DNA of 32,000 bases from Clostridia bacterium (GCA_017541375.1 JAFXZE010000005.1:213919-245918), one strand, 5' to 3'. Positions 1 through 32,000 are shown, counted from the first letter of the stretch. The notes: generated from the letters alone by a model not told the origin. Translations and numbers: made by a program.

Positions 1-3000
1 TTTAGTTGGAATAATAGAATTTTCACCATCGTATTTTTCTTGAGTTTCCCAATGTATTCTACAATCATCACAAATCGATATCACATTCCGTGGATCTGCA
101 ATTTTGTAGAATGTTTGACTAAATATGTCGCTATCTATATAGTTTGTGCTATATACATTCTCACCAATCTTTATTTGAGCAGATATTACATTTCTTGAAT
201 TGTCAGATAAATCTGTAAATCTATAAACTTCATTTGTTGTTTGAATAGATGTAAGTGCGTTTGCGTTATTGGTATAGTTAATTGTGATGTTTTTTAATCC
301 AATTGGTAACTCATCATAACTCTCTCCATAACTCCACGCAAGCGCGCCATCATCATCTACCCAGAGTGATGTATTTAGACCGTTGTTTTCGTTTTTAGCA
401 ATGTCAGGCAATTTATAGATATTGTTTAATTCTTCTGACCAGCTACTATTTACTACCCTATTGCTAGTATTTCCCTTGTATCTAATTCTTACTCTTTGTA
501 GATTTACACCCTTAACATCCTCAACATCAGCAAAGTAGTATCTATATTGTCCGTCAATTTCTGACAAGCTTTTTAAACCTGCCCACAATAATTCACTCTC
601 TTCATCGGTGTCTTTAGTGTATTGCAATTGTAAATTATTGTCATAATTGTTATTTTTTGCCCATCGCAAAGTACCGTTAGCATAAATCAAGCTAGGAGTT
701 TTTGGCACAGTCAATTCATAAGCAAGTGAAACGTCACTTGAGAATGCTGGTTTTATATTTTCACTACTTGTAGCAGTGTTTCCTATAGCTTGCACTGTTA
801 AACTTGTATTTACATTATTTCCACTAGCATCCAATTCTCTCGAAGCGATAAAACGCGTTGATGGGCTTTCTCTGGATATTACAAATTCGTTTTCACCACC
901 ATTTTCAGTATAGGTAATGACAAATTTACTAGTGTAATTATCAAAAGCCAAATCTCCATCATTTCTAGTACCAAAATCAAATTCACCATCCACTATGCCA
1001 ATATTTTGTGGAGCAACAAGCTTTACTACATCTGTCACCTCAGAGAACTCACTAGATAGATATGTGTTGAAATATTCATTAATTATTGTGCCATAAATAT
1101 TGGATGCTCCGCCTATCAATCTAGTTTTCAATTGGTAATTACCTGCATCTATACCCGTAATTGGTTTTTCATAAAGACTTGTTTCAATGCTATTTATGGA
1201 TATGTTATATTCTTGTGCAGAAGATTTAAATACAAAACTATAACTATTCGCCCCTTCCACATTTTTCCAGCATAACACACCATTTCTTACACTCCACTCA
1301 CCAGCTGTATTGTAATCTCCAAAGTTTAGTGGAGTCAATCTTACAAAAACTTGATCAACTATAGTTTCCGGTGAAGAAATGTAAGTACCCAAGTTTCCTA
1401 TTGCCTGAATTTTTACTACAAAGCCCTGATAATTAGCTAATTCACCAAAACCATTTTCAATTAGTTTTGTAGAATAAGTCTTAGAGAGGCCTATAAAGTC
1501 TGCAATGGTAGTTTGCACTTTATTATTCTCATCTATTACCCCATTGCATACTGGAATGAATGACAAATTCAATGTAGAACCTGCAGAATTTGGATCTGAC
1601 TTTAAAAATACTAGATTTCCTTCAGAATCAACTCGCACCTGTGGCGCGTTGTATATAATGCCTCGAGTAGTAGCCCCCTTGCTAACTAGAATACTCACCT
1701 CATCAACATTTACCAAATTAGACTTCGTGACAAGAGTAAATTCCAATTCTCCACCTTCAAAAGCAACTCCTAAAATCTCCTCTATATCAGCTAGTTTTAT
1801 AGTGTATCTATCATCATTTTGAGTTACGTAAGCTGTATTAAGGGTGTTTTCCCTAGATACAATATCACTAATTGTATACACATGGTCATTTCCCGAATAT
1901 GTATATTTTATGTTTAAATCATACAAGTCTGTTATATTGCTCGATAACCAATCCCTAAGGGCTGCTTTTCTCCATGTAAGGATAGGTGGAGCAAGTCTTC
2001 CATCACCTTCAGTTACACTTTCTCTAGCTAAAGCAACTGCTTGAGGCTTTGGCAATCTTTCAAAGCTATACGCATTGCTAAAATCACCATCTATATATAC
2101 TCCAGACCCCTCTCCCTTATAGCCTCTTGCTTTTAGTTTTACAATGTATCTTCCCGCTTGACTAAATTGAGTCAAATCAAATTGGGTCATATTAGTTTCA
2201 TATGTATTTGTAATCAAATCTGGAGTGATTACACTTATCAAATATTTATTTGGTTGTGTAACACCTAAATAACTCCATGTCAACTTTTCACCATCCATAC
2301 TTAGTGCTATATTAGCTAATTGTGTCCATTTGATGATGTTTATTGACGAACTCCCTACACGATAGCTTACTCCGTCTATAGTATATCTATCACTATATTT
2401 ACTACTCAATACTGACTCAATATCACATATAGCCTGCACCTGTATATCGAGTATCTTTCCATTTAATATCCCATTAAACTCAGCAAGATCAGTTGATGTT
2501 TGCCCACCGGTTAAAATTTGGGTAGTTATGGTATTATCGGTCTTGTTAGTTATTTTTATGCTGTATGTATCTACATAAACTAAGTCTTCATCATTTAGAT
2601 ATGAAACTGAATTCCATACAATTTTCCCATCAATTATCTCTACTGTAGGTGTGTCCAGTTGCTCAAAATTTATCTCATCACTAACCTTACATTTTAGCAC
2701 TTCATCATTTCCGTTTGGATATACACTCATAGAGTATCTACCTGAGTTTGAATTCATAATAGACGACAACGAGTATTTTAGATAGTCTTCGCCCTCAATC
2801 ACATCAGCAATTAAATCTTCCTCATCAATATCTAAATCTACTACTGTTTCAGTTTCTCCACCTTTACTGCGAATAATGACTACTCTATATGATGTTGTGT
2901 TTTCAGTTTTTTTCCATTTAGCACTCAACACCCCATCTTCATTATCCACACTTAGTCCAGCCACTTTGCTGCATTGACTAACTGATAGTTCATTACTCCA

Positions 3001-5823
3001 CGCAGAATTTAATACATATATTTCACCACTTGTTGGATCATTCACATCAAAAGGAATCGATTGGTTGGAATTTGATTGAACTACACTTCTCACCTGCATA
3101 ATAGTGTTGTTCTCTATTCCATACGAAAATTCATAATATGTTGCGGTTTCTCCAATTAGTTCATTCTCATATTTTAGTTCATAAGCAATATCTACTTTCC
3201 CAACAATCGCTTCTGGAGTAACACTCTCCCAAACCAGTTGTCCACTATTTACAAAAAGCGTTGGAGTACCCAGTTTAATAACAAACATTCCCGCACTTTG
3301 TAATCCATCTAAGAAATATACTTGTTTGCCATTATCCATAGTATATGACTTATCCACATTGGTCGGCGTTTGTAAAGCTGTGATTTTTATTTTAAACAAC
3401 TCCGCATCATATAATCCAGTATCATTTATAAAGTTTTCTATAGCCTCAGATATGTCATCAATAGAAGATATATATTCATGTCTAGATTCATCTCCACTAG
3501 CAATTAAAACCTCATAACTAGAAACATTTAACGAAATATTTGTACCAACTCTAATTAAGTCAAATTTTAGTTCTCCTCGTTCTACCCCAAGATTTGTTGG
3601 CATTGGATAACGCTTTACAAAAATTTCTTTAGTCGCACTAGGTATCAAAATCGTATCTTCACTGTCACTATTTGGTGTGATACGAATTGAAATACCATAT
3701 AAATCGTCATCATTAAAGTATGTGTTGTTATCTAAGATAAAATCATAAAATTCTTCATTAAATGAAATATTTTCGTCATATGGCAGATTTTGCACTATTT
3801 CTTGATTAATCCTAATCTCAAAATTTATTCCAAATTCACTATAATTTGTTTCTAAATCCTCTTCATCTGGCAAGGTGACATTATTCCATTTCCATACCAA
3901 ACTTGGATTTTCATGTATTCCTGTTTCTATAGCTGTATTTTTAAATTGAAAATCCTCTATGCTAGCCAATCTTAAAAATCTGTTTGATACTGCCGCATCA
4001 GATTTTGCAAATCCGCTTTGATTTACTGAAACCTCACTTCCGTTAGGCCATGCTACAATTTTTAGGTAATTGTAACCATCATACCATTTACTATTTTCAT
4101 CAGACAAGATTATTCCAAATCTTGTTTCTTCACTTACAGCGGATTCATATCCAGAATAAATCAATCTGTCACTTTCCGAAAGAATGTCATCGATAGTGTT
4201 ACCAATATACACTTGATAGAAACACTCTTGCATTACACTATTTGCTTTTGCTTTGTCCCAAGACAATATTCCGCCATTATTTTCTGCATTTCGAGTGTAT
4301 AAGATATTTTCCACCATATCGAGCTGAATTAATGCAGGTGTTTCACTACACTCACTATCTACATAGTAAACATCAGCTATCGCATTCTTTCTTGCCATTG
4401 TGTAGATGTAAATATCTCTCTTAGAATATTCACTTTTTTGTAAAATAGTCCCTGGTTGATTAGTTTCGATATCACTAAAGTTGATTTCAAATTGATTCGG
4501 TTCAATTTGTTTTACTTCATATGTCTTGATAACCACACTCTCTGTAGCATCTATCGGGTCTATTACCGTATATTTAAATTCTAGTACATACCCTTGAGCA
4601 TATTGCACAGCATCCCAACTTAATTGCTCTCCACCATTAGCTATATTTCTCACAACCAAGTTTTGTGGCGCACTCAATTGACTAATTCTTACAGCATTAC
4701 TCATACCAGCGCCGCAGCAAAATATATGAGAATCACTACTATTATTCCAATCAAGTGTTTGAGATTTAATTGCTACAGTAAGTCGATAAGTATCATCTAC
4801 CATATTCTGTGGCACATTAAAGCACGCATAATACTTATCATCATCAGGGCACTTTATGACCTTAGCCTCATTAAAATATTCTTTCCATTTAGCAATATTT
4901 GGATCCGTCACATCAATAGGTGAACCTATTACATTGTTTAGCGAGCTTACAACATTTAATTCGTAAAAATCGCTAACATGCCCTTTACTAGTATCCTCTT
5001 CACCTTCTTTAGCTATCAAATCAAGTAATAACGGATTTATGCTAAAACGAACCTTAAAAAACTCATTAAATTCAGAATCAACTTCACAAGGAGAAACGGG
5101 CACATTATCACCAAGAGAAGTGTACCCAGGCCCCATACCAAAATCAGCTAATCTCACAAGAGCAAGATCTGTAGGCGCACTCAATCTCATAAAACGATAG
5201 ATAGATGAAGTGGGTGAATCCAAATAGCTAGTCTTATTTCCTAAGGCTTGTATAGTGACTTCGTACTGTTTGTCCACATCAAATCTAGCATATTTAGTAT
5301 AGACTGTTTTATCATTTATGACTTCTTCGCCACCAAGCGGTTGAATGTTTAACTGATATGTAGGTCTATAATAGCTGCCACTAGATACTAAGGAAGCCTC
5401 CCACAACAATTCACCACTTGAAGCGTTCATTGTTAATCCTGTAGGAGCGCTAAGAGTAATCGCCTCTTTTACCACACGCACCTTTATAGTGGTTTTGATA
5501 TTTGAATTTGCTGTCGAAATAACTTCTATGGTTGTGTTTCCCTCACTAACCGCACTCACAAGTCCTGTGTCACTTACTCTAGCAATATTAGAGTTTTTAC
5601 TTTCAAATTTTACCGTCTTTACAGTTGCATTTGATGGCACAATATTATATACAATTTGTTCTGTAGCGCTAGTTCTATCTGCTGAGAGTTCTATCTCATT
5701 ATTTTCCACATTGATAAAACCTACCGTTACATATTGCTCCGTAGCTACGGTTACGCCACCACAGCTTGCCAGTACTGGCGTAAATATTAGTGCTAGTAAC
5801 AATAACCATTTTTGTTTTAGCAT
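1..5823 (-). CDS. Giant cell-surface lipoprotein with its C-terminus beyond the window start (at least 1941 aa). It has a signal peptide with lipobox, a Big_2 (bacterial Ig-like) domain, and a long series of FN3-like modules.
   Basis: This ORF is absent from the supplied track because it has no stop inside the window. I read every plus-strand triplet in register 1,4,7... from 1 to 5823 and found no TTA, CTA or TCA (minus-strand stops). The first upstream in-frame stop is TTA at 5839-5841. The ATG is the complement of 5821-5823, with AAGAGG about 10 nt upstream. The N-terminus is MLKQKWLLLLALIFTPVLASCGG (lipobox L-A-S-C). A Big_2-like stretch reads VPSNATVKTVKFESKNSNIARVSDTGLVSAVSEGNTTIEV. FN3-like module starts recur, e.g. 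ITLSAPTGLTMNASSGELLW and QLSAPQNLVVRNIANGGEQLSWDAVQYAQGYVLEFKYT. Confidence 0.85.
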   Translation of the reverse strand, partial: MLKQKWLLLLALIFTPVLASCGGVTVATEQYVTVGFINVENNEIELSADRTSATEQIVYNIVPSNATVKTVKFESKNSNIARVSDTGLVSAVSEGNTTIEVISTANSNIKTTIKVRVVKEAITLSAPTGLTMNASSGELLWEASLVSSGSYYRPTYQLNIQPLGGEEVINDKTVYTKYARFDVDKQYEVTIQALGNKTSYLDSPTSSIYRFMRLSAPTDLALVRLADFGMGPGYTSLGDNVPVSPCEVDSEFNEFFKVRFSINPLLLDLIAKEGEEDTSKGHVSDFYELNVVSSLNNVIGSPIDVTDPNIAKWKEYFNEAKVIKCPDDDKYYACFNVPQNMVDDTYRLTVAIKSQTLDWNNSSDSHIFCCGAGMSNAVRISQLSAPQNLVVRNIANGGEQLSWDAVQYAQGYVLEFKYTVIDPIDATESVVIKTYEVKQIEPNQFEINFSDIETNQPGTILQKSEYSKRDIYIYTMARKNAIADVYYVDSECSETPALIQLDMVENILYTRNAENNGGILSWDKAKANSVMQECFYQVYIGNTIDDILSESDRLIYSGYESAVSEETRFGIILSDENSKWYDGYNYLKIVAWPNGSEVSVNQSGFAKSDAAVSNRFLRLASIEDFQFKNTAIETGIHENPSLVWKWNNVTLPDEEDLETNYSEFGINFEIRINQEIVQNLPYDENISFNEEFYDFILDNNTYFNDDDLYGISIRITPNSDSEDTILIPSATKEIFVKRYPMPTNLGVERGELKFDLIRVGTNISLNVSSYEVLIASGDESRHEYISSIDDISEAIENFINDTGLYDAELFKIKITALQTPTNVDKSYTMDNGKQVYFLDGLQSAGMFVIKLGTPTLFVNSGQLVWESVTPEAIVGKVDIAYELKYENELIGETATYYEFSYGIENNTIMQVRSVVQSNSNQSIPFDVNDPTSGEIYVLNSAWSNELSVSQCSKVAGLSVDNEDGVLSAKWKKTENTTSYRVVIIRSKGGETETVVDLDIDEEDLIADVIEGEDYLKYSLSSIMNSNSGRYSMSVYPNGNDEVLKCKVSDEINFEQLDTPTVEIIDGKIVWNSVSYLNDEDLVYVDTYSIKITNKTDNTITTQILTGGQTSTDLAEFNGILNGKILDIQVQAICDIESVLSSKYSDRYTIDGVSYRVGSSSINIIKWTQLANIALSMDGEKLTWSYLGVTQPNKYLISVITPDLITNTYETNMTQFDLTQFSQAGRYIVKLKARGYKGEGSGVYIDGDFSNAYSFERLPKPQAVALARESVTEGDGRLAPPILTWRKAALRDWLSSNITDLYDLNIKYTYSGNDHVYTISDIVSRENTLNTAYVTQNDDRYTIKLADIEEILGVAFEGGELEFTLVTKSNLVNVDEVSILVSKGATTRGIIYNAPQVRVDSEGNLVFLKSDPNSAGSTLNLSFIPVCNGVIDENNKVQTTIADFIGLSKTYSTKLIENGFGELANYQGFVVKIQAIGNLGTYISSPETIVDQVFVRLTPLNFGDYNTAGEWSVRNGVLCWKNVEGANSYSFVFKSSAQEYNISINSIETSLYEKPITGIDAGNYQLKTRLIGGASNIYGTIINEYFNTYLSSEFSEVTDVVKLVAPQNIGIVDGEFDFGTRNDGDLAFDNYTSKFVITYTENGGENEFVISRESPSTRFIASRELDASGNNVNTSLTVQAIGNTATSSENIKPAFSSDVSLAYELTVPKTPSLIYANGTLRWAKNNNYDNNLQLQYTKDTDEESELLWAGLKSLSEIDGQYRYYFADVEDVKGVNLQRVRIRYKGNTSNRVVNSSWSEELNNIYKLPDIAKNENNGLNTSLWVDDDGALAWSYGESYDELPIGLKNITINYTNNANALTSIQTTNEVYRFTDLSDNSRNVISAQIKIGENVYSTNYIDSDIFSQTFYKIADPRNVISICDDCRIHWETQEKYDGENSIIPTK

Positions 5824-5926
5824 AATTTTTTTACCTCTTTATTTTATTGTGTTTATTTTCAAAATTTTAAGTCACTTTTTTATAGATTTTTTGGCGTTGC
5901 CCGACAATTATTTTTATACTATAAAA

Positions 5927-5955
5927 ATTATACCAAAAATTAAAATAATTAGCAA
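5927..5955 (-). promoter_or_regulatory. Putative sigma-70 promoter of the giant lipoprotein gene
   Basis: On the minus strand: -35 TTGCTA (5955-5950), a 17-nt spacer, and an extended -10 TGgTATAAT (TATAAT = 5932-5927). Confidence 0.45.
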
Positions 5956-6015
5956 ATAATTTAATATCATTTTTTAATATTTTTTAAACAATTTTTTGTT
6001 ATTTTTTATCGAAAA

Positions 6016-6035
6016 TTATCCACATTTTATCCACA
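6016..6035 (+). promoter_or_regulatory. Two tandem perfect DnaA boxes (TTATCCACA) in a divergent promoter region
   Basis: TTATCCACA occurs at 6016-6024 and again at 6027-6035, in the same orientation with starts 11 bp apart. Both match the 9/9 DnaA-box consensus. A third, degenerate copy (TTATCtAtt, 6097-6105) shares the 12-nt left flank TCGAAAATTATC (6009-6020 and 6090-6101). Confidence 0.6.
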
Positions 6036-6113
6036 AAAATTTTAGTTAATTTTTAATACTTTTTTGTATTTTTCAATATTAAAAAATATTCGAAAATTAT
6101 CTATTTACTTTTA

Positions 6114-6142
6114 TTGACTTTTAATATCAAATTTGTTAAAAT
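6114..6142 (+). promoter_or_regulatory. Putative sigma-70 promoter of the 6169 methyltransferase gene
   Basis: -35 TTGACT (6114-6119), a 17-nt spacer, and an extended -10 TGtTAAAAT (TAAAAT = 6137-6142). Confidence 0.5.
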
Positions 6143-6168
6143 TTTTTTATAAAAGGAAACGATATTTT

Positions 6169-7311
6169 ATGGAAAAAAACATTGATTATTACTTAAACAA
6201 AATCACACAAAATCGAATCATTCGTGTGATTGCCACACTACCAAAACCTGAAATTGAATTCAAAAAGGCTGAGGTGGATATCCTCCCCAATATGGCTCGC
6301 ATCACATACTACACCCCTACCCAAGTTTTTCACAAAACTATGGATTGCGACCTATCTTTGCTTGCGCACACTTTACTAAAAAGTTTTACACAACTACATT
6401 TTTTTGATGAAGCAAATGAATATATGTTAAAAACCACCAAGCGTAGTGGTGTACTATATAACTGTGTAAAAGCCAACATTACGCCCCCTACCGCCAGCCA
6501 AAATAGAACCAAAAACTACATTCTCCCACAAGGCACATTTATTCCGCCCCTTGTGGATATGGGCATACTCACCAATAGTGGCCGAATAGTGAGTAAAATG
6601 GGAGACAAATTCCGCCAAATTAATCGCTTTTTAGAAATCATTGATGACAGCCTAAAAGAGCAAAAAATCAACCGACTGAATGTGGTTGACTTTGGCTGTG
6701 GAAAATCTTATCTTACTTTTGTATTGTACTATTATCTTACACAAATCAAAAAAATTGACACTTTTATAATAGGTCTAGATCTCAAGGCTGATGTAATAGA
6801 AAACTGCAATCAAACCGCCCTAAAATATGGATATAAAAACCTACATTTTGAACAAGGCGACATATCCAACTATTCTACTAAAATGCCTGTTGACATGGTG
6901 ATTTCACTACATGCATGTGATACGGCGACCGACTTTGCTTTGTTTAATGCTATCAAATGGGGAGCAAAATACATTTTTTCAGTTCCATGTTGTCAACACG
7001 AACTAAATACTCAAATTTACTCTCCCGACCTATCCATTGTTACTCGCTACGGTGTCGCACAAGAACGAATTTGCGCTCTATTTACTGACATAATTAGATG
7101 CAACCTCCTCGAAGCTCTTTCATACAAAACACAACTACTCGAATTTATCGACTTTGAACACACTCCTAAAAATCTACTTATTCGCGCGACACTATCCAAC
7201 ATTACCAGCAACATCCGTTCCGCTAGACTTAAAGAAGTAACCGATATTATCAAACAATTTCACCTTTTCCCAAAACTCTATTCCCTACTCAAAAACGATC
7301 ACTTGATATAA
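6169..7311 (+). CDS. Class I SAM-dependent methyltransferase (Methyltransf_32-like), substrate unknown
   Basis: The track ORF 6133..7311 starts at TTG. I prefer the ATG at 6169 (MEKNIDYY), which is preceded by AAAAGGAAA. SAM motif I is VVDFGCGKSYLTF, and the LHACDTATD motif is typical of this methyltransferase family. Confidence 0.8.
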   Translation: MEKNIDYYLNKITQNRIIRVIATLPKPEIEFKKAEVDILPNMARITYYTPTQVFHKTMDCDLSLLAHTLLKSFTQLHFFDEANEYMLKTTKRSGVLYNCVKANITPPTASQNRTKNYILPQGTFIPPLVDMGILTNSGRIVSKMGDKFRQINRFLEIIDDSLKEQKINRLNVVDFGCGKSYLTFVLYYYLTQIKKIDTFIIGLDLKADVIENCNQTALKYGYKNLHFEQGDISNYSTKMPVDMVISLHACDTATDFALFNAIKWGAKYIFSVPCCQHELNTQIYSPDLSIVTRYGVAQERICALFTDIIRCNLLEALSYKTQLLEFIDFEHTPKNLLIRATLSNITSNIRSARLKEVTDIIKQFHLFPKLYSLLKNDHLI

Positions 7312-7356
7312 AAAGGAAACTTTATACTCAACGCTTTGAAATCAACATGAAAAATG

Positions 7357-7441
7357 TGGGATTCTCACGCTACTCTCAGAATGACAATTGAATAATATTT
7401 GACATCCTGAGGAGTATTGAAAATACGACGTGAGGATCTCA
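7357..7441 (+). repeat. Imperfect 85-nt extended hairpin between convergent genes
   Basis: The outer stem TGGGATTCTCACG (7357-7369) pairs with CGTGAGGATCTCA (7429-7441): 13 bp, 2 of them G-T, which pair only in a plus-strand RNA. The inner stem 7371-7379 / 7407-7416 has 9 bp and one bulge. Confidence 0.4.
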
Positions 7442-7458
7442 CCTTTTGATATAAAACT

Positions 7459-7490
7459 AAAACACCTCAAGAAAACTCTTGACGTGTTTT
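7459..7490. terminator. Bidirectional intrinsic terminator shared by convergent genes
   Basis: AAAACAC-C-TCAAGA [AAAC] TCTTGA-C-GTGTTTT gives 13 bp with one C-C mismatch. An A-run lies on the left and a T-run on the right. It sits directly after the ABC gene stop (7493-7495). Confidence 0.6.
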
Positions 7491-7492
7491 AA

Positions 7493-10156
7493 TTATTCAC
7501 TTCTTAGCGCCACGACTGGGTCTCGCTTTGCTGCGACTCGTGCCGGCACTACACCAGCTATCAGTGTAAGTACCACACTGATTAGTATCAATAATAGACA
7601 TGGCACAAACGGCAATTGCGCTAGGCCTGATATGCCTGCAAGCGTTGCTAAAATTATGTTGATCGGAATCAACAGTAAAAATGCCACCAATATCCCCAGT
7701 AGTCCACTAAACAAACCTATCATTCCACTTTCCGCCGTAAATACATGCTTGATATCTCGCTTTGATGCACCTACGCTACGCAATACTCCAATTTCCTTTG
7801 TGCGCTCTATTACTGAAATGTAGGTAATTATCCCTATCATTATCGAGCTAACTATAAGCGAAACTGACACAAACGCAATCAATACATATGAAATGGAGGT
7901 AATTATGGTGGATAAACTACTCATCAGCGTACCTGCAAGGTCAGAATAAGATATTTTATTCTCTTTGGAAACAGTATTGTTATATTCTTCGATAAAGGCT
8001 TTTATTTTGTTTTTGCCCTCAAAAGAAACTGCATACAAACTAATAGCTGTAGGCAAACTTAGGTCGATTGGCTTTATTACATCTTTGTTATTTACTGTGG
8101 TAGCTTTAGCATTATGATAGTCTATCATACTCTTAGCAAAGGCAGGAGAATAGTTTAGCCCAACACTTAGTACATTAGTCCCAGCATCCTCTTTTAGTCG
8201 TAATATTCCCACCACTTTTACAACATTTTCGCACATATATAGCGCATCATCTAAAACTTCATCTTTCTTTGCTTGCTCAGCTGCTGTGGCTTCATAATAA
8301 TTTTTGTACACTGTTTCAGTTTCTGTTGATGCTATTGTGTCTTTCACTACATAGTCACTTATATTCAATACTTTAAATTCCTTACCTAACACATCTTCGT
8401 ATTTTATACTAAAAGTTTGTTTTTTACCACGAAGCATGTTGTTAATGTAAGCATTCATTTCATCATCTGAAATAAGCCCTAATGCATATAAAATTGAGTC
8501 ATCAAGCTCACTATTTTTATCTAATACTAAATAAACATCTTTAGCATCTTTTACTTTTTCACCTGCTATCAAATCGTAGTTTTGTTCTATCAAAGTCTCA
8601 TTATCTATCATCTCACTAACAGCTCCAGTGCTAGTAGTACGATAACTATTTAGATTGATGCTACCTTGAGTAAGTTTTGAAATTATCGTCATAATCTGCA
8701 TCAAGTTTAAACTATAACGCCCTTCCTCTTGCAACTTTTCACTAGCCTCTTTACTTACATACCCCTCTACAATAGGATAGAGTGTTTCTCCTTCAATGGG
8801 TGTAACTATATATTCTTCACTTCCACTAGGCGCTATATTTACCCTCGCTACATAACTAAAATAATTTAGCGAGTACATTATCGCCATTTTAAACAAAGCC
8901 GAACTCCGTGGATAAACCCCTGCCTGACTAGCCTCTTCTATATCACTTCGATAAAACTCTAATCCCAAGTCATATGAGCATCCAATAGCTGTCAGCACAT
9001 CTTTGAGTTTATCCTTATTTAAATTGAGATATCTATAGAATGGAGCTAGGTCATTTAGAGTTGAGCTTGATGCAACTGAATCTAATAACCCCAACAACTG
9101 TTCTTTAGGGTAGATTTTGTCTTCATCATGCACTGTTTTTTCCTCATTATTGGAGGGCATAAACATCGCCGTCAGTGCTGACTGAAGGTCGATACTTTTG
9201 GTTTGAATCGTGACTGGATAATTGGCTAAAGATTGCTCTTGCATATTATTTACATAATTATTAAATCCATTACTAATCGCCAGCACCAAAGCTATTCCGA
9301 TTATTCCAATAGCCCCCGCAAAAGACACCAAAAAGGTGCGCGCTTTTTTGGTCATCAAGTTTCTGAGGCTTAGCATCAGTGCTGTAAATATCGACATTTT
9401 AGTCTTTGGGGTGGATTTTTTCTTCTTGCGTGCTGTAGTAACAGGTTGTTCTGTTGGCTTTACCACCTCAATCGCTGATTTATAAGGATTTGAGTCATCA
9501 ATTATTTTTCCATCCAGCAATTTTACTATTCGGGTACTATATTTTTCCGCAAGTTCTGGGTTGTGCGTCACCATCACAATCAGTTTGTCCTTAGAAATCT
9601 CCTTGAGTAGCTCCATAATCTGCACACTAGTAACAGTATCGAGTGCCCCTGTAGGCTCGTCAGCTAAGATAATCTCGGGGTCATTTACCAGCGCTCGTGC
9701 AATTGCCACCCTCTGCATCTGGCCACCACTAAGTTGATTGGGCCTATATTTTAGTTTATCGCCTAACCCCACCTTTTTTAGTACCGCAGCAGCTCGTTTC
9801 TTTCGTTCTTCCTTACCAATTCCAGATAAAGTGAGGGCTAACTCCACATTTTCGAGTACTGTTTGATGAGGAATTAGATTATAACTTTGAAAAACAAAGC
9901 CTACCGAGTGGTTTCGATAACTATCCCAATCCTTGTCTGTATAAAGCTTGGTTGACTTACCATTTATCACCAAATCACCACTATTATAGCGGTCTAATCC
10001 TCCCACAATATTGAGTAAAGTGGTCTTTCCACAACCACTTGGTCCAAGTATGGACACAAACTCACTTTGGCGAAATTCTATAGAAATCCCCTTCAACGCC
10101 TCCACATGCTGATCCGCCGTTTTATAAATCTTTTTAATCTTATCGAGTTTTAACAT
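7493..10156 (-). CDS. Fused ABC transporter: N-terminal ATPase plus C-terminal FtsX/MacB-type permease with a large extracytoplasmic domain
   Basis: Walker A is GPSGCGKTT, the signature is LSGGQMQRVAIARAL, and Walker B is IILADEPTGALD. A TM segment and a roughly 450-aa loop follow. The C-terminal FtsX-like 4-TM block contains VLRSVGASKRDIKHVFTAES. Confidence 0.9.
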   Translation of the reverse strand: MLKLDKIKKIYKTADQHVEALKGISIEFRQSEFVSILGPSGCGKTTLLNIVGGLDRYNSGDLVINGKSTKLYTDKDWDSYRNHSVGFVFQSYNLIPHQTVLENVELALTLSGIGKEERKKRAAAVLKKVGLGDKLKYRPNQLSGGQMQRVAIARALVNDPEIILADEPTGALDTVTSVQIMELLKEISKDKLIVMVTHNPELAEKYSTRIVKLLDGKIIDDSNPYKSAIEVVKPTEQPVTTARKKKKSTPKTKMSIFTALMLSLRNLMTKKARTFLVSFAGAIGIIGIALVLAISNGFNNYVNNMQEQSLANYPVTIQTKSIDLQSALTAMFMPSNNEEKTVHDEDKIYPKEQLLGLLDSVASSSTLNDLAPFYRYLNLNKDKLKDVLTAIGCSYDLGLEFYRSDIEEASQAGVYPRSSALFKMAIMYSLNYFSYVARVNIAPSGSEEYIVTPIEGETLYPIVEGYVSKEASEKLQEEGRYSLNLMQIMTIISKLTQGSINLNSYRTTSTGAVSEMIDNETLIEQNYDLIAGEKVKDAKDVYLVLDKNSELDDSILYALGLISDDEMNAYINNMLRGKKQTFSIKYEDVLGKEFKVLNISDYVVKDTIASTETETVYKNYYEATAAEQAKKDEVLDDALYMCENVVKVVGILRLKEDAGTNVLSVGLNYSPAFAKSMIDYHNAKATTVNNKDVIKPIDLSLPTAISLYAVSFEGKNKIKAFIEEYNNTVSKENKISYSDLAGTLMSSLSTIITSISYVLIAFVSVSLIVSSIMIGIITYISVIERTKEIGVLRSVGASKRDIKHVFTAESGMIGLFSGLLGILVAFLLLIPINIILATLAGISGLAQLPFVPCLLLILISVVLTLIAGVVPARVAAKRDPVVALRSE

Positions 10157-10187
10157 AACTCACATCCTATTTTTTTGTTTATGATTT

Positions 10188-10216
10188 ATTGTAACATACT
10201 TTTTAAAATTCTCCAA
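10188..10216 (-). promoter_or_regulatory. Putative promoter of the ABC transporter gene
   Basis: On the minus strand: -35 TTGGAG (10216-10211), a 17-nt spacer, and an extended -10 TGtTACAAT (TACAAT = 10193-10188). Confidence 0.4.
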
Positions 10217-10350
10217 ATGTTTATAAAAAAATTTTTTTAAAAATTTACAAAAAATAACACATATGCCTGTTAATTTTAGAACCACAAAAAAAGCCCTAAA
10301 CGAATGGTTTTTAGGACTTTGGGGTTATTGATTAGTTAGATTGCCATATC

Positions 10351-10391
10351 AGACATAAATAGCCCTCCTCGCAATGACAATATTTATGTCT
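10351..10391 (-). repeat. 11-bp perfect inverted repeat overlapping the stop codon of the 10390 gene
   Basis: AGACATAAATA (10351-10361) pairs with TATTTATGTCT (10381-10391) around a 19-nt loop. No U-run follows it. A weaker hairpin plus a T-run on the minus strand lies at about 10284-10317. Confidence 0.5.
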
Positions 10392-11031
10392 ACTTTTTGG
10401 ATGCACTGATCAAGTAACAATAGTTATATATATGTGGATAGCTTAACTTAATATTTTGATAATATTTTGCAAAAATATTCTTTACTTTCATAGGCGTGGC
10501 ATTTTTATTTTTGCAATTTTTACTCTCTTTATTAAACCAATTGAGAATTAGCACATTTTCGCATATCTTAGACAACTTTTCTACCAATTTTTCGATGTCC
10601 ATAATACACATTAACACATCTTTACATACCAAAAAATCATACTTTTTATCCAATTTTTTAGTATCTAATTTTTCAAGATCAGCTAAAACAAACTTAGTTT
10701 TTTTGCTCTTTAGTAAGCGGGACTTTAAATAGTCTTCAATGTCCACGCATGTAATGGAATTTACCTTTTCATTTTTTGAAATATAGTTTGTAAGTAGCCC
10801 ATATTCACAGCCTATTTCTAGTACATTTCCATATATGCCATCAAATAATTGATGAGCTTTGTGGGCGTTAAAGTTTATCGCCTCTGTTTTGTCGATAGTA
10901 TGAGCCTGTTTACACTTGGGACAAGTCAACTCCAGCGAAAAATCATCCGACCAGCTATATGGGTGGAGCTCTGATAAAAACGAAACTTCCTCACCACACC
11001 TACATTCATATCCTACAATATTGTTTTTCAT
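10390..11031 (-). CDS. Zinc-ribbon plus class I methyltransferase-fold protein with a degenerate SAM motif
   Basis: The N-terminus carries CRCG...CPKCK (a 4-Cys ribbon). The motif I position reads VLEIGCEYG instead of GxGxG. Acidic motif II is VCVDIED. The RBS is GGAGGAAAGTT-ATG. The start lies 18 nt after the upstream gene, so the two are probably co-transcribed. Confidence 0.65.
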   Translation of the reverse strand: MKNNIVGYECRCGEEVSFLSELHPYSWSDDFSLELTCPKCKQAHTIDKTEAINFNAHKAHQLFDGIYGNVLEIGCEYGLLTNYISKNEKVNSITCVDIEDYLKSRLLKSKKTKFVLADLEKLDTKKLDKKYDFLVCKDVLMCIMDIEKLVEKLSKICENVLILNWFNKESKNCKNKNATPMKVKNIFAKYYQNIKLSYPHIYNYCYLISASKK

Positions 11032-11049
11032 AACTTTCCTCCATTTTTA

Positions 11050-11658
11050 TCAAAATTTTCTTATTTCTTCTAGTAGTTTGTTTTTGATGGTTTGTACATC
11101 GTTGTCGCCTGTAAAGTAATTAAAGTTTTCTTTCTCGATATTTTCGATTTTTTCAGACAACTTTTCACTCAAAACACTGCAATTTGCCTTTAGATTTATT
11201 AAAAATGTCTCAAATAACTCTTTGTTTAGTTTTATATTCAACTCAGTCATTATAGTACTATCTTGAAAATGTGTGTCCAGTTTGATATGTAGATACTTGT
11301 TATTTACAACGGACACCTTACTTTCGGGCGTAGTTTCTATGATAAAGTTTATTTTTCTACCATTCTTAACTATTTCATCAAAGCTTTCACCATAAAATGT
11401 CTTGTCATCCTCATCTTCTTGAGTGCCATCATACAAAACACTTTTCCTCCCCTCCAAAAAACCTTTCAAGTTCGATAACTCCGTAAAAATCCTAAATGTT
11501 TGTGAAAAAGCATTTTGCTCAACTGTAAAATCAAAGGAAAACAAGATGTACGGTCCCCATACGTAAGTACAAGCCAAATCACAATGTAAATTTGACACAA
11601 CCAATCCTACATCATTTGATAAATCTTTATAAACTATTCTTTCTTCAGTACCATCCAT
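11050..11658 (-). CDS. Hypothetical protein with no recognisable motif
   Basis: The track ORF is 11050..11664. The AGGAG at 11670-11666 is only 1 nt from the first ATG but 7 nt from the ATG at 11658 (MDGTEE), so I prefer 11658. The gene is co-oriented between metG and the methyltransferase-like gene. Confidence 0.55.
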   Translation of the reverse strand: MDGTEERIVYKDLSNDVGLVVSNLHCDLACTYVWGPYILFSFDFTVEQNAFSQTFRIFTELSNLKGFLEGRKSVLYDGTQEDEDDKTFYGESFDEIVKNGRKINFIIETTPESKVSVVNNKYLHIKLDTHFQDSTIMTELNIKLNKELFETFLINLKANCSVLSEKLSEKIENIEKENFNYFTGDNDVQTIKNKLLEEIRKF

Positions 11659-11729
11659 ACACATACTCCTTTTTTTATTTTTTACTACATACCCACAAAA
11701 TTTGAAGGGTATCCTACCTAAATTGAGTA

Positions 11730-13676
11730 TTATACCTGCGAAATATGTTTTTTAAAGAAATCAAAGTGTGCTTCGATAAATTTAAATTTTTCCACTTTCG
11801 GATAGATGTCAAAGAATGTCTTTTCTACATTATTCCAATCAAAGAGTTTTTTATCCGCATTTAAGTATTTTACAAGGTTTTCCACACTAGCTGGTGCCAA
11901 CGGATGCACAAGCAATACTCCTGTTTTTATGATGTGAATACTATCCGCTATCAACTGCTCTAAGGTGGCTGTATCTTGCTTTTTGGAACGAACTACCCAA
12001 TCTTGATTTGCCTTTCTAAAGTACTTGTCTAGGAGTATCATTACATTAGCAAAGTCGAATTTTCCCATCAAATCTTGATATTCTTCACAAACTTTTGTTG
12101 CCTCATCCACGACAATTTTACTAGGTTTTGTTTTTGGTAATTTGTTATCTAGCATAGATTGATAACTATAAAATACCGATCTAATCAACCTATTAAATAT
12201 ATTGTTTAGCATAGCGCTGGGCGCTAAAAATGGGTCGCCTGTCGTTGCGTATTCTACAGGGTTATACACCTTTGATTTAAACTCAGTTGCTGTAGAATGT
12301 ACATTAGTAGAGAGGAAATAGCATCTCACCTGCTCTGGAGTATAGTGTTCTAATAAATCTCTTGCCATTGGTGGAGGTAAAGCACCGCTACTGCTAGCTT
12401 TCTTTCCTCCCCACAATATGTGTTTGTTAGCTATCACAGTAGTTGGTTGTAAATCGCCATTATTAGGTTTCATTCCCCCACGATCATTATTCATAGCGAC
12501 AAACATCGCTTGTTGTGCTAAACAATAAAAATATATGTTATCTTCTCCGATAAACTGCACGATTTGAGTATCTTTATTACACCACCAGTCTTGCCATTTT
12601 GTAGGCTTTTTATTAGCGGTTAAATAATAATCTGTAAATGACAGAGGAGCCCACAATGATTCTGGCCACACATAAAATGTCAAGTCCTTTGAGCCTGCAC
12701 TTTTAGCTGGAACCGGTACGCCCCATGGTGTGTTGCCCGTAATACGTAAAGGAGCCAAAGTTTTGTTTGTTGAATATCTTATCCCTGCATCATGCAAAAT
12801 TTCACAAGCCTCATCTCTATCAACTACATTACTAAATGTAAGCTCAATTCGGTCTTTTTTCTCATCAAATATATTATTTAGCACATTATTTAGCTTTACC
12901 TTATCAAACTTACTTTTTTCCTTACTCGATACAAAAATTTGAGGTCTAGTGAGATAATCCCTCATCTCTTTTAGCATAAATTTCCTCAAAAAGCCGCTGT
13001 CTTTGAAATCTTGTACACGCTCTAATAAATAGTTTCTATATTCGTCTAGCGGAAAATAATAATTGGTAATTTTGCGTAATTCAGGCTTGGTTTTACTCAA
13101 GTTGCTGATTGGATCTATTAAGTCTGTGGGGTCAAATTGATGCCCTAAAGCACATTCGTCAGCATACGCTTCTTCTGATTCACATCCCTCGATAGGACAT
13201 CTCCCGCTTACTTGTCTCCCATTTAAAAATACGCCCAATTTTGTGTCAAAAAACTGTAAAGTTTCTTTCTTTTGCAACTTTCCATTGTTTTTTAAAGTAT
13301 CAAAAAAGTAAGCGCTCATCTTTTCGTGAGTAGCTTTAGCTGGCGGCAAACATGATGCATAGAAATCGTTTAATGAAACCAAATAGCTATCTATCGTGTA
13401 TTTTTGCTCTTTGTTAAATCGTGTAACATACTCCGGCAAAGTTTCACTAATCTTTCCTGCCTCTTTCAGCCTACGATATTTCTCATCAGTACTCGACCCA
13501 TAACCATCAGTTCCACAAATGTAGATGACATTTTCTTCCCCAATTCTATCCCGCATATATCTTGCGTAAAAATCACCAAAAATAAAGCATGAAATATGAC
13601 CTAAATGGAGGTCTTTATTCCCATTTGGCATACCGCCTGTAATCAATACTTTTTTGGGTAAATCGATTCTTTTCAT
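11730..13676 (-). CDS. metG: Methionyl-tRNA synthetase, divergent form
   Basis: The HIGH motif is DLHLGH. The zinc knuckle is CPIEGCESEEAYADEC. WGVPVP and YVW blocks are present, and the anticodon-binding helix region is NQDWVVRSKK...LVHPLAP. The KMSKS position reads KASSS. Confidence 0.85.
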   Translation of the reverse strand: MKRIDLPKKVLITGGMPNGNKDLHLGHISCFIFGDFYARYMRDRIGEENVIYICGTDGYGSSTDEKYRRLKEAGKISETLPEYVTRFNKEQKYTIDSYLVSLNDFYASCLPPAKATHEKMSAYFFDTLKNNGKLQKKETLQFFDTKLGVFLNGRQVSGRCPIEGCESEEAYADECALGHQFDPTDLIDPISNLSKTKPELRKITNYYFPLDEYRNYLLERVQDFKDSGFLRKFMLKEMRDYLTRPQIFVSSKEKSKFDKVKLNNVLNNIFDEKKDRIELTFSNVVDRDEACEILHDAGIRYSTNKTLAPLRITGNTPWGVPVPAKSAGSKDLTFYVWPESLWAPLSFTDYYLTANKKPTKWQDWWCNKDTQIVQFIGEDNIYFYCLAQQAMFVAMNNDRGGMKPNNGDLQPTTVIANKHILWGGKKASSSGALPPPMARDLLEHYTPEQVRCYFLSTNVHSTATEFKSKVYNPVEYATTGDPFLAPSAMLNNIFNRLIRSVFYSYQSMLDNKLPKTKPSKIVVDEATKVCEEYQDLMGKFDFANVMILLDKYFRKANQDWVVRSKKQDTATLEQLIADSIHIIKTGVLLVHPLAPASVENLVKYLNADKKLFDWNNVEKTFFDIYPKVEKFKFIEAHFDFFKKHISQV

Positions 13677-13705
13677 TACTCCACTCCTAATTAATTCTAA
13701 CTTTG

Positions 13706-13734
13706 ATTATAACATAATTTTTTTGTTTTATCAA
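13706..13734 (-). promoter_or_regulatory. Putative metG promoter
   Basis: On the minus strand: -35 TTGATA (13734-13729), a 17-nt spacer, and an extended -10 TGtTATAAT (TATAAT = 13711-13706). Confidence 0.5.
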
Positions 13735-13772
13735 TGTTTTGAGGTCTAAAACAAAATTTTTTTGATTTTCAA

Positions 13773-13801
13773 TTGACTATTACTCAAACTTATGTTATAA
13801 T
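13773..13801 (+). promoter_or_regulatory. Putative promoter of the tRNA-Gly/tRNA-Leu unit
   Basis: -35 TTGACT (13773-13778), a 17-nt spacer, and an extended -10 TGtTATAAT (TATAAT = 13796-13801). The tRNA starts 10 nt later. Confidence 0.6.
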
Positions 13802-13811
13802 GAAACTATAT

Positions 13812-13885
13812 GCGGGCGTAGCTCAGTGGTAGAGCGCCAGCCTTCCAAGCTGGTTACGAGGGTTCGATTCCCTTCGCCCGCTCCA
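13812..13885 (+). tRNA. tRNA-Gly (anticodon UCC), CCA encoded
   Basis: I folded the cloverleaf by hand. The acceptor stem is GCGGGCG/CGCCCGC and the D arm is GCTC-AGTGGTA-GAGC. The anticodon stem CCAGC/GCTGG carries the loop CTTCCAA. The T arm is GAGGG-TTCGATT-CCCTT, with discriminator T and CCA. Confidence 0.95.
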
Positions 13886-13930
13886 TTAGGAGCATAGCGA
13901 CTATGAGTGGTCTGTGCACTCACTTTCATC

Positions 13931-13942
13931 TCGCCCGCTCCA
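13931..13942 (+). repeat. Duplicate of the last 12 nt of tRNA-Gly
   Basis: TCGCCCGCTCCA at 13874-13885 (the tRNA 3' end) is repeated exactly at 13931-13942, 7 nt before tRNA-Leu. Confidence 0.8.
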
Positions 13943-13949
13943 TTTTTTT

Positions 13950-14032
13950 GCGAATGTGGCGGAATTGGTAGACGCGCTAGGTTCAGGTCTTAGTGGGAAA
14001 CCATGGGGGTTCGAGTCCCTTCATTCGCACCA
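13950..14032 (+). tRNA. tRNA-Leu (anticodon CAG), class II with long variable arm, CCA encoded
   Basis: The acceptor stem is GCGAATG/CATTCGC and the D loop is GAATTGGTAGA. The anticodon stem CTAGG/CTTAG carries the loop TTCAGGT. The variable arm is 11 nt. The T arm is GGGGG-TTCGAGT-CCCTT, with discriminator A and CCA. Confidence 0.92.
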
Positions 14033-14038
14033 CGTTAA

Positions 14039-14073
14039 GACTAAATCGAATTTCGATTTAGTCCTTTTTATTT
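14039..14073 (+). terminator. Intrinsic terminator after tRNA-Leu (inside the left edge of the islet)
   Basis: GACTAAATCGAA-T-TTCGATTTAGTC is a near-perfect palindrome (14039-14063), followed by CTTTTTATTT. Confidence 0.7.
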
Positions 14074-14107
14074 AACTTTTAAAAAAATATACTTTTATAA
14101 AAATTTA

Positions 14108-14116
14108 TGTTATAAT
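14108..14116 (+). promoter_or_regulatory. Extended -10 element upstream of the helicase-nuclease gene
   Basis: TGTTATAAT lies 22 nt upstream of the ATG at 14139. There is no good -35. Confidence 0.35.
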
Positions 14117-14138
14117 CTAATTTATTGAAAGAATAAAT

Positions 14139-16856
14139 ATGTCAAATGGTGATTTTATGAAAGAATCAGAAATTTTAATATGTCATTATAATAATGGTAA
14201 ATGGTGCGATGTTACAAAAAATGTAGAGTTGTTTAGCGCAGAGAATAATGCATGGAGAGTAAAATTTAAAAGTTCCGACAAGTTTTATTATATTTCTTCT
14301 CGAAATATGAGAGTATTTGATAAGCCAAAAGAAGTCGAATTTGTTGATCTCTATTATAAACAATCCCCCTGTTTAAATGTAAAAAAATTATTACTTTTTA
14401 ATGACAAAGTATATAAAATTTTTTATAATAATGGTTATACTTGTTTTACATCCCCACAAGAGATAAAAATAATTAAAGATACACTTAAAGAAGATGAAAA
14501 AGCCGCTGGGGTTATGGCATATTACAGAAAAGTTGTTAAAGAAACAGCTAAAACTGAAGAAGATAAGTTTATGATTTCTCAGTTTGATGATATTAGTTAT
14601 GTTAATAATGACAGTGTATTATCTTTATACCTAAAGGGAAAATTGGCTAAGAGTAAAGAAAAATTAGAAATCCCCATAGTGTGCCCATTTGGATTAAACA
14701 TGAGCCAAGCAGATGCATTAAAAATGGCATTTGAAAATAGAATATCTATTATTGAGGGCCCTCCTGGAACCGGTAAAACCCAAACTATTTTAAATATTTT
14801 AAGTAACGCCGTTATACGTGGTAAATCAGTTGCTGTCGTATCAAACAACAATTCAGCCACAGACAATGTTTTTGAAAAATTAGAAAAATATGGTTATTCG
14901 TTTATTTGTGCTCAACTTGGTAATGCAGATAATGTTAATAGGTTTTTTGAAGAATGTGATTCAAGCATCCCGAAAATGCAAAAAGAAAATGTTGACATTG
15001 ATAAACTTAATAAATTGTATTCGAATCTTCCAAGTTATTTTGAAAAAGAAAACAACAAAAAGCAGATATTGAGCATGATTGATGCTCTTGATTTAGAATA
15101 TAAACATTTTTTATCAGATAATGAATCATTTGATTTTGATGAATACAAATTTAAAAATATAAATGTACTACCTAATAATGTTCAAGAAGTAATTGTTAAA
15201 TTAAAAGAAAAAGAGAAGATTGGATTTTTTGAAAGACTATTTATTAAAATAAAACTTAGAGTTAAAACAAAATTTTTTAAAATAGATAAAGATAAAGAAA
15301 TTTTACTTCTTCAAAACTTATATTACTTGACTAAAAAGAATTACTTAAAGAAGCAAATTGAAGAAATAGATAAATATATGAAAGATGAATCTTTAGAAGA
15401 TAAAACAAATGATTTTAGAGATTTGTCAAATAAGTATTTCAAAAATAAGTTAATCGAAATGTATTCTAATAAAAATAGAAGTTATTATGATAGATCTAAT
15501 TATAAGAAATGCTTCTCTGATTTTATTAAAAATTATCCGGTCATTCTAAGTTCCACATACGCTTTAGCCAAATGTTCCCCCAAAGATTATTTATTTGATT
15601 ACTTAATAGTTGATGAATCGTCACAAGTTAATATGGCAAGTGCAATTTTATCAATGCAAATAGCTATTAATATTATTGTAGTTGGTGATATAAAACAATT
15701 ACCACAAATTGATGATTCAACATTTAATCAACGTAATGAGCAATTATTAAAAAAGTTTAATGTGTCTAAAGCATATAGCTATCAAGGAAATAGTATCATG
15801 AGTAGTTTACTATCTCTTTATGGTGATAGTATTCCTAAACAAATGTTAAAGGAACATTATAGATGTGCACCAGAAATAATAAATTTCTGTAACGAAGAAT
15901 TTTACGATAATCAATTAATTGTTTATACAAAACCCAAAAAAAATGTAACAAGTATGAAAGTTATAAAAACTGTTGCAGGTAATTTTGCAAGAAAAAATCC
16001 TGATGGTTCTGGCCAATATAATCAACGCGAGATTGATGAAATAGAAAATTTAATTAACACCGAATCGATGGAAGATATAGGTATTATTACACCATATAGA
16101 TATCAAGCTAAACTTATACAGGATAAATTTGGTAATAAAGTAGATGCAAGTACTATTCATAAATTTCAAGGAAGGGAAAAAAAGTCAATTATTTTTTCAT
16201 CCGTAGTAAATGATGTTAATGACTTTGTTGATAATGATAATTTAATCAATGTCGCAGTATCTAGAGCGGTAGATAATTTTATATTAATTACATCTGATAA
16301 AGTAGCTAATTCAAAAACAGGTGTGTTAGCTGACTTAATTAACTATATTACATATCATGAAGATTTTGGAAAAATGGACGAAAGCAAAATTAAATCCATT
16401 TATGATATTTTGTATAGCGATTATGAGGAAGAGTTAAATAAATTTAGAAAAAATCATCCATCAAAAGACTTTGATACAGAAAACATTACAAAAGAATTAT
16501 TAAAAAGCATCCTCAGTGATACCAAATACAAAAGTTTATGGTTTAGAATGCATGTATCACTTAGTGATTTTGTTAGAAATAATAATCATGATTTAACTGA
16601 TGAAGAATATAAATTCTACATTAATCCTAAAGCACATGTTGATTTTTTAATCTATAATAAAATGAGCAGAAAACCTGTTTGTGTAATAGAAGTTGATGGT
16701 GTTGCTTTCCATGAACAACAAGAAAAACAGAAAGAGCGAGACGTTAAAAAAGATTCAATATTAAAAAAGTCCGGCATTCCAATTTTAAGATTAAGAACAA
16801 ATGAAAGCAACGAAGAAAAACGAGTAAAAGATTTTATTGATTTTCAAATAAATTAA
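14139..16856 (+). CDS. SF1B (Upf1/DNA2-like) helicase fused to a C-terminal Vsr-like PD-(D/E)xK nuclease domain (DUF2726/DUF559 type), with an unassigned N-terminal domain of about 180 aa
   Basis: Helicase motifs are I GPPGTGKT, II LIVDESSQ, III VVGDIKQLPQI, IV EHYRCAPEIINFCNEEFY, V IHKFQGREKKSIIFSSV and VI NVAVSRA. A K/E/N-rich insertion of about 220 aa lies between motifs I and II. The C-terminus reads HVDFLIYNK...VCVIEVDGVAFHE...RDVKKDSILKKSGIPILRL. An alternative start is the ATG at 14157 (MKESE). Confidence 0.85.
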   Translation: MSNGDFMKESEILICHYNNGKWCDVTKNVELFSAENNAWRVKFKSSDKFYYISSRNMRVFDKPKEVEFVDLYYKQSPCLNVKKLLLFNDKVYKIFYNNGYTCFTSPQEIKIIKDTLKEDEKAAGVMAYYRKVVKETAKTEEDKFMISQFDDISYVNNDSVLSLYLKGKLAKSKEKLEIPIVCPFGLNMSQADALKMAFENRISIIEGPPGTGKTQTILNILSNAVIRGKSVAVVSNNNSATDNVFEKLEKYGYSFICAQLGNADNVNRFFEECDSSIPKMQKENVDIDKLNKLYSNLPSYFEKENNKKQILSMIDALDLEYKHFLSDNESFDFDEYKFKNINVLPNNVQEVIVKLKEKEKIGFFERLFIKIKLRVKTKFFKIDKDKEILLLQNLYYLTKKNYLKKQIEEIDKYMKDESLEDKTNDFRDLSNKYFKNKLIEMYSNKNRSYYDRSNYKKCFSDFIKNYPVILSSTYALAKCSPKDYLFDYLIVDESSQVNMASAILSMQIAINIIVVGDIKQLPQIDDSTFNQRNEQLLKKFNVSKAYSYQGNSIMSSLLSLYGDSIPKQMLKEHYRCAPEIINFCNEEFYDNQLIVYTKPKKNVTSMKVIKTVAGNFARKNPDGSGQYNQREIDEIENLINTESMEDIGIITPYRYQAKLIQDKFGNKVDASTIHKFQGREKKSIIFSSVVNDVNDFVDNDNLINVAVSRAVDNFILITSDKVANSKTGVLADLINYITYHEDFGKMDESKIKSIYDILYSDYEEELNKFRKNHPSKDFDTENITKELLKSILSDTKYKSLWFRMHVSLSDFVRNNNHDLTDEEYKFYINPKAHVDFLIYNKMSRKPVCVIEVDGVAFHEQQEKQKERDVKKDSILKKSGIPILRLRTNESNEEKRVKDFIDFQIN

Positions 16857-17010
16857 GATTTATGTAATTTAGAAAGATTTGAATTCTTGCAAAATGTTTT
16901 TATTTGATTTTTGATTAGTTATAATCTTACTTCGTGCTAGATTATAACACAAAAAAGTCTAAACCAAATATATAAGTATTCAATTTAGACTTAACTGGTG
17001 TACCAGAATA

Positions 17011-17032
17011 AAAAGGCTTTTAGCCTTTTTTG
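17011..17032 (+). terminator. Intrinsic terminator downstream of the helicase-nuclease gene
   Basis: AAAAGGCT-TTT-AGCCTTTT followed by a T-run. Confidence 0.55.
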
Positions 17033-17039
17033 TTATGGT

Positions 17040-17185
17040 GCAATGACATGAATTAGCATGAGTAAGTAAAACGCACTAGGGGCTCGAACAAGCATGTCTT
17101 GAGCAATAGTCCTGTGAACTATTGCTAGTGCTTCGTCATGATAGTGAAGCATAGCGAAACGGCGTGAGTCCCTTCATTCGCACCA
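17040..17185 (+). pseudogene. Degenerate 146-nt tRNA-Leu-like element with insertions at the D loop, anticodon loop and variable arm. Its last 20 nt are identical to tRNA-Leu.
   Basis: Collinear blocks match tRNA-Leu. These are GCAATG vs GCGAATG, GAATT, ACGCACTAGG vs ACGCGCTAGG, and CTAGTG vs CTTAGTG. The T arm has the right geometry, and 17166-17185 equals 14013-14032. Details are in the findings. Confidence 0.5.
17166..17185 (+). repeat. Exact 20-nt repeat of the tRNA-Leu 3' end (attR-like)
   Basis: GAGTCCCTTCATTCGCACCA is identical to 14013-14032. Confidence 0.9.
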
Positions 17186-17190
17186 AATTT

Positions 17191-17212
17191 AGAGCTTCGG
17201 CTCTTTTATTTT
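17191..17212 (+). terminator. Intrinsic terminator after the tRNA-Leu-like element, probably the ancestral tRNA operon terminator
   Basis: AGAGC-TTCG-GCTCT followed by TTTATTTT. Confidence 0.65.
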
Positions 17213-17346
17213 CATCTGGCTCTGAGTAAATAAACTTCATAACTAGCCCTGATAGAAGTATTCTATTTTATTTACGCTATGATATCCAATCATTAAAATT
17301 TAGTTTTAATGGTTTGATTAGTTTTTTACATTTTTTTACAAAATAT

Positions 17347-17375
17347 TTGCAAACTCAAAACTAAAATGATAAAAT
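17347..17375 (+). promoter_or_regulatory. Putative promoter of the 17399 membrane protein gene
   Basis: -35 TTGCAA (17347-17352), a 17-nt spacer, and an extended -10 TGaTAAAAT (TAAAAT = 17370-17375). Confidence 0.5.
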
Positions 17376-17398
17376 GTAATAATAAAACTAGGTGAAAA

Positions 17399-17539
17399 AT
17401 GGATAAAATTTATAACGTTGATAAAATTAATCAAATGAGATGCATAGCTGGCTTAGTAATGAGTAGTATTATGGCAATATTAGCTTTTTTGGCACTAGTC
17501 TTAAACATTGCAAACTTTTTTAGACTAGAAACTCCATAA
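17399..17539 (+). CDS. 46-aa single-TM ORF, probably the severed N-terminus of the following membrane protein
   Basis: The ATG at 17399 follows AGGTGAAAA. The product is MDKIYNVDKINQMRCIAGLVMSSIMAILAFLALVLNIANFFRLETP, ending at TAA 17537-17539. It is in the same reading frame as the 17546 ORF. Confidence 0.35.
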   Translation: MDKIYNVDKINQMRCIAGLVMSSIMAILAFLALVLNIANFFRLETP

Positions 17540-17545
17540 GCAGGT

Positions 17546-18289
17546 ATGGGAACTTTCCGAATGTTTACCACACTGTCAAATATATTGGTTGGAATTGCAG
17601 CCTTACTCTGTATCCCTTTTCAAATAGAAGGATTACGAAAAAAACACTATCATTTACCAAAATGGATTGTGATTTTATTATACATCGGTACAGTTGGGGT
17701 AGCTCTGACGTTCTTTATCTCCATAACTACTATATCTATTGCAAAAGGTTTTGTGGATACAATGTTTTATAGGTCAAACATTTTTTTACACACCATAAAT
17801 CCAATTTTTGCGATTGTATTATTCACTTTTATAAATTGCGACCATAAAATAGAATTCAAAAAATCATATTTAACATTTATTCCAGTATTAATTTATGCAT
17901 TACTTTATACTATAATGGTCTTTTTTATAGGAGAAGATAATGGTGGTTGGCGCGACGTATACAAATTAAATGCTTACATTCCTTGGCCTATTACTTTTGC
18001 GATAATGTTTTTGATCGTACTAGGAATCGCAAATTTACTTCGCTTTTTGCACAACAAAAAATATATTCACACAGAAAATTGTATCATTAAATATTATCAG
18101 CTATCCCCTGATTTTGATAAAAAATCAATCGAAGATGCCATTTCTGTATTAGCTCAAAAACAAACCATAAAGTCAAAAGATACTATACAAATTCCCGTAA
18201 AGATATTTGAGATACTAAAGCAACGCTACAAAAGTAATCAAACCATAGACCAACTCGCAACTATGTACATAAAAGCATTACCCAAATAA
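17546..18289 (+). CDS. Multi-pass membrane protein (tentatively Pr6Pr/AIG1-like) with a soluble C-terminal tail
   Basis: It has about 5 hydrophobic helices and an FRMFTTLSN motif near the start. The RBS before 17546 is poor (AGCAGG only 1 nt from the ATG), which fits an original start at 17399. Confidence 0.7.
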   Translation: MGTFRMFTTLSNILVGIAALLCIPFQIEGLRKKHYHLPKWIVILLYIGTVGVALTFFISITTISIAKGFVDTMFYRSNIFLHTINPIFAIVLFTFINCDHKIEFKKSYLTFIPVLIYALLYTIMVFFIGEDNGGWRDVYKLNAYIPWPITFAIMFLIVLGIANLLRFLHNKKYIHTENCIIKYYQLSPDFDKKSIEDAISVLAQKQTIKSKDTIQIPVKIFEILKQRYKSNQTIDQLATMYIKALPK

Positions 18290-18333
18290 TTTCTTTACAT
18301 CATGATTTCACGCCTTTAATTTTCGCTTAGATA

Positions 18334-18362
18334 TTGACAAATCTGCTGTTTTTTGATATAAT
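18334..18362 (+). promoter_or_regulatory. Consensus sigma-70 promoter
   Basis: TTGACA (18334-18339), an exact 17-nt spacer, and TATAAT (18357-18362). Confidence 0.7.
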
Positions 18363-18380
18363 AGTGCTGAGGTGGATAAA

Positions 18381-18935
18381 ATGGGATATGGGAACAATAA
18401 AAATCTAAGTGACATCGGAGATGTGATGCAAAGAATTGCGGAAATTGAGCTAAGAGAGACAATTCAACCGGCATCAGATGAGTTTTTTACTGATATTTTT
18501 GAAGAAATGGCAGATAATATCAGCACTATTCAAGATCCAGAAAAACAAGAAGAACGGATTACAAATATCGAAAATTTTGTGAGTACTCAATTAAAGCTCG
18601 CGGAGAATAATGTATATTTTCCTAGAAAAATTGAACGAAATCGTAGTAAAAAGCCAAAACTCGTAATCACAGCCGAGCCGATTTTAAAGAGTATTTTTGA
18701 GGAAAGCATGACAAAAGCTTTTGACAAAAACATCAAAAATATCAATATGGAAACTTTGTATCGCATGTTTGGATTGTATCATCTACTAAATAATATGACC
18801 CAAACAGCTTTTGACAATGTTATCTCAAAAGAGCAAAAAAACTTTAAAAGGCAACGCAGAAAAAAACTAGAAGAAAGAAATAATATTTATTATAAAGAAA
18901 TCGAAGTTGATTCAGAAACTTTAAATAAAAATTAA
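18381..18935 (+). CDS. Hypothetical K/E-rich soluble protein
   Basis: The track ORF starts at GTG 18372. The ATG at 18381 follows GAGGTGG with a 5-nt spacer. I recognise no motif. Confidence 0.6.
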   Translation: MGYGNNKNLSDIGDVMQRIAEIELRETIQPASDEFFTDIFEEMADNISTIQDPEKQEERITNIENFVSTQLKLAENNVYFPRKIERNRSKKPKLVITAEPILKSIFEESMTKAFDKNIKNINMETLYRMFGLYHLLNNMTQTAFDNVISKEQKNFKRQRRKKLEERNNIYYKEIEVDSETLNKN

Positions 18936-18954
18936 GAGCGCAAGCTCTTTTTTA
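18934..18954 (+). terminator. Intrinsic terminator overlapping the stop codon
   Basis: AAGAGC-GCAA-GCTCTT followed by TTTT. Confidence 0.7.
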
Positions 18955-19016
18955 GTTTTAAAAATTGAGATGAACGATACTCTAATAAGCTATAGATATA
19001 CCGAATTATAAGTAAC

Positions 19017-19042
19017 AAAAAAGAGCGATATCGCTCTTTTTT
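19017..19042. terminator. Bidirectional intrinsic terminator
   Basis: AAAAAAGAGCGATATCGCTCTTTTTT is a perfect palindrome flanked by A and T runs, 12 nt from the stop of the 19054 gene. Confidence 0.75.
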
Positions 19043-19053
19043 AGTGTTTTGGC

Positions 19054-19995
19054 TTATCTAGCCATCTCAGGAGCATCAGCAGTCTTGTTAACAGCTTTCT
19101 TTGTCTTTGGAGCAGGTTTCTCTACAACCTTTTCAACTACTTCCTCAGCTTTTTCAGTAGCCTTTTCAGCTGCTACTTCAACTTTTTCTGCTACCTCTTC
19201 AGCCTTCTCAGCAACTTGTTCAGCTGCCTTCTCTGCGTCTTTTTCAGCAGTCTCTAAATTCTCCTTGTACCACTCTTTCTTCTTGTCTTCCTTAGTTGGC
19301 TCTTGCTTTTCAGCCTGCGCTACTACTTCTACATTAGCATTATCCTTAGCATCATCTGTCTTGTTATAATCGAAGTATTCTTGCATAATTTTAGGCATAC
19401 GAGCCCATTTCAAAATTCTAGCAAATAGTGATGTCTTTCTAGTCTCTTCATTAGTAAAAGTCAAAGTTTGCACTCTCTTTTCGCCTTTTGCACGATTGAA
19501 AAATTTAAACTTTAATTTTCTTGCGCAAGAATTTGGATTGCTCAAAATGTCGATTAATCTTCTTCTTGCTAAATATCTTCTTCCTACAATTGGAGCCAAT
19601 ATTCTAACGGCTGCACCAGCAGCAATTAAACCAATACCAGCCAGCAATGACAATCCCCCAGTAAGCCACATTCCAAGCCCGATTAAAGGCACTGCTACAT
19701 AAGGAGCTAGTGCTGTAGCTGCTACAGTACCAGCCTTAAGGCTAGTAGATACTGTATAGCCATTGCAGTAATCTTTAAATTGCTCAGGTGACTCACTATT
19801 TAGAGCCTCCAATTTGTCTTGGTTCCACTGAGCAAAAGAAATGTAGGCCTCATTACTTCTTTTCTTTCCCTTCTTGTATTCTCTATACTCTCTCTTCCAT
19901 TGTTTTTGCGTCTGACGATAGAAATTGAACACTCTGTTTAATTCAGTGTCTTCAATTTTTCTTGCTTCGTCCTGCGCTGCATTGTAAAATCTCAT
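19054..19995 (-). CDS. Hypothetical membrane protein with an A/E/K-rich repetitive C-terminal tail
   Basis: The track ORF starts at TTG 20076. The ATG at 19995 (MRFYNAAQ) is preceded by GGAGGAG-TTT. It has central glycine/alanine-rich TM hairpins and a tail reading AEKAAEQVAEKAEEVAEKVEVAAEKATEKAEEVVEKVVEK. Confidence 0.6.
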   Translation of the reverse strand: MRFYNAAQDEARKIEDTELNRVFNFYRQTQKQWKREYREYKKGKKRSNEAYISFAQWNQDKLEALNSESPEQFKDYCNGYTVSTSLKAGTVAATALAPYVAVPLIGLGMWLTGGLSLLAGIGLIAAGAAVRILAPIVGRRYLARRRLIDILSNPNSCARKLKFKFFNRAKGEKRVQTLTFTNEETRKTSLFARILKWARMPKIMQEYFDYNKTDDAKDNANVEVVAQAEKQEPTKEDKKKEWYKENLETAEKDAEKAAEQVAEKAEEVAEKVEVAAEKATEKAEEVVEKVVEKPAPKTKKAVNKTADAPEMAR

Positions 19996-20127
19996 AAACT
20001 CCTCCAGATGTTTAAATGTATAGGCTATTAATGAAAATAGCGCTAGTAGTATAGCATAATCAAAATTAAAAAGCAACTAAATTGAATATAGATTTTCACA
20101 TTTTGCAAAAAATTGAATTTTAAAGAT

Positions 20128-20154
20128 AAAAAGAGCGCAACTTACGCTCTTTTT
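20128..20154 (-). terminator. Intrinsic terminator of the 20162 gene (symmetric flanks)
   Basis: AAGAGCG-CAACTTA-CGCTCTT with an A-run and a T-run on either side. Confidence 0.7.
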
Positions 20155-20161
20155 AATAGTT

Positions 20162-20722
20162 TTATACATTATACATAGGATTCATTTCTGGGAGTTCCTC
20201 AATAATTGCACTCATGTTGCCTTTACATTTTATCTTGAATGTTTGTTTTTGCTCTAAAAAGCTAACTTGATTGGGAGTAAATGAATTAATAGATATTACA
20301 TTATGGGTAACCCCTTTTTCATCTCTATAAGTATACTTTATTTTCTTATATACACTTGCTTTTAGTGGCACATCACCGAGAGATGCTATTGTTCCTCCCT
20401 CACTCATGGGATGTCCTCCAACCTGTGTTATTGTGCCTCCAGCTAATTTTGAGCCCATATAAGTCGCCTCTGTAATATATACTGTAGTATCTTTTAGTAG
20501 TTTATTATATTTAACAATCAATATAGTTCTATAAATTGCCCAACATAATATAATCACTCCCACAACTAGAAATATGCTGCCCAATACTCTCATAAGGACT
20601 ATAGATCCATTTTGATTAGATACTAATTTAGATATCCAAACTAATATTCCGCCACTAATAAAAACTGCAGCTACAATAAACATAAAAGCTGGATTATTAT
20701 TGGCATCACCGTTCTTTTTCAT
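20162..20722 (-). CDS. Hypothetical membrane protein (2 TM plus a C-terminal beta-rich domain)
   Basis: The ATG has a GGAGA RBS. There are two N-terminal hydrophobic helices. I recognise no motif. Confidence 0.6.
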   Translation of the reverse strand: MKKNGDANNNPAFMFIVAAVFISGGILVWISKLVSNQNGSIVLMRVLGSIFLVVGVIILCWAIYRTILIVKYNKLLKDTTVYITEATYMGSKLAGGTITQVGGHPMSEGGTIASLGDVPLKASVYKKIKYTYRDEKGVTHNVISINSFTPNQVSFLEQKQTFKIKCKGNMSAIIEELPEMNPMYNV

Positions 20723-20743
20723 GAATTTTCTCCAATTACAAGG

Positions 20744-22540
20744 CTAATTTGCTTTTTTCCTTCTAATGAATGCAAAATATATCACTAATCCAACAATTAC
20801 TATTCCAGCTCCCACACCTACGATTATCCAAACAACTCCGTTTGAAGTAGGTTCATCTTCTAGCATAACCAAGTAATCAGTAAATTTTGTCATATTAAAT
20901 ACCATTTTGTTGTCAACAACAGTGGCTTTAGTGTCTACCGTGTTACCAAATACATCGGTAGAATAAACCTTCAGCACTTTCCCTGCAGGAATTTCAAAGT
21001 CGAGAGGGATAGTTGCTACTATTGTTCCCTCGTTTACCTCATCTATAGGCAGTCTTATTTCTTCATCAATAAAATCATTAACATTTATAGTTATTACTTT
21101 TTTCAAACTATTGCTTTGAGTTTTACCACTTTCATCTTTTGATTGATAATTGGTTACATCAAACAAAAATTCAACATAAGAGTGTAGTCCTATAGTTTTT
21201 ACAGCATTGTTATCAAATTCAAATTTCCAATCTCCATAGTTTACTGTTACTTCTCTATTCACTATGTATGCTGGATGAAAAATATTTGTAGTGTATTCTA
21301 CCTGCTCAAATGAAAAGTTTTCTACATACACATCGTCTGTCCATTTAGGTTTTATCTCAACGTTATCATTCACATAAATATCTCTACCCGGAGCAAATTC
21401 AACCTCTTCATCACTGTTACCAAATTTAATAGACCATTTGTCAAATCTTTTCCCCTCTGGAGCAGTAAAGCCACAACTTATCAATCTATATATACCATGC
21501 GCATCTGTTTTATTGAAACTTGCCATACTTCCACTACCACCATTAGCATCATATGTAATACTAAATACTGGATTTACTTCTATCTCTAACTCGCCTAAGA
21601 CATCATTTCCTAAAGCATCTTTGCATTTAATATATATTATGACATCCTCTACTGTATTAAATACATAAGGATTCGCAGAAGATATAGAAATTTCTTCCTC
21701 ATCCTCTCCTGTGCCTACAAAGTATTGCACTTCATAGCTGGTGTCAGAGCCAGTATTCCATGTCCATTTATACCTAGAAACACCTTGTGTAGTACCATCA
21801 CTATAAATTATCGTTAGATGTATAAAGTTTGCATAAATAGCATCTCCTAAATACACCTCAACATCTTTGGCTATATTCCTATTTCTATATTCAGCGAATA
21901 ATGAATCAACTTTTATAACCTTTACTTCCATAGTTGCTTCAACAATCTTAGAATTATCACTATCATCATAATGATATGTAACTGTTATGTTTATAGGAGT
22001 GTCACTCACCATATCCTCTGTAAAAGATTCATTAAAAAATGGGTTGAATGAATTACTATTCATCGAATAAGTAACCCTTTCGTTTGTTGCAGCAATAGGT
22101 TGTTCATTCTTATTACCATCTCTAAATGTCAGCCTTATATATTCACTATTAAGTATTTCACCCAATACTACCTTACCACCGTTATATGTATATGTAGCAG
22201 ATAGTTTTTCTTGCCACACAGCATAAAAACTCATATTTTCTGAAGGTGTGATACTTGCACCTAACTCGTATGTAGTGCTTCCTGAACTCCAGCCTTTTAA
22301 ATCACCTTCAGGTATACCCGATACTGTGGTAGGTAAAGTAGTCGGCTCCCCTATTTCTACAGTTTGCTGCATAACTGGAGCTATATCTTCACCCCCCTCC
22401 GCCTCAAGATAGAAACTTAGTGTACAAGAAGTTGTATCCGCTCTGACGGGAGTAGATATTCCACCAAGCAACATTCCGCCAAACATCAAAACTAGCGCCA
22501 TAATACCAATTAAGACGATATTATTATATTTCGTTTGCAT
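20744..22540 (-). CDS. Surface protein with Listeria/Bacteroides-type (Flg_new, InlB B-repeat-like) repeats and a C-terminal TM anchor
   Basis: The track starts at TTG 22552. The ATG at 22540 (MQTKYNN) follows GGAGGA-CTAT. There is an N-terminal signal/TM segment. Repeats include TLSFYLEAEGGE...LKGWSSGSTTYELGASITPSENMSFYAVW and FSITYDANGGSGSM...RFDKWSI. The C-terminus is VWIIVGVGAGIVIVGLVIYFAFIRRKK. Confidence 0.75.
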   Translation of the reverse strand: MQTKYNNIVLIGIMALVLMFGGMLLGGISTPVRADTTSCTLSFYLEAEGGEDIAPVMQQTVEIGEPTTLPTTVSGIPEGDLKGWSSGSTTYELGASITPSENMSFYAVWQEKLSATYTYNGGKVVLGEILNSEYIRLTFRDGNKNEQPIAATNERVTYSMNSNSFNPFFNESFTEDMVSDTPINITVTYHYDDSDNSKIVEATMEVKVIKVDSLFAEYRNRNIAKDVEVYLGDAIYANFIHLTIIYSDGTTQGVSRYKWTWNTGSDTSYEVQYFVGTGEDEEEISISSANPYVFNTVEDVIIYIKCKDALGNDVLGELEIEVNPVFSITYDANGGSGSMASFNKTDAHGIYRLISCGFTAPEGKRFDKWSIKFGNSDEEVEFAPGRDIYVNDNVEIKPKWTDDVYVENFSFEQVEYTTNIFHPAYIVNREVTVNYGDWKFEFDNNAVKTIGLHSYVEFLFDVTNYQSKDESGKTQSNSLKKVITINVNDFIDEEIRLPIDEVNEGTIVATIPLDFEIPAGKVLKVYSTDVFGNTVDTKATVVDNKMVFNMTKFTDYLVMLEDEPTSNGVVWIIVGVGAGIVIVGLVIYFAFIRRKKAN

Positions 22541-22715
22541 ATAGTCCTCCAATTTTATAAATTATGTTTTATATTATACCATAAGTTTTTACAATTTGTC
22601 TTAATTTTAACTACAAATTTTAAAAAAAACACAAACTTTTACAAAAAATTAACAATTTTTGATACTTTACAGTGCTTTTTATATAAAATTTCACATAAAA
22701 ATCTCCAAACAAAAT

Positions 22716-23420
22716 CTATTGCAATAGCGGTTTTATTTTATTAGTCCAAACATCATATCCAACCGCATTAGGGTGTATCCCATCTATGGTATATTCAGGA
22801 TTAATTAGACCATCTTGCGTAACAAAATCAGAATAAATATCCACAAATTGACAATCTCTTTGAGCGGCTAATTGACTAATTTTACTATTCAGGTCGACAA
22901 CTTGCTCATTGGAAATGTAATCCAAAAGTTGTGTTCCCACAGGAAGAACTGACATACAAAAAACTTTTGTTGTTGGCAAATTCTGTTTGATATTAGATAA
23001 AATTGCAGTGTAATTTGCAATTATTTCATCATTTGTCCTACCTAATCCAATATCATTTATACCTATCATAAGTACAACTTTACTTGGAGCTAAATCAATC
23101 AAACTTGTCTGTAGTCTTGCTAGCACGCCTGACGATGTATCGCCATTGATACCTCTATTGTATGTAGCCAAATCTAAATCAGCATAATAATTATCTAACT
23201 TATACCCATCAGTTATCGAATCGCCTATAAATACAATTTGATTTTTAGATAAATTACTATTTTGCACACCAAAAGCCTCACATTTTATTTCGTAATAACT
23301 CTTTTCAGGCTCCTGCTTTAGTTTTTCAAAATTTCCCACTATTATCACCATCACTAATGCAACAAATATTACACAGCACACAGAAACTAACACCCACTCA
23401 CGCGCGCTAAGTTTATTCAT
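22716..23420 (-). CDS. SGNH/GDSL-family hydrolase with an N-terminal membrane anchor
   Basis: Block I is FIGDSITDG, block III is GINDI, and block V is DGIHPN. The RBS is AAGGAGG. Confidence 0.85.
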   Translation of the reverse strand: MNKLSAREWVLVSVCCVIFVALVMVIIVGNFEKLKQEPEKSYYEIKCEAFGVQNSNLSKNQIVFIGDSITDGYKLDNYYADLDLATYNRGINGDTSSGVLARLQTSLIDLAPSKVVLMIGINDIGLGRTNDEIIANYTAILSNIKQNLPTTKVFCMSVLPVGTQLLDYISNEQVVDLNSKISQLAAQRDCQFVDIYSDFVTQDGLINPEYTIDGIHPNAVGYDVWTNKIKPLLQ

Positions 23421-23480
23421 TTCGCCTCCTTACCTTTTTTATCGCTATAAAATATAATCACAGGCAAAAGCCCTAGACAT

Positions 23481-24491
23481 CTAGAGCTTTTTCTTAAATA
23501 CATAACTTCCTTTTACTTGACCACCAAATGAATAGTCACCTGATTTAAACTCCATAATGAGATAATCTCCCTCCTCAAAAGTTTGTAAGTGATACGCACA
23601 AGCTGTTTCATTAGCTTTATCAAGTACCACCCCTTTTGTCCACTCAAGATTTCTCATATCACCATTTTTGTATTCTATAATAAGCTTTCCCTCAGGCTCA
23701 AAAATCAACTTTTTTATCCACAAAGAAATTGGAGCTGGTGATTTTTGTGGAGTAAATATCTCATTACTTCTTACAAAATCAACACTTTCCCAAAAACCTA
23801 TCACAGACTTATCGTTAATAAACGGAAAATTCGTATTGTCTCGAATTCTGATTTGATCTATGGTATATACTTTATCATCTACCTTTTTATAAACTGCAAT
23901 ACAGTCCACATCATCATCATTAAGAGCTCCCACCACACTGACATACATTATTCCATCTTCTATCTCATATGGTAAGGCCCTATCCTTTAAATACAAAGTT
24001 CCCTTGGTCCAACTAAAAACCCAATACTCTCCACCTTTTGGCAAAAAGTATATTTCTGGGAAATGAAACCAATCTTCATCCAGTATTTTACCTTGTTTGA
24101 AGTCAGATTTTTCTTTGACTAACCCAATTTGTTGCCATTTCCCTACGACTCTATCATCATCAATAAAACTTTTCATCATAAACTTTTCCCCCTTCTTGCG
24201 AATGGATGAAAGTTTGATTACATCTTGTTTGAGTTTTTGTAATTTTTGCTTTATAGCAACTATTTTTTGAGCAATTACCTCCTCACTTAAATCCCTTATT
24301 TCCTTCAAAGACATGCCCAAATCTTTTAGATAAACAATTTCACTAAGTCGCTTTACACTACTATAGTCGTAATAACGATAATTAGTCCACTGGTCGACCT
24401 CTATAGGACTAATCAACCCTTCACTCTCGTAATAGCGGATAGTCTGAATCGGCACTTTTGTAATGCTCGATAACTCACCAATCTTTATCAT
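23481..24491 (-). CDS. MerR-family transcriptional regulator with an internally duplicated C-terminal domain
   Basis: The N-terminal HTH is IKIGELSSITKVPIQTIRYYESEGLISP, followed by a coiled coil. Two similar modules follow (VGKWQQIGLV... and IGFWESVDFV...). I prefer the start at 24491 (RBS AGGAGGAAAGT-ATG), because the track start 24515 would overlap the -10. Confidence 0.85.
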   Translation of the reverse strand: MIKIGELSSITKVPIQTIRYYESEGLISPIEVDQWTNYRYYDYSSVKRLSEIVYLKDLGMSLKEIRDLSEEVIAQKIVAIKQKLQKLKQDVIKLSSIRKKGEKFMMKSFIDDDRVVGKWQQIGLVKEKSDFKQGKILDEDWFHFPEIYFLPKGGEYWVFSWTKGTLYLKDRALPYEIEDGIMYVSVVGALNDDDVDCIAVYKKVDDKVYTIDQIRIRDNTNFPFINDKSVIGFWESVDFVRSNEIFTPQKSPAPISLWIKKLIFEPEGKLIIEYKNGDMRNLEWTKGVVLDKANETACAYHLQTFEEGDYLIMEFKSGDYSFGGQVKGSYVFKKKL

Positions 24492-24513
24492 ACTTTCCTC
24501 CTTCGACATAAGC

Positions 24514-24544
24514 ATTTTATCACTATAGTTAACTATAGAGTCAA
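24514..24544 (-). promoter_or_regulatory. MerR-type promoter/operator with a 19-bp spacer containing a perfect 16-bp palindrome
   Basis: On the minus strand: -35 TTGACT (24544-24539), a 19-nt spacer, and -10 TAAAAT (24519-24514). The palindrome CTATAGTTAACTATAG lies at 24523-24538, inside the spacer. Confidence 0.7.
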
Positions 24545-24596
24545 TACTTTTTTCAAAAATTTTTTAAAAAATTTTGAAAAAGGGAGATTTTACAAA

Positions 24597-25487
24597 TTAT
24601 TTATCAATATCTACTATTTCATACTCGAGTGAACCTAGACCTAGTTTGTGCGCAGTAGTAAGAATGTGTTCACCATTTCGCTCCTTAATACGCTTGATTA
24701 ACGATGCTTTACCCTCATCTTTTGAATTGAAAACAGCATCAACACAAGCTCTATCAAGTGCCACGGGGTCAAGAGATGCAAAAATTCCGATATCAGCCAT
24801 TTCTGGAGCATGTGGATTGCTATCACAGTCACAATCAATGCTTATGTTGTTGGCTACATTGATATAAGCTAATCTACTAGGAGTGAAATAATTGATTACC
24901 CCTTCACAAGCCTCTGCCATGCTCTCTAAAAACGCATTTTGATTTTCCGCAAATGTCCAACAATCTTTTGGATTTTTAGTATTTCCCCAAGAGTGAATCC
25001 AAGCTTTTCCACTACGAGAAGCCACTCCTATACTCAAATTTTTTAGTGCTCCACCAAATCCTCCCATCATATGCCCCTTAAAATGAGACAAAACCAGCAT
25101 GCTTTCATACTTTTTGAGCCTATCGCCCACATAATTTACACCCTTTAAGTGTTTACTATCTTTTACCTCTAATGGCATTTCACCATCTTCATCAAGGATA
25201 TCGCATGGCGCAATATCACTAAATCCATGAGCTTTTATCACCTGCCAATGGTCTGAAGCTCGTTCGCGTTTCCCTGGGTAAGCAGTATTGTTTTCGACAA
25301 TCGTTCCTTTTAGCTTTGACACAAGTGGCTCAATTAGATGTGGGCTAAGATAATAATGCCCCCCCATTTCACCTGTAGAAATCTTCACTGCTACATTTCC
25401 TTCTAACTCTACTCCAAGTGCTTTGTAAATTTTCATTAGCCCCCCACTTGAAATATCTTTTGTAAAATAAACCTTTGACTTACTCAT
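24597..25487 (-). CDS. DUF362 domain protein (uncharacterised Fe-S centre protein family, without the ferredoxin extension)
   Basis: MSKSKVYFT..., SHFKGHMMGGFGGALKNLSIG and a CDCD motif match the DUF362/COG2768-like pattern. The RBS is AGGAGGA. Confidence 0.75.
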   Translation of the reverse strand: MSKSKVYFTKDISSGGLMKIYKALGVELEGNVAVKISTGEMGGHYYLSPHLIEPLVSKLKGTIVENNTAYPGKRERASDHWQVIKAHGFSDIAPCDILDEDGEMPLEVKDSKHLKGVNYVGDRLKKYESMLVLSHFKGHMMGGFGGALKNLSIGVASRSGKAWIHSWGNTKNPKDCWTFAENQNAFLESMAEACEGVINYFTPSRLAYINVANNISIDCDCDSNPHAPEMADIGIFASLDPVALDRACVDAVFNSKDEGKASLIKRIKERNGEHILTTAHKLGLGSLEYEIVDIDK

Positions 25488-25495
25488 TTTTCCTC

Positions 25496-26173
25496 CTAAA
25501 TTACAGTTTTTCCTGAATTGATAAATGTCAAATCTATGATAATAAATGATATGTACACCACAGCTAATACAATGGTAGTTATCAGGCTCGCCTTATAGCC
25601 CTCTACACGATATTTTTTGCTACACAAACCTATAGTAGAAACCACAATAGAGCCGATAATAAGCGCTCCTAACCCTGTAGCAAAATAACCAAATGTGCCC
25701 GCTAAATACTCCTCTGCGTGATTGGCAAAATCCCACAAATTATTGTTTACATTCAAAAACTTAGTCGTAAAATCTCGCCAGCCTTCATTTATCCAGATAA
25801 TTCCTACTGTAAATACTGAAACCAACACCACGACTACAAACCAAATTATATATAAAATCATCGCCGGCACAGTGATTATTAGGGGGGCTAGTATAAATAA
25901 TGCCGAATAAATTACAGCAAGTACTGTAAGCACGACGAAAAGCCGTGACAGGTGCTTTAGCCACGATCGTTTAGGTTTTTCACGCCCTCGTTTATCATAT
26001 TTTACGGTTTCGATTGATTTACTATCTAACACGCCATCAGAAGTTGATATTGAATTTTGTTCACTATCCCCCTCATTTTGTCTGGGAATACTATCATTTT
26101 CATCATATAATCCCGCTTTTTTCGCAAGATATGTCCCTAATTCGGTACTTTTATCTTGTTTGTTTTTTTCCAT
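25496..26173 (-). CDS. Hypothetical multi-pass membrane protein
   Basis: It has a polar N-terminal region of about 75 aa followed by 4-5 hydrophobic helices. I recognise no motif. Confidence 0.6.
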   Translation of the reverse strand: MEKNKQDKSTELGTYLAKKAGLYDENDSIPRQNEGDSEQNSISTSDGVLDSKSIETVKYDKRGREKPKRSWLKHLSRLFVVLTVLAVIYSALFILAPLIITVPAMILYIIWFVVVVLVSVFTVGIIWINEGWRDFTTKFLNVNNNLWDFANHAEEYLAGTFGYFATGLGALIIGSIVVSTIGLCSKKYRVEGYKASLITTIVLAVVYISFIIIDLTFINSGKTVI

Positions 26174-26191
26174 CCTAACCCCCTATTTCAG

Positions 26192-26591
26192 TTAGTATGA
26201 TTTAGCAAAATATGCCTTCACCTTTGCTTTTTTACCACACCATATGCAAGTACAATCTTTCATTTTGCCCTTATTTTCTTCAAATGGAATATTTCTGCTG
26301 TTGGCAGTTGTTGCTTCTTTGATGGATTTTTCACATTCTAACTCACCACACCAATTTGCCTTGATAAACCCCTCTTGGTTGGCTAACTTTTTCTCAAAAT
26401 CCGCTTTGTCCTTAGCCTCTACAATTTTACTCTTCATCCATTTTTCAGCTTTTTCTAGCATGCCCTTCTGAATTTTATCTAGGAGCGCAGTGACTTCTTT
26501 TGCAATGCTCTGCTAACTCCGCTCTTTCTACTACTTCTTGATACCAGTCAGGCAAGTTATCCTTAAAAGAAGGCAATTTCTTGTCACTCAT
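26192..26591 (-). pseudogene. proS: Prolyl-tRNA synthetase (archaeal/eukaryote-like class II type) remnant. Only the N-terminal ~27 codons and the C-terminal ~105 codons are left, joined out of frame.
   Basis: The ATG at 26591 (RBS AGGAGAAACAA) gives MSDKKLPSFKDNLPDWYQEVVERAELAE, then runs out of frame to TAA at 26475-26477. The frame of track ORF 26192..26461 is open from 26512. It reads SIAKEVTALLDKIQKGMLEKAEKW...GFIKANWCGELECEKSIKEATTANSRNIPFE...CIWCGKKAKVKAYFAKSY. That is the ProRS C-terminal zinc domain ending in the canonical terminal Tyr. The whole catalytic core and anticodon-binding domain are missing. Confidence 0.8.
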
Positions 26592-26605
26592 TTGTTTCTC
26601 CTAAA

Positions 26606-27133
26606 TTATTTAATAATACCATTTAAGTATGTCAATGTTTCATTTTCATCGTGAGATAGACATCTACTATTTTTACGCTCTTCCAAATTACCGCGTACTT
26701 TCTCTATCCATTCACGCTTTGTGTTATGATAGTATTCTTTTTGAGTATTTTTAAGAGTTGCGTAAACCGAAATAATTGTCGTATCTTCCCTTATTTGCTC
26801 CATACGCTTACCCGCTCTTAATTCACTGCGAATATTTATGAATCCTTTTCTCACCTTATATAATGTAAGTCCACAGACTTTACATCTACTCACCATCTCT
26901 CCCCGATTTGCCAACAAACTATGCTCATAAAACACAACTCTGTCACCATCAGAATATCTTACCAAGCTATCTAGATAGCCCAAAACTCTCTGTGTGTCGT
27001 TCCACTTTGGGAAATCTTTAATTAATTCCTGTGTATCATGCGTAATAAAACTATTTAACAAGTCTTCACGCCTTTTGCTTTTTATGTAATCTGTTATATC
27101 TCTATTTGATATCAATTCATTTTTTTCTTTCAT
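26606..27133 (-). CDS. Hypothetical protein
   Basis: It is an intact 175-aa ORF with a GAGG RBS. I recognise no motif. Confidence 0.55.
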   Translation of the reverse strand: MKEKNELISNRDITDYIKSKRREDLLNSFITHDTQELIKDFPKWNDTQRVLGYLDSLVRYSDGDRVVFYEHSLLANRGEMVSRCKVCGLTLYKVRKGFINIRSELRAGKRMEQIREDTTIISVYATLKNTQKEYYHNTKREWIEKVRGNLEERKNSRCLSHDENETLTYLNGIIK

Positions 27134-27172
27134 TGTCTAGCCTCTTTAATTATATTATTTTTTATTATTTAT

Positions 27173-29419
27173 CTATACTGGCTTATCTGCCTTTTTTATA
27201 CTAAGGGAAAGGCGTTGTTTTGCTAAATCCACTCCTATTACCCTGACACGCACTCTATCACCTACTGTGAGTACATCGCTTGGGTGCTTGATATAATCAT
27301 CACTAATCTCACTGATATGCACCATTCCATCAGTATGCACTCCCACATCGACAAATACGCCAAAATCAATTACATTTCGCACAACACCATCTAAGTCCAT
27401 ACCTACTTCTAGATTTTCCAGTCCTAAAAGTTCACTACGGAGTACTGGTTGTGGCAAACTATCACGCACATCTCGTCCAGGTTTACTCAGCTCTGTGATG
27501 ATATCGAGTAAGGTAGGAGCACCTATTCCACATGATGATGCCACTTTTTCTACCCCCTCTTCCTCGACTTTTTTACCTAGTAACCCAAGACTGCCATTAC
27601 TCACATCATTTAGGCTAAGTCCGAAGTGATCGAGTAATTTTTTTACCGCCGGATAACTCTCTGGATGCACTGCAGTATTATCAAGGATATTTGTTCCATT
27701 AGGAATGCGCAAGAAACCAGCGCACTGCTCATACGCCTTGGCTCCCAGTTTATTTACCTCGAGTAGCTCTTCACGAGATTTAAACCCATTGTGTGCGTTA
27801 CGATATTTCTCAATCTCGGTTGCTATTCCGCTATTTAGTCCACTGACATGAGTAAGTAGTGGCACTGAGGCGGTATTGAGATCTACCCCCACAGTATTTA
27901 CCGAGTGCTCCACCACCCCATCAAGCACTTCACTGAGGCGTTTTTGTGGCATATCGTGTTGATATTGCCCAACACCAAGTGATTTTGGGTCAATCTTAAT
28001 CAGCTCAGCAAGCGGGTCTTGTAACCTGCGCGCAATAGAAACTGCGCTTCGAATACTCACATCATATTGTGGAAATTCTTTTGCCCCAAGCTTAGATGCA
28101 CTATACACACTGGCCCCACTTTCATTTACCATAGCATATTGTATTTTTCTTGGTTCCAAAGACTTAATCAGCTTGGTGACAAAAATCTCAGCCTCTTTGC
28201 TGGCCGTTCCATTTCCTATTGCAATTGTATCGACATTATTTTTTACAATCATCGCCGACAGTTTCTCGATTGATTCAGCTTCTTTATTTTGTGGTGGAGT
28301 CGGATAAACTACACCAGTATCGAGCACATCCCCACTAGAATTTATTACAGCTATTTTACACCCCGTCCTATAGGCTGGGTCGACTGCCATGATAGTTTTT
28401 CCTTTTAGAGGGGGTTGCATCAAAAGAGGCTCAAGATTCACCTCAAACATTTTGATACTTTGTTCGTTTGCTTTGTCTGTTAGTTCTGTCCTAAACTCAC
28501 GCTCAAGGCTGGGCGCGAGAAGACGAGTATATCCATCCACCACAGCTTGGGCCACAAATGCTGGAGCCGATAGCGTGGTGTAATCGATTGACTTGGGTAA
28601 TTTCAATTTGCTTTGCTCATCAAATTCGGGTAAATAAGCCTCGCTTTCACCATGCACAAATTGCTTAAATAGCGAGTTAAATACCCGAGTAAGACCGTTT
28701 TTGTCGAGATTTAATCCAACCTTTAGCGCGCCCTCTTTCTCTCCACGATTGAAGGCAAGCACTCTGTGTGGTGGTATATTTTTGATAATTTGGTGAAACG
28801 ATGTGTAATTTTCATAAACCTTACGATCGTCTTTATCCTCTTTCCACTCGGTGTCGATGCTTGCTCGAGGCCAATATAGCACACGGAGTGCTTTTCTCGC
28901 AGTGGGGTCATCAGCCACCACTTCGGCTATGATATCACTAGCTCCAGCCAAAGCGGATTGAGTATCGGCTATACCCTTTTCTTCATTGATAAAAGATTTG
29001 GCAATTTCAGATAAATCTAAATTGTCTGTTTGTTTGAGTATCTCATCAGCAAGGGGCTGTAAGCCCGCCGCAATAGCCACACTCGCCCTTGTCTTTCGCT
29101 TCGGTCTAAAGGGGCGATAGATATCCTCAATCTCTGTCAGTGTTACAGCATCATCTATCTCTTTACTCAGTTCTGGCGTAAGATTGCCTTGCTCAGTTAA
29201 TAGCTTTACCACTTCAGCTTTTCGATCATTTAAGTTGCGTAAATACGACAACGAATCAGCAAATTCTCGAATCGTCTGGTCATCACAACTACCGTGCATT
29301 TCCTTTCGATATCTCGCAATAAAGGGAATAGTACAACCTTCATCTATTAAGTTTATCAAGTTCTGCGCATATATAGGCTTTAGATTAAATTTTCCTGCTA
29401 AAACATTTGAAATTTCCAT
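27173..29419 (-). CDS. tex: Tex-family transcription accessory protein (YqgF/HhH/S1 domains)
   Basis: The N-terminus TIPFIARYRKE, the RuvC/YqgF-like core AVDPAYRTGCK, an HhH region, and the C-terminal S1 domain GVVRNVIDFGVFVDVGVHTDGMVHISE are all present. Confidence 0.92.
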   Translation of the reverse strand: MEISNVLAGKFNLKPIYAQNLINLIDEGCTIPFIARYRKEMHGSCDDQTIREFADSLSYLRNLNDRKAEVVKLLTEQGNLTPELSKEIDDAVTLTEIEDIYRPFRPKRKTRASVAIAAGLQPLADEILKQTDNLDLSEIAKSFINEEKGIADTQSALAGASDIIAEVVADDPTARKALRVLYWPRASIDTEWKEDKDDRKVYENYTSFHQIIKNIPPHRVLAFNRGEKEGALKVGLNLDKNGLTRVFNSLFKQFVHGESEAYLPEFDEQSKLKLPKSIDYTTLSAPAFVAQAVVDGYTRLLAPSLEREFRTELTDKANEQSIKMFEVNLEPLLMQPPLKGKTIMAVDPAYRTGCKIAVINSSGDVLDTGVVYPTPPQNKEAESIEKLSAMIVKNNVDTIAIGNGTASKEAEIFVTKLIKSLEPRKIQYAMVNESGASVYSASKLGAKEFPQYDVSIRSAVSIARRLQDPLAELIKIDPKSLGVGQYQHDMPQKRLSEVLDGVVEHSVNTVGVDLNTASVPLLTHVSGLNSGIATEIEKYRNAHNGFKSREELLEVNKLGAKAYEQCAGFLRIPNGTNILDNTAVHPESYPAVKKLLDHFGLSLNDVSNGSLGLLGKKVEEEGVEKVASSCGIGAPTLLDIITELSKPGRDVRDSLPQPVLRSELLGLENLEVGMDLDGVVRNVIDFGVFVDVGVHTDGMVHISEISDDYIKHPSDVLTVGDRVRVRVIGVDLAKQRLSLSIKKADKPV

Positions 29420-29440
29420 AATTTTTTCCTCTCGTTTTTG

Positions 29441-30139
29441 TTATTCTGGTAGATAAATAATTCGATGACAATTCTCACATTCTATCATATGATTTTTTTT
29501 GAGTATATCAAGTCTTGCATTTGGTACTTGTACTGCACATATTCCACACGAATTGTTTATTAATGGTACTAAAATTGGGTATTTATGCTCATCACGCATC
29601 TTTTTATACTTGTCAATATACACTGGGTCTATACCTTTTTCTAGCTCAAATAATTCTTGTTTCACTTTTCGAATATTATCATTTTGTTTACTAGCAAATT
29701 CGTTATATTTAGCTATGCTATCATCATATTTTTTCTTACTTTCCACCCCTTGAGCGCGGGTTTTTTCAAATTCATTTAGCTTTTGGATAATCTTTTTGCT
29801 TAGCGCTGTAATGCTTTTCTTCAGTCCTATCACATCACTTATTTGCTTAGCAACAGAATTATTTTCTTCACGAAGTTCAAAGGCGTTCATTTCTTTGATT
29901 TCCTTATCTTTTAACTCTGCTACGCACTTCTTTTCCTTTTCATACACCTCGACCAAGCGTTTGTATTCAGCTATCAAATCCCCAGCCGTCTTTTCTATAT
30001 GAATGAGGTGATTTTGAGCCTCACGAACTAAACGCACCATACCATTTACAGTACCTTTACAGTCACTATTTTCCAAATCTTTCTCAATTTTTACAAGTTT
30101 GGAGTCCACTTTTTGATATTCTAACAATTTGTTTAACAT
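29441..30139 (-). CDS. COG1579-type coiled-coil protein with a C-terminal C4 zinc ribbon
   Basis: A long coiled coil is followed by CGICAVQVP...CENCHRIIY. Confidence 0.75.
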   Translation of the reverse strand: MLNKLLEYQKVDSKLVKIEKDLENSDCKGTVNGMVRLVREAQNHLIHIEKTAGDLIAEYKRLVEVYEKEKKCVAELKDKEIKEMNAFELREENNSVAKQISDVIGLKKSITALSKKIIQKLNEFEKTRAQGVESKKKYDDSIAKYNEFASKQNDNIRKVKQELFELEKGIDPVYIDKYKKMRDEHKYPILVPLINNSCGICAVQVPNARLDILKKNHMIECENCHRIIYLPE

Positions 30140-30150
30140 GTCTTCACCCC

Positions 30151-31203
30151 TTAATCATTTATAAAATCTCGCAAACGCTTACTTCGGCTAGGATTACGCA
30201 GCTTTTTTAGTGCCTTAGCCTCAATTTGTCGAATACGCTCCCTAGTTACATTAAATTCTTTTCCTACTTCCTCTAATGTTCGAGGATGTGCATCATCCAG
30301 TCCATACCTTAGCCTAATTACCTTTTGTTCCCTTGGAGTAAGAGTTTCGATAACGGCTAGTAATTGCTCTTTTAACATAGTCTGAATGACATTTTCTGAC
30401 GGAGATTTGGCATTTTCATCGACAACAAAGTCATAAAACTCACTATCCCCCTCTTCTCCGGTAGGAGTTTCAAGACTGGTGGGTTCTTGAGCCACTTTTC
30501 TTATTTCTGCAATCTTTTCCTCACTCATCCCCATTGCCTGAGCAATCTCAGCTTCTGTTGGTTCTCTCCCCAGCTTTTGCCACAGTTGTCTAGCCGTACG
30601 AGCTAGCTTATTTATAGTCTCCACCATATGCACAGGGATTCTGATTGTGCGGGCTTGGTCAGCAATGGCACGAGATATCGCTTGTCTAATCCACCATGTA
30701 CCGTATGTAGAAAACTTTAACCCTCTGTGATAGTCAAAACGCTCTACAGCCCTGATTAGTCCTATATTTCCCTCTTGAATAAGGTCGCTAAAGCTCATGC
30801 TAGTTTTTCCTAAATATCGCTTGGCAAATGCAACTACTAGACGCAAATTAGACTCGATAAGCAAGCGTTTTGCTTCCTCATCACCACTCATCATCTTTTT
30901 GCCGAGCTCGAGTTCTTGCTCTGGAGAAAGTAGCTCTACCTTACCGATATCCTTAAAGTACATTTTGATAGGGTCATTGATATTTGCTTGATTCATCAAG
31001 TTTTCGATCATGATCTCATCTTCAGTAGTAAGTTCCCCAGCCTTTCGTATCTCCAAACCTTCATTTTTTAGCTGTGTCAGTACTGCATCGATTTCCTCAG
31101 GAGTAGCATCAGCATCCATCAGTATCATAGCTACATCGTCTTCGCTAATCCCTTTTTTGGCTTGTTCTCTTATCTTTTCAATTTCATTCTTAAACTTATC
31201 CAT
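30151..31203 (-). CDS. rpoD: Primary sigma-70 factor
   Basis: Region 2 is [37 protein letters not shown], region 3 is IRIPVHMVE, and region 4 is [20 protein letters not shown]. The start overlaps the dnaG stop by 8 nt (ATGGATAA). Confidence 0.95.
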
Positions 31204-32000
31204 TGATATTTCCCTTATGTTTTTTTAGTTTCTGTTTTGATAACGACAGTCTCTTTACCGAATACTCTGTTTGATATTCTTCAAATTTTGCTTTCAGTTC
31301 TTCCAATTTTTTTGTTAGTTCTATCACTGTTTTCATTGCTATATCTCTCTCTAGCGTATCATTAGCCTTAGCACACTTTCTCTGAGCTTCATCTTTTTGG
31401 CGTTTTAATGCTCGCTCACGATTGCGCAATACGCAACTAGCAAAACTTAGCTCTGGAAAAGGGTCTGGTACAAATTCATATTTTACTACTTCACCTAGTA
31501 GTGGTGAGGAATTTTCCACATCCACCACGCTATATAGCCCACCTACAGTAGGCACAATGTTTTTTGAATACGCCTCTAGTATATATGAATAGCATTTTTG
31601 TAAGCCCACATCCACAAACTCTAGTCCTTCTATGTCTATATTAGCGGTATATGATTTGTGATTTAAAATACTAGCTAATATAAATAAATCTGCCAGTGTA
31701 TAGCCGTCTTTTTTCACTTCTTTTACAGGTTCACTCTCTTCCACCTCATCACGAGATTGTTTTTTCTCAATTTTTAGTTTTTTTAAATCGCTCCTTAAAA
31801 TCTCTATCGGAGTAGAGCTAAATTTGTGTATTATCGGCAGGTATGAATCTTGCTCACTCTCAGAATCTAATTCTTTAATAACTTTGAGGCTCTCTTCTAT
31901 AAAGTGAGCACACTCGCTTGGCTCGTTTAGATTGAAGCTTTCTGCTAGTGAATATATCTTAAACTTGATTCCTTCGACTGCATTATCCAAGAGATTATCC
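31196..32000 (-). CDS. dnaG: DNA primase, C-terminal part (N-terminus beyond the window end)
   Basis: The frame stays open to position 32000, so the track start at 31990 is an internal TTG. The gene sits immediately upstream of rpoD and overlaps it, as in the conserved dnaG-rpoD operon. Only the poorly conserved C-terminal helicase-interaction region is visible, so the call rests mainly on synteny. Confidence 0.65.

Follow-up and report, generated by a model that had tools for sequence, protein, structure and literature searches.

The window analysed here, a 32,000-nt stretch of DNA from a Clostridia bacterium, contains an islet (14033-17185) that is probably a decayed tRNA-integrated element carrying a candidate single-gene defence system, a helicase-nuclease. 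This DNA was inserted precisely at the 3' end of the tRNA-Leu(CAG) gene; its gene belongs to a mobile family with relatives in defence islands, encodes a helicase fused to a nuclease with conserved catalytic residues, and has lost a partner gene. On balance, the sequence comparisons lead us to favor an integrase-less element in the 3' end of tRNA-Leu(CAG) whose sole gene would encode an anti-phage or anti-plasmid effector.

The tRNA operon that received the insertion is divergent from the gene of methionyl-tRNA synthetase (MetRS) and consists of tRNA-Gly(UCC), its first gene, and tRNA-Leu(CAG), both recognized by ARAGORN and Rfam (Table 1). The 20 nt at the 3' end of the intact tRNA-Leu, GAGTCCCTTCATTCGCACCA, form an exact direct repeat with two copies only, 3,153 nt apart. 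This repeat had been described in an earlier note on this DNA, and none of 100 dinucleotide-preserving shuffles matched it, with up to two mismatches allowed. Both borders of the interval are thus marked by a repeat of the tRNA 3' end, as in a tRNA-integrated islet.

The insertion into the tRNA 3' end proposed in that note is borne out by a sister species, with a MetRS of 74% identity, in which the site is empty. On the contig L034 of this species, which was reached through the MetRS homologue, tRNA-Leu(CAG) is directly followed by AATAGAGCTTCGGCTCTTTTTTCATCAGG, the window sequence from 17186 onward, so that AATAGAGCTTCGGCTCTTTT lies immediately 3' of the tRNA. With 14033-17185 taken out, the window and L034 are colinear all the way from the promoter of MetRS to the terminator, past which the synteny of the two species diverges. 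The exact junction pattern of the empty site had no match in genome contigs or in metagenome contigs, and the MetRS query retrieved only an irrelevant Clostridium match from the genome contigs, a collection from which the host lineage seems to be absent. The longest host contigs measure only ~0.56-0.58 Mb, so the host genome may be small.

The terminators tell the same two states apart. The hairpin AGAGCTTCGGCTCT with its T-run, which had already been read behind the distal repeat, is the ancestral terminator of the tRNA operon; it now lies 3.15 kb from tRNA-Leu and directly abuts this gene in L034. The operon is now closed by an element-borne terminator (14039-14063, or up to 14073 as listed in Table 1) that is missing at the sister locus. 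Outside the Leu islet, the 3' end of tRNA-Gly is duplicated (TCGCCCGCTCCA) behind a spacer that is also kept in L034, there with three TCGCCCGCTCCA-type copies. The copy in the window looks like an old att-like remnant, and the duplication marks this tRNA locus as a recurrent insertion site.

The base composition of the islet is atypical. The helicase gene had appeared more AT-rich than its neighbors, and the numbers agree: its GC is 0.264 and its GC3 0.178, against a GC3 of 0.23-0.35 (mean 0.300, sd 0.041) in the other 17 ORFs of the window, which corresponds to z ~ -3. The sliding GC drops to 0.23-0.29 in the islet, and the GC skew reverses its sign within the interval. All of the 21 same-species loci that reach the interval (L001-L021) carry the islet, with 99.5-100% identity, so that it behaves like a fixed insertion. 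The polymorphism between occupied and empty sites that the earlier note had asked for is thus present between sister species, with L034 empty, and was not found among the 21 loci of the species itself.

The helicase gene is the single ORF of at least 90 aa in the interval. As previously noted for integrases, no tyrosine or serine recombinase gene is present at the islet border, where the right arm (309 nt) holds only ORFs of up to 39 aa; on these grounds we class the islet as a remnant or as cis-mobilisable. Since it retains neither integrase nor excisionase and shows no clear recombination arm, the repeats are the sole guide to its mechanism of integration. Other integrase-less, att-flanked islets, such as the CIMEs of streptococcal ICEs and degenerate tRNA islands, share with this one a short insert, repeats of a tRNA 3' end, the lack of a recombinase and a content restricted to cargo, but they differ in that the searches for this islet recovered neither a parent element nor a cognate integrase.

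Searches in phages, plasmids, metagenomes and Rfam yielded no parent element, cognate integrase or RNA family for the islet. The right arm (16857-17185) matched no phage or plasmid and no Rfam family, its hairpin pattern was not found in metagenomes, and the sole match of the 20-mer repeat in IMG/VR is an unrelated phage tRNA. The part of the arm at 17036-17165 is strongly structured (-51.1 kcal/mol for the fold of 17036-17190, z = -4.1). This part starts with TGGTGCAATGA, 11 nt that repeat the att core imperfectly and in inverted orientation, and it contains AGCATAGCGA at 17148-17157. A minus-strand tRNA pseudogene considered in this arm was dropped, as ARAGORN and Rfam call nothing there. 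The hairpin between the gene and this structured part, for which the terminator scan made no call, is possibly the terminator of the helicase gene. On the other side of the gene, the extended -10 attributed to it earlier is present as TGTTATAAT; the promoter is 77% identical to that of the tRNA operon over 31 nt and was missed by the consensus scan because its -35 is weak.

Table 1. Features of the tRNA locus and the islet, with positions counted from the first nucleotide of the window.
Feature	Position	Strand	Basis
tRNA-Gly(UCC)	13812-13885	+	ARAGORN; Rfam (76 bits)
Duplicate of the tRNA-Gly 3' end, TCGCCCGCTCCA, behind a 45-nt spacer	13931-13942	+	Repeat analysis
tRNA-Leu(CAG), intact; its 3' 20 nt are the left repeat copy	13950-14032	+	ARAGORN, Rfam
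Left direct repeat (attL-like core), GAGTCCCTTCATTCGCACCA	14013-14032	+	Exact match
Intrinsic terminator, element-borne, after the proximal repeat; 11-bp stem and T-run	14039-14073	+	Terminator scan
Helicase-gene promoter; extended -10 TGTTATAAT at 14108-14116	14085-14116	+	Sequence, repeat analysis
Remnant of the partner-helicase junction: two last partner codons and stop (GAATAA, 14131-14136), spacer, GGTGA ribosome-binding site	14128-14156	+	blastn, alignment
Helicase-nuclease gene, 899 aa from M7	14157-16856	+	ORF, Pfam, alignment, AlphaFold
A/T-flanked GGC/GCC hairpin, ~150 nt past the stop codon	17010-17030		Read from sequence
Right arm, GC-richer, strongly structured	17036-17165	+	Fold
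Right direct repeat (attR-like core)	17166-17185	+	Exact match
Ancestral tRNA-operon terminator: hairpin AGAGCTTCGGCTCT (17191-17204), then T-run	17191-17212	+	Scan

The mechanical ORF (14139-16856, plus strand) has the 905 aa counted before. Its likely start is M7 (14157), which follows the GGTGA ribosome-binding site and is also the start in the relatives and in the NCBI model, so that the protein has 899 aa; domain and residue numbers given here refer to the 905-aa ORF. It comprises an N-terminal beta-barrel and helical domain (1-185), an SF1B helicase (186-720) with an all-helical insertion of ~190 aa at about 273-465, a linker (720-786) and a DUF2726 nuclease (787-900). The Pfam matches are all above the cut-offs: AAA_11 at 186-522 (6.6e-24), AAA_12 at 552-719 (3.6e-24) and DUF2726 (PF10881) at 787-900 (3.8e-17; 62.6 bits against a cut-off of 24.7). 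Sequence matches in the PDB are IGHMBP2, DNA2, UPF1 and Sen1, and the AlphaFold model (pLDDT 89.3, pTM 0.83) retrieved IGHMBP2, SETX, Upf1, Dna2, Aquarius, nsp13 and ZNFX1 with Foldseek (E 1e-22 to 1e-15).

These results agree with the original call of an SF1B helicase fused to a Vsr/DUF2726 nuclease. The helicase has AAA_11 and AAA_12, motifs I to VI and the Upf1/IGHMBP2/Dna2 fold that define the Upf1-like SF1B group, and the C-terminal domain has both the score and the conserved acidic and His residues of a DUF2726/Vsr-like PD-(D/E)xK nuclease, with HVDFLIY...VIEVDGVAFHE...GIPILRL at residues 833-885. In 48 relatives with identities down to 36%, the invariant residues are GPPGTGKT, D492/E493/Q496, G516/D517/Q520, H573-R575 and Q677-R679 in the helicase, and H833, D835, E851, D853, H858, D868 and K871 in the nuclease. 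A literature search on DUF2726 / PF10881 found no experimental work on the helicase-DUF2726 architecture.

The N-terminal ~180 residues had been described as lacking a recognizable motif, and no Pfam family matched residues 1-185. Foldseek gave no significant match for this domain either; the tandem Tudor/Agenet/SH3-like matches that it returned (E >= 0.009, TM ~0.2) are too weak to be used as a sign of homology. The domain is family-specific and, in the model, made of small beta-barrels, and we conjecture that it might act as a sensor.

The homology of the helicase core to Dna2, IGHMBP2 and Upf1, together with the fixation of the gene in the species, would be compatible with a housekeeping helicase-nuclease of DNA repair or RNA surveillance (Dna2-, AddAB- or Upf1-like) that adjoins a tRNA by chance. 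This explanation is largely refuted, and we consider it very improbable. The sister species lacks the gene at this locus, the gene is an outlier in GC3, and its scores are far below every NCBIfam equivalog cut-off (RecD2, 57 vs 500; IGHMBP2, 144 vs 349), in line with the earlier expectation that it is not a housekeeping orthologue. Moreover, its closest relatives, with 82, 80, 75 and 70% identity, occupy four unrelated loci and are closer than any relative of the adjacent MetRS, of which the nearest has 74% and the next at most 60% identity, and the DNA homology to these four loci is limited to the coding sequence and 29 nt upstream.

The helicase-nuclease family is horizontally mobile and is found in defence islands elsewhere, in Bacillota, Bacteroidota and Pseudomonadota, including E. 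coli O157. Six of nine relatives' loci, a small and non-random sample, adjoin defence or restriction-modification (RM)-type genes. According to PADLOC, the relative in L022 lies near AbiLi/AbiLii, a methyltransferase and a GmrSD/HNH gene, next to a tmRNA; the one in L024 near SoFic, next to tRNA-Glu; the one in L025 near PDC-S41; the one in L028 near SoFic and PDC-S04; and the one in L040, on a Parabacteroides plasmid, near bSEFIR and a type IIG RM system. In L041 the neighbors are Eco57I/ResIII genes, identified by Pfam; the remaining three loci are L030, L039 and L042 (the neighbors of L042 were left out). Since its relatives lie among anti-phage genes in other bacteria, the helicase-nuclease is a credible candidate immunity gene, and the defence role suggested in the earlier note gains strength from these neighborhoods.

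The same distribution could reflect a selfish cargo that serves the mobile element and not the host, by excluding competing elements or by helping to maintain its carrier: the gene occurs on the contig of L041 with a MobL relaxase, on plasmids, in tRNA- or tmRNA-adjacent islands and, in E. coli O157, in an IS-rich O-island. We regard this possibility, which overlaps largely with the defence reading, as quite unlikely. In the window the backbone of the element was lost, yet the gene was kept and equipped with a promoter; its neighbors elsewhere are defence genes and not replication or transfer genes; and, as for relatives in viral collections, IMG/VR yielded only a single full-length one and phage records only two that are partial.

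The four closest relatives (70-82%) all have a 246-aa zinc-ribbon/PD-(D/E)xK partner gene 20-28 nt upstream, which is 88-93% conserved among them. In the window, the blastn homology to L025 begins at 14128 (L025 6973), and the stop codon of the partner in L025 is at 6979-6981. As judged from this alignment, the partner gene has been deleted from the islet, and its remnant sits behind a host-type promoter. A tblastn search of the window with the partner found no copy elsewhere in the 32 kb. A 247-aa gene downstream of the islet, considered as a displaced partner, was rejected, being an unrelated membrane protein. The earlier statement that the islet has no partner gene is thus correct for its present content, but this is a state reached by loss, given that the closest clade has the partner upstream.

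Because the closest clade always has the partner, the copy in the islet could be a disabled half-system, in which a helicase that needs the partner would have been inert or tolerated since the deletion, a fossil on a dead islet in which the stop codon and the spacer are all that survives of the partner. This scenario appears unlikely to us. The ORF is intact with all invariant catalytic residues, the strain variants (877 and 898 aa) are all in-frame, and a consensus-like extended -10 promoter was gained exactly at the deletion junction. In addition, the relatives with 62% and 39% identity and the one from Parabacteroides are solitary, without the partner, and the partner resembles the stand-alone PADLOC candidate PDC-S69, so that the two genes may be independent neighbors.

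None of the curated defence models covers the protein, as PADLOC and NCBIfam match its helicase core only, far below the family cut-offs. The comparators suggested earlier, Nhi and Hna, turned out to be poor ones. In Nhi the nuclease is N-terminal, and the helicase of Hna belongs to SF2. The protein studied here is an SF1B helicase with a C-terminal nuclease, the reverse of the Nhi order; it had no match to the Nhi model PDLC02372 (470 positions) at E<=0.1, and in a relative this model matched the Walker A only. The likeness lies in Nhi and Hna being single-gene nuclease-helicase immunity proteins (Bari et al. 2022; Sather et al. 2023).

Hhe, MkoC of Mokosh and CnuH of type III-B CoCoNuTs are closer in architecture than Nhi and Hna, but the protein does not belong to any of these systems. 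Hhe (Gao et al. 2020; NF042953) also joins an AAA_11/AAA_12 Upf1-like SF1 helicase and a C-terminal Vsr/REase-fold nuclease in one polypeptide and is located in defence islands, but it has ~1,800-1,900 aa, an N-terminal DUF4011 and an MTES_1575 nuclease, whereas the protein here has DUF2726 and a different N-terminal domain. No DUF4011 was found in it, it scores 98 bits with NF042953 against a cut-off of 2000, its PADLOC match to Hhe spans the helicase motifs only, and BLASTP against the Hhe-like protein of L035 gave an alignment limited to 276 aa in the second RecA domain, with 27% identity. Mokosh (Millman et al. 2022; type II MkoC, type I MkoA) gave the top PADLOC matches (MkoC, 1.1e-56; MkoA, 7.3e-45); the two Upf1-like helicase cores are thus related, and MkoC is likewise a single-gene helicase-nuclease fusion. 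However, the Mokosh effector is a PLD-family nuclease, which is missing here (no PLD match at E<=0.1); the Mokosh match covers only the helicase (186-740), and the MkoC alignment ends at residue 732.

In CnuH of type III-B CoCoNuTs, the domains are arranged much as in the protein here: a small binding domain comes first, followed by a UPF1-like helicase that has a large helical/coiled-coil insertion directly after Walker A and is directly fused to a Vsr-like PD-(D/E)xK nuclease (Bell et al., PMC10542128). CoCoNuTs are defined by an associated McrB-like GTPase (CnuB) and McrC (CnuC), and type III-B also has CnuA (PMC10542128). All three are absent from the islet and its flanks, which encode only MetRS, a methyltransferase, an ABC transporter and membrane proteins. 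The N-terminal domain also differs, with beta-barrels instead of a wHTH, and the modelled insertion has no OB fold.

Taken together, these data suggest a course of events in which an element would have integrated site-specifically in the 3' end of tRNA-Leu(CAG), duplicating 20 nt and bringing a replacement terminator. Its backbone would then have been lost; the one gene that remains is intact and encodes a protein of ~899 aa whose family is horizontally mobile and uncharacterised. Acting as an effector against phages or plasmids, this protein may use its N-terminal domain and the long helical stalk of its first RecA domain to bind or sense nucleic acids or proteins specific to the invader. Powered by ATP, it would move 5'-to-3' along single-stranded DNA or RNA, as does the whole Upf1-like clade, and the tethered Vsr-like DUF2726 endonuclease would cut the tracked strand. 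The helicase-nuclease probably acts alone, as its distant, solitary relatives seem to do. More tentatively, it is possible that the whole family differs from Hhe, Mokosh, Nhi and CoCoNuT as an immune effector that works autonomously as a single polypeptide, in which the N-terminal domain and stalk read an invader cue and the motor feeds RNA or single-stranded DNA to the nuclease; the window would then be a natural experiment, in which the gene was kept with a new promoter after deletion of its partner.

Bacterial immunity makes repeated use of Upf1-like helicases that are fused or coupled to nucleases, as in Hhe, Mokosh and CoCoNuT, and what triggers them and whether they act on DNA or RNA is mostly obscure. 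The loss of the partner gene from the islet is a new point of this analysis, and the locus would be a clean example of a defence gene that outlives its mobile element: the att repeats, the donated terminator and a new promoter are still there, without the integrase and the partner gene. The family is convenient for study, being compact (~900 aa), confidently modelled, spread over three phyla and found with and without the partner nuclease. It is thus suited to two questions: which cue the N-terminal domain responds to, and whether the partner assists the helicase-nuclease or works as a system of its own.

The window contains exactly two perfect copies (14013-14032 and 17166-17185) of the terminal 20 nt of tRNA-Leu(CAG), GAGTCCCTTCATTCGCACCA, and none of 100 dinucleotide-preserving shuffles contained a match even when up to two mismatches were tolerated. 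A terminator-like hairpin stands 3' of each copy, the two hairpins being unlike each other (see the table). The only ORF of at least 90 aa between the repeats is the helicase gene (14139-16856, plus strand), with a GC content of 0.264 and a GC3 of 0.178, which is about 3 sd below the 17 other ORFs of the window (0.23-0.35, mean 0.300, sd 0.041); across the interval, the sliding GC drops to 0.23-0.29 and the GC skew switches sign. The repeat search, the ORF scan and the GC and GC3 values thus bear out, in all particulars, the repeat, terminator, lone ORF and AT-rich composition described in the earlier note.

That note had also proposed that about 3.15 kb entered the tRNA 3' end. A MetRS relative with 74% identity lies on a readable contig of a sister species (L034), where the order is that of the window (MetRS, divergent promoter, tRNA-Gly and tRNA-Leu(CAG)) and the end of tRNA-Leu, ...CATTCGCACCA, is followed directly by the terminator, AATAGAGCTTCGGCTCTTTTTTCATCAGG. 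Once 14033-17185 is removed, the window aligns colinearly with this empty site from the MetRS promoter to the terminator. The insertion lies exactly at the tRNA 3' end, the distal hairpin is the ancestral terminator of the tRNA operon, and 3,153 bp were either gained there or lost from the sister lineage by precise excision. Gene content past the terminator is unlike in the two species, and the comparable part is the junction only. An occupied/empty polymorphism was not found within the species, all 21 same-species loci fetched that reach the interval carrying the islet at 99.5-100% identity, and an exact search of genome and metagenome collections returned no match to the predicted empty junction.

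Regarding the host, the GTDB-representative genome collection yielded no member of its lineage, its MetRS has no relative above 74% identity, and its longest contigs measure about 0.56-0.58 Mb (ERZ27256870 k141_646414, 558,765 bp; NCBI MAG contig, 577,011 bp). Past the terminator, ORFs of 46 aa (17399-17539) and 247 aa (17546-18289) share a frame with a single TAA between them, and the match of the latter to the MAGa3780 family, a Mycoplasma-type membrane protein carried by this host, begins at position 53 of the profile, which suggests that an in-frame stop has split a single membrane-protein gene (17399-18289), and the split is found in all same-species contigs.

Coordinates of features in the window, domains of the helicase protein (residues of the 905-aa ORF) and loci carrying its relatives.
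Feature	Position	Description
MetRS promoter	13702-13723	near-identical extended -10 block TTATGTTATAAT
tRNA-operon promoter	13771-13801	near-identical extended -10 block TTATGTTATAAT
tRNA-Gly(UCC)	13812-13885	ARAGORN and Rfam
tRNA-Leu(CAG)	13950-14032	ARAGORN and Rfam
Second terminator	14039-14063	11-bp stem, 3' of proximal repeat copy
Helicase promoter	14086-14120	near-identical extended -10 block TTATGTTATAAT
Terminator-like hairpin	17010-17030	within 309-nt right arm
GC-richer region	17036-17165	within 309-nt right arm
Distal terminator	17191-17212	hairpin AGAGCTTCGGCTCT and T-run, 3' of distal repeat copy
AAA_11	residues 186-522	Pfam, above gathering score
AAA_12	residues 552-719	Pfam, above gathering score
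DUF2726	residues 787-900	Pfam, above gathering score
L041		closest-relative locus; contig with Eco57I and ResIII genes, MobL relaxase
L022		closest-relative locus; tmRNA-adjacent island with methyltransferase, GmrSD/HNH, AbiLi/AbiLii
L024		closest-relative locus; small islet 3' of tRNA-Glu, with SoFic
L025		closest-relative locus; cluster of PDC-S41, HNH, MazG-like and NUDIX genes
L028		more distant relative; adjoins SoFic/PDC-S04
L040		more distant relative; Parabacteroides plasmid, adjoins bSEFIR and type IIG RM
L039	8489-11169	relative in E. coli O157:H7 EDL933, NZ_CP124741.1; 34% identity, 722-aa helicase-nuclease

The islet is a decayed, tRNA-integrated one and, as had been stated, contains no integrase. 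The region 17036-17190 folds at -51 kcal/mol (z = -4.1), with an outer stem in which an imperfect inverted att core (TGGTGCAATGA, 17037-17047) pairs with the right repeat; the right-end region had no match in phages, plasmids or a metagenome pattern scan, and belongs to no Rfam family. The neighbouring tRNA-Gly also has a second copy of its 3' end (TCGCCCGCTCCA), located 45 nt past the gene (13931-13942, in the region 13886-13942), while the sister-species contig has three such copies with spacers of 45-75 nt (3490-3640, minus strand), the first spacer being homologous between the two species. These copies look like stacked att remnants from older insertions at tRNA-Gly. An exact 10-mer, AGCATAGCGA, occurs only twice in the 32 kb (13891-13900 and 17148-17157), both times just to the left of a tRNA-end copy (31 nt before that of Gly and 8 nt before that of Leu), and related AGC..AGCGA motifs are present in the sister-species spacers; it may be an arm site common to related integrative elements. 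Together, the tRNA-Gly-end copies and the 10-mer suggest that such elements may have visited this tRNA pair repeatedly.

The Pfam domains of the encoded protein agree with the proposed fusion of an SF1B helicase to a Vsr/DUF2726 nuclease, with sub-threshold matches to DUF559 and MTES_1575 over the C-terminal stretch that DUF2726 occupies. Translation likely starts at the ATG at 14157 (M7), 3' of a GGTGA site, as in the relatives and in the 899-aa NCBI model. Sequence matches in the PDB are IGHMBP2, DNA2, UPF1 and Sen1, and an AlphaFold model built with 48 relatives as input (pLDDT 89.3, pTM 0.83) retrieved IGHMBP2, SETX/Sen1, Upf1, Dna2, Aquarius, nidovirus nsp13 and ZNFX1 with Foldseek (E 1e-22 to 1e-15). 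According to this model, the K/E/N-rich insertion (residues ~273-465) forms long helices (287-327, 384-413 and 419-442), the counterpart of the Upf1-type stalk in enlarged form. Residues 13-112 are modelled with high confidence (pLDDT 89) as about twelve short strands that make up two small barrels, with helices after them; Foldseek gave this N-terminal domain only weak tandem Tudor/Agenet/SH3/KOW-like similarity (E at least 0.009, TM ~0.2). A full-library phmmer search with the domain alone reached 83 representative clusters and, among the matches listed, the domain is N-terminal in all but one; every full-length match measures about 900 aa, and most of the others are short, perhaps fragments or split genes. 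No other architecture was seen among these matches, and the domain appears to be specific to the helicase-nuclease family.

This family is large and conserved over its full length, and its members have no source annotation beyond "DUF2726 domain-containing" or "AAA domain-containing" protein. The four relatives nearest to the window protein, with 82, 80, 75 and 70% identity, occupy four different places, and it can be seen in the table that the gene is mobile and that its relatives reside in defence islands. In E. coli, a separate ORF of 171 aa, possibly the counterpart of the N-terminal domain, precedes the helicase gene and overlaps it by 4 nt; the pair lies in an IS-rich island adjoining PAPS-reductase-like and ParB-like genes. 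Searches of IMG/VR gave one full-length relative only, and those of phage records two partial ones only. We consider a role in a selfish element, which overlaps with defence, improbable. The adjacent MetRS has its best relative at 74% and the next at 60% or less, the helicase being closer to its scattered relatives, and DNA homology to these relatives is limited to the CDS and 29 nt upstream. Combined with the composition, this points to a helicase gene that was acquired horizontally. A housekeeping role can be all but excluded.

The earlier note had described a lone gene. No partner was found in the window by tblastn, but within its own clade this solitary state is secondary, as all four closest relatives have a gene of 245-248 aa ahead of the helicase, separated by 20-28 nt. 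These partner proteins (88-93% identical among themselves) combine two zinc ribbons with a C-terminal PD-(D/E)xK domain, and match the PADLOC candidate PDC-S69 at 1.5e-26. Homology between the window and these relatives extends upstream across the spacer as far as the final two codons of the partner and its stop (14128-14136, with GAATAA at 14131-14136) and then ends; directly 5' lies the extended -10 promoter of the helicase gene, exactly at the partner-deletion junction. Its core is common to the tRNA-operon and MetRS promoters, which places a foreign gene under a host-type promoter. The simplest reading of this junction is the arrival of a partner-helicase operon and a later deletion of the partner, whose place was taken by a host-type promoter.

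The main rival to a defence role is that the window copy has been a disabled orphan since the loss of its partner, which we consider improbable. Relatives with 62% and 39% identity stand alone, so a requirement for the partner is not universal. The window protein also keeps every residue invariant among 48 relatives (down to 36% identity), both in the helicase (Walker A GPPGTGKT, D492/E493/Q496, G516/D517/Q520, H573-R575 and Q677-R679) and in the nuclease (H833, D835, E851, D853, H858, D868 and K871). Strain variants (L007/L016 and L020) are in-frame; one, of 877 aa, has lost 84 nt inside the helical insertion, where 15-nt direct repeats (15280-15294 and 15364-15378) bound the deletion, and the second is of 898 aa. 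The helicase-nuclease is intact and constrained.

Comparison with known systems returned matches to the helicase core only, from PADLOC (MkoC, MkoA, PDC-S37 and Hhe) and from NCBIfam (IGHMBP2 family, ProA, PLuB, Hhe and RecD2, far under the curated cut-offs). The protein is not Mokosh because the PLD domain is absent, nor Hhe, since DUF4011 is absent and BLASTP to an Hhe-like protein is a 276-aa core match only, nor a CoCoNuT, given the absence of McrBC genes nearby. The Hhe comparator used here is a true Hhe-like gene (DUF4011, AAA_11/12 and MTES_1575) that lies a few kb from MetRS in a different species (L035, 15039-17947). The PADLOC model of Nhi had no match to the protein; the Nhi and Hna comparators suggested earlier are less apt than Hhe, Mokosh and CoCoNuT III-B, the layout most similar to that of our protein being the CnuH helicase of type III-B CoCoNuTs (PMC10542128). 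With these two amendments, to the single-gene status and to the comparators, the first reading was right in observation and interpretation.

No experimental work on the DUF2726 helicase-nuclease architecture was found in the literature, and the islet gene is a defence candidate of a helicase-nuclease type that is recognisable though uncharacterised. We consider it fairly probable that it acts as an anti-phage or anti-plasmid effector, in which the N-terminal barrels and stalk would recognise a cue, the Upf1-like motor would translocate 5' to 3' on ssDNA or RNA, and the Vsr-like nuclease would cut the tracked strand.
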